64,000 nt of DNA from assembly GCA_964035545.1 (NCBI GenBank), contig OZ037773.1, forward strand, positions 7,655,751-7,719,750. Reading direction: 5' to 3'. Position 1 is the stretch's first letter; the number at the start of each line of letters is the position of its first letter. Under the pieces are notes generated by a model. That model saw only the letters and a program-made list of their open reading frames with translations. It did not search any database and was not told where the DNA came from. The stretch is from Bugula neritina. Its lineage: Eukaryota > Animalia > Bryozoa. The position numbers and the translations under genes were made by a program. Of the stretch, positions 1 to 64,000 are shown in pieces.

Positions 1-47
1 ATGCCGAAATATGAGGCAGCGAAGGTAGAACCAGGTATGAAACTTAC

Positions 48-3000
48 CCGACTAGAGCTGTATTCCTCCATTGTGCTGAGAGTCACCTGATGACGAGGAA
101 TGAACTTGAAGACTTCCAGTAGAGGAATGATGTAGACGCTATGCAGCAGCATTGCCTGTGAGTAATAGAATGATGCATAAAGTCAGCACTCATCTTCCTT
201 AATCAAGTCAGCAGCTATAGGTCAAAGGTTATTTTTATTGAAAGCAAATTATAGTTATCGAGATTGGTTTAAGTTCAAAAAGTCTTCAATTATGCTGGTG
301 AGCTAATATAAATACATTTTAATAATTTTATAAATAAATAGATATAGGGTTTTCTAAACTACATCAAGAGTTTACTGCTCTAAATTATGATAATAATGTA
401 ATTAAATGCATTAAAAACACACTTGCTTGCAGTCTTTGTTTCTTATCTAAATTATTTATTTGGTCTGGCCTGCAGATACAAATTCATGTTATCTACAGTA
501 ATAGCTACTAGCTCTTCAATGATCATTTATTTATTAGAATAATTGCCACTGTCATTTGTTTGCTAGCAGTGTGCATATTATATTATTAACAAACACAGAA
601 GTTGTCTTACCAATAGTACCAAAACTAAGCCACACTTACCATCCGGTCTTCATCTGCAACTGTGTAGAAGCAGCCCAGCTCTCCAAACTCTTGAAAACAT
701 TTTGTTAAATTTTGAGTTGCGGATTTTGCAAATGTGTCAATGTAATCTGCCGTCATTTGTTCTAGCGCAACGTCCTTGAACTCCAAGGCAAATCTTCGCC
801 GGTGGAATACATACGAAATAAATCTGTAAAAGTTTATAGTAACTAATAGAATAGCTGATAAAAACTGGCAAAAATTCCGTGGAAGCAACAGCAATGAAAC
901 TTATTCAGGTCAGAGCACTTAGAGTAATTACTCATGCAGTGAGCAACTATCTTACATGTTGAAAAAAAAGCTCAAAGCATAATTGCAAAGTATTGCAGTA
1001 GACTATATTTTGTGATATTTATTATAAATGTTTCTACTATATTAAATCATATAGACAAAATACATATCAAATAAAGCTACTAGCGCTTTAATATAATTTG
1101 TTGATTTTATTGGCACGCCCAAAGCACAGATGGCATGATACTGTCAGAAAAGACCTCCATTCCTGTTCCCTCAACAAAGAGGACGCTCAGGACAGGGTTA
1201 GGTGGAGAAGCCTAATTGAGCTAGGCCTTCGGCAGCCACCCGCTGCCCGAACAGGACAAAGCGGAGATAGGTGAGAACAGGTGAGAATTGGCAGGTCTGC
1301 ATAATGGTTGTGATTTAGTGCATAACACTAAGTGAGACTATAGCAATAAGTAGTACAAAGTAAGACTTATAGTAGTTGAGTAATAATACTGAATTCAACT
1401 GCTTACAGTAGTGCCTTGTTTTTCATTCACTATTTATTATGAGAACATAATAAATATTTTATCAATAAAAAGAATTTTTGACTCGGTGACACGCTGAATT
1501 CAAAAGTCAAAATGTGAGTTTTTAAAAAAAAGATGTGTACCTGTCTGATGGGTTTCTTAGCTGAATATAAAACTTTGTTGAGGGTGTGGCCATGAAGCCG
1601 ATGTACTGCATAGTTGAAAGGACGATGACATGCGTGCTATTCCTCTTTATTGAGGTGTAGAGAATCATATTTCCTGTCAAGTTTGCAAACAGTTTAAAAC
1701 GCAGATCAAGGCGGAATTACTAATGGAAGTACAAATCAAGTTGTACTATTTTCAATAGCAGCAGCTCTGCATCACATGTTTATAGCATTATATATGCAAT
1801 AAAATGCCTCCATGCAAAATAAAATAAATAATTAACTTTAAACCCAAACATCAATCTAAAAAACCTGAACTATGCAAAATCTACCCTGGCCACTGCCAAG
1901 AAAATTAAGACAAGACGTTCAATGTACATGCATATGGTTTTCTCAAAAGATATACAGTTATTCTTTTTGCTTTTCTAGTGTTACTATAATAAACCGGACC
2001 ACTCCAAATATTGAATTCAAAAATATAGATGACATATCATCTTGTCAAGTATTCTACAATACTTATTTTTATTAAACCACTTGTAGTGAAGGTTATAGTA
2101 AAGCTAACCTGGGCCAGAGTTATAAAATGTTATGTCCTTCAACTGCTCTGCCTCTGCCATCTTTTCTACATTCCCTCTGGCAGCAAAATATTCTACTGGG
2201 CAAAAGTTTTCTGCAGGCATCAAATAATCCTGCATACAAATGTATTAACTTTAAACTAAATACACACTATAATTGTGACAATACATATCAAAGTTATATT
2301 CAAACAATCTTACCTCTCCTTGGAAAATAACTTGGATATTATTCCGGAAGAATTTAGAAAAATCAGTAGTTCCGCTTTTTCTCAATCCCAGTAGATGTAT
2401 GTTTGGAAAGCATGATGGCATCTTTCTATAAAAGGATCAAAAGATACATAATTGTTGTGGTGTTATGCAAAAAAAGTATATTATATTTTCTATGCATTTC
2501 AATTATAGAGACAGATCTATTTTTAAGCATGATCTGTAACATTCGCATGTCAAACCCCTTTAAGCTACTTTAAAATTAATAAAAATATGTATATAGAATA
2601 ACTTAAAAGGCGTCAGGTTTGAGAAAATAGTACTAGTCATGTGATCATCACATTTGAATACATACGTTGAAGTTGCCTTCCCCCACTCGCTCCTTCTAGA
2701 AGGTGCCAGCCAGCAATGGGCTCTGTAACCAGCCAGGTATTCTGGTTTGACACAGTTTGCCAAACTAATGTAGCTGACCTAAAAAATTCAAAAGCAATAA
2801 CATCTGGCATTGGAATATTTAATAACGCTTACATTAAGTTTAGGTTGGCTAAAGTTGATTTCTTGATTGACCATTAAAACAAATCAGAGACATGTTATAT
2901 ATTAGGAATTGTCTTACTTTTGTATAAATTTGCACACTGTTATTTATAAAAATAATATAACCTATATTATAATATGTGATGTGCATACAGTGATATGCAG

Positions 3001-3847
3001 CTTTTGTTGAAGTTGTCTGCCCATCTTTGATTTTTACTTTTGACTTGTACAAATTACAATTTTTGAGCTAATTATAATCATCTTACAAGGAGTCCAGTTT
3101 GTTTTTCCTTTTCAACCACATCAGTCGTGCTGTGAAATGCTCTCAGAAGTAGAAAGGTGAAAAAGCTGCCGAGCGAAATAACAACCAGAAACTCACGCCT
3201 GCAAGTCCTTGATACTTTATTGTGGTAACCCATGCCGTGAGTAAAGCTTATAGACTAAAACGATTAACAATAAGTCTGTTATAATTTGTGTAGATCTACA
3301 ATCAGCTAGTCACCATTACAATATACCTTTATAATATATATTTTGTGGCATCAATACATTATTAAACTACAAATAATATATCAAAATATATTTCTTATAT
3401 ATAGGTTTGCTCCAATTATAAAGAAGCATTTTTTTATTGTAGTCTAATTGTATAAGGCAGTACAGTTATGTAATATAGGGAGCAGCCGTGGTCTAGGGGT
3501 TAGAGCGTTTGCCTAGTAAACACGAAGGTCATGGGTTCGAGCCCTGACAAAGGCCATTGGTGATGTTAGGAAGAGCATCCAGTCATAATTGCTCCTGTGC
3601 CTCATTTAAATAAGTCCTTAGCCCGCTTTAACAAAAACCCTTTCTATCAGGGTTTTCTCACAGGGATAGTGACTATAAACTTGCGTGCGTGAGTACAGTT
3701 ATGTAATATACCCATAGCATATCTGTTAACTTTTTGTCATGCTATATTTTATAAAGCTCTGTGATAGCTGATCATGTAAGTTAAAAGACTTTCTACTTAC
3801 ACTATGAATCTGCCAGTCCAAATGGTTAGTAGTGAGTGTCGCACCAT
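48..3847 (-). CDS. Carbohydrate sulfotransferase 15 (GalNAc4S-6ST)-like Golgi sulfotransferase, 3'-partial (continues off the left edge); 8 exons: 3847-3801, 3198-3087, 2778-2666, 2425-2314, 2229-2109, 1673-1541, 823-640, 155-48
   Basis: All exons are GT-AG and phase-compatible. The product has a short N-terminal tail, a type II TM segment (FLVVISLGSFFTFLLL), a 5'-PAPS-binding motif (CFPNIHLLGLRKSGTTDF), a 3'-PAPS-binding motif (KFYIQLRNPSDRFIS), and C-terminal blocks (LTKCFQEFGELGCFY; LLHSVYIIPLLEVFKFIPRHQVTLSTMEEY) in the same order as CHST15-family proteins. Confidence 0.85.
1112..1286 (+). mobile_element. 5'-truncated RTE-clade LINE 3' fragment inside a sulfotransferase intron (antisense to the host gene)
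   Basis: GC-rich island translating to RPKHRWHDTVRKDLHSCSLNKEDAQDRVRWRSLI...*, the typical RTE ORF C-terminus (RP..RW.D.V..DL......A.DR..WR). It ends in a short repeated tail (aggtgagaa x2). Confidence 0.75.
3478..3691 (+). mobile_element. tRNA-derived SINE with a 19-bp target-site duplication
   Basis: A-box-like (GTGGTCTAGGGGTT) and B-box (GGTTCGAGCCC) head. AGTACAGTTATGTAATATA is repeated at 3459-3477 and 3692-3710. Degenerate copies occur at ~20570-20755 and ~33040-33222. Confidence 0.85.
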
Positions 3848-5234
3848 TACAGTTATTTACTTCTACTCGGGGACTGTAAAGTTAATAATATTCTTTTCTC
3901 ACCTCTCACAAAGCTAGTTAGATTTTCACCAAAACTTATACAGCATAGCTATTGCCATCGCAACTACTATTAGCCTGTATGTTAGCATAATGATAGGTAG
4001 TATATTGGTCCTTGTACACCCTCACATTATAGTGCTTCTACATAAAGACTGCTGGTATCTTGTTTATTGTACTAAAAGCTTTGCTGGTATCAAAATAGCA
4101 ACTGAATATATTTTCTATTCCTAAGATTGAGGCAAATATAACTTTCCTATGAGCTTGTGTCCAGTACAGTAAACCCAAATTTACCTATACAAAATCAAAA
4201 GAGCTAAGGGTAGCAAATTCAAATTCTTTTTTGGAAAAGCTAATCAATTATTGTCAGCTTGTAATTAATTTTATTCAAATCATTGCCAATACTATTCTTT
4301 TATAGTGCTGCTAATAATCAAATATGATACAAATGCAATACATGCATATTATAGTATGTTATTATATAAATATGCATAGTATAGTTGTCATTTATATAGT
4401 GCAAAGATGCTCATTGTTGTTAGGCTGGAAAAAGCTTAATAAAAATTTATAGCTGTGATATTGAAATATAAAAGTAATAATTCATTAGCTATAACCAAAG
4501 GGTTAAAGAATCCCTGACACACTTTACTTATATAGCACGAAAATATTCATCTATATCTTAGCTATCACTAGACCACCCCTTTGAGGGTGGATGGCTAGAC
4601 TATTTTGTTTTATAACAAGATTAGTGCATGCATGTCCAGAAAACTTTCGGATTTCTAAGCTCTCAGTGCACACGTATTACGCCGGTTTCCGGTCTGCTTC
4701 GAGTCCTAGTTACTATATAACTAATAGTAATAATTGCATACTTTCACAGCGTTTTATTTTTAGCCACTGCAACACACAGATAAATCACTAAACTGACATA
4801 AATTTTAAAACACAGAGTACAACTAAGGCTCAATGAAAAAAACAAATGATACCATTTTATTATTGATATTAAGAGCTAAAGTTACTTCCGTTAGAAATTT
4901 TGAGCATCGGAAAAATGAAATAGCCTCACCCTCACGATGTAATTAGAACGGGTGGCTAAGTACGGCGATAACACGATATTGTTGAAAGAAATTAGCTAAA
5001 TCTAACGAGTGGTAAACTTTTCTATAAAACATTACAAATAATTGCATATTATTACGCTTCCAAATAGATTATCATTACCGTAACCGGATATTACCAATAT
5101 AACCTGTGCCTAGTAGTACTACTACTAGTAGTAGTCGCTCGCTATCTATATAAATTAGATTTCATATTCATATTGCCATTGGACTCTAATGAACAAACTT
5201 ATTACCTATATTACTAGTTACACTTACTGTCGAC

Positions 5235-6421
5235 ATGACTACACGAATGGCTTCAAGTTCTAAAGGCAAATGCAAAAGAAGAGTGTGTGAAGCTGCAATG
5301 TGTTCGTACAAGGAAAAACACATGTTGATGTTTAAATGGCCTGCTGATACTGCGTGTGGTGAAAAATGGACCAAGTTTGTCAATACGAAAAGAAAAAACT
5401 TTCTGCCTGATAACAACTCTCGTTTGTGTTTTCAGCATTTTGGTGATGAACAATTTACAAACATGGGCATGTATAAAGCAAAACTCATTAACATGTAAGT
5501 GAATAACTCACTCAAACTCATAGTCATAGTGATACTGACTAATGACTTAGTGATTGTGATATAATTAGACGATAGGCTAATGATAGTTTTTTTAATGTTG
5601 ATTTTCAACAATAAGTATAACTATAACTATCAAGTATTACTACAAGTTGGTATAAGTCAATAGGATTGTCATGACCGTGTTGATTCAATTTCATGTGACT
5701 ATGACATAAACTTGCAAGTACAAGTTTGCATTTATGATTTACACGATAACCATTATTGTAAGGAAATTCATTTATAATGGCGATAATATGAAAGACTTAT
5801 GATTATCAGAATGTGTCATAGTCACTTGGATACATACCATTAATATTATGATTCATACGCACTGATACTCATGCTATGAGTATGATACTGGTAATGGTGC
5901 CCATCATCAATACCAGTAAAAATTAATGGTAAATATTGTTCACTTATTGAAAGAATAAAAATTCATTGTCTTTGATTTACTCTTTAGATTGCATTTAGAG
6001 AAAACAGCAGTCCCAACTATTCATTTAGTGGAAACTGAGGGTGCAACTGGATGCACTCCATTAACTCCTCGGAAACAAAGTCAGCAGGCGGCCACTATCA
6101 CACCTAAAGAAGCTCGCTGGTTAAAAAGAACAGACCCTGGTTTTCTGTAAGGATTATAATATTGAAAATGCGATCTTGAGCAATAAAATTGAAATATGAT
6201 ATAGACAGCAATGGAGATTTTCTGCAGCTGTTTCAATAATACTTTTCCAGTTACCTTCATATATAATAATATTTTAGAGCTTTGCCAAGTCAAACAAAAA
6301 AACCAGCTCTCCATCGTAAGCCAGAAAAGAAGGGCCTACAGAAAGGAATAGGACACAACAAATATGTGCAAACACCTAAAAGGATGCAGAAAAAGATTAG
6401 AAGCAAAGCTGTTCAATGCTG
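5235..6421 (+). pseudogene. THAP-domain N-terminus of the Kolobok transposase gene, truncated; exons 5235-5494, 5988-6146, 6278-6421
   Basis: C2CH THAP motif: CEAAMC...FKWP...W...LCFQHF, with AVPTI completed in exon 2, then a basic linker ending RSKAVQC. No DDE core fits before the convergent gene ends at 6867. Confidence 0.75.
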
Positions 6422-6866
6422 GTATATAGAAATATGGCGAAATAGTATTGTTCACTTAGCTCAAAAACTGAATTCATAGCTTTTCTCCATATTTATTTTT
6501 ATTTAAAATGCATGTTCTAATGCAACAAAAAACCAAATATTTTTGTGTAATGGAAATAATATTTTTAATTTTCCACCTCAAGGTGTGTCAAAAATAAATT
6601 TGGACAATATATCTACTTGTAGTCTCAGTTTCCATTGAAATGTAGATATTGTAGAATATGATCTTAGAGTCACTTGAAAAGTTCAGCGCAAAAATAGTCA
6701 CCATATTGAAGTATATTCACCATTATTGCAACTCAAACTCAACGGTAAATTAATTTCAAAGGTCAGGGAGATTGCAAATAATGAGGTTTATTCTCATAGT
6801 AAGCTGTACACACTACAAGAGGCAGTAGCAACTGACTGCTACTAAAAATCACCAGAGTGTTAATGT

Positions 6867-8587
6867 TCATAAATCTTCATTGTACACGAATTTGCTGAAC
6901 ATCCATTCAGCAAATTCTTCCTCATCTTCAGTTGGGGGGAATGTAGCTTGCACCCAATCGTATAAGCAAGCTGGTAAAGGGCGTCTCTCACCCTTTTTAA
7001 TATCTGGAAACAGCCAGAACACCAAAAACCGGTAGCTGCAGAACCTTTTTTTAGTGTTGAGAGAATGGGCCTTCTCATCAAACAAATCATCTACCAAAAT
7101 AAATGATTGGCTAAATAATCAAGTAAGACTATCTAGAAAAACTAACAATGACAGTTACTGATCTACAGTAGCAATTGACTAACCATGATATCTCAGGTAG
7201 CTGCTGTATGCAACTTCTAATACAGCTGGTTGCGTCAATTGCTGTACTCCCGGGTGCTGTGTTATACATTCCATGCTGCTATCTAATCGAAGGTTTGCAG
7301 CATGATCACGGCAACAAACAGACTGTTCCACTGTAGGCTGATTTTGGCAGCGGTGGCAAGTGCACCACTCCGTGGCTGGCCTTATATTTTTCTACAAAAC
7401 AAACAAGCTTTTCTAAAAACGTTATTACCAGTATCATCCACATTAAGTCCATTAATTACTGTGTCTAAATTTGTTTCCTGTATTTTTCTTTGTATTGAAA
7501 ATTGAGTCCAATGAGGCTGAAGTTTGAAAATACTTTAAAATCATGGGTTTTAAAATATTCCAAGTTTGCATTACTGTTCAAACTATTTTTATATTTATAG
7601 TTGAAAATTAATTAGATTTTTTATATTAAAACAAACTCATAATTTTTGCTATGAAATAAACTAATTTTCAGAAATTTTAAAATATTTTATTGTTGTTAGT
7701 ACTATATGTTATACTATAAAAGCAGAAATTCAGAGAAATAGGGGGCTTAGAAATAAAATACTAAATGCTATCATCGTGAATGCAAGTTTGACATGATTAT
7801 GTATGTGATTAACTTATTTTGTTAAGGATCGGTATAACCACAATTACAATAAAAGTGAATAATAATTATCATTATTATGCATTTATAACAATACAGTCTT
7901 TCCCTTGACTTAAATTATCAGGTAAATCTAACTACAAATAATTAATACTAATACCTGTATTGGTAGTAGTAATAACAAAATTAGTATTGATCAAATATTT
8001 AATTACTTGACTGGAATTTGTAATCATTAAATTTAATGATTATCACTTTATTATTAATAATATTATATAAACCAATAGCAATCATCAAATATTTAGCTTG
8101 TAATTTGATATCATGCTTGCTCTAAAGCTTTAGTAGCACAAAACTCAGCTATATTAACTAATTAAGCCAGGATCAATACGAGCATTGGCATTGAGCATTG
8201 GAATTACGATTACAAAATGAAAATGAAATATTATAATTATAATAATTTATAACTTATACTAGCTTATACTTATAACTCAAAGTTAAAGTATTACTATTAG
8301 TATTAGTATTACTATTAGTATTACGGTATTAGTAACACTATAGTTTATAAAATTAAATCGTACTGATACTGTAAAATTATAAATATTATCACCTGTTGCT
8401 CATCAGTAACAGTAAAATCCTTGTCATGACTATCATCTCCATTTTCATCTTGATACGTAAACGGCTCAAACTGATAGCCCATTACTTCAGAAATCTCAGT
8501 GACAGCGTGAGTGTGATTGTCATAGTCATACTCATTGCGATTCTCACTGTGCTCTAAGTATTCTTCGTCAGAGCCAGATATGTTCAT
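6867..8587 (-). CDS. KolX-like protein with a P2X7 C-terminal (ballast) Zn-cysteine domain, 208 aa; exons 8587-8393, 7391-7184, 7090-6867
   Basis: Three phase-compatible exons give an open frame: acidic N-terminus with GYQFEP, then WCTCHRC...SVCC...CITQHPG, then RFCSYRFLVFW...RRPLPACLYDWVQATFP. These are the signature motifs of the P2RX7_C/KolX domain. Confidence 0.85.
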
Positions 8588-10116
8588 ATTAATATCGTAT
8601 TTATGTTATTTCTGTATTAGGTTTATCTTTATCACAATTACACTGCACAGACTCGGACACGGTAAGTTGGTAGCTATGTATTTATTGCCGCGAAATTTGT
8701 TTATGAAATAAAACCTAAATTCCACAAAAAAATACTAATTGGGGGGCTAGACAGACGTCCGATAAATTAAAAATGCTAAAACTAAGGTTACATGCAACGG
8801 AAAATATAGCCTATACTTATTTTCCGAATGTCTTACAGGCGGCGTTTCCATCTATTTCTCGCAACTGCGGTGTAATACGTCACAGAAGGGCGAAAAAAAT
8901 TCTCGAAGTTTTTTTGGACATGCATGCACTAAAACTGTTATAAAACAAAATTGTTTAGACCTGAAACCCTAAAAGAGTGTTAAAATGATAGCTAAGACAT
9001 AGATGAATATTTTCATGCTATATAAGTAAAGTGTGTCAGGAATTCTTTAAAGGGCTGGCATCGCATGTGGTGGGCAACTCCACGGGCTCACTTAGGATCT
9101 GACTTGTTGTTTTATCTTAACAGCTATAAACATTACATCGGTAAAATAGTACAGAGATGCCGAAAGTAACTATGGCGTTTAATATCTACCGTCAGCGATT
9201 CCATGTCAGGCAGTTTATTAACCATAGACAAGAAATTTTAAAAGTAGATATCAACTTTAATTTCACTCCGAGTTTCAGGTTGTGATGATTGCCCTCTGTT
9301 TTGTATTCATTATAGCTATGGGCATATTTATGACTATAAGCTGATGTCTCATGTAGATGCATGTTTTTAATTTAAAATAGCGCGTATACAAGTGTATGAC
9401 ACTTTTAATAAAAGTTAAAATAAAAATGCGTGCAGTCTAAGCTTAAGGCTAATGAACTATAACTATAAGTATAAAGTTTCAATAATTTATTAAATGTTAT
9501 AAATTACAATTAATATAGTTGTAATTATAAATAACTATAATAAATGTAGTTGACAATAATAAATTTAATAATAGACAAGACTTATATCAAATCGACTTAG
9601 TTTTAGTAATACTAATAAAATTTATTAATTAACTTCAAGTAATAATATTATTATTAGGAATTAGTATCATTATTGCTTTTTATATTTAATTTTATTAATT
9701 ATTTAATATTTATATTATCATTTTGGGAGTAAGCCTAAGACTAAAGTGATAACAGACAAAATGAAGATCAACATGAACATGGACATCAGGTTCAACATAT
9801 CCGATTTAAATTCAACTTGATAATCAATTATGACTCCTGGGCGAGTTTTTATTAATTATTTTATATCATTATTATAATTATTTTTATTGTAGTTTTTGCT
9901 TCGAGTTATATTAAAAATAAATTGCTATAGTTTTATTAACTTATAGTTATATTAAATGTGATACTGTTACTTATACTTATACTTATAGTCAGTGGGACTG
10001 TTGCCAGTTATCAGTTATGTGGTGTCAAGTTATGTCTGTTATTCAAAGCAGTTGTCAAATTTGATTAATACACACTCTGTACTATACACTCAGGTGCTGT
10101 CACTACAAGAACCAGT

Positions 10117-13100
10117 ATGGCTGAACATGATAATTACTTAGATGATGACGTTGGATCTGTAAGTCTCTTAGCAAATTAAAATATTACTTCAAAATAAAAT
10201 TTTTACTCAAACAAAATTGATCTAAAGCTTTTATAAATAGTATATTGTGAAATGTTCAGTTTTCTAGCTTTTGTTTATTTGTATGTTTCTTCTTTTGTAT
10301 ACAGTACCTGGTATACAATTTTTAATGCAGTTTTTGTTTCATTTATGTTGGCCTAAGTATCTATATTTTAAAAGAAAATTTAGTTTGATACTTTGTTAGA
10401 TTTAATGTTGAACTGCAACTCAATAACGCAGTATATATTTTAGAACTTGGGCATTCGACTCAAGGATGATATAGACATGAATGAACTGCGTCAGGGGAAA
10501 GGCGTAGAGTTCACTATTGATGAGGAGAGTTTTGCACCTGGTAAGAGTCTATAAATAGAAACATAGCAACCTATAAATAGGTTATTTCTGCTAGCTACAG
10601 GGTTGTCACCGTCTCATTACTACACCGTTGGTATGCAAGTAATATTTGTGGTAGCCCTTGTAGTATAATAGCTAACATGCTGGTTCAATTCTCGATAGAG
10701 GCAATTATTTTACAGGATGATTGCAAATTGTATTTAGTGAAAGTATTAACATGTGACTATTTTCTGCGTGACACTTTTTAGAGGAAAGTAGCACCTGCTT
10801 TGAGCACTCGGAAATGTACCGGAACTCAGAGTTATACAACGCCCCGGACAGCGACTCTGACGATGCAGACGAGACGAGCGATTTGACTCCCTTTCAACGG
10901 ATGAGAAAGAAGATGGTGAATGTAACGGAAGATGGAGGTTAGTTTTTATCTTTAAACACATTTTAGTCATGTCTTAGCTTCAGAGTCAAATGTCTCATTA
11001 CTAGTATGAGGCAGAGTGTAGCTTTTACAACCAGAGAGTTTACTGGGGAATACAGTATGATGAGAACTGCTGTAGATAGAGATGTCTAGTAGACCAATAC
11101 ACTTGATCTGACGGCTATTCTGCACATCTTATTGTGTTTTATAATGATGTCTCTGAATAACAAGTAATTGATTTATTGAAGCTGTTTGGTGTTGGGAATC
11201 TCACTATTAAAAATAGACAGGCGGCATGTAGTATGCAATTGATGCAACAGCTATTAATGGTTACAAAGATACTCGACCTTCAGGTGTGATGAAGAGAGTA
11301 CTAAAACCCGGAATGGGACCAACTATTTCCGAGTTTGTGACGCAGAAGCAAGAAATGGAAAAAGAGAAACCTGAAGAAGAGAGGAGATCATTTGATTTTG
11401 ACGACATTCAGGTTGCATGTAGGTAGCAATTTTTCAGCTTTTCTGATTACTTTTTGTATGATAATGCTACTGTAGTAGGTAGTTATTTTCCAGCTTTTTT
11501 AATTACTTTTTATATAATAATAATAAAAAAGGTATTGTTATATACTACTGTAGTGTTATTTGATGCTGCGCCATGTTTATAGATAGGATTATGTAATACT
11601 GGCCCACTTGTAGATAATGAAAACAATGTTTTTATCACTGGTATAATCTATAATGCTTATTATTGCAATATATTATATATTTATTATTTGTAAGGTATGG
11701 GAGTAGGTATAGTATTTTTATAGATCACTATTCCGGCAAACAGGAAATGGATTCTGAACCCTTTGACGTAACGTACCTGCGAGATTCTCGCCCACAAAAA
11801 GCTCATTTAAACGATGAGTTCTTCCTAGGCTTCAGGATTGCCGTCGGCAGCATGAAAAACAAAGAGGTTGCTGACTTTATCATCAGTCCAGAGTACGCGT
11901 TCGGCACAATGGGGTGTCCACCTCGAATCAAGCCAGACGCCACTCGTAAGTAATTTCGATACTCAGCAACTAGCAGAGGCTGTTCCATTTGAGCTTGTAC
12001 TGAATTGTAGCTGACTGGAGTCGTCCTTTCTCAAGAGCTGTAGGCCCTTGAGATTTTATTGTAGGCGAATGGGCTAATCTTTAATAACATCACAATCTAA
12101 CATTATTTGCTGCTAAAACAATAATAATGCACGCTTACCTTGTCTTCATAATGTAAAATATTAGTATTTAGTAGTTATCTGCTCAATGTAGAGTATTAGT
12201 ATTTAGTAGTTATCTGCTCAATGTAGAGTATTAGTATTTAGTAGTTATCTGCTCAATGTAGAATATTGGTATTTAGTAGTTATCTGCTCAGTGTAGAGTA
12301 TTAGTATTTAGTAGTTATCTGCTCAATGTAGAGTATTGGTATTTGGTAATTGTCTGCTCAATATATAATATTGGTATTTAGTAGTTATCTGCTCAGTGTA
12401 GAACATATCGGTAATATATTGCTTATGCTGTAAACGAACTTGGATGTCTTGCAGTTCAATACAGAATAGAGATGGTTAATTACTGGGCAACCACTGAGAT
12501 TGATGCATATATTAAGATGTCCCGGGTAAGTGTGTATGATACATTTAGTTTGTGTCAATATGGTGCCAGTTATTACAGTGTCAGTAAGGTGTCAGTCAGT
12601 ATGGTGTCATTTAGTCAGTATAGAGTCAGTATGGTGTCAATCAGTACAGAGTTAGTAAGGTGTCAGTTAATATAGAGTTAGTATGCGACAAACAGCCTCT
12701 TTTCACTGATATAAATATAAACCTACTAATGTGTCAACAATGCAACCTGTTTAATATTCCTATATTGATCTGTTGCCATGGTTTCCATAAACTTGTCTTA
12801 GGAATCAAAGAAGCTGGTGCCTGTGTGTAAGCTGGTGAAGTTGTGTAGTAAGTTGAGAGAAGAGGCAAACAAACTGTACAACTCAGCTGACTTCAAGGGA
12901 GCTGCTCACAACTATGGAAAGGTGCGCAAGATTCTTACATGAACATTTTCCTGTTTGCTCTTCAGCTAGTCAGGAAACAGTTTTTACACTACCCTCGTTG
13001 TTCTGTTGCCAGGCAATACGAATCCTAGACAATGCCAACTTACAGAATGACGAGGATGAGGCAATGCAACAGCGAGCTTTAGTCAAGTTGTATCTAAATC

Positions 13101-14582
13101 GCTGCCAGTGCGCCGTTAAGTTAGCCAAGTGGGACCAGGCCATCACATACAGCAATAAAGTATTGGAAATTGAGCCCAAGAATCACAAAGCCTTGTACAG
13201 GTACTTGGCTCTGTGGGAAATTTATTGGCTGTAAACATTTAGTGAGCTTTGAATTTGGTGGGGAATTTACTGGCTGTAAATATTTAATGTTTTAGTGAGC
13301 TTTACATTAATACTGTTCAACAGTCATGCATTGTTAGAAGTTTTATGTAGAATTATAATTGACTCATTCTTTCAGTTTGTGTGCAGTTAATTCCGCTGTA
13401 AAGTCTACATTTCACTCTGTTACTGCGTAGGAAAGCAACTGCTAAGATGAAGTTTGGAGACTATGATGTGGCGAGACAAATAGCTCTGCTGGCTCGCACC
13501 GAGTATCCTAATGATCAGAGCATCGGTAAACTTCTTTCAGATATTGATAGGTGAGTACGACTACCAGTCATTCTATACTCACAGTGAGTATGTACTCACT
13601 GTGAGTATGTACTCACTGTTAGTGTGTACTCACAGTCAGTCTATACTCACAGTGAGTATAGACTGACTGGTAGTATATATTCACAGTTAGTCTATACTCA
13701 CATTCTATACTCACAGCTCGTTCATAGTCAATTTATTCACAGTTGGTCTGATGCTAGTCAGTTTAATAACTTTACTCTGGTTATGTATGCTGTAGTGAAT
13801 GCGTTATTTAGTATAATATAACGGCTTTTAGAATGCCGTATGTGTGTGTGTGTGCGTATTGTGAGTGTGTATTGTGCGTGGGCGTGTCTATATCTCTATG
13901 AACACATCTGTAGACAAAAGAGTGAAGACAAGCGAAGAGAAAGGTTGATGTGCTCAAAGATGTTTCAGATGACAGGTGAAAATAAAAACGAGAAATCTTC
14001 CTCAGCACCTGAACATCTGGATTTAATCAGGTTTTTGTTTGTTATCTTATATTACAGTAATTTGTATCTTATATTACAGCAGTTTGTATCTTATGTCACG
14101 GAGTTGTCTCATCTTATATATTGACAGGAAGTTTCAAGAATCTACTCTGGAAGAACTGAAGCTGAACTCTGCGAGTTACACTGGAAGAGAGTTGGACTCG
14201 CTAGCTGAGGCTGCCTCACAATTGAATCTCACTGTACAAAAGAACAAAGAGGTTTGTTAAATATCTTGTACTATTCCATACTCTATGGTGTTGTTACTAA
14301 TAAATAAATACTATCATTTTTATACATTGGGAAGTATTTCAGGACATTTTACCAGTTTTTATGACTTATTTAATCACATTTATGTATTTTTAATGCTCCC
14401 AAAAATCTCATATAAACTGCCTTAAAGTTTAAATTGAAATAGTTGATAACTAGTGAGTTTATGTGTTAAAGAATGAGTGTAATATTGTCCAATCGGTTAC
14501 CTTTTTACTTTATATCCTCCTATCAAACACTATGTTTTAGAAAGAAAAGTGGATTTCCCTGACCATTAAAAAGAGTAGCTAA
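10117..14582 (+). CDS. FKBP6: FKBP6/Shutdown (FKBP-type PPIase-like domain + TPR co-chaperone of the piRNA pathway), ~477 aa; 12 exons: 10117-10158, 10444-10540, 10782-10937, 11284-11418, 11724-11945, 12455-12525, 12802-12921, 13013-13200, 13431-13550, 13914-14030, 14128-14251, 14541-14582
   Basis: Phase-consistent exons. Motifs: TPFQRMRKKMVNVTEDGGVMKRVLKPG, HYSGKQEMDSEPFD, PEYAFGTMGCPPRIKPDAT, TPRs (LYLNRCQCAVKLAKWDQAI...NHKALYR) and the FKBP6-like ERLMCSKMF. Confidence 0.9.
12161..12400. repeat. 35-bp minisatellite, ~7 copies, in an FKBP6 intron
   Basis: Unit TTAGTATTTAGTAGTTATCTGCTCAATGTAGAGTA. Confidence 0.9.
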
Positions 14583-15758
14583 TCAAACTGCTGCTGCATT
14601 CACCTCTTACAGCACTGTGTAGAATAACTGTGTCAACACACTGTGTCAGCGGTCAAGTAGAAGTCACTACAACTCACTACTGTTCTGCTATTCATTCAAC
14701 TGAGTTGTCTTCCCACTCGCAGCACTATCTTCTAGTCAAGAGAATATTATATCTGTATAACATATTATATAATATTATATATTTTGTAAATAGAAATTAA
14801 TTAGATTTGTGAACTCCTATCTTATTTCCTTATGCCTGCTAACTAACTATACTTGTATAACCACTCTCATCAACTCAGCTTACGAGTAAGTGAGGACTAC
14901 ATTTAGTTACACCTTAGTCACAGTACGAATCCTCTTTCTCTGTAGAAGGTTGGGGAGTTGTCCAACCACAATCAGCTCATTTCCAATTTGGCTTATTCGA
15001 CTAATCAAAACACAGGGTTTAAATAATAACCCTCCTTATTGGAGGATGGTGAGCAGAGTATCCTAACATTCCATTTGTTCTAGTAACTTCTTATTTAACA
15101 AGAGTAAAAAAATCCTTGAAATATTTAAATGCTATACATACCAAGTAATTAGATTAAACTAGCATCATGTAAAATTGATATTTAAATACTTTTGGTGTGA
15201 TCAAGTAAGTTAACTAGTGATAATACAGAGTAAGACTGCTGTTCATACGATAACACACCATTTGTGACCAGATTTGAGTACTCGTGGTTTATTGTGTTTC
15301 AAGAATAAAGAGTATAAATTGGTTAGGGAATGAGTGGGAAAAAGTTATATCAAAAAATAATATATATCAAGTCATGTTAATAATATCCTAAAAAACTGTG
15401 ATATAGTATTATCAATTATGATGCACTATTCTGAGATAATATGGAATAAATTCACATGTGCAAATAGAACACAATGTTTTGATATTTAAGAGCCATGAGA
15501 GATTTGATTGAAAACTGCGTTCATAAGTCACTTTTTTACCAAAGCAACTTAACATATAAAAAAAATAGTTATCATAAAAATGAGTTCATAAAGTTGTTGA
15601 GACAGATTGAGTTTAGCAGAGCTGAGGCTACAAGCACTGTTGCTTGAGGGGGTCTAAAGTCACAGCCCCCAGTAGCCTCCATGTAAGGCAGGATTACACC
15701 TGCTATCAGTATTATGGTGCACTATTCTGAGATTCACGTGCAAATAGGATAAAATGTT

Positions 15759-18700
15759 TTAATATTTACGAGCCATGAGAGAGGTTAATGGGGAACTAAT
15801 TGCATAAGTAACTTTTTTACCAAAACGACTTAAAGTATAAAAAACTATAATCATCATAAAAATGAGTCCACAAAGTTGAGACAGATTGGGTGTAGCAGAG
15901 CTGAGACTAGAAGCATTCGTGGGTGTAGCAGAGCTGAGACTAGAAGCATTCGTGGGTGTAGCAGAGCTGAGACTAGAAGCAATGTTGGTTGAAGGGGTCT
16001 GGAGCCACGGCCCCCAGTAGCCTCCATGCAAGGCAGGATTACACCTTTTATCAATGTCGGGGTAGAACACTGGCACTGCTGTGGAGTTGTACGCAGCTAA
16101 ACGGGAAAGCAACATGTCCACAACATCCGGGTATTTAGCACTCACCTGTAGGAAACAATGACATCATATCTTACTATAGCAGACACCATATTGCACAGCA
16201 TACATCTATGAAGGTAGTCCTTACAGACCATAGCTGAATAGTGTTGGAGGAATATGGAGTTATACATATATTGTATATATTATCACAGTTATATACAATG
16301 CACAGCACTACTGTTATAACATAAGCTGTTTTATTCTGTAAACTAAACCATTTATATATAGGTGGTGTACAATCATACATTATTATGAAACAATATGAAG
16401 GAATGGTACTTCCTGTTGCAATATCCTGTTATTACAATCAAGTAGTGAAACAACAAGTTGTGCAAGTGGGTTACTGTAACACAAACACTACATGGAGTAC
16501 TGGTGCAGTTACATTATACTCAGTCTACAGGCACCCCCACCTCACCTCAAAATGCTCAGTAGGATCTTCCGTTATGTTGAAGAGATACACATTCTTATCA
16601 CCGCTGGAAGTGGACCAGTCACGGAACCTGCTGGAATCTGTAACATAAAACGTGCACATGTACTATTTGTTATATTGGCCTTGCATTGTCTACTACTATA
16701 CACACAATATAATATATACATCTATAAAGAGTTACACTCACAGTCACTATAAAGAGTTACACTCACATTCACTATAAAGAGTTACACTCACAGTCACTAT
16801 ATAAAGAGTTACACTCACAGTCACTATATAAAGAGTTACACTCACAGTCACTATATAAAGAGTTACACTCACAGTCACTATAAAGAGTTACACTCACAGT
16901 CACTATAAAGAGTTACACTCACAGTCACTATATAAAGAGTTACACTCACAGTCACTATAAAGAATGGGCTCAGGTACCCATTTATCATAGCCAGGGTCAC
17001 CAGTTAGAATCTTCCAGTCGCCGTGTCTCAAAGCTGCCTGCACGGACGTGTCAAACACTTTAGAAACAGACTTGCCTTTCCTCTTATACATTGGATCAAT
17101 GTTGAACAAAATATCCTACAAGAGAACATAATCCAAATAAAATAAGATGAAAACAAAAATTAAATAAAATACAACTTGACAAATTATAAACTTGTTACAT
17201 CGCAGTAATATACTAACTTATCAATCATAGAGTAGTAATATAATAACTTATTATTGGTATATTAATAATAAAATAGCTTATTATTCATAAAGTAATCAGT
17301 ACTACAGGTAAAAGTACCACTTTTCTAGGACTATTAGTCATACAGGTAAAAGTGCCAACTTTTAGGACTATTAGTATTACAGGTAAAAGTACCACCTTTC
17401 TAGTACTATTAGTATTACAGGTAAAAGTACCACCTTTCTAGTACTATTAGTATTACAGGTAAAAGTGTCACCTTTCTAGGACTATTAGTATTACAGGTAA
17501 AAGTGTCACCTTTCTAGGACTAGGAGCTCCCAAGTTGATAGAATCCCAGACGTTGTAGCCGTCAGGTTTGGTGCCGGTCATAGAACCTCCGGCCAACTTT
17601 ATTAAAGTCGGGTACCAGTCAGTGACGTGCATGAGTTCTTTACTAGTAGAGCCAGGGTTTTCGAGTAGCGGGCTATACACAAACCCAATACCTCGAACAC
17701 CTAGAAGCAAAGTACACAAGCTACCAAAATGAACATTTACAGCAACTGTGAATTACTGTCAGCTGCAGTGTGCAATATAGTCTACCAACTTAGACTCAGT
17801 ACCAGAGGATATGCTAACACAGAGAGAGAGAACGTAATACACACCTCCCTCCCAGTATGCAATCTTGCGACCTCTCAGTGGGAAGTTGTTACCTCCTGAC
17901 AGGGTCTGGCCGCCGTTATCTGTGGTAAAGATGAGGATAGTGTTGTCAAGAAGACCGGAATCTTCCAGAGTCTGAGTGAGATTGCCTACTGCTTCATCCA
18001 TTGCTACAGGTGAATAGTATACAGGGATATATAGTATACAGGTATATAGTATACAGGTATATAGTATACAGGTATATAGTATACAGGTATACAGTATACA
18101 GGTATATAGTATACAGGTATATAGTATACAGGGATATAGTATACAGGTATATAGTATACACTATACAGGTATATAGTATACAAGTATATAGTATACAAGT
18201 ATATAGTATACAGGTATATAGTATACAAGTATATAGTATACAGGTATATAGTATACAAGTATATAGTATGCAGGTATATAGTATACAGGTATATAAAGGA
18301 AGACACACCTGATACCATGCCAGCATATATACGTCTCTTCCTATCTTCTATGTGGTAATACATATTCTCATATTTCTTTGGGACCTGCACCGGACTGTGG
18401 ACACTCTGGAATGACAGGTACAGGAAAAGGGGAGATGATTTTTGAGCAGCATGAGTGGCTGTAACACAATAGACAACATGCTGCTAATTCATACAGAAAG
18501 ATATACACACAGTTCTCTGAATTGTTGAGTAAAAAAACATGGCAGAAGGTTTTACCAGTCAGCTAAGGCACTGCCCATCGTTTCACCTGAAGCACTGGAC
18601 AGTTTTTCAAATGTATATCTCTCATTTCATTCAATAAACATGGAGAGCAGTTTAATGGAGAAAAGAGTAAATGGGGGGAGACTCTGTTTGGAGTTACTTA

Positions 18701-21047
18701 AGGAGTTGATACTAAACAATCTAGCAACTTTTTTGTGAAACAATAAGAGTAGCATTTAACTCTGTTACAAATATTAAAACTGTTACATAACTAATAAAAT
18801 ATGGACAATGCTAGTTAGAGCCTATTGTTGAAGGTGGGCATACCCTGCAATTATAAACCAATCAAAATTAAGAACTAAACATATTTTTATCTTTCCAACT
18901 AAAATGGTTTTATAAGCAGTGTAATGCGGCTGACAGACTACAGTCAAAACTCGACTGTGAGGCTAAGCCTAAACTCTGTGACATCACAACTGTCTGATTT
19001 CTGAACGCAGCTGACAATTTTTATGCGATGCGTTCAGCGTTGGACATGTCCAACGCTGAACGTTGAAGTTGAGCGATCAGCCAATCACTGACTGGCAGGT
19101 AAGCCCCGATTGATTAGGTGATTTTACTAATTCCACGTGCTACTAGCGAGAATTATCATTTAACTTGGTTCTTCGGAAACTATATTATTTCCTTGTTAAC
19201 ATTATTACGATGAAGTCATGTATGCAATTCTCAACAAATTATAGAAATAAATATTTAGCAGATAAGTTTGGCTGAATTTTATTAGCATATTTAGTTCTTT
19301 ATGCTAGTGAATGCGATTGAATAATGCTGGTAAATATCATTAAATGAAGCTAGTAAGTTTGAATAAGTGAAGCTAGTAAATTAGAATAAAAATAATTAGT
19401 AAATCTTATTAAATTATGCTAGTAAATCTCAAAAAAGCAGCAGAAACTAAGCTACAGAATTCCTATTGGTTAAAAGTTTACTGCGGGGCTAGAGACAGTT
19501 AGCGTTCAGCGTTTGTAGTGTGAACTGTAGTGTGACCAGCAAAATGAAGGACTTGACTGTGAAGGTATGTTGGAGCAGCTCCAAAAACACGTTCACAGTT
19601 CAGTTTCGACTGTAGCCTGTAGACCCCATTAGACTCTAACAATAATCTTGAGTCATGATATCATGAATGTCAGCTGGCATCATCACATGATGTTACATAA
19701 CTTTGAACTGATAAAGTATTACATAACTACTTACTGATGACAGTTTGAGCAAGCCTGGTGAAGAGGTGGGCGGAGTATTCACCATAAGTATCATTACAAC
19801 CTGTTTGATTGACAGTGTAGTCTATTCCAGTAAAGCCATGGCCAGAACTGTGGCCCAAAGAAAGCATACAACAGCTATTGGACGAGTCTCAATTCTATAT
19901 ATAACTAGATACAAGGTGTTGTCTCACCATTATAAGAGGGCAGAACTGTCTACACTAGATGGCGTATAACTATATGATTACGTATGCAAAGGAGAACTAA
20001 TTATTATACCTACAAAACTAGGCCTTATGTCAACATTAGAGTTGTCTACCCAATATATGTAATACAATACACATTCTACAATATAACATAATACAATACA
20101 CATTCTACAATATAACATGTAATACACCACATTTTCTACATAAACTTGGTAACCTCTTTCTGAAGTAGTAATCTTCACCACCAGTTAAATATCCACTGAA
20201 ACTATCAAACCCTCTAGAAGTTGGAATGTACTCTTTAGTATAGAAACCAAGGTGCCATTTACCTGAATATATAAACATTTATTTACAACTAAAATATATT
20301 AAATTAGAAGCACCATGTCAACAAATATAATTAATTTAAATAACCAGATTGTACAAACATTACAAACATACTAACCAATCATATGTGTAGAATATCCAGC
20401 TTCTTTCAACTTATCTGGCATTGTTGGGTCATCCAATGGTAGCCCACTGGGCATACAAGGCCATATGATATCATGCTGCAACCCATTATGTATCTGGTAC
20501 CGTCCTAGTATAAATCAATAAATATTCAAATACGCAAACAAAGTAAGTATTGTGAAATGTAATTTTAGAGAAGGAGTGGTTAGAGTGCTGGTCTAGTAAA
20601 CACAAGGTCAGTGGTTCAACTCCAAACATCACAGTGATGTTAGGAAGAGCATCCAGTCATAATTGCTTCTATGCTGCACCAAAATAGTTTTTAGCCTGCT
20701 GTAAAATTCCTTTCCATCGGTGTTTCTCACAGGGATGGTGACTATAAACCCACATGAGTTTTATCAAATTCAACTTCGCACAACACAATCAGCAGTAGCC
20801 ATACAAACACACCGGACATAAGTTGACTGCGAGTTGGAGTGCATACGGGTTGGACATAGTAGTTTTCCAACTTCACTCCATCGGCAGCAAGTTTGTCTAG
20901 GTTTGGAGTTTTGATCTCACTTCCGTGATAGCCAATGTCATTCCAGCCGTAGTCATCAGCCAAGATGAAGATTATGTTAGGCTGTTCAGAAGCTGCAGGT
21001 ACTTCTGTAGATAATAAAACTACCACCCAGATAATTCTCCACCACAT
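15759..21047 (-). CDS. Arylsulfatase B-like sulfatase, copy 1, ~585 aa, with C-terminal Ser/Thr stalk and TM segment; exons 21047-20813, 20504-20376, 20262-20154, 19874-19735, 18458-18309, 18003-17845, 17700-17510, 17115-16950, 16637-16546, 16145-15759
   Basis: Signal peptide ([18 protein letters not shown]), [21 protein letters not shown], formylglycine motif [55 protein letters not shown] and GGYWGPW: the ARSB/ARSI/ARSJ family pattern. No frame disruption found. Confidence 0.9.
16725..16960. repeat. 24-26 bp minisatellite (~9-10 units) containing the exon 8 splice donor of sulfatase copy 1
   Basis: Unit AAAGAGTTACACTCACAGTCACTAT(AT). Only one unit is present at the equivalent site in copy 2 (~28962-28990). 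Confidence 0.9.
17300..17522. repeat. 38-bp minisatellite containing the exon 7 splice donor (shared with copy 2, ~29330-29590)
   Basis: Unit CCTTTCTAGGACTATTAGTATTACAGGTAAAAGTACCA. Confidence 0.9.
18005..18295. repeat. 15-bp minisatellite filling sulfatase intron 5 (copy 2: ~30185-30595)
   Basis: (TATACAGGTATATAG)n. It produces the spurious YTCIL/VYSIQ ORFs in the ORF track. Confidence 0.95.
18925..19628. mobile_element. PIF/Harbinger-type MITE in sulfatase copy 1 intron 4
   Basis: Imperfect TIRs (TGCGGCTGACAGACTACAGTC / GACTGTAGCCTGTAGACCCCA) flanked by TAA and TTA. Confidence 0.7.
20570..20755 (+). mobile_element. Degenerate copy of the tRNA-derived SINE (duplicated with the gene at ~33040-33222)
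   Basis: Matches the 3478-3691 SINE (GGTTAGAG...CTAGTAAACAC...GTGATGTTAGGAAGAGCATCCAGTCATAATTG...TCTCACAGGGATGGTGACTATAAAC). Confidence 0.8.
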
Positions 21048-21135
21048 TCTAAAAGAAAGCAAGAGATATTCATATAAATTTTGAGAAATAAAATGTACAG
21101 ACATGTGACAGTAGGATCAACAAGTTAAATATGTT

Positions 21136-21982
21136 GGTGACACGACATTTTACAAATGTCAATTCAAAAACACCCATTTCGAAAAACACAATTCCCAAAT
21201 TGACAATTCCCAAATTGACAATTAATAAATTGACTTTTAGAAAAAAGATATTTCTAAAAATGACATTTCACAAATGATACGGCCCAGTCGGGTGCGAGCT
21301 CAATCGGGTCGAGAATAAGTTCATATAAACGTGGGCAATTGCAGATTGGGACTGTTTGGTAGCTAACACTACTTCCGTGATAGCCTAACTCATACGGCGT
21401 TTATATTTGTTGCTGAAAGCTTTAAATCTTGTCAAGTTCAAGTTGAAATAATTACTACTTATTTACTTTTACTTTCATACTTGTATTATTGCGTGATGTT
21501 ACTATGTACATTATATGTTATTTAATTTTATTAACCATATTTCATAAGTTAAAACTGAAAAGTAAGAAGAAAATGAAATACGGTTAATAAAATTAAATAA
21601 CATATAATGTACATAGTAACATCACGCAATAATACAAGTATGAAAGTAAAAGTAAATAAGTAGTAATTATTTCAACTTGAACTTGACAAGATTTAAAGCT
21701 TTCAGCAACAAATATAAACGCCGTATGAGTTAGGCTATCGCGGAAGTAGTGTTAGGTACCAAACAGTCCTAATCCGCAATTGCCCACGTTTATATTAACT
21801 TATTCTCAACCCGGTAGAGCTCACACCCAACTGGGCCGTATCATTTGTGAAATGTCATTTTTAGAAATGTCATTTTTCTAAAAGTCAATTTATTAATTGT
21901 CAATTTGGGAATTGTCTATTTGAGAATTGTTTTTTTCGAAATAGGTGTTTTTGAATTGTCATTTGTGAAATGTCGCGGATTC
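21136..21982. mobile_element. Foldback/Mutator-like MITE: 847-bp near-perfect palindrome with 9-bp TSD
   Basis: AAATATGTT at 21127-21135 and 21983-21991. The empty site (single AAATATGTT) is present in copy 2 at ~33597-33605. Arms are ~410 bp around a ~27-nt loop (21546-21572). Confidence 0.9.
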
Positions 21983-23283
21983 AAATATGTTACCTTGAAC
22001 ATATTTATCAAGAAATCTCAATGAAAATGCTGGACCTTGAGATACTGCCATAGCAGCAACATAACTTCAAGTAAAATTATTACATGATACGACTTTGAAG
22101 CCGCAAAGAGCCACTTATGAAATTTCAAGTAGCCTGTTTATGACATACTTGGTCTATCTGATCAACTACGTCTAGACTACATACTCTTATTGTAAATAAA
22201 ATTACTAAAAGTAAATTAAAATCACAGCAGATTTTCTAACCAAATCTTTGAATGACAGTTAATACAACATTTATTTTATATTCAACATTATATATATATT
22301 TAATTGTTCCTATTCAGCTTGTTGACCAACAAGATTTGAAAGGAAATCAATTAGAGCACAAATTATTTATGTTTTGAACTCATTTTCATTTCATCGAATC
22401 CTTAGCTAGCTAAACAAATTATTATTTACTTATATCAAGTTGGTTTAAAAAGAAGATTTGGGGTTCTTAGCCTAACCAATATCACATTGGATGGCTAACA
22501 TACATACCGCAATACATTAACGTTTTATGCATAGGCAATCAAACGACTGCATACATTTACAAAATGCAAGTAGAATATTTATTTGATGTGCACTCAGGTT
22601 CTAAAATTGATATATATGTTCAAATAAAGTGATGAATACAGTTAATAAGTAATACAATAAATCCTAGCATATAATAAATGTAGTGAATAGATAATTAAAA
22701 CAATTAGGTGACAGTAATAGTAATAAGTAGCCAATATATTATATTTTCTAGTTATTTATGCAAAGTAGCAACTGCATATATTTGCATATGGTACCCATGC
22801 TTTTTAAGTTACATTATATTTTTGCAAGAATTATTTAGAAGAAAATTTGTAAAGACAGTGGTGTGGTGCTATAAAGTGTGACAAAGCTATTACCAAATCA
22901 GCAAAGTTAGTGAGTTTATCAAACACCTCCAACTACACAACTCAGATTTATGCAAGATTTAGATTGAGCTGGTAGATAAGCTTTTGAATCATATTGGTTG
23001 AAATTCACATGCTATAAATTTAAAATTACATATTGATATACTGTATGACTGTAATACTATTAGTATTACTATTATTATTACTATTACTATTAGTATTAGT
23101 AATACTAATACTAATAGTAATAGTAATAGTACACAAATATAATATGAATATTTATAAAATTAAATATTTATTTTTAAATTGTTATTTATTTTTACCAAAA
23201 GAATCAACAGCGGTAATAATTAAACTATTGATATCCATACTGATAATCATATACACAAGACAAGTGCCATTGATAACCATAAT

Positions 23284-26200
23284 GGGTATGACTAAAATGG
23301 GTGGCCACTCGCCCTCGGTGTCGCGGCCCGTGACACTCATTTTAGTCATGAGGGGTTTTGACTAAAATGGGTGTCATGAAAACATTTAGTTTTCTTTTCA
23401 CACTTCGTAAACATTTTTGCTTGTTAACTTTGCTCCCAGCGTTTTTACTAGTTTAGAGTATGAGTATCAGTATAATATTAATTGTGACCAGTAGGCGTAG
23501 CGACAAAAGCGGGGATGTAGCGGCGTTTCTGAAGTGTAGTAAATGAAGGTTTAATTTGGAAATACTGAAAATTAAAAATAATTTCCCATTTTTAGATTTT
23601 AAACTATACTGATACAAAAAACCCAAGGATTTCAAAAATCATACTTTCGCAAGCATTTGACAATTTCTTCAGCTCTAAAATTGCATTTAAAGTAAGGCAT
23701 TCAATTTTTTAAATGATGAAAAAATTGCGCAGTTATCAAATAAAGAAAGAAGACAACTTGAGTCATCTTTTATAGCGTAAAATCCTGTAGATTTAGCTTT
23801 TATCAAATGAACGTACCTTACACCTTATTATTCGTATTGTCAGAAGTATCATTTAAAATCGAAGTCTAGTTTTTGTTTTTCATCGTGCTCCATGCAAAGT
23901 TAGCTTTTAATATAATAATTAGTTACTGACACTGAGCTCCGAGGATCCCAAAACTACTCTCTCCGAGAGGTCTTGGGACTTGACCCAATCAAGATCAAGA
24001 TCAAGAGCTGTTTTGCCCTTTGGCTTTAGTGATTATTAATGCTGAGCTTAATCTTTATCTTTAGACTTTAGCGTTCAAGCTTGAAAATCACAACAACACA
24101 GGTAATTATATTGAAAACAATCATATACGCTACTAACTTAAAATTGTTGCAAGGATTATTTGTAGTTGTCCATTTATTTGTACTTGCAACTACACTCTCA
24201 CTATGACTCACATTTTGAGGTACAGTTAGTGTTACTCATACTGACAATCATAATTTAAATTATAATATTAATAGATATCATTCATGATTTACAATTACTG
24301 GTACTTGGTAGTAAAACTAAAAGTAAATGTAGCTCACTAATACTAATACTCACTAATAGTAATACTAATAGTGATAGTAATGAATAATTATAAATTTGCT
24401 ATTTCTATTTGAGTCTGAGTTTCGCCTTCGGTCTTAAAACTTGTGTTGTATTATTATTACTATTTATTGATTTATTCTATTGTATTTGTTGATATTTTAA
24501 TTTACATATGATTATACTTACTCTTAGTCTCTGTCGTAGACTTTGTCATTGCAGTTACTGATTACTATTAGCATTACTATCAGGATCAGTATTACTGATA
24601 GTTGACAGTTTTTACAAAGTAGTTAATAGATTTGAAGATTTTTAGAAGTAATTATTATTTTAATTAAATATTTTTCAATATATTTTAATATGATCAAGCC
24701 ACAGCTTCCTTTTGTTATTTTTAAAGATTTTTTTTCAATAAATTTAAATGTTGGTAAAATGCAAAATCACAACCAACTGCTGCCATAACAGTACCAGAAC
24801 CCAACTAAATTTGTATAATATAACCGGGTTTAATTTCTAATCAAGCTACCATTTCCTTATGTTATTAAAAAAAAATCAACATTGTACTTCCAGCTCTGAA
24901 AAAGACAGTAAGCCTAGGGCCACACTGTGCGTATTTTCGCATGCGAAAATTGAAATCAAAAGTAGCAAAGGTGTCCACTGTACGCGTTGAGAAAACATTC
25001 GCACTTGTCGCTCAGCATTCTCAACGCAAGTGCGAATCGTCTCTGTCGTCCTCACCTAATTGGCTGGTAGTTATTCAGCGAGCCCAATTTCTTTATTTTA
25101 GTGCTACATTCCAGTAAATTGCGTTTTATTGAAAGTGAGTGCGATTTAAAAATGAAAGCTTTATTTATCACACATCACTGACGCTGCAGTGGACACCTTT
25201 GCTACTTGTGATTTCAATTTTCGCATGCGAAAATATGCACCGTGTGGCCCTAGGCTAAGTGCGGAGATTGACAGGATAGATGTAAAGTAGCAGCATTTAT
25301 AATTGCTGGAAAATCAGTTGATGACAGTGATGAAACTTTTGCCACAGACATGATGTTATGTGTCCATAATCCGTAAACTCATTATGAAGAACAAAGAAGT
25401 AGAAAGTTGAAAAGTGCCTTTTTTGCAAAAACCATAGTGTTGATAGGATACAATCTTCCGCTGTTGTGACAATAAACATTTATAACTAACAAATAACCAT
25501 ATTATTAATTGTCTTCTCCCTGTACGAATACTTTATTATATTACCCACAATACTTTTTCTCGTCCTTTCTCTTCTTCTACATACGTAAAATATAACAGTT
25601 TTGTCAACCACAACTCTACCAATTTTATCATAATATTCAACATAAACAAGATGGCACCAGTCTCCAACTCAACACATAGAAGCTACATACTTTTCTTTTC
25701 TTGATAAGAATTATTTCTAGCATAACAGTTGTTTTAAGGCTAGATTCTTTACTGAATTTAATTAGTTTTTTTTAAATAATGTAATTGATGTTTTAAATGT
25801 GAATATTAATGCCTAAATAAAACTCATAAGTTGTAATAGCTGAATTTCTGTTCATATTTTCAACATTTCAGCCAAATCAATTGCTAAATGTAATTGCCGT
25901 TAGAGATTATAAAGATATTTCTTAATGAATCTCGCATGATCTCATAATAGCCAAATAATGTTCTCATAAATGTTATACTCATTGAGCAATAACTATGAAA
26001 GAGCACAGCTCAATAGCTGCAGTTTGACATAGTGTACAAGATATTAGAAGAGAGGAAAATATTCAGTGTATAACAGGAAACGGCTGCCATTTTGTTTTAT
26101 ATGACTTCCTGTTTACTTGGATGCCTAATTTAAATATCTCAACACACAAACTTGCTAGAACATTCTCTTCTTTGCTGGAATTGTTAAACCTTTTAACTAA

Positions 26201-26970
26201 TAAACAAAATAATAAACGGTTTGACAAATAAATTAGGCAAAAGGTTTGGCAGCCATATTTGACCTGATTTTCAGTTGAGGCAGCATAAAATTTAGTTCAC
26301 CAAAAAGCGAAAAATTTCACAAGTATTTTAATACCAAATTTGTCACTATTCCTATCATACAAAGGCCTGTAAATTGTAAACAAATAATTATTGTGTTATT
26401 CGCGAGTTGCCAACTTTAAACGCGAAACAGTAAAATAGAAATTCTAAAAACGTTAAAGGTTTTATATGTTGATAGCTCAAGTTCTATTTGTACTAAGACT
26501 TCAAATAAAGTGCAAAATTTTTGGAAAAGTCTGTTCTTTCACTTCATAGAAATGACCAAGTTTTGAAGGTTTTACATACGTCCACTGTTTTGTAGTGCCA
26601 GGTCACAATAATATGTTTCATAAGCCAGCATGAGCATGTCTATGGTCTTGAAAATAACAATAAAATTGAATTAAAAATTAATAGTTTAACAAGAAAAGAA
26701 AACTTTTAATGAGTCTGGTTTTTGTTATAATTATTTCAATTTTATATGTATTTACTTATGTTTTTGGTTTAAACTATTGTGAATGTTTATTATTCAATGA
26801 AGATTTGTTAAATAATAATTTCAGCAGTCACAGCTGTCTAAAAATCTGGAAATGAAACGAAAAATGTTCGAGACACCCAGTTTACAAAAACCAGTTTAAC
26901 CCCCCCCCCCCCATGACTAAAATGGGTATCACAAACCGACACCGCGTGGCCACCCATTTTAGTCACGCCC
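23284..26970. mobile_element. 3.7-kb non-autonomous TIR DNA transposon at the junction of the sulfatase tandem duplication
   Basis: TIR GGGTATGACTAAAATGGGTGGCCAC versus GTGGCCACCCATTTTAGTCACGCCC, with subterminal repeats of TGACTAAAATGGGT. No recognisable ORF inside and no matching TSD. Confidence 0.8.
24912..25255. mobile_element. Tourist/Harbinger-like MITE nested in the junction element
   Basis: ~70-bp TIRs (GCCTAGGGCCACAC...GCAAAGGTGTCCACTG) with TAA duplicated on both sides. Confidence 0.85.
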
Positions 26971-27468
26971 TATAGAGTACCACTATTGTTCATACGATGA
27001 CACACTAGGTGACTATATTTAAGTACTCGTGGTTTATTGTGTTTCAATAATAAAGTGTATAAATTGGTTAGGAAATGAGTGGGAAAATGTTATATCAAAA
27101 AATTATATGTATCAAGTCATGTTAATAATATCCTAAAAAACTGTGATATAGTATTATGATGCACTATTCTGAGATAATATGGAATAAATTTACATGTGCA
27201 AATAGAACACAATGTTTTGATATTTAAGATCCATGAGAGGGTTGATTGAAAACTGCGTCCATAAGTCACTTTTTTACCAAAGCAACTAAACACATAAAAA
27301 ATATAGTTATCATAAAAATGAGTTCAAAAAGTTGTTGAGACAGATTGAGTTTAGCAGAGCTGAGGCTACAAGCAATGTTGCTTGAGGGGGTCTAAAGTCA
27401 GGATTACACCTGCTATCAGTATTATGGTGCACTGTTCTGAGATTCACGTGCAAATAGGATAAAATGTT

Positions 27469-30400
27469 TTAATATTTACGAGCCATGAGAGAGGTTAATT
27501 GAGAACTAATTGCATAAGTAACTTTTTTACCAAAACGACTTAAAATATAAATAACTATAATCATTATAACAATGAGTCCACAAAGTTGAGACAGATTGGG
27601 TGTAGCAGAGCTGAGACTAAAAGCAATGGCGGGTGTAGCAGAGCTGAGACTAAAAGCAATGGCGGGTGTAGCAGGGCCGAGACTAAAAGCAATGGTGTGT
27701 GTAGCGGAGCTGAGACTAGAAGCATTCGTGGGTCTAGCAGAGCTGAGACTAGAAGCATTCGTGGGTCTAGCAGAGCTGAGACTAGAAGCAATGTTGGTTG
27801 AAGGGGTCTGGAGCCACGGCCCCCAGTAGCCTCCATGCAAGGCAGGATTACACCTTTTATCAATGTCGGGGTAGAACACTGGCACTGCTGTGGAGTTGTA
27901 CGCAGCTAAACGGGAAAGCAGCATGTCCACAACATCCGGGTATTTAGCACTCACCTGTAGGAAACAATGACATCATATCTTACTATAGCAGACACTATAT
28001 TGCACAGCATACATCTGTGAAGGTAGTCCTTACAGACCATAGCTGAATAGTGTTGGAGGAATATGGAGTTATACATATATTGTATATATTATCACAGTTA
28101 TATACAATGCACAGCACTACTGTTATAAGGGTCATTTTACTTAATTTAGTACACACTGGATATCTTCAGTTTTTAGCTATTTTTCACAATTTAACTGCTA
28201 ATAGACATGGGTTTTTTGGCCAAAACTAGTAAAACACCAATAAATACACCTAAATAATCAAAGTTGTTTTTAATTTTGCTTCATTTCCCATGTTTTTTCC
28301 TAATTATTCAGCTACTTTTGGTTGCGGATCGTTAAGGTTTTTTCGTAACTGTCCGCACTCCTAATAAGCTAAATATATAAGAAAAAAACACGGGAAATCA
28401 AGCAAAATTAAGAAAAACCTTAATTGTTTTGGTGTATTTATTGGTGCTTTATTAGTTTTGGGCAAAAAGCCATGTCCATTACCAGCTAAATTGTGAAAAA
28501 TAGCTAAAAACTGAAGATATCCAGTGTGTACTAAATTAAGTAAAATGATCTATAAACATAAACTGTTTTATTCTGTAAACTAAACCATTTATATATAAGT
28601 GGTGTACAATCATACATTATTATGAAACAATATGAAGGAATGGTACTTCCTGTTGCAATATCCTGTTATTACAATCAAGTAGTGAAACAACAAGTTGTGC
28701 AAGTGGGTTACTGTAACACAAACACTACATGGAGTACTGGTCAGTTACATTATACTCAGTCTACAGGCACCCCCACCTCACCTCAAAATGCTCAGTAGGA
28801 TCTTCCGTTATGTTGAAGAGATACACATTCTTATCACCGCTGGAAGTGGACCAGTCATTAAACCTTCTGGAATCTGTAACATAAAACATGTACATGTACT
28901 ATTTGTTATATTGGCCTTGCATTGTCTACTACTATACACACAATATAATATATACATCTATAAAGAGTTACACTCACAGTCACTATAAAGAGTGGGCTTG
29001 GGTACCCATTTATCATAGCCAGGGTCACCAGTTAGAATCTTCCAGTCGCCGTGTCTCAAAGCTGCCTGCACAGACGTGTCAAACACTTTAGAAACAGACT
29101 TGCCTTTCCTCTTATACATTGGATCAATGTTGAACAAAATATCCTACAAGAAAATATAATCCAAATAAAGTAAGATGAATAAAAAATTAAATAAAATACA
29201 ACTACAAATTATAAACTTGTTACATCGCAGTAATATACTAACTTATCAATCATAGAGTAGTAATATAATAACTTAATAATCATATTATATTAGTAATATA
29301 ATAGCTTATCAATCATAGAGTAATCAGTCCTACAGGTAAAAGTATCACCTTTCTAGGACCATTAGTATTACAGGTAAAAGTACCACCTTTCTAGGACTAT
29401 TAGTAGTACAGGTAAAAATATCACCTTTCTAGGACTATTAGTATTACAGGTAAAAGTACCACCTTTCTAGTACTATTAGTATTACAGGTAAAAGTACCAC
29501 CTTTCTAGGACTATTAGTATTACAGGTAAAAGTACCACCTTTCTAGGACTATTAGTATTACAGGTAAAAATATTACCTTTCTAGGACTAGGAGCTCCCAA
29601 GTTGATAGAATCCCAGACGTTGTAGCCGTCAGGTTTGGTGCCGGCCATAGAACCTCCGGCCAACTTTATTAAAGTCGGGTACCAGTCAGTGACGTGCATG
29701 AGTTCTTTACTAGTAGAGCCAGGGTTTTCAAGTAGGGGGCTATACACAAACCCAATACCTCGAACACCTAGAAGCAAAGTACACAAGCTACCAAAATGAA
29801 CATTTACAGCAACTGTGAATTACTGTTAGCTGCAGTGTGCAATATAGTCTACCAACTTAGACTCCCTACCAGAGGATTGCTAACACAGAGAGAAAGAGAG
29901 ATATATATGGATGGATGGGTGAGTGGATGGGTGGATGGGTGGATGGATGGATGGATGGATAGATAGATAGAGATGGAGAAAGAGGGAGGGAAAGGGAGAG
30001 AGAGGCGAGACGTAATACACACCTCCCTCCCAGAATGCAATCTTGCGACCTCTCAGTGGGAAGTTGTTACCTCCTGACAGGGTCTGGCCGCCGTTATCTG
30101 TGGTAAAGACGAGGATAGTGTTGTCAAGAAGACCGGAATCTTCCAGAGTCTGAGTGAGATTGCCTACTGCTTCATCCATTGCTACAGGTAAATAGTATAC
30201 AGGTATATATAGTATACAGGTATATAGTATATAGTATACAAGTATATAGTCTACAAGTATATAGTCTACAAGTATATAGTATACAAGTATATAGTATACA
30301 GGTATATAGTATACAGGTGTATAGTATACAGGTATATAGTATACAGGTACATAGTATACAGGTATATAGTATACAAGTATATAGTATACAGGTATATAGT

Positions 30401-33400
30401 ATACAGGTATACAGGTATACAGTATACAGGTATATAGTATACAGGTATACAGGTATATAGTATACAGGTATATAGTATACAGGTATATAGTATACAGGTA
30501 TACAGTATACAGGTATACAGTATACAGGTATACAGTATACAGGTATATAGTATACAGGTATATAGTATACAGGTATATAGTATACAGGTATATAAAGAAA
30601 GACACACCTGATACCATGCCAGCATATATACGTCTCTTCCTATCCTTTATCTTGGAATACATATTTTCATATTTCTTTGGGACCTGCACCGGACTGTGGA
30701 CACTCTGGAATGACAGGTACAGGAAAAGGGGAGACGATGCTTGAGCAGCATGAGTGGCTGTAACACAATAGACAACATGCTGCTAATTCATACAGGAAGA
30801 TACACACAGTTCTCTGAATTGTTGGTTAAAAAAATACGGCAGAAGGTTTCACCAGCCGCCTGAGGCACTGGACAGTGTTTCACCTGAGGCACTGGACAGT
30901 GTTTCACCTGAGGCACTGGACAGTGTTTCACCTGAGGCAATGGACAGTGTTTCACCTGAGGCACTGGACAGTGTTTCACCTGAGGCACTGGACAGTGTTT
31001 CACCTGAGGCACTGGACAGTGTTTCACTTGAGGCACTGGGCAGTGTTTCAAATGTGTATCTCTCATTTTATTCAATAATTATGGAAAACAGTTCAAAGGA
31101 GAAAAGAGTAAATGGGAGGAGACTCTGTTTGGAGTTACTTAAGGAGTTTATACTAAACAATCTAGCAACTTTTTGTAAAAAGAAACAATAAGAGTAGCAT
31201 TTAACTCTGTTACAGATATTAAAACTGTTACATAACTAATAAAATATGGACAATACTAGTTAGAGTCTATTGTTGAAGGTGGGTGTACCCTGCAATTATA
31301 AACCAATCAAAATTAAGAACTAACCAGTTTATATTTTCAAATAAAATGGTTTTATAAGCAGTGTTATGGGGTCTACAGTCGGAACTGAACTGCTGCCCGT
31401 CCTACTTTTTGCTGTTCACACTACAAATGCTGAACGCCAACTATCTCTAGTTCCGCAGTAAACTTTTAACCAATAGGAATGCCGTAACTCAGTTGCTGCT
31501 GTATCCACAGCAACAAACGATCAAATTTAGCGCAATTTATTGAGATTTATTAGCAAAATTCAATAAGATTTACTACTTATTTTTATTCTAATTTACCAGC
31601 TTCAATTATTAAAAATTACTACCTTTATTCAATGAGATTAACTAGCTTTATTCAATGAGATTTACTAGCTTTATTCAATTGCATTCATTGGCATAAAGAA
31701 CTAACTATGCTAAAAAAATTCAGCCAAATTAGAATAACCAAATATGCTGATAAAATTCAGTCAAATTTATCTACTAAATATTTATTTTATAATTAACTTT
31801 TATTAGGATTTGCATACAAAACTTCATATTATTAAGTAAAATAATATAGTTTTCAAAGAACTAAATCAAATAATAACGATCGCTAGTAGCACGTAAAATA
31901 AGTAAAAGCATTTAACCAATCAGGGCTTACCTGCAAGTCAGTGATTGGATGATCGTTGAATGCGAAATTTGAGCATCCAACATGTCGAACGCTGAACGTT
32001 CAGAAATCAGACAGTTGTGACGTCACAGGGTTCAACGCTTAGCCACAAAAAAGCGTTCACAGTTCAGTTTCAACTGTAGTCTGTCATGGGCATTAGACTC
32101 TAACAATAACCTTGAGTCATGACACCATTAATGTCAGCTGGCATCATCACATGATGTTACATAACTTTGAACTGATAAAGTATTACATAACTACTTACTG
32201 ATGACAGTTTGAGCAAGTCTGGTGAAGAGGTGGGCGGAGTATTCACCATAAGTATCATTACACCCTGTTTGATTGACAGTGTAGTCTATTCCAGTAAAGC
32301 CATGGGCAGATCTGTAGCCCAAAGAAAGCATACACGAGCTATTGGACGACTCTCAATTCTATATATATATAACTAGATACAAGGTGTTGTCTCACCATTA
32401 TAAGAGGGCAGAACTGTCTACACTAGATGGCATATAGCTATATGATTACGTATGCAAGGGAGGACTAATTATTATACCTACAAAACTATGCCTTATGTCA
32501 ACATTAGAGTTGTCTACCCAATATATGTAATACAATACACATTCTACAATATAACATAATACAATACACATTCTACAATATAACACGTAATACACCACTT
32601 ATTCTACATAAACTTGGTAACCTCTTTCTGAAGTAGTAGTCTTCACCACCAGTTAAATATCCACTGAAACTATCAAACCCTCTAGAAGTTGGAATGTAGT
32701 CTTTAGTATAGAAACCAAGGTGCCATTTACCTGAATATATAAACATTTATTTACAACTAAAATATATTAAATTAGAAGCACCATGTCAACAAATATAATT
32801 AAATTAAATAACCAGATTGTACAAACATTACAAAGATACTAACCAATCATATGTGTAGAATATCCAGCTTCTTTCAACTTATCTGGCATTGTTGGGTCAC
32901 CCAATGGTAGACCACTGGGCATACAAGGCCACATGATATCATGCTGCAACCCATTATGTATCTGGTACCGTCCTGGTATAAATCAATAAATATTCAAATA
33001 CGCAAACAAAGTAAGTATTGTAAAATGTAACTTTAGAGAAGGAGTGGTTAGAGTGCTGGTCTAGTAAACACAAGGTCAGCGGTTCAACTCAAAACATCAC
33101 AGTGATGTTACGAAGAGCATCCAGTCATAATTGAATCTATGCTGCACCAAAAAAGTTTTTAGCCCGCTTTAAAAACCCTTTCCATCGGTGTTTCTCACAG
33201 GGATGGTGACTATAAACCCACATGAGTTTTATCAAATTCAACTTCGCACAACACAATCAGCAGTAGCCATACAAACACACCGGACATAAGTTGACTGCGA
33301 GTTGGAGTGCATACGGGTTGGACATAGTAGTTTTCCAATTTCACTCCATCGGCAGCAAGTTTGTCCAGGTTTGGAGTTTTGATCTCACTTCCGTGATAAC

Positions 33401-33515
33401 CAATGTCATTCCAGCCGTAGTCATCAGCCAAGATGAAGATTATGTTAGGCTGTTCAGAAGCTGCAGATACTTCTGTAGATAATAAAACTACCACCCAGAT
33501 AATTCTCCACCACAT
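27469..33515 (-). CDS. Arylsulfatase B-like sulfatase, copy 2, ~618 aa; exons 33515-33281, 32972-32844, 32730-32622, 32338-32199, 30757-30608, 30181-30023, 29767-29577, 29143-28978, 28873-28782, 27954-27469
   Basis: Exons 1-9 have the same lengths as in copy 1 and near-identical motifs, including CTPTR. The last exon is 99 nt longer (three extra 33-bp stalk repeats). Confidence 0.9.
28129..28551. mobile_element. ~420-bp palindromic MITE specific to sulfatase copy 2 (last intron)
   Basis: Long TIRs (TCATTTTACTTAATTTAGTACACACTGGATATCTTCAG...). It is absent at the equivalent site in copy 1 (~16312-16322). The target is TA/ATAA-rich and the exact TSD is ambiguous. Confidence 0.85.
30850..31048. 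repeat. 24-bp minisatellite, ~8 copies (about 2 degenerate units in copy 1 at ~18562-18605)
   Basis: Unit CACCTGAGGCACTGGACAGTGTTT. Confidence 0.9.
31367..32092. mobile_element. PIF/Harbinger-type MITE in sulfatase copy 2 intron 4, same family as 18925-19628 but in the opposite orientation
   Basis: TTA on both sides. Ends TGGGGTCTACAGTC... and ...CTGTAGTCTGTCATGGGCA. The interior aligns to the reverse complement of the copy 1 element. Confidence 0.75.
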
Positions 33516-35395
33516 TCTAAAAGAAAGCAAGAGATTTGTATATATAAATTTTGATAAATAAAGTGTATAGACATGTGACAGTAGGATCGACAAGTTAAAT
33601 ATGTTACCTTAAGATACTGTCATAGCAGCAACATATCTTCAAGTAAAATTATTACGTGATTTGACTTTGAAGCCGCAAAGAGCCACTTGTGAAATTTCAA
33701 GTAGCCTGTTTATGACATACTTGGTCTATCTGATCAACTACGTCTAGACTACATACTCTTATTGTAAATAAAATTACTACAAGTAAATTAAAATCACAGC
33801 AGATTTTCTAACCAAATCTTTGAATGACAGTTAATACAACATTTTTACTTTATATCCAACGTTTTATATATTTAATTGTTCCTATTCAGCTTGTTGACCA
33901 ACAAGATTTAAAGGAAAATGATTTAGAGCACAAGTGATTTATGTTTTGAACTCATTTTCATTTCATCGAATCCTTAGCTAGCTAAACAAATTATTATTTA
34001 CTTATATCAAGTTGGTTTAAAAAGAAGATTTGGGGTTCTTAGCCTAACCAATATCACATTGGATGGCTAACATACATACCGCAATACATTAACGTTTTAT
34101 GCATAGGCAATCAAACGACTGCATACATTTACAAAATGCAAGTAGAATATTTATTTGATGTGCATTCAGGTTCTAAAATTGATATATATGTTCAAATAAA
34201 GTGACAAATACAGTTAGTAAGTAATACAATAAATCTTAGCATATAATAAATGCAGTGAATAGATAATTAAAACAATTAGGTGACAGTAATAGTAATAAGT
34301 AGCCAATATATTATACTTTCTAGTTATTTATACAAAGTAGCAGCTGCATATATTTGCATATCTACGCTTTTTCAATTAGGTACATTATACTTTTGCGAGA
34401 ATTATTTATAAATTTGTAGACAGTCGTATGGTGCTATAAAGTGTGACAAAGCCATTACCAAATCAGCACAGTTAGTGAGTTCATCTAACACCTCAAACTA
34501 CACAACTCAGATTTATGCAAGATTTAGTAGGTAAATCAGTTGTTGAATCATATTGGTTGAAATGTACATGATATAAATTAAAATTACATATTGATATACT
34601 GTATGAGTGTAGTACTATTAGTATTACTATTAGTATTACATTTACTATTACTATTAGTATAACTATACATTTACAAATACAATATTTATAAAATTAAATA
34701 TTTATTTTTAAATTGTTATTTACTTTTACCACAAGAATCAACTGCAGTAAAAATAAAACTATTGATATTCATATTGATAATGGTATGCACAAGACAAGTG
34801 CCAGTGATAATCACAATCATGATGATAATGACAATCATAATGATTTATGATAAACCTGTGACACTGTAAAACTTTCTAGCTAATAGAATTTTACAGTAAC
34901 TTGAAAGAAGTAACAACATAAGATGACTTCCTAAATCACACCAAATCCAACTCTAGCAGTAGCTCCATGGCCATCCGTTTTAGCCACACCCTGATTTATG
35001 ATAATCATAATCATAATGATATAATTGCCAACTGCGTCAGCTACAATATTTCTACTATACAACAAGCACACTGCAATGACTGCAAGTTTTGTTGAAGTAT
35101 GATCACAATTCACAAATTGTATGCAGCTAATCACAATGATGAATGATCACCAACCGACTAACTCGAAGTCAAATAATATTATACTCCTTACTCTTTAGGC
35201 TTAAGCTTGGTTTAGATTATTGTTATGATAACCATCGTTTCCGCTTTGATACACCTATAAAGGAGAAAAGTTGAATATCTACCGATAATTCCGTATTATA
35301 ATAGCCATGAACTTAAACTTCCTTTTAGGCCTTAGGGGGTTGTAGTTCACAACCACTGAACCAAAAATGGTCTTTTCCAGTTCAGGGCCCACGAC

Positions 35396-37550
35396 CACTG
35401 AGCTGGAATAGACCTGGAGAGGCCAAGGACGTTTTAGCGTGGCCAAATAGTTTAGCTCCGCCTTAACATGGAAAACTTAACCACGCCTACTTGTTTTGCA
35501 CGCAGTAGTAGTAAAATCCATTATAAATGCAAGCTATTAGAGCTTATATATTGAGGTAAACACTAAAAAATAATGAAAATTCAGCAATGTGAAGCAGGAA
35601 CCAATTATTTTGTTTATTTTACTTTTGGTATTTGTAATTTCATGACTAATTATCATTTTATGAAGCATGTACCTCAAGTATATATGATAATAACTTTAAT
35701 AACCTAACAAATGCATTACATATTTATTGATTAGATCAACACATTAGTCAAAATTAAATGAAAAGCAACAGCAAAGCAAATTTCAGCCTTAGTACATGAA
35801 CACTGGCAGTAAGGATAACAAGTATAAAAGTTTATAAATAATATAAAAAAACCGGTGGTAAGACACAGCTTTACAACACAGGCAAGTAACAGATTTCCTT
35901 AAACCTTTCAAAGTTTTAAATTCTGTTTTCAAGTGCTAATCTGAAAGCAATAAGTGATTAAAATGGAATTACAGAATAAACAAAAAATAATATTATATTG
36001 CAATAACAATATTTGTTATCATCTAATGTTATAATATAAATACTGTTGTAATAACTTCTAAACGATTAATTACCCACATCCTTATTACTGGCCTCTAAAC
36101 AGTACACTTTTGTTGCTACATTGCCTGAAATTTAGTTTGTGCATAGCAATATTTGTTAGTTTAGCAATGTGGTGCTGAAATAAGTCATAATATACTTCAA
36201 AGAGTAAATTTAAAAGGGAGAAATGATGATTTTCGATGCCTAATGATGTCTCCATGAATAACAGTTGTGCTATCTAATGGCTTAGAATTTCCTGAGTTGC
36301 CTGGATGTACACCACATCGGGTCACCAATTTTCTAAAGATAGACTGAAAGCCAGTTACAGATGCGTTATTATTCCATCCACCTAGAACAGATATTAAAAA
36401 AATGCTTGGACATCAATTGCCTGTTCACAATTAATGATTGGATTATGTTTACCCAGAAAAAATGATGTTTTTTAGAACACAAGCAAAACCTTGCATGCAA
36501 TTAAGCCAAAAAAGTCATTTAATTAAAAAATGCACAATTGCTTTGACACCACAGTTTTGGAAATTTTTGAAAATTCATTATCTTTGTCTCTTGGTATTCA
36601 AAAGTTAATAAAATTTACTTCATATTGCGTGCATTTCAACCGCTAAGCTCAAGCAAAAAAATTCACTTTTCAACACAGTTGGTCCAACCGACCATCTTAG
36701 TTGCACCTATCAAAGCAAAGTGAAAAACCGAACACCTGAAGGAAAGAGATAAGAGAGCAAGAGAACAAATGAACATCTTAACATAAGTGCATGCAGACTG
36801 GGCTTCATGCATAGCAGTTTAGAGCTATAGCATACCACAGCTCTAAATGGTCTTGCGAAAATTTATACATTAGCAGATAGTCGAGCGTTTTAGGCACCAA
36901 CAGTTTCTCCACCAACCCAAATACTGTGTCAATGGCACATACAAGTCCAGTAATACAAACATGTCTGCAAATAACACAAATAGGGACAGGCACATATTAG
37001 ATCTGAAATATAAGCAAGTAACACTTTCTATGGTAATAGGAAATTTACCTTTTGGTCTTGTACAGAGGTATCTTTTCATTATTCTTTAGGCCTAGCAAAT
37101 ATTGCCGTGTATCTTTCAGAAAAGGAGTGATGACACTGATACCATTTAGATGTAAAGGCTGCTTGTAGCCTTTAGCTATTGCTGATCGACTATTCAGGAT
37201 GTCAAACAACCGATCAACTCGCTACAGAAAAAGTAACATCAGCAGAACATGGGACGATTGCAGTTACAGTATTTTAAAGAAATAAAACCAAAAGCTGTAA
37301 CAAACCCTAATGAAGTTGATGGTAGCATCACACTGCTGGAATTTAGAGAGTCCCAACTGTTTCAGCGTATCTAGTGAGTCAGCCACTGAAGCTGACAGCA
37401 ACTGGGTAGCAAGAGACACCTGAGTAGATGACACAATAAAGATATTAGTTCAACACTCAATTATAACTGCATTGCCAAAGTAGCGCTTTACTAGTAGTAG
37501 TAGTAGCAGTAGGCTAGTAGTAGTAGTAGCAGTAGGTTAGTAGTAGAAGT

Positions 37551-37618
<68 letters not shown>

Positions 37619-38582
37619 TAGCAGTAGGCTAGTAGTGGTAGTAGCAGTAGGCTAGTAGTAGCAGTAGGCTAGTAGTAGCAGTAGGCTAGTAGTAGTAGTA
37701 ACAGTAGGCTAGTAGTAGTAGTACTAGTAGTAGCAGTAGGCTAGTAGTAGTAGTAGTAGTAGCAGTAGGCTAGTAGTAGTAGTAGCAGTAGGCTAGTAGT
37801 AGCAGTAGGCTAGTAGTAGTAGTAGCAGTAGGCTAGTAGTAGCAGTAGGCTAGTAGTAGTAGTAGGCTAGTAGTAGTAGTAACAGTAGGCTAGTAGTAGT
37901 AGTACTAGTAGTAGCAGTAGGCTAGTACTAGTAGTAGTAGTAGTAGTAGCAGTAGGCTAGTAGTAGTAGTAGCAGCAGTAGTAGTAGTAGTTGTACTATC
38001 ATACTGATACTGTAAGTATAACATTAGCCATTAGCCTTAGCTATTAGTATTAGTATTACTACTAGTACTACTAGTAGTAGTAGTAGTAGTACTAGTAGTA
38101 GAGTACTACTAGTAGGCAGCAGCACCGCTACCACAACTATTAAGCCTACTGTTACGCTAGTTCATGTATTACTTTCACTGATTGTTGTAACTAAAGCCAT
38201 ATACTTACTTGTGAAAAGAGATTTTTTTGTCTTTATGTAACTGCTGTACTGGTAGTTGCGGCAATTGTATGCATAACACTGAGACTCAGTGGTCTTGCTT
38301 CTTTGACCCTTAGTTTGCTTAGGATACGGAGAATTCGACATGTTTAACGAAGTAGAGGTGATAGAAAACACAATTAAATAAAAATATAGTCGCTTCAGAT
38401 ATAAAGCAGGACAAAAAACAAAGTTTAAAAGTGAGATTCACTCAATCGAAATGATGGACGACCGGCTCTATTTTCTCCCGCTAGAAAAAGAGCATGCTCG
38501 GGCTCACAAAGCCAATCGGCAACGAGGTTGCATTACAAAGTACAATCGTACCCATTCCAGTTAATAATTATTGAGTTCATTG
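35396..38582 (-). mobile_element. Degenerate P-element/THAP9-type DNA transposon
   Basis: 8-bp TSD CCCACGAC (35388-35395, 38583-38590) and termini CACTGAGCT / AGTTCATTG. Minus-strand remnants: THAP start (CYAYNC, ~38210-38341), VSLATQLLSASVADSL, DRLFDILNSR, YLLMYKFSQDHLE, GGWNNN, and a C-terminus ending VLFRGQ*. Much of the core is deleted or disrupted. Confidence 0.85.
37490..38120. repeat. Compound (AGT)n/(AGC)n microsatellite with a higher-order AGCAGTAGGCT(AGT)n unit
   Basis: Direct inspection. It lies in an intron-like position of the dead P-element transposase gene. Confidence 0.95.
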
Positions 38583-39914
38583 CCCACGACAGTCTTATAA
38601 TAGAATATGCAAAACTCGTACAACCAGGATCGTCAGCTATTAATACCACTGAACTGAAACTATAATTATAGTTCAATGATTAATACCTACAGTGTGTAAC
38701 ATTCTAACTAATAATTATTTTTCTTACAGTTGTAACTCGTAAAGAAGTTTAAAAAACATGCTAATTTAGGTGCTGAGTGTGCTTTTCTAAAACCAGTTGT
38801 ATAACTCTTGTTATTAGCAATTTGTGCATCATGTTCTAATGCACTATTTCCAAATTCATTTGTTTTCAGCATGCGATTTTACAAACTTCAAAATTGAAAT
38901 AAAAAAGTCCAAATCTATAAATCTATCCCAGGCACAACTTAACTAAACCTGTTTTTGCATATCGTATATCTTTGATGCTCTTTAATTCACATAACATGAA
39001 TGATCAATCAGATGTCAACTCCTATTTGAAAAATTGCCCTATTAAATGATCGCACACACCCATGGTCCAAGTTGTTGCATATATTTACAAGTTTGTGATG
39101 AAATAAATGAATTCAACTGTTATTTGTCACGTGGACACAACTGAGTAGTGTCCAGTTTAATTGGAGCTCTTAGTCCTAGTCTTGTTTAGTGATTTCTTGG
39201 CTGATTAAAAGTAACAGCACAGCTACACAGCATAGTCAGATTAAGAGCAGCTTGTGAATACTAAAGTTGCCCCACTTGCATTTACATTTTTATTTGCCAC
39301 TGGTTTTTCCTAAAAAGCCTAGAGGTGGTTTGCAAGAGTCTATTCCGTCATGAGCAGTTTTCTTACTTCCCATAAAATAATTCATTCTTAAGTTTTTCAA
39401 TTTTGGTATTCCTGGAATCACGCAATGTTTCTATAACTTCTTTTCTCGCTGAACAAAATAATTGTTGAAATAAACCCTATATTATATAGTTGTCACCTAA
39501 TAATTACCCAATAGCTATACACCTTGTAAATCTAATTCTTTGTAAACAGCTTCAAAAGCGTATTAGAGCTAAAGTAAATGTTGGGCAATGATTATTTAGT
39601 CCTATGCAATCAACTGTAATATAGTTTAACCTTAGGTGTCTATTGTCAACACAGTAAAGCATTTTATATGGTTTTGATGCTCAATATATAGATTATAATG
39701 CAAATTATTGTATCAGGTTTCAATTAAATATTCCTAAAATGGTTACATTGATCTACAATTTCTTCCTGTTTCCTGTAATGTCCAGCTATTAAACATTCAG
39801 CCACACTTTATACATCCATTTATAGGTAAAACAGTATCTGTTTGCTGGTTACAGCAGGGGAGAGAGTGGAGCTTTAAGGTTGTAGTGCAAGAACCATTAG
39901 GCTAGGATTCAATT

Positions 39915-42900
39915 ATGCTGCTTCGATTTTTTTGTTTGGGAATATTTTTTATTTATTCCATAAAACAAATCAAGGCATTAGGTAGGTTTTTTTTACATAT
40001 ATAATTAATTTACCCTCTATACTTGTAATCTAAGGAAGATATAAAACTTTTACTCCCACCGGGGTTCAAACCCGAGACCTCTGGCTTGCATGCAGGCACA
40101 CTAGCCCTTACATCACAGGGACTACTTGGTAGTCTCAACACTACAGAGCATTTCGAAGATTCTGTATAATATTATTCCTCTATTCTCATAATAGTAGAAT
40201 CATCTGTAAGCCTATAGAGTATAATACATTTATTTTACTATGGATTATAGCGCCACCAGAATGCAACCAGTTGTATAATCGGCGTGAAGTGTTTCCAGAA
40301 ACTCTTTCTCCTCATTTGAACGTATTCTCTGCCAGAACAGAAGTGGAGTGTATCAACAGGTGTAATCAGCAAAGTGTGACATGCTATTCACTGCTCTACT
40401 ACCCTGAAGGTATAATTGCTCTGTATTATCTCTAATTGTAAAGATATAGCGATATAAAATTAGAAATATGAAATATTTTAATCTTTTCAAATTGCAATTG
40501 TTTATAGAAATTGTGTACAATTTAGTCATTGAATATAATTATCTTCATTAATTGTTTATTGTAATATAGCATGCATATAATATACGTTTCACATATTTTA
40601 ATGAACAGCAAACCCTAAATCAAATTGATCTCTATTAGTCTAGAAGTAACCTCCCAAAAAGTGCTCAAAAAATTGGCTTATTACACTTTACTAGGTGGCC
40701 ACTCAAAAAAAGTTGTTCCTGGATCAAAATTTTGTGCTGATTCTGAATCTACAAACTCTAAAATTCTATCTCTACCCAAACTCAAGTTATTGCAAAAACA
40801 AATCGACATCTTGAATGGGTGATAAAAAGAAATATGGCTTGTGCAAAATAGTATCCAGTTTTATTAAGCTATCTTGAAGAAAAAATATTTGCTGAAATAC
40901 CAAAAATAATTGCCTCTTACTTAAAATCCTATGCTGATACTGAATTTAAAGACTGCAAGAAGCTATCTCAAATTAAAACCAAGTTGTTTATATAAACATA
41001 TATGTTTGTTATGAACCGACATATTGCATGAGGCATAAGCATGCAGAATAATCATGTATGACCAAGCTATTTATACAAAAATGAAAACAAAGTCATGCTG
41101 ATGTGTGAAAAAGCTATATTTATAAAGTTATAGTACAAAATGAATGTTGAAATGAATAAATATTGAAATCTTTTGAGCTCAGCCCAAGTGAATCATTTGC
41201 TAGTCTGTCGGCAGCCGTTAAACGTCTGCAGAAATCAACAAGATTCTGTAAAATTATTTAGAGGAACAGAAGCATGAGAGATGATCAAAATCAAATTGGT
41301 TGCAGCAAAATATATAACACATGTCTAAAAATAGTGCTTTATTATGAAAAAGTATTCTCGCCATCATTGTCACTGCCGTCAGTCTCATCATAGCTTCTTC
41401 CCCAATATAGAGCTTCTTTTCAGACAATTCTTACATTGACAAACATCAGTGCATGCACTGCATTTGAGACTTCTGACATCCCCATCTTGATATGTTGCAG
41501 CTGGTCTTACAGGAGCAGTTTAAACTTTGCAATATACATGTTCAGGTGCAGAAGCTTGATTCATCTACTTTATATTTATGCTGCCATGATTCTCAACAAT
41601 CTTTTTATAATGTTCTGGGGGTGGTGCATCAATATGGGCTGTTGTCACCCTTCCCCAAATTGCTGCTTGATAATCTGCTCTTTTTACGTGCAAATTTATT
41701 TCATCTTTTGTTGGAGGCAAACTCTATTAAGTTATTTTAGACGGTGAACAAAATACAGTGTATTAGACATTATCTATATTTGAATTTCCTGCTCCATAAA
41801 GTTTATAGACAAATTGTTCTACTTCAGCAGCTGTAATGGCTTACAGCTTAAAATACTTCCCAAGGTGTTCAAAGGTTCCCATATATTATAGATATTTTCT
41901 TAAAAGAGAGTAGGCTGTGCGCTATCCTTTTCCATAAAAAGCACTATAGTCGAACCACAACCTGTTAAAGCATGAAATCTAGTAAGTGCTGCACGCAACA
42001 GCAGTCCGGATTTATTTGCTGCAATGTTGATATCCAAATACCTAATATGTTTATGGTTTCCTCCCAGCGAGACGCTGTTTTTATTTTGTTACCATATATA
42101 TTAACATTACCTATATAACTGATGAATTGATTGCTAAATAGCTCATATGCTAATAGCTATAGTAGCTAACATGAATTATCTAGAATAATATTTTATTATT
42201 TTTACGAACTTGTGTGGGACAAAAAGTAGTAATACATTATTAATTATAGACACTATCTTTAATAGATACTTATTAACAAAATATTTTTTCAAACAACAGG
42301 CAAGATGTATAAAATATACAAAATTAATAAATTAATGCAAATCAAAAGAATTTATTTATGTGCTAAATAACAAGCAATTGATCCAAGTTTATTTCAATTT
42401 ACATATTTATCAGTAATATTAAAATAAGTTGCACATGAAAATACATTTTAACAAAATAAATAACTATCGTCTAAGTAGGAAATTTAGCCTAGCCTCTATC
42501 TGGCATGACACCATGATTACCACACCCGTGAAAAAATATAATTGGTAAGAAGGTAATATTTTGCAAATAACGAGACTTAGGATGAAAACATCCATGTCTT
42601 GAGATTTGATTATTACACTCAGACTTATGATGTTCATAAGATATTTTGCATGTAACAAAGTTTGTGTATCTGCTTCCTCGTGATCTAATTGTTAGCATTT
42701 AAGTTGTGCTTTCTTAGGAATTCCACCATGTTTAAAAAATTGTAGCTGAACACAATTTTTTGGTATGCATCAACTATAATAACAATATTGTTCTCTAAAA
42801 TATTTTTACTCCATGTTTCACACAAAAATGCACCAGTCTCAAACTCAGCTTGTTTTATTTGCTGATAAGAAATTATTATTTTTGTGACAAATGGCACACA

Positions 42901-45900
42901 TGAAAAAGTACATGCCTATGATCTTTGAATGAGGCAGCCTAAGATCATTTTTCTAATGGGTGGCCTAAACATAACCATATATATTTTAAATTATAGGGAA
43001 GCTTTAGGGTATTTCTTTTGTAACTGTAACTGATATTAATTGACTCTAGAGTCATTATATCAAGATAGTATAAAAATATGCATTTTAACCAATAGCATTG
43101 TTTTAAAAACCAAATTGCTTATTTATATATAGTTCAGCCTAAATTTATTGGCAAAGCTCAATCATACACATTTAAAATATTATCTTCCGGAGTCCAGATC
43201 AGCCTGCTCATGCTTCTCATTACTTTTTTGTAAAAGTAGTTAATATGATAAAAATGGTGAAGACAATCATTATCAGACGCAGATTTCTTTATAACTCGCC
43301 TTTTTTATAGCCGATCAATAATAATGTTTGCCTTATAACTAATAAACCCATTCCTTCGCTTGTTTTCGTCCATATAATCCACTTTTTTCCAGATTTTTTC
43401 ACAAGAAACTCACTAGAATTAAACTCAAAAAAGTGAAAAACACATCTATGATTATCTGCAAAAGTTTTTGCTTGTATATATAATAAACTAGCTTCAATAG
43501 TTTCAAGATAATATTTAATGGATTTTGACAAAGTTGTGAGGAAACAACTCCTGTAACATTTTAAAGAGTTTTTGTGACTAACTGGGTGGACAGAAAAATT
43601 TAGAGTTTTATAACAGAAAAGTGAAAAGAGTATCTATAATTATCAGCAAAATTATTTTGCTTATATAAAATAAATTAGCTTGAATAATTCCAAAATATTT
43701 AGCTAATTCACAAAAATGTTAGGAGAAAACAACTCCTGATTAATTTTAAAATTTTGAAGCGCTCTTGTGGCTAACTGGGTGCACAGAACAGTCTAGAGTT
43801 TTCACAGGTTAATTAGGACCCTTCAAACTCTCTATTTCTAAAAAAAATGCGTGGCCACCCCTCGAAGTGTAATGAGTGAAAGATAATTGGAGGTTACTTC
43901 TAGACTATATATCTCATTGCATGCTTGAATGTGCTTGTTTTAAATTATATTTCAAATAGTTAAAAATTACTTGTTTCTAATTGAAAAGAGCACCATTCAA
44001 AAATAGAAATGTAGTAGGCCTATACAAAAGATATTTTAGAAGAATTTTTCTTTAAAAAAATATTTAATTATGGAAATTTTGTACGTTATCAGTAAAATAT
44101 TATGCACATTTTTAAATCTCGTTGAACAAAAAACAATTGATTGAATTGAACTTAATATTTCATTATTTGATTTGCTTATTTCAAATTATATGTTTCATAC
44201 AACATTAACACTTATATATACTCATAGAAAACAATTATATGATATCGCAAACAGTATATGTGATTAATTAGTCAGACTGCAGTTAAATAATATATATTTA
44301 ATTGAAATGTGCTACAATTCAGTAATTATTATCACAAACAAAATGTTTCAATACTTTTATGTTTAGAGAGGCTTTGCTATGAGTTGGAAAATTCCTTCAC
44401 TGAGGTTATTTCTTCGACCAATCAGGAAGCTGCTAGAGCCATTTTGTTGACTACAACTATTCACCATGTGGTTAATGCAGTAAGAGTCATATTAATGAAC
44501 CCTGTATTCTTACTTAAATACTTCATTATAGAATATAGAGCATTCTAAAAGTAATTATTTCTCACTTAAATATAATATTTCTGAACAATATATGTGTATA
44601 GTTGCATACACAGGTAAGCTGTTTACAATAGCCATTGTTAGTATATAATGCTGCAATGCTTCAAGTTATTCTAAAAATTACTTGTGCTCAAAGAATTAAA
44701 GATACAGAAGCTACGCTTATGCAGTAATACTACTAAGTCAACTGAATTTCAGTATAGTTACAAAGTAGGCTCTCTTTCTAACTTTTCAAAAACTAACTTA
44801 TGTCAAAACTAAATGTCATGTAATTCATACAAGTTTATTTAGTGTTCATATTCCCCCCCCCCCCCCATGCCTTGACTATATTGATATATAGGTAGGGTGC
44901 TGTAGACTTCAAAAATAACTGCTCCTGGTGACTTTTTAAATGTTTTTTAAAATCAAGGAAAAAATGAGTTAAATATTTTACCAGAGTAGAACTTGCCTGG
45001 ACAGATTCTGCCCGGTGGGAGAGATATGCGTCACTTGTCAGAAAAATGATGACTCGTACTGCTTTGGTAAGTGACTCATGCAGGAAGTAATGCTTGCAGT
45101 TAAGTGTGACATCATGATATTATTATGACATCGTAATTCAACTATCAACAATGTTTAGCTATAATATTGTAATCGTTATCGGAAGTGGAAGCCCCCAATA
45201 CCCCTACTGTATATTAGTTATAGTCTTGCTGTTGATCTATTCATCCAACCGTTTGATATGGGGGGGAAGTAACGTGACTGGTGCGTAATAACAAGATACA
45301 ATCCAATCAGCTGTAGGGAAGACACGTGGTCAACTCTCTTATAAGCAGTGCCTTCCACCCACTGCATAGACCGGCTAGGCTGATAGTAGACACTTAACCT
45401 ATTACTCTTGCTTTGTTCTATAACTGATGTAAACCTTTTATTTCTTGTATCTTGTTTCTAAATATATATCTCTTATTCTCACGGTTCTCAATTACACTCG
45501 GTTTGATTACATAACACATCAGGGATGCAGTAATTGTAACAAAAATTATAACAATATAAGTATTTGGTACGTAACACAGTTTTTTATAAAAGGAGAGAAA
45601 GGAAACTAGTTTGTTTGAATTGAAATGTTTGTTTTGGTAAGAAAACATCTATTTTAAAAAATTTGACTTTTAATGCTGTTCAATCTTATCAACCAATTAG
45701 CAAACCAAAAATAATCTAGCACAAAGATGCTTTTTTATCAATTAGGTACTAAAATTTTTCATTTTTAAAGTAAGAATAAAAATGTATTTTTTTTTAATGA
45801 TAGTTTTTTGTCTATTTTTTCATCAGAATAATTGGCATAGTTATTAAAAATCTTACAATAACTCTTTATCTGCTTCCTTACCTCAGTTTGATGAGAGACT

Positions 45901-48900
45901 GTGTTATATAATCATGCAGCAAATTTAGTATTCAGATGTATACAGCTAGCAAAACTTATAATTTCAAGTTTACACTTTAATTTGACTTTTCCATACACAT
46001 AAATGATGTTAAAATACTTTGAAAAACAGATTAAAGCGATTTTAATTTATATATACAAATATGAATATAACAGCTTCTGTTCATTATAGCTGGTCTCGAA
46101 GAAGACTGCCCATTGGATGAAATGTATGTTGGAGCAAGACACTATTGGATAGGAGATTTGGATTCGTTCACCCATGCAAGGGTGGATCCAATCATAGTAA
46201 GCTTTTAAAAAATAAATAGAGCTTGAATGGTGAACCTGCATAAAATTTAAAAATAAAATAAATTGAATAGAGTGCAGTTCCATTTCATTATGTAAAATTC
46301 TTAGTGTTATATTAAATCTCATATAATATTGTGAAGCTGCCTAATATACATTTTAAGCACACGCAGTTTATAGGCAATTGCAACAAGTATAGTGACATAT
46401 AATATAATTTAAAAATTTGAACAGCAATTATGAGATAATATATAAAAAAATTTCAGTCCTTCAAATATCCGAAGAAGGAAAGTGAAACCGGTTTGCGAGT
46501 GACAGCACACATGGTGCTTCGGGGACATTACCAACAGTCTAATGGCTGTAATAGATGGTATTTCACATTTAATGGCCAAGAATGTGCTAACCCTGGACCT
46601 ATAGAATATGTAGTTTACAGCTCTGCTAGCCAAAACTACTACAGACCTAGTGATAGTAAGTAGAAGTCAAGATGGGTATTCTCTGTACAATTGTAGAAGA
46701 GTAGAACATATATTTGATTGCTTGCATAACTGATAATCAGAATTTGTGATTGGGAATTTGGGTCAAAATTCTCAATCACATTCTCCGCAAACTAATGACA
46801 ATTAGTTCGCATAGATGGGCAGTTTTATTTCAAAAGTTGGTTTACGCTGCACGCTATATAACTCTTCTCTCAAGCAACAAAATCTTTCACTGCCTATGTT
46901 AAGAAACTGACTTAACTCTGCAATTTAACCATTAGATTTCACTAAGATTTTATACAAAGTACAGAAATTAAAATTCAACAAGACTAACTCTATATTATTT
47001 TTGGCCATACTAGGCTTATTTCATCAGCTAGTATAATATCTTATGCTCAGTTGATGGCGCATGCTATGGTATACTGTCTGGTGAAGTTCACCTTGACCTT
47101 GTTATTGGACAATGTCAAGGTTACGAGCCAGAAGCTTGTTCTACTGGCCACAGCTTCCCTATAAGTATCATTGTTAGAGAAATAAGAGCTACATCTGTTG
47201 GTAAGTTGATGCTAGTTTTCATGTTTTCTAGATTATTCTTTTTTGAGAAGAGCCTTGATCTGGTTTTTAAGAACACCTGGTTTTTTATGTAATCTAACAA
47301 GCTGTAGCCTTAGATCTTTACCCACTTTTCAACTGGAACCATTATTTTTGTCACCTTTGATCTAGCTAAGATGCAACCTGTTCACATCTACTGTGATGAC
47401 ATTTTATGTTTTTTTATCCATCTCTCTCAGTTCAATACCAGGCCAGTTATTATTATCAATATTAGTTTTAGCACTAGCTACGTGCATGTAAAAACTACAC
47501 ATCAAAGTGATTATTTTACCTTATAAATTTTACTATTCAAAGTCAAAAATTTTCTGTCACAGTTACACATATTTCAAGTTTGTAGTAAACAAATATTATA
47601 ATAGTTATAGTATGTTATATAAAGTATAAACCATCACGTTGTCACACATTGCATTATATTTAATGAAATTTCTGCAATGGACTTTTAACCTATATATGCT
47701 TCAAAATAAAATCCATTCAACTTTAAAAGACGCTGTTTATAGCTATCTTATTTTCTGATTGCCACTCCATATTATTCCACAGCCAAAAAAAATCAATATA
47801 CCCAGAACTCTATTTCATCAAACACATTTTTTATTCCAGTTATTATTACATAATGTTATCTTTTTAATAGAATTTCTGGAGGCAGGAGTTGATTGCCCAA
47901 GCAAATCCACTTTAAATTATAAGCAGTTTACATGGACTGATGAGACCTCGTTTAATCATACATTAGGCACAGATGAGGTGGTAGTCAGGGTGGGTATTAT
48001 ATAGTATTAATAAATATTATTTTGTATGAAGGTGTAAGTTTTATCTAACTCGGCACCAGGAAGTTTATGTTTGTTGAACTTCAACCCCACAGTTTAGAAA
48101 TCATTGCATTGAACTCTAATCCAGCAGTGTGGTTTGCCAATAAACGATGCAATTCAACAAACTCTGAAATACTAATTTTTTAATAGTTCTCCAATTTTCA
48201 TTCCATAGTTGAAGTTTAATTTTAATAGGCATGTTTTAATTTTGTTGGCTATAATTTAAACATATTGTTTTTGCTATCAACTGCTCTAATGGATATATTG
48301 TGAATATATGAATTAATACATGATTGTAAAGCAAATTAGTTGTAAATATAGAGCGAGATTTTCCGGAAGCTGGTGGCTGACTCTTCACTCCGTATCCGGT
48401 ACCAGGCTGTGTTCGGCATTGAGATGCAGGCAGGAGAGACTCAGTGTGGACAAGTGTAAGATATTTTATTCTTCACGGAGTCGGCCATTGATACTCTTCA
48501 TGTAATCGGCCATTACTTTTCTTCATGCAGTCAACCATTAATACTTTTCATGTAGTATAGGCCATTGGTACAAATCTGTCTATTGATACTCTGTATAACT
48601 CCATAATATACACTGCTATGCCTGGCAGAGCAGCCCTGAAAAAGTCTGCAGAAAAGATAGTATATTTTAAACTTCAGTTGAGTAAGGTAGTAACAACTAG
48701 CCCTGTTTTATAAACTATTTAGTGTTTTATGTAGAGTGTAGATGTATTAGAGTAGACATAGAAAATAGTACTCACTGATCTGTAAAGTCGGAGAAGCAAG
48801 GAGTAAGTGTCGCCCACCGAGTATTGAAATTTACTTTTGACTTTAAGTTGAGTACCAAAGAATTTTCAATAGCCTAAGCTCTTTAATAGTCTTAATAAAT

Positions 48901-51900
48901 GTTGGTTTAGAGTGTGAGTTGATTTGATTGCAGAATGATTAAAGCAGATGATAATGCCTGCACTCAATCTGTGGGGTCACTCATTTTTGCAGAAGGAGCA
49001 AATGCATTCTCAGATTGGTCTAAGCATTTGGCATCCAGAACTGGTTTGTAGCTATACCACTATATACAATGTGTCAGTAAACATAGATACATACTATATA
49101 ATATACGGTGCATGATAGACATTATACATATATACTGTACATAATAATTATGCATAGTGTTATATACACTACTCATATATGCTATACATGTACATACTAT
49201 ATAACATAATATGCACTATATACATATATACTATACATGCATGCTATACAACTACGCTGTGCAATATATATAGCACTACACATATATATAATATGCATAT
49301 ATACTATGCATATATACTATAAATTATATACACTGTACTTTATGTAATATAACACTATACATAAATACTATACTCCCTATACCAGTATGTATTGTATAGT
49401 TGAAGGTGTGTGCTATGTAACTGGTCCAGCTGCTCCAATTGTGGTAACCATAGTCGCTACGGCTTGCGCCAGTGATAGCCTTCTACCTACTCTCTTTATT
49501 TTTGGCTTTAATGAGTACACGTCCCGTCTGCAAGTAGAGGAGGTGAGAATTGCAAGCTACAAGGATGTTGGTGAGTGTAGAATCTCTTTGAGGATTCTCT
49601 GTCGTTGGATAAAAGTTCTGATATAGCATGACTGGTTACCTGCTGCTACTTTAAGCCCATTTTGCACTCTTCCGGAGGGTTAATAAATTTTTCGATTGTT
49701 TGGGTTAGTTAGCAATGCATGCAGAGAGGAAATATAAAGCCCCAAGAAAAAGGATATATTATATAATTCCAGTTGTTTCCAAACTACAAATGAGTGCTAT
49801 TGCTTCATATTCAGCTTGAACACTTCTAGTTTTATTTGAAACAAAAGTGAAAGCTGTTGCAGCTTTTTATAATTATCTATATACATAACTATTCCGTGAA
49901 AAGGGCTATACTATTCAGTTAGCTGACCTCAATGTTCTTCCTTATAGATTAGTTAAATTATTCTGTAAAAAATCAGTCTAAAATGAGTTAGGGAAGATTT
50001 CAGCATCTTGTTAAAGATAGCGAAGCACACAATGGGTGCTTCAAACTTTCTCAATTTTATCTTTTTCAACCTGCCTAAACACTATACAGTATCTTTTCAA
50101 GTTCTTAGGTTAACACCCCCCCCCCTCAGCCCTCCTAACCAACTTTTATAGACTCAGCTACAACTATCTGCCAAGAAGGATTGGAGGAGGTGTGCATTCC
50201 ATGTCTCTTTCAAAAATTTGGGGGGTGAAAAATTTCCCTCAAATATTTACCTTATATTTTAGCATGTTGGTTATATATTTAGTGATGGACTCCCAGGGAC
50301 AGCCTTTCCAGGCCCATCAGGCAGATTTGAGAAAGTGCCACAGGACCAGTCTAAATTCACATGCAGTTGTCCCACAAGCAATATTCACTTTCACATTCAT
50401 TAAGAAGTTCCTAGACACAGCTATTCGGGTCACATCTTCTTCTACCCATGCAGCTTATCATGATTCACCACTCTTTAACCGAGTCTGTACCCAGTGGTGA
50501 GTGTAGTTGTTGTGTAAGCAGACACTGGCATGTTAGATTCATAAGTATTGGTCAAAATTTAAACTACGCTATGTCTTGCTTAACAGGTCTTTCAAGTTTA
50601 ATGGTGAAGATTGTGCAAGCCCTGGAAGAATCGCTGGATTAATTCACTTAGAGTCTCTATCTGAGTTTCATCAGCCATCACAAAGTAAGTACATGTATCT
50701 ATTGAATTAACCTACAGTAAAAGAGTAAGTCACTTTTAGTTGCATTAAACCACATTGACAAAGTACAGCCTAGTATTTATATTATCAAGTGACACTAGCT
50801 ATGTCTCCATGCTTCGAATTATAATTTATTTGATGCATGGAAACAGGAAACCGTAGTCATAGCAACGTAGGACTTCATTTAATGCATGAAGATTCACACT
50901 GCGGTTCCATCACTTCACGAGAATTGCTTATAAAGAATGAGTTTGTAGTTACGGTTTCTATGAACTTATGTCTGTGGCTTCAATTGATGCAACTATTTCC
51001 AAACATCGATTGAACGATGTATTCGCATAATGCTTGGAAACGTAGTATAGTGTATGCGTTTTTCTTCTGCAGACGATTTTATGAATATAAATGAATGTTT
51101 TACAGTTAGTGGAGTTTGTCACGGTCTGATTGTATCAACTCACACTATAACTTACAGCGTAGAAGAATGCGGCACCAACTCTTACCCTCTAGGACACAGT
51201 TACACCAGCTTTCAATCTCCTTTCTGGATACTGGTTGAAGAGCTGCGATTTGATGCGAGAGTTGTGTGCTCTTCAAACAATACCGTTGCTAGGTAACAAT
51301 TCAGATTTACATTCAATATATTATATTATATTGTTGCTATTGGTAACAATTCAAGTATACACATGTTACATGTCATAGTATATACGCATGTTATATGTCA
51401 TAGTGTGTACTTTTACTTTGTTTGTATATTACTTGGTCAGTCTGATACATCTTTTTTCACTAATACTTTGAGTTGTCTTCCCTGTACATTACCACATGAG
51501 TAAGAAGCCTGATTAAGATCTCTGCTACATATGAAAGTTAAAAGTTCTGATACTTTTTCTTTAGATGTTGACAGCAGAAGTTCTCCTAAAAATACAGTTA
51601 GATTCTTGAAAGTATGAAGGGGGCTGCATATAAAGGATGTTGTGACAGAGGTAATCTCTATAAACTGTGCATTTTTTTCTTTCAAGTAAAATTTTTATGT
51701 TAAGTGCTCTGAAAACAACCACAGAATATCGTCTTACACACATTTTAAATAAAATTGCGTGTCTGTAAGTTAAAAACCATTCATAAAGTTGAATTTTGAT
51801 AGAGCCAAATGATGTAATCCCGATTTTATGTTTTTTTATTTTTTGTTGTTGGCTATACACGTATAGTAATAATAATACTTATAATAATAATGTATATTTT

Positions 51901-52204
51901 ATCATAATATATATTAGATTATACTTCCAGTAATATAATCTAATATAATATAATATAATATTATACTATATAGCATGTATTGAGTAATATTTTAATATAT
52001 ATAGCACATATTATATATGAATATGTATAATATAATATATGCTATAATCTATAGAAAAAAGCTCAGTAAATCACATTTACTTGCATATACATGTATACAT
52101 TTGTTTAAATATTGTAATACTGGTGTAATAACTATATAGTTTACTTAGTTCCCTTTAAACTATATATAAATATATACATCATGTGTAGGTGTGTGTCAAA
52201 CTAG
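39915..52204 (+). CDS. Secreted protein, ~627 aa: signal peptide + PAN/Apple + FOLN/EGF-like Cys module + three tandem CTHRC1 C-terminal domains; 15 exons: 39915-39981, 40251-40409, 44367-44479, 44985-45066, 46090-46196, 46457-46655, 47051-47200, 47871-47977, 48352-48455, 48934-49043, 49400-49570, 50283-50496, 50587-50684, 51106-51292, 52189-52204
   Basis: All junctions are GT-AG and phase-compatible (1884 nt including stop). Motifs: ECINRCNQQSVTCYSLLYYPEERLCYEL (PAN); TCLDRFCPVGEICV...YC (FOLN-like); GLRV...CNRWYFTFNGQECANPGPIE...DGACYGI...GQC...TG...IIVREI (CTHRC1_C), with the pattern repeated twice more. AATAAA at ~52246. The tiny last exon is the least certain; an unspliced stop lies at 51294-51296. 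Confidence 0.8.
40050..40130 (-). mobile_element. tRNA-like SINE head (second family); related degenerate sequence at ~61488-61562
   Basis: The reverse complement reads like a tRNA 5' half and T-arm (GTGATGTAAGGGCTAG...GGGTTTGAACCCCGGTGGGAG), but the stems do not pair as in a functional tRNA. Confidence 0.5.
40636..43907 (-). mobile_element. Degenerate Academ (AcademX-type) DNA transposon in intron 2 of the CTHRC1-domain gene
   Basis: 19-bp TIR TAGTCTAGAAGTAACCTCC, TAG...CTA termini, TAT on both flanks. Minus-strand remnants of an XPG/PIN-like nuclease (IIKSQDMDVFIL; FHALTGC...SAFYGKG; LPPT...LHVKRADYQAAIW) and a Cys-rich finger (CSCKTSC...C...CTDVCQC), with stops and frameshifts. Confidence 0.8.
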
Positions 52205-52994
52205 ACTCATATTAAAATATTTTTTTGTTGTGAAGTGTATTACATAATAAATGTTGTTTATTATAATATAATTAACTGCATCACAACAACAAAATTTTGT
52301 TTATGGCCTTAAATATTCACAGATTCTAAAAATAATTATTTATGCGTTCTAAGCTTTGCATGTCTACATTCTACAGCATATAATACTATTATAAGCATAT
52401 TGTACGTACATGCACAGTATATAATACATTATATAATACTATAAGCACATTACATGATCACAGTTTACAACAGACAAGGCCATTTATTAACTTTGCAAGT
52501 GACATTATTTACAAGCAGTCTTAGAGTTATCTTCTCATAATAGAAAAACCTGCTATGTATGGAATTAGGTGGTCGACAGTATGTAGGTCAAGCATTAGTT
52601 GACTTTTTTTATGCAATAATGTAATCAATCAGTAACAAGTTGGGATATAAACTGGATAATTTGTGTCAGACACTAAATTTGAGTTCTCGGTGTAGCAACA
52701 CAGTGTGGTGTCAGCATGATGCCAGACAGCAAAAGGGTCAGCACTCTGTATACTGCAGAATCGCTGCAGATAGCTCTGGGCACTGGGACAAGTTTTACAG
52801 AAAGTGACAACTCTAGTTACACATTTAATAGCCAATTATATGTGGAGTTTCACTGAAAACTCCATGATGCCCTATAACTGTTCCCTCAACACATTACGCC
52901 CATCTTTTAGAGTGAGTTGTATATAGGAACAGCTACATTATGATAAAGTTGTCAGTAGTTGTGTTATCTTAACATATTATCAACTTAATTTTAA

Positions 52995-53762
52995 AGGATT
53001 GCTCTATCTTAGTTTATTACAATCACATTATAATTATGAACTATAATCTAATGTGTATGCAAACAATTGCGACTTTGCAAAGGGATATATGCCTAGAAAA
53101 CAGCTTTTCAAAATTCCAATTTTGAGGGAGGTAAAATTTTCAGCCATGAAAAAGAATAGCCTAATACGTGACGTGTGAACGCCAGTAACTTTGCCGCACG
53201 TGCTAACTATAACGCTAGTATTCAAGGTTGCTGAGCGCAACATCAACCAATAACGTTCAAGCAGGTACAGTGCGCTATATAGGTCAGCTTTGGTGCGCCC
53301 GTAATATTGCACAATCTGACCTAGTTTAGATCGATCGCAGGCATTCATCCTAAAGAATGCATGTTTTTGCAATGCTTTTTTCTATGTTTACAAGCAAAAT
53401 ATGGCCTAATGTTATCACATACATGTTATTTAACATGTCAAAAAACTATAGATTGAGATAATTCACATTTGCACTTCTATAAATATACAAATTGCGAGCT
53501 GAAAGATCACATCTCACAGTCATATTTCTATAGTTATTCATTTGTATAGTCACGTGACCAGCAGGAATGCTGGCGCTGTTACGTCACATTTCCCAGCTCA
53601 TTTCAAAATCGGCGTTTTGGCTGTTACCAATCTACACCCTCAACTTTAACTAACTTTTTCTACCTTTGGTCAAATGCTTTTTGTCAATGCATGCTTAGAA
53701 AAACACAATATTATGTGTGTTTGACCTAAATGGCCATTTATTAGACAAGATAGAGCAATCCT
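52995..53762. mobile_element. 768-bp TTAA-targeting MITE (Kolobok-like termini)
   Basis: Perfect 16-bp TIR AGGATTGCTCTATCTT, with TTAA at 52991-52994 and 53763-53766. Confidence 0.85.
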
Positions 53763-56700
53763 TTAAATAAGATTTTAAACAAAATTTTAAATAAATAGCA
53801 ACTTATAGCAGCTGGTGATGCCGTACAGACTAATTCATAATAATAAAAATTGTTAACAGCTTTGCATGAGGCTGATTTATATTGTAATTAGTAGTTTATT
53901 AAAGATAATCTGGTACAATCTCTTTACACTCCCCGATAATTTATGCACCCGCATACTAAACGCTGCAATAGTTACCTTGCACACTAAAGAGCAGTTACTA
54001 ATTGGACAATTGCAAGATATATGGCATAGTACAGAGTGGAACAGCATGCACTGCTCTATGTGAAGTCATGTGATATCCGCAAGTTTCTATGACAGCTGTT
54101 CGAAAGCTAATGCAGCGATTTACTCAAAGCCTGTAAGAAGATTGTAGATCCTAATTTGTCATAAGAAGTTACACTAAAAGCATATTAACTTTCATAGCTT
54201 TATTCTAATTCAGCCTTATGTCATCATAATTCATACAAAGTGTTACCTTAATAACTTATAGACTGTCAAATTAATAGCTAATATGTATTTTGCAACTTTT
54301 CTCTAATTAAACTACTACCTGGTTAAGCTATTTATTTTTCTAATCATCAATTTCCAAACATAAAAGCTATAAACTTTACTGCAACTAATTTATATTCTAT
54401 ATAATTGACATAAAAGGTGTTTTTTCCTAACTTTTGAAAATTGATTTGCTAACTAATAAAATTTCAACATCAATAGGGGAATAAATGCCGTCCAGTGTAT
54501 TTCCACATCTTTTATCTATTGATCAAAATTGTTAGAATAGACAAATGAGTAAAATTTATCCCACGTGTTCAACTAGAAGCAGAAAAATAATGTAGCGTGT
54601 TATATGTTGTTAAAGTTCTAATCTAAATAAGTCCATCGTAATAGGAAGATTAGGGAGCACTTGGCGTTAGGTGACACGAAACCTGCTCCAAGTTTGTACC
54701 ATTAAGTCCTGTGCTGCATGAAGGGATACCATTTTATGACAAGATTAGCTCTTGCAGATTACCAACACATCTCTTAGATAAGAGAAAAAACAAATTGCAA
54801 TTATCTCACAAATATGATATACCTATAAGTAAATTGTCTATAAGTCTAGAAAACCACTGTTTTATGTTAAACAATATCTACCATGGGTGTAATTATCATA
54901 GAATTAACAAAAAGGGAAGCAATTTCATAACCTGTTTCACTTTGCAACCGCCCTAAGCCTAAAGTTTGTTGATGCAAAATATTTTAGTACTAACACAATA
55001 TTTTTTATTATTACCACTGTTGCTATACTGTAGCCTCTGGTTCATAACTGAGCTCATCAGATAGGTTCTGAAGCCTACATGTATAGAACTACATGCATTG
55101 GCCCCATTCTTCATCATGATTATATTTTTTTCAGAATAACATGGTCCTGCACAAAATACTGATACTGACACAGGCAATGCTGAGCCTTAATCAAATGTCA
55201 TAACAGTTTTGGGTTGAACCCCATTTTCCAAAACAAAAACCATCTAATTGGTTTAATTGGTTGCTTAACCTCATGTAATTGCGTGATGGTTTACAATACA
55301 AACAAATCTCCACTGCTGTAATTACTTCAAATTGATAATCTATATTCGTTAGAGTCTGAGTCTGACACACTGTGATAGATGAGAACACATTTGCATATTC
55401 TTAGAGACTTTGGAATGATTAGCTGTGAGACTAAACTTCCAGGTGGAACTAACTGCATGCACACCTTTGTTAGTTTATAGTTACTAAACCCCTGCAAATG
55501 CAGGCCAAATAAATATAGGCCATAGAACATGTAGTACATAATAAATCATTTTAAACAAGTAGTACAAAATAAGTAGTATAAAGCAAGTAGTATAAAGCAA
55601 GTAGAATAAGCAAGTAGTACAAACATGCTGTACAAAACAAGTGATATAAAAACAAGTGGCATGGATTAAGTACCATAAAATTAGTACCTATAAAATTAGT
55701 TTGCTGCATGTACCCTAGTTTTATTAAATTTAGATTTCCACTCGTTTTTAAAACTGTAATTAACCAATTTGTGCAACTAAAAAGTAATAAGCAGTGCTGG
55801 TGAGAAGTCTATATAAGGATTTAGACAACTTCTGATATCAATAATTATAGTTGGAGATTATTTTTCTAGCAAACAAAAGCTAAGCCTAGGTCCTAGGGTA
55901 TATTTTTATAAACGTGTGTATGAAATATCAAAGGAGAGCAAAACTCCCCATAAATATTTCAGATTATGTTTCATGCCAGTTAAATGCCAATTTCAACATA
56001 ATGTTGCAAGATGTTTGAGCTTGTAAAAATGAAATATTGTAGGGAATAATTGGCACAATAGTTGCGTTGCTGTGCAATACTTGGGAAATTTACTGCACAT
56101 ATTTTATGTATCATTACTGTATAATTATGAACCTGCTGTATCAATTTTAAAACCTGTTTATTGAAAATGAATATAAAAAGTCCTTATTAGGTTGTCATAA
56201 TACTGTAGAGTAGAGTTAGGTTCAACATCCATCATATTAAGGAAATTATATTGTTGTTGTTACTGTTATCAAAAGATGAAGTGACTGTTGCAAATGTAGT
56301 AACAACAGTATAGCTGTAGTAAATATAACAAATTTAGTAAGTGTAGTAGCCATAATAGCTGTAGTGACTGTAGTAACTGTAGATATAACTGTATAGTAAG
56401 TGTATTAGCTACACTAATCGAAAACGATGTTGGCATGAATTCAAATTTCACAAAGCATTATGTTTTTCTGTCTAAATTCGATAGCTGCCACATTTGCACC
56501 AGCGCTTAGTATCTGCAGGGTTTTATAACTTTCCACTGTCCACCTTTTCATTTTCACTCCTGACTCCATAAAATAACAATATTAGTTTCAATTCTACTAT
56601 ATATATATATATATATGGTCATCATTAGTTTTTGGTCAGTGTGTACTTAGTTAAGAATGAAAGCTGGTGTACTTGTGGCTTTTAAATGACATTGACATGT

Positions 56701-58402
56701 GGCAAACACCAAAATTACACTATTTGTTCAATTTTAATTAGCATAATATATTTTTCTTTCAAAGGTCAACAAAAGGTGATTTTGGGGTCACTAATCTTGC
56801 ATAATTAAAACAAAATGAAGCAGAGGAACTGGGGGTTTTGGTTTCATCAACACCAAAATTATATTACATAATAACTTAATATTCAAAGTTTTCCACAGTC
56901 AATCTGACTTTAAATCACAGCATGCTATTGTTACAACTTGTAATGTTTACACAAGCATTAATATGTTGGTTCCAACTGAACCTCTTTTCAAAAATAAAGC
57001 CATCATGATTAATAATGGATTGGCTGTGATTGGTGACAAGCACTTGAAGATAAGAATACAATCAACTAACTATACAACATTTGAATGAAAGACTATCACC
57101 ATGAATTCAAAGAAGAGAAATTAACAGATTGGGCATCAAAACACCTTTTTTTATCAAACTTTCAAAAACTTTTATGTTTTTAATTATTATTTTATTGTTA
57201 CTTATGAAGCTGCCTAGTTGTTTGTAATCATTTCGGTTCTCTTCTGACTGGAAGAAGAATGTGTTATGCTGGAACAGCGGTTTAGCATTTGTTTCCAAAA
57301 CATCATCAAATGCAGATAAATATCTTTGCCATTGTGATAAGAACAAACAGCATTGCCTGGTATACCAGAAGCTGAATTACTACAATAAATGTCTAACAGT
57401 AGAATAGCTATTCAATTACTAGCTATTTTGAAATACAGCTTCCAGGTTTTTGTTAGAAAGAGAATGCTATCAATTTCAGTTGACACTTTTAATTTATTGA
57501 AAATAATTGAAGGTAAAATTTATAAAGTGGCTTTCATTTATAAATGAATGCAACTTTATCAACTTTTCCCTGTTGAACAAAATTTGGGTTAAATTTAGTG
57601 AAATTGCAGGGAACAGAAAACGCCAAGCTACGAAGATGCAGTAGTTCTCAACTAGAAATGTATGAGGAATAGTCTAAAGATAGTCTAACGCTGTAGTACT
57701 CACTTGTAATAGGATATAATTGTTTTGACGATTGTATATGAAGTAATAACTCACATCACGTGAATGGCTAAATAGTGATTTCAGCTTACAAGTTTTCCTG
57801 GTCAACTCTTGGGCAATGAAGTCCACATCATATTTTATAAAAAAAATTGTATTACATGAGTCATGACTCGTGCATCAATTGCGTCGTCATACAAATACTA
57901 AGATGGCTGTTATCCTGCTAAGTTGGAGGTGTTGATTCAATCCCATGACTGAAATACCTTGGGAAGATATTCACCTACACGACTCATTAATTCACTTCCG
58001 GATTAAGCAGTGACTTCAGAAAGTTTCAAACACCAATGGGCTATATTTGTAATGAATTACGTAGGGTTTTAGAGTACAACATGGTTTGGTGATTGGCAGG
58101 CGTGATGAATAGGCATAGACGAGTTACATTAGAGTCTACACACGCAAGGAGAATCGTTAAAGCTGTAATTACCACCAGAGTTTGAATTAGATGGCAAGGT
58201 CGGATGTGACACTATGGTACCATGGTAACCAGATGCATGCGGGTGGGTACCTAAAATAGCTTAGAGCCTATTCAACAGATAAGTGTAGAATTGAGGCTAG
58301 TAGTAGAATGAATATAACATCTGTTTAAAGATAACTTTGCCATCAGTTGGCTCAATCACCTTGCATCTTATACAACTCTCTCTAAGTATACTAGTCACCA
58401 TA

Positions 58403-61400
58403 ATGGACTCAATACATATGCTCTCTGCCGTTCTGGTAGTAGTCTGTCTCGCTGTTGTTAATGGCCAGACTACCTACTCAAGACCAATAGACAACATAGA
58501 CCCTCAAGATGCTGCCAGAGTCTGCTTTCAAACCGTTGCCAACACGGCAAGGGTCGTATATGTAGCAGACATGGACAACTCTTGCTGGTAAGTCAGTAAG
58601 TAAGTCAGTAAGTAAGGAAGTCAGTAAGTAAGTAAGTTAACAGAGTAAATAAGTAAGTTAGTTGGCTGTGGTACGCTAATTTCACATGCAGGACTTAAGG
58701 AAGCATTCAATAGAAACCTTATATAGGTAACAACTAAAATGGAGAGTCACATTCTGCATAAGGAATTGGGGGTTGAGAAATTACTAGTTGATTTATCAAA
58801 CACACTTCTAGAACTACTGCTATGTCAGGAATCAACAGGTATTCATTAGAGTTGTTTACTTTTGGTTTGTAACATGAATTAATAACACTTTCTTAAGACT
58901 AGGGGAATTTTAATATATCTGTATCTCAAGCAAGGGTGACTGTTCTGGTAGCACTTTCAACAGAAAGCTATTACCATCATACAAGTGTACTGTATTATAA
59001 CTTTATACAGTATACATAGCATATACACACATATACACACTGTGCAATATATATTATTCTAACGCTAGATGAGTTTCTATTGAATAAAAAATGAGGTCTC
59101 TAAAGCAGTAAAAGTTCATCGATACCTTTCACCATTAAAGAGTTCCACTCTAAGTGTTTTTATTACCTAGCTTATCCAAATATTATTCTCAGCTAGTTAA
59201 TCCACAACACATTACTGCTAGAGTGGGATTTAGATTATTATAATCCATAATTATCATGTGAGACATGTATATTCAAAGTGATACGATCATACAACGTGGT
59301 ACCAGATCTCAAGACTAATGGGTAAAGATTAGTCTCAGCTGCATAAGTTTTATTGTCAAACTGCAGTTCAGGTTCTAAAGCTATTAGACATCATTAATGC
59401 CATTCGTTGATTCGATATCTTCCATGGAGTTATTTGATCTAGCATTGTGATGACCGTATTGTACTGCAGTAGTGGAGAAACTGAGATAGCCTAAGTTCTT
59501 TAATTTTCTTGAGTTGAAGTTGTTGTGAGAACATAACTTCTTTTGTTACATATCTAGTTTAGAACACAGGCTTTTCACAATTTCTCATTACTGCACCTAC
59601 CTCTAACTTCTTGATTTATGTCCTATACGCTTATATTTTCATGTGAATTATCTTTCTATAAATAAGTAAAAACTCCAGTGGAGAGGTTTTCCTAGACAGC
59701 ATAAAATTATAATCAAGGATAATCTTTTAGCTCTGGTTTAATCTTTATTTACGACTTGATTTTATAACTGACCATTAAAAGATAAAGCATGACAGTTCTA
59801 AGCTATGTTAGGGGACAAGATTATTTAAAAAAATAGATAAATAAAGATACAGTTGACTAAGCTTGGAGAATTTATAATTTAAAACATACTATTTTAAAAT
59901 ATGACTTTTTCAAGCCAAGTACTTGGCATAAACTCATATATAGATGGTTAAGAGAGTAACAGTAATAAATATTAAAGTACAGACAGATTCGTTCAAGTGT
60001 TAATATCATAATTACAAGGTCTGTGATTTATTTCTCTGTAATTTGAAACGTGCCTACAGTGCAACGGTTTTACTTCTTTTTTGCTAATATCTAAATGCTT
60101 AGCTGTCTTATGCTAAAATCTCTTGTGCAACTTTTGAATATTGGGTTTTTAGATCTTTTTTATTTAACAGTATAGTAATACACAACTGACAACAAATGAA
60201 GCTATCACTTACACTTAGGCATAGGTTACAAAAATATTCTCAGGTTAATGTGATTATTCTATAGGATAATAATAGACAAGGAAAAGGAAAAATATTTTGA
60301 ATGACTCATAATCTTGATTGATTATTATCAAATTAGAAGCATCCAATAAAATGCAGTGCAGCAGTGATTTATAATTCTATTTAGTTGACAGATAAATTTA
60401 TGGACAATGCGTTTATAAGACTTTGTAACTGGACACTTGCTCTGGTCACCTATATAGTGCTTTTCAAAGTGTGTTAACCTTATTTGCAGGGTAAACCAGA
60501 GGGCTTTAAATTGATCTCATATTTCCAGGTGCAATATTTGCACGTTGTTTCAATGTCACACCGGTTGCTTACAACAAAAGAACATTTATTAAGCCACTTT
60601 TTACTTCGGTGCAGCAGTAAGGAAATTATAATAGCCTAAGTTCTTTAATTTTCTATGAAAATTTTGATTTGGGGTATGAGTTAGAATTCCGCAGGAACAT
60701 AGCTTCTTTGGCTACATTTTTAACATAGAACACAGGCTTTTCTCAACCTCTGCATTACAACACCTAACACAATATCATATGCATACTGACAGAGTGAGAT
60801 ATTATTTAGTCTAAACCATATATCAGTAATGATAAAATGTACTCTACCACGTTGTCCAATATAAAACAACATAATATGTTCAACTGCTTTGATCTGGCAA
60901 GTGTATTAAATTTTTGAAAATTTCAAAACTATAAAAGATATTGCTTCATACAGATTTATTTTTATGCTCTAATTATCGTTCCAGGTAGAAATAAAATATA
61001 AATTAACGTTTGATTTATATCTAAATAAACGACTGGACTTCAAATAAATGTTGTTTATCAATCAGGCATGTTCTATTGATGCCCTACAAACAGCTACTTA
61101 ATATGATATAAGTTCTACAAAATATGCAATTTGTTTATAGGTACTGGCAATGTAGGAGAATGGGAAGAAATATTATTTTGCAACCACGAAACTGTGCCCT
61201 GGCTACAGCTGTCAGTGATTTCTTTTTGTATGGCTCAGCCAATCCCTGCACAGAGCGACTCAACAATCCAGGAGTTGAAAAGTTCTTCTGCCGAAGAAAG
61301 AACTTTTTCACAGGTCCACCGCCATGCTTCAATGATTACACTTCACAAGGTTGGCAGCCTCTTTTTCCTATAGTCGCATCTTCATTTGATAAAAAAAAAA

Positions 61401-61779
61401 TTTCTCACAGTTTTACAACAAGAATAAATTTAAAATCTAGATTTTGTTTCAGCATTTAGTAGCCTAAATATTTAGCTATAAAACTTTTGCCCCACAAAAA
61501 TTCAAACCCGAAACTTTTGGCTTGCAAGCAAGCGCCTTCTAGCCATTACACCACAGAAGCCATTGGGTGAAATAAATTATACACTAGCATATAGCAACCG
61601 TTCAGCCGTTTACCTATGTATGTGTCTTACAGGAACATGTAAGAACGGTGGAAGAGTTGTCTACACTTACTCCAGCTGTAGCTGTGATTGCACCGGCACA
61701 GGGTTTGCAGACTGGGACTGTAGCAAGAGACCAGAAGATCTGGTGGGTGCCAATCCCGTCATTAGCCCTGATGACCCTT
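58403..61779 (+). CDS. Secreted protein with a chitin-binding type-2 (CBM14/peritrophin-A)-like module and an EGF domain, 3'-partial; exons 58403-58587, 61141-61349, 61633-61779
   Basis: Signal peptide (MLSAVLVVVCLAVVNG); C...YVADMDNSCWYWQC...RNCALAT...NPC (CBM14-like spacing); C...CKNGG...CSCDCTGTGFADWDC (EGF). Exons are phase-compatible. The last donor (61780) has no acceptor that I could identify in the window. Confidence 0.7.
59460..60770. repeat. Two diverged direct copies (~59460-59600, ~60610-60770) of an unclassified intronic repeat; partial third match near 48868
   Basis: Shared ATAGCCTAAGTTCTTTAATTTTCT and AGAACACAGGCTTTTC blocks. Confidence 0.55.
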
Positions 61780-64000
61780 GTAAGTGCAATTACCTTATTC
61801 GTGATGCGCCTGTATCATGCATGATATTGTTGCCTTATTCGTCGTGTGCCTGTATCATGTATGGTATAATTACCTCATTTTGTGTTGTGCCTGTGTTTTG
61901 TATGACACAATGCGAAATTCTAACAAATTTTATTTTCTAAACTGCATTTACAAGTCTGCGACATTTAATCCCCATTAGAGAGGGGTGTGACAAAGCGGCA
62001 AGCTGCGTTGCAACACTCAGAATTTACTTGAAACATGTGAGGCAATTCTTTCATATTTAATAACAGTGTGTTGTAGTATAAAGTAATGCGTCAGAAGCTT
62101 GTGCCACGTTACCAAACAACCAGGTTTTTCAAAGCAAGACTTACAAAAGGAAAAGTCTCTTTTTCAGAAAAAAAAGCCCTCGAAAGATAAAGGCATGCTA
62201 TCTGTTTCTATAATTAACCATTACGCTATTTAGATTATTTTTCACCAAAAATTATGCAAAAAATTTTGACAGTTTTAGGAAATGTTCTGTAATAACTATA
62301 TTATAAAGTGTTTTACACTTGGCTCATCAAATTGAGAGTCACTATTACAAAGCAAGATATCAAGCGCCGTCAGAAATGCCAAAAAGGCACATACCTAGAT
62401 GAAAAATGGCAGAGTGGTGTCAATGTTTTACTCTCAGATTTTATATAAAAAATAATAACATCTATAGCTCAATCACTGAAAGAAAATATTTTACATCAAG
62501 TTTTAATAGACAAAGTATTATATTAGAATTGTCTTTATCAAACATTTCAACACTAACTTGAAGTAAAATGAATATTCCCTCTTTAAAGATACTACACTAT
62601 TTAATTGAATCTCGTCATTTAAAAAGAAATGTTTTGGGGTTGAAGCTATTGGTGCTGACAGGATAAGAAAGTCTACTCAGTCTACTTTCTTTCTTTATTC
62701 ACTCAGACACACTTATTGGAGATTTTGTATAAAGTGAATCACAGGTTGGCACTCGATTTGACAGTTAATTGTAAATGCCAGCTATAGAACAACTTTTGAT
62801 TGTTGGAATAGCTACCAAATTGGCCAATAACCAAAAAGTTCTTTGCCATGAAAAGAATGCGGCAGATAATTGAAAATGGTATAGCAAAAACTTATTTCTC
62901 AAGTCATAGTGTGAGAGATTTCATTGTCTCATTCAAAAAAGTAGTTCAGTTCTATCATGGAAAGGCTTTGACAAAATTACGGTTTGGCACCTTCAAAACA
63001 ATTGCTAGAAACTGTGAGAATTGACATGGTAACAGGCTTGCGCCAGCTCTCTTAATGTTAATAATAAGACAACTCTCAAACCATCATTTCATAGGGTAAC
63101 AAAATTGTAGTAAATATAATCGTAGTTCGACGTAACTACAATGTCCTCAGCTTATGTATTGAGTAAAGCAGTTATTTCTATCAATTTGTAAGTTAAATAT
63201 ACTCAAAAGAGAGTCAAAACATCCATAATATATTAATTTTTTGATCCAAACTTTAATTATTTTAATATAAGCACATCAATAGTTATACTACCCTATATAG
63301 TGATAGTAATCATACTGCAGGAGAAATAGTAGCAGCTAGTACCCTGAGAGCGCATAAAACTTTGTAGTTTTCAAGATCAGCATGCTTAGCTGACGTGCCA
63401 AACAGACTCTCCAAAAATGCAGATCTCAAGGCGTAGCACATTGCCAAAGTTGCACTTTGTAGTAGAATAGAGTCTAGTAACTGCCTGCATAATGAATATA
63501 TAATAATATGTTCACAGGAAGCATCAACATGCGTGCGCCAAGTGCACTTCCATGATACATAACGTGTGTCATGGAAGCTACTAGAACAGTGTCTAAACGC
63601 AGCACATGCAGTTAAATGAAAATTGGCGAGATATGATCATCATAATTATGCTCTTCAACACTGAAAGCAGGTTTCCCCCAAGTGTAGCATCTAATCCTGT
63701 CAAAACCAGTCTTTCACAAAAATAATGCAATGATATGAAGAATTATCTTCTTTCTGTTTTTATCTTGTGAGATATTGCCACAGTGAAAACTGCACTAAGA
63801 GTTGTCAGGGTTTATTGAAGTCTGATAATTTACATGGCACAAATAATTAATACTCATGAAGAAATCTTGATAACGGTACATTTTCCTGCGGATATGTGCA
63901 TGTTAAATGAGTATGATATGCATTGCTGTGGATATTACATATCTTATTATATGAAAAGAACATATTTAAGCTGTGTATATAGTATGCACTGCTGTGTATA

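What the first reader, a model, noticed from the sequence alone, without database searches (positions are those of the whole stretch)
39915..52204. Collagen-less secreted protein with PAN + FOLN-like + three tandem CTHRC1 C-terminal domains
Seen: a 15-exon frame that is nearly invisible in the ORF track and encodes three successive CTHRC1_C-like domains. Domains 1 and 3 keep W-x-F-x-FNG-x-x-C-x-x-P; domain 2 is divergent but keeps NYKQ-x-x-W, SSLRI, VEGVC and SRLQVEE. There are no Gly-X-Y repeats. Known: canonical CTHRC1 is a short collagen helix plus ONE such domain and works as a trimer modulating Wnt/PCP and TGF-beta signalling. Inference: the three domains may fold as a single-chain pseudo-trimer that replaces collagen-driven trimerisation, with the PAN domain adding a protein- or glycan-binding function. 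I do not know of a described protein with this architecture.
Basis: partly seen in the sequence, partly recalled or inferred. Interest (0 to 1): 0.8.

Follow-up and report, generated by a model that had tools for sequence, protein, structure and literature searches.

The report
Single-chain triple CTHRC1-head secreted protein
This bryozoan-like animal gene encodes a secreted protein with three different CTHRC1-type globular domains on one chain and no collagen stalk. A model of a relative packs the three domains like a C1q trimer, so one chain may do what three collagen-tied chains do in ordinary CTHRC1.

Summary
On the + strand I could chain 14 GT-AG exons (39915-51296) into an open 627-aa frame. 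It encodes a signal peptide, a PAN-like cysteine core, a small Cys-rich linker and three CTHRC1_C domains. No Gly-X-Y run occurs anywhere in the window. D1 is canonical, D3 is clear and D2 is very divergent, but allelic differences in D2 are mostly synonymous.

The model is colinear end to end with 603-637-aa proteins that Pfam reads as PAN_1 plus three CTHRC1_C. These are several "uncharacterized" Lingula anatina RefSeq proteins and one uninterrupted ORF on a 2.6-kb Logan contig. Three more colinear paralogues lie on the same chromosome, and Pfam finds 89 CTHRC1_C exon matches in the genome.

An AlphaFold model of the three-domain part of the relative P0001 has pTM 0.84. It superposes on engineered single-chain C1q, adiponectin, Cbln1 and BAFF/APRIL trimers at Z 21-25, and the next hit scores Z 7.5. 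The pseudo-trimer idea is therefore supported by prediction on a relative, not on this protein itself.

Not supported: the FOLN label, the 15th exon and the end at 52204, and uniqueness of the architecture. No RNA data exist for this locus. The scan already found this family five times elsewhere in this genome. I found no paper describing it.

The parts
39915..39981 (+). Exon 1: ATG plus hydrophobic signal-peptide-like N-terminus (MLLRFFCLGIFFIYS...). Ends in phase 1.
   Evidence: In-frame stop just upstream; donor TAG|gtaggt.
40251..40409 (+). Exon 2: first half of the PAN-like core (...EVECINRCNQQSVTCYSLLYYPE). Symmetric phase 1-1 exon.
   Evidence: Splice sites. Aligns to the PAN_1 region of relatives. 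No Pfam hit on the exon alone.
44367..44479 (+). Exon 3: second half of the PAN-like core (E-RLCYELENS...). Phase 1 to 0.
   Evidence: Found by an exon search constrained by phase. Acceptor tttatgtttag, donor GCA|gtaagagt. Completes the conserved C-x3-C-x6-C-x11-C pattern seen in relatives.
44985..45066 (+).
   Evidence: Splice sites. The same module is conserved in P0001, P0004, P0007 and P0008. No Pfam match.
46090..46196 (+). Exon 5: N-terminal strand region of D1 (..EEDCPLDEMYVGARHYW..).
   Evidence: Phase 1 acceptor fits exon 4; donor ATA|gtaagc.
46457..46655 (+). Exon 6: D1 core with the canonical C-N-R-W-Y-F-T-FNG-Q-E-C-A-N-P-G-P-I-E.
   Evidence: Pfam CTHRC1_C E 4.9e-13, 50 bits, profile positions 24-82. 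37 related exons in the genome.
47051..47200 (+). Exon 7: C-terminal third of D1 (..DGACYGILSGEV...IIVREI..).
   Evidence: Pfam CTHRC1_C E 2.1e-5, profile positions 95-137. Splice sites.
47871..47989 (+). Exon 8: N-terminal region of D2 (..DCPSKSTLNYKQFTWTDETSF..). The donor is uncertain (47977, 47980 or 47989, all phase 0).
   Evidence: The other haplotype has G>A at 47989, the last base before the donor I chose. Spacing in relatives would fit 47977.
48352..48455 (+). Exon 9: D2 (..SEIFRKLVADSSLRIRYQ...ETQCGQ). Ends in phase 2 at the codon that is W in D1 and D3.
   Evidence: A paralogue 60 kb upstream has a 36%-identical exon in the same position.
48934..49043 (+). Exon 10: D2 equivalent of W-x-F-x-FNG-x-x-C, here V-M-I-K-A-D-D-N-A-C (motif lost).
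   Evidence: Both allelic differences here are synonymous.
49400..49570 (+). Exon 11: C-terminal third of D2 (VEGVCYV...SRLQVEEV).
   Evidence: A D2-specific SRL(H/Q)(V/I)(E/Q)E(V/I) motif is shared by the D2 of three paralogues.
50283..50496 (+). Exon 12: fused N-terminal and core part of D3 (..FTFIKKFLDTAIRV...CTQ-W). The 5' boundary is the least certain of the model.
   Evidence: Among 317 alternative exon combinations none scored materially better (86.2 against 85.1 bits). The paralogue at C9:5.31 Mb has the same fused exon.
50587..50684 (+). Exon 13: D3 core (W)-S-F-K-FNG-E-D-C-A-S-P-G-R-I.
   Evidence: Its first base completes the TGG (W) codon split by the intron. tblastn matches to relatives.
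51106..51296 (+). Exon 14: C-terminal third of D3 (..SGVCHGLIV...FWILVEELRFD..) and the TAA stop at 51294-51296.
   Evidence: Pfam CTHRC1_C E 7.9e-5. 32 related last exons in the genome, all matching only query positions 1-55 to 1-59. Relatives end 5-12 residues after the same strand.

Best explanation
What is shown: the locus is an intact 14-exon gene for a 627-aa protein. The protein has a signal peptide, a PAN/apple-like disulfide core, a small Cys-rich linker, and three non-identical CTHRC1 C-terminal domains joined by short linkers. It has no collagen repeat. It belongs to an old family with the same layout in the brachiopod Lingula, with many copies in this Bugula-like bryozoan genome.

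What is inferred from a model of a relative: the three domains, each a C1q/TNF-type jelly roll, pack around a pseudo-threefold axis into one closed head. This is the arrangement of the engineered single-chain C1q, adiponectin and TNF-family trimers. Covalent linkage would then replace the collagen stalk that trimerises ordinary CTHRC1. Because the three positions evolve separately (D1 conservative, D3 intermediate, D2 fast), the head is asymmetric, like the A/B/C head of C1q.

What is inferred from analogy only: it most likely acts outside the cell as a binding or recognition protein for glycans, matrix or microbial surfaces. The PAN-like module would give a second binding site. The large, tandemly expanded family would form a diversified repertoire, as C1q-domain proteins do in bivalves.
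For: Gene model:
- All 26 splice sites are canonical, phases are consistent and there is no internal stop.
- Three domains are found with a profile built from relatives and with Pfam on single exons.
- The model aligns end to end and colinearly with P0004 (aa 45-611 against 58-599 of 603) and with P0001 (2-615 against 7-607 of 611).

Architecture in relatives:
- P0001, P0004, P0154, P0152 and P0003 each carry PAN_1 plus three CTHRC1_C. Several are Lingula RefSeq proteins.
- P0001 is an uninterrupted 1836-nt ORF on a 2632-nt contig, so one continuous reading frame carries the whole architecture.

This genome:
- Paralogues at C9:5.305-5.313 Mb (+), 5.319-5.332 Mb (-) and 7.590-7.597 Mb (+) are colinear with the window gene.
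- For all eight last exons that passed the score cut, each paralogue's exon at position 1, 2 or 3 best matches the window's exon of the same position.

D2 is under constraint: of 9 D2 codons that differ in another haplotype, 6 are synonymous against an expected 0.23-0.29. All 8 listed indels lie in introns.

Fold:
- The model of P0001:150-611 has pTM 0.84 and mean pLDDT 77.
- The top Foldseek hits are the single-chain trimers 5HZF, 5HKJ, 5KCA, 4DOU and 4ZCH.
- VIA-align gives Z 25.1 / 24.7 / 24.6 / 23.6 / 20.9, rmsd 3.4-3.8 A over 340-353 residues spanning all three domains. The next hit is Z 7.5.

No collagen.
Against: - No RNA run holds this locus, so exon joins, the 3' end and expression are unverified.
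- The fold test was run on a relative that shares only about 24% identity overall. I could not hand the spliced window protein to the structure tools.
- The window's D2 scores only 26 bits and sits on a very long branch (3.86 substitutions per site). It has lost the W-x-F-x-FNG motif, and the N-terminal strand of D3 is unrecognisable.
- AlphaFold may pack any three C1q-like domains as a trimer from memory of solved trimers.
- The three domains cut apart and co-folded gave only weak support: score 0.38 against a best control of 0.18.
- No experimental datum on any family member exists, so the binding function is analogy only.
Confidence: 0.55

Rival explanations
1. The gene is real, but the three domains do not close into one intra-chain head. 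They would be independent beads, or each would pair with domains of other chains to give domain-swapped or higher-order assemblies.
For: Co-folding the three separated domains of P0001 gave only weak support (score 0.38, best control 0.18, runs of 0.19 to 0.46). The window's D2 is very divergent. Tandem C1q proteins such as mussel HcC1qDC6 have been handled domain by domain without any trimer claim (PMC5519582).
Against: A pTM of 0.84 for a 462-residue three-domain chain means a confident relative placement. Z is 21-25 over all three domains against five different single-chain trimers, and about 7 for everything else. The count of exactly three domains is kept in Lingula, in P0001 and in four genes here. 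Linkers are short, 13-22 residues between last and first strands in the model.
Confidence: 0.2
2. It works like vertebrate CTHRC1, as a secreted modulator of Wnt/PCP (Frizzled/Ror2) or TGF-beta/BMP signalling, rather than as a recognition or matrix-binding protein.
For: It shares the CTHRC1_C domain. Vertebrate CTHRC1 binds Frizzled and enhances Wnt/PCP signalling (PMC7058181).
Against: About 35 fast-diverging paralogues in tandem clusters fit a diversified binding repertoire better than a conserved signalling co-factor. The domains here are only 31-38% identical to their best single-domain relatives. No functional datum exists either way.
Confidence: 0.1
3. The chain is an artefact of joining. 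The PAN/Cys-rich exons and the three CTHRC1_C units would belong to two or more neighbouring genes.
For: No RNA evidence exists for this locus. A 3.96-kb intron separates exons 2 and 3. Tandem CTHRC1 genes are common (PMC7058181).
Against: Every exon junction keeps phase. There is no collagen exon anywhere in the window. My model needs no start codon or signal peptide ahead of D1, D2 or D3, though I did not search for alternative ones. The same order and total length occur in Lingula RefSeq proteins and in one uninterrupted ORF of P0001. Three paralogues repeat the order.
Confidence: 0.07
4. The locus is a decaying copy. D2, and perhaps the N-terminus of D3, would be relics, and the protein would be non-functional or function with fewer domains.
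For: D2 scores only 26.4 bits and has a long branch. It has lost W-x-F-x-FNG. The first strand of D3 is unrecognisable.
Against: The frame is open through all 14 exons. Allelic differences in D2 are mostly synonymous (6 of 9 codons, p about 0.01-0.03) and all indels are intronic. D2-specific motifs (NY.. .TW, SRL[HQ]VEEV) are shared with paralogues that are only 35-40% identical.
Confidence: 0.05

Closest known systems
Vertebrate/cnidarian CTHRC1 (collagen triple helix repeat containing 1; Leclere et al. 2020, PMC7058181)
   Same: Secreted. Same C-terminal globular domain (Pfam PF25815), which that paper models as C1q-like and able to form a trimer.
   Different: Canonical CTHRC1 has a short Gly-X-Y helix and one domain, and trimerises from three chains. 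Here there is no collagen, three different domains sit in one chain, and there is a PAN-like module and a Cys-rich linker. The paper defines Cthrc1 as CTHR plus C-terminal domain. In my term searches of it I found no mention of tandem C-terminal domains.
Lingula anatina 'uncharacterized protein' LOC106162620 (XP_013395411.1 / XP_013395410.1), LOC106165752 and LOC106180490, plus the Logan ORF P0001
   Same: Same architecture and length: signal peptide, PAN_1, Cys-rich linker, three CTHRC1_C (LOC106180490 as deposited shows two). They align colinearly with the window protein over its whole length.
   Different: Only 24-27% identical overall. Their D2 keeps the R-W-Y-F-K-FNG-x-E-C motif that the window's D2 has lost. 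None has been studied.
Engineered single-chain trimers of the C1q/TNF superfamily (scC1q head 5HKJ/5HZF, sc-adiponectin 4DOU, sc-Cbln1 5KCA, sc-APRIL-BAFF-BAFF 4ZCH)
   Same: The predicted three-domain head of the relative P0001 superposes on them at Z 21-25 over about 345 residues. That is three jelly rolls on one chain around a pseudo-threefold axis.
   Different: Those are laboratory fusions of chains that naturally assemble from separate polypeptides. Sequence identity is 7-9%. Here the fusion would be natural and ancient.
Natural tandem gC1q proteins: mussel HcC1qDC6 (three C1q domains, PMC5519582) and vertebrate CTRP4/C1QTNF4 (two C1q domains)
   Same: Collagen-less secreted proteins with tandem C1q-fold domains. 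HcC1qDC6 has a signal peptide plus three domains and is reported as immune-related.
   Different: They carry the bona fide C1q domain (PF00386), not CTHRC1_C, and have no PAN module. A single-chain trimer was not proposed in that paper (the word 'trimer' occurs 0 times).

Membership tests
CTHRC1 sensu stricto (Leclere et al. 2020: CTHR collagen repeat + Cthrc1 C-terminal domain) | Short collagen triple-helix (Gly-X-Y) repeat N-terminal to the globular domain | tested here: not met
   No run of 5 or more G-X-Y in any of six frames of the 64-kb window. No run of 4 or more on the + strand of 39000-53000. None of 3 or more in the 627-aa model.
CTHRC1 sensu stricto | One C-terminal CTHRC1_C domain (PF25815) | tested here: met
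   D1 exons hit PF25815 at 4.9e-13 (50 bits, above the cut-off of 27) and 2.1e-5. But there are three such domains, not one.
CTHRC1 sensu stricto | N-terminal secretion signal | tested here: inconclusive
   Hydrophobic N-terminus MLLRFFCLGIFFIYS read from the sequence. No signal-peptide predictor was available.
CTHRC1_C domain (Pfam PF25815), domain 2 | Profile match over the domain | tested here: inconclusive
   No Pfam hit on any single D2 exon. My own profile on the spliced protein gives 26.4 bits over profile positions 9-109 of 128. Position and motifs are shared with the D2 of paralogues. The spliced protein could not be given to the Pfam tool.
CTHRC1_C domain (Pfam PF25815), domain 3 | Profile match over the domain | tested here: met
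   The last exon hits PF25815 at E 7.9e-5 (23.4 bits, below the cut-off of 27 for one exon alone). My own profile on the spliced protein gives 80.6 bits over positions 15-124.
C1q/TNF-like trimeric jelly-roll head | Three jelly-roll domains packed around a threefold or pseudo-threefold axis | tested here: inconclusive
   Met for a model of the relative P0001: pTM 0.84, and Z 25.1 to the single-chain C1q head 5HZF with the next unrelated hit at Z 7.5. Not testable on the window protein itself. Co-folding of the separated domains gave weak support only.
PAN/apple domain (PF00024 PAN_1) | Profile match and conserved disulfide core | tested here: inconclusive
   No Pfam hit on the window's PAN exons. 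Relatives score 18-26 bits against a cut-off of 21.4. The window N-terminus scores 21.4 bits against a profile of the relatives' N-termini, with a best of 6.8 among 500 shuffles. The core C-x3-C-x6-C-x11-C is conserved.
FOLN / follistatin-N-terminal EGF-like module (PF09289) | Profile match | tested here: not met
   No Pfam family at E up to 10 for exon 4. No FOLN hit in any full-length relative. It is only a Cys-spacing resemblance.

The most novel reading that the evidence does not exclude
In lophophorates (bryozoans and brachiopods) an internal triplication of the CTHRC1 globular domain replaced collagen-driven trimerisation. This would give a natural single-chain, asymmetric C1q-like head whose three faces evolve independently. 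Fused to a PAN module, it then expanded to about 35 genes in this bryozoan as a diversified extracellular recognition repertoire. That would be a lineage-specific counterpart of the bivalve C1qDC expansion, built from a different branch of the superfamily.
Probability: 0.45. Interest if true: 0.65.

Novelty: new variant of a known kind. Interest (0 to 1): 0.55.

Why it matters
CTHRC1 is studied almost only as a vertebrate collagen-stalked homotrimer in Wnt/PCP signalling, fibrosis and cancer. A conserved natural family in which three different CTHRC1 heads are wired into one chain would matter in three ways.
- It would give direct evolutionary support to the proposal that the 'orphan' CTHRC1 domain works as a C1q-like trimer.
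- It would show that the trimer can become heteromeric and asymmetric by gene-internal duplication, something protein engineers did by hand for C1q, adiponectin and TNF ligands.
- It would point to an unexplored, strongly expanded secreted gene family in bryozoans and brachiopods, with possible roles in immunity, adhesion or skeleton and cuticle matrix.

This particular copy adds one case in which one of the three positions (D2) has diverged far from the canonical motif and yet still appears to be under purifying selection.

Tried and rejected
- RNA evidence: the look-up of sequencing runs found no RNA run, only one DNA run. Laying that run shows genomic contigs that follow the introns, so it says nothing on splicing.
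- The search for homologous proteins, once with P0001 and once with a six-sequence alignment, returned only P0001 and P0003. The word index misses this family, so those blanks mean nothing.
- Pfam on single exons of the PAN, linker, D2 and D3-core parts gave nothing, except a chance PHBC_N hit at E 0.02.
- The spliced 627-aa protein has no reference, so I could not submit it to Pfam, structure, atlas or complex tools. I used an in-sandbox profile and relatives instead.
- I searched 317 alternative exon combinations for a better D3 N-terminus. None was materially better (86.2 against 85.1 bits). One alternative, 50130-50189 plus 50379-50496, has a strong acceptor and cannot be excluded.
- The domain tree did not resolve positional orthology between phyla. 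Only the D1 of the window, of Bugula and of one Lingula-like protein group together (82/79). D2 is a long branch.
- Complex prediction on the three cut-out domains of P0001 gave a verdict of weak support. The score was 0.38 and the best of 3 controls was 0.18. That mark was reached by 51 of 78 solved complexes and 2 of 108 mismatched pairs. At 0.60 or under, however, it was reached by only 5 of those 78 solved complexes and by all 4 mismatches that passed. The runs agree in at least 6% of contacts and the partner's pLDDT is at least 76. I give it little weight.
- ARAGORN found no tRNA in the tRNA-like repeat of intron 1.
Full report
**What is in the sequence**

The window is AT-rich eukaryotic DNA, 29-39% G+C. 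It corresponds to G000:C9:7655751-7719750 of a 216-Mb assembly. Short open segments on the + strand between 39.9 and 51.3 kb carry CTHRC1-like peptides.

Reading the DNA around each segment, I could join 14 exons:
- 39915-39981, 40251-40409, 44367-44479, 44985-45066
- 46090-46196, 46457-46655, 47051-47200
- 47871-47989, 48352-48455, 48934-49043, 49400-49570
- 50283-50496, 50587-50684, 51106-51296

Every intron starts with GT and ends with AG and every junction keeps phase. The sum is 1884 nt, giving 627 codons plus TAA. I found exon 3 with a search for phase-compatible exons in the 4.5 kb between exons 2 and 4. It supplies the missing second half of the PAN-like core.

**Domains**

Pfam on single exons gives CTHRC1_C (PF25815) for three of them:
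- D1 core exon: E 4.9e-13, 50 bits.
- D1 last exon: E 2.1e-5.
- D3 last exon: E 7.9e-5.

The other exons give no Pfam hit on their own. The spliced protein has no reference and could not be sent to the Pfam tool. I therefore built a CTHRC1_C profile in the sandbox from the domains of database relatives and searched the spliced protein with it:
- D1, aa 163-283: 114.8 bits.
- D2, aa 313-442: 26.4 bits.
- D3, aa 479-607: 80.6 bits.

There is no Gly-X-Y run of five or more in any frame of the whole window, and none of four or more on the + strand of 39000-53000.

The intron pattern fits an internal triplication followed by differential intron loss:
- The phase-1 intron before the G-x-C strand is shared by all three units.
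- The phase-2 intron inside the W codon is shared by D2 and D3.
- The phase-0 intron before the S-x-x-Y/F-x-K-K strand is shared by D1 and D2.

I count 14 exons, not 15. The protein most likely ends at 51296. The 32 related last exons in the genome match the window's last exon only over positions 1-55 to 1-59 of 62. Relatives stop 5-12 residues after the same ...EE(V/L)... strand. Nothing homologous lies between 51296 and 52204.

Two boundaries are uncertain without RNA:
- The donor of exon 8 could be 47977, 47980 or 47989. The other haplotype carries G>A at 47989.
- The 5' edge of exon 12. None of 317 alternatives scored materially better. A paralogue has the same fused exon.

**Relatives**

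I searched 1.84 billion representative proteins with the 66-aa D1 core exon, because the claim rested on the absence of relatives. The search returned 168 proteins, and many have several matched stretches.

Pfam reads the following as PAN_1 plus three CTHRC1_C, with no collagen:
- P0001, 611 aa.
- P0004 (603 aa) and P0154 (637 aa).
- P0152 (597 aa) and P0003 (506 aa).
- P0007 (449 aa) shows PAN_1 plus two CTHRC1_C.

All of these except P0001 and P0152 are Lingula anatina RefSeq or UniRef entries named 'uncharacterized protein'. P0152 is a MetaClust entry in the same 90% cluster as P0003. P0001 is an uninterrupted 1836-nt ORF on a 2632-nt Logan contig. It therefore shows one continuous reading frame carrying the whole architecture. 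I could not check whether that run is RNA.

The window protein aligns colinearly with both P0004 (aa 45-611 against 58-599) and P0001 (2-615 against 7-607) at 24-25% identity, and the domain envelopes almost coincide. Its N-terminal 162 residues score 21.4 bits against a profile of the relatives' pre-D1 regions. The best of 500 shuffles scores 6.8 bits. The PAN-like core cysteines and the Cys-rich linker line up.

Other tandem arrangements also exist:
- Bugula neritina KAF6026444.1 'CTHRC1' has two domains as annotated.
- Oscarella pearsei has collagen plus four CTHRC1_C plus fn2.
- Sea-anemone proteins have collagen and two domains.

**This genome**

The Bugula neritina protein matches C9:10205525-10211135 at 81-85% amino-acid identity over four exons. 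The animal is therefore a fairly close relative of B. neritina, but not that species' assembly.

Pfam CTHRC1_C finds 89 exon-level matches on C9, C5, C3 and C6. The window's D1 core exon finds 37 and its last exon finds 32. That suggests roughly 30-37 genes.

I fetched three further loci: C9:5.305-5.313 Mb (+), C9:5.319-5.332 Mb (-) and C9:7.590-7.597 Mb (+). The last lies about 60 kb upstream of the window. Two of them show the full order PAN-like, D1, D2, D3 when searched with the window protein. The third shows D1, D2, D3 with no PAN match.

I then searched these loci with the window's three last exons. Each paralogue's exon at position 1, 2 or 3 matched best to the window exon of the same position, in 8 of the 8 exons above the score cut. 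D2 shares a position-specific SRL(H/Q)(V/I)(E/Q)E(V/I) ending. The triple layout therefore predates the divergence of these 35-40%-identical paralogues.

A domain tree gave the following:
- The D1 domains of the Lingula paralogues group together (98/91).
- The window's D1 groups with Bugula D1 (97/90).
- The deeper nodes are unresolved.
- The window's D2 sits on a branch of 3.86 substitutions per site.

**Is D2 alive?**

The only public run holding the stretch is DNA. Its contigs follow the introns and differ from the assembly like a second haplotype. Of the 40 listed differences, 10 fall in exons, all in D2. They change 9 codons, and 6 of those changes are synonymous. The expected synonymous fraction is 0.23-0.29, giving a binomial p of about 0.01-0.03. 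All 8 listed indels are intronic. Twenty-three further differences were not listed. This is modest but independent evidence that D2 is read in my frame and is under purifying selection.

**Fold**

I modelled the three-domain part of P0001 (residues 150-611) with a seven-sequence alignment. The result has mean pLDDT 77.4 and pTM 0.84, and the fold is all beta.

The five best Foldseek PDB hits are exactly the known single-chain trimers:
- C1q head: 5HZF and 5HKJ.
- Cbln1: 5KCA.
- Adiponectin: 4DOU.
- APRIL-BAFF-BAFF: 4ZCH.

VIA-align gives the following, spanning model residues 6-459:

| Target | Z | rmsd (A) | Aligned residues |
|---|---|---|---|
| 5HZF | 25.1 | 3.4 | 342 |
| 4DOU | 24.7 | 3.5 | 340 |
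| 5HKJ | 24.6 | 3.4 | 344 |
| 5KCA | 23.6 | 3.7 | 353 |
| 4ZCH | 20.9 | 3.8 | 347 |
| next entry | 7.5 | | |

The linkers between the last strand of one domain and the first strand of the next are about 13 and 22 residues long. They are short, as a closed single-chain head would need.

Co-folding the three domains as separate chains gave only weak support:
- Score 0.38, best control 0.18.
- That mark was reached by 51 of 78 solved complexes and 2 of 108 mismatches.
- At 0.60 or under it was reached by only 5 of those 78 solved complexes, and by all 4 mismatches that passed.
- The runs agree in at least 6% of contacts, and the partner's pLDDT is at least 76.

The pseudo-trimer is thus a well-supported prediction for the family. 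For this copy it is an inference.

**Literature**

The systematic study of the family (PMC7058181) defines Cthrc1 as collagen repeat plus C-terminal domain and models the domain as a C1q-like trimer. It notes collagen-less domains in choanoflagellates and clade-specific expansions in brachiopods and phoronids. My term searches of it found no mention of tandem C-terminal domains, PAN fusions or bryozoans. No paper in the library holds both 'CTHRC1' and 'PAN domain'. Natural tandem domains of the true C1q family are known: mussel HcC1qDC6 with three (immune-related) and CTRP4 with two.

**Earlier findings of this scan**

Five earlier reports on other DNA of this genome describe the same family and reach the same reading. 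I treated them as leads. My own searches reproduce the following:
- the Lingula relatives;
- the Bugula-like origin of the genome;
- the family size;
- the C1q-like packing of a relative's model.

I had found the pair at C9:5.3 Mb before reading the note that covers it.

**Verdict**

This is a real, intact member of an uncharacterised, conserved and locally expanded family. It is a collagen-less CTHRC1 variant whose three heads are predicted to form one asymmetric C1q-like unit. It is new to the literature, but not to the sequence databases and not to this scan.

Noticed in passing
window 40030-40140 (intron 1): A dispersed repeat of about 100 bp with a tRNA-like look (..GGTTCAAACCCGAGACC..). 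It has 40 further scored copies at 77-84% identity on many chromosomes, from 308 first-look candidates. ARAGORN calls no tRNA, so it is probably a SINE or MITE.
   Followed up: partly
G000:C9:7590500-7596500, about 60 kb upstream of the window (L011, L014): Another colinear D1-D2-D3 CTHRC1 gene on the + strand, 33-40% identical to the window gene exon by exon. I saw no PAN exon with this query.
   Followed up: partly
window 45401-51400 against run X1: The only public run holding the stretch is DNA and carries a second haplotype. It differs at 63 or more single bases and 8 indels over 6 kb. One contig skips 94 bp at 47210-47305 (intron 7), and there is a rearranged AT-rich tract around 49220-49331 (intron 10).
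   Followed up: partly
P0002, P0008, P0017/P0155 (database proteins, not in the window): Other multi-CTHRC1_C architectures exist. Oscarella pearsei has collagen plus four CTHRC1_C plus fn2. A 1400-aa MetaClust protein has PAN, CTHRC1_C x3, LamG, fn2 and pentraxin. Logan/JGI proteins of 1071-1395 aa have up to eight CTHRC1_C stretches.
   Followed up: no
ESM Atlas search with the model of P0001:150-611: A cluster of 431-aa phage (Uroviricota) hypothetical proteins matches the whole three-domain model (TM 0.65/0.69 over 385 residues). Single-chain triple jelly-roll heads may therefore also occur naturally in phages.
   Followed up: no
G000:C3:26057498-26133172: Three copies of a CTHRC1 gene lie exactly about 34.1 kb apart with identical match scores, which looks like a very recent triplicated segment.
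   Followed up: no
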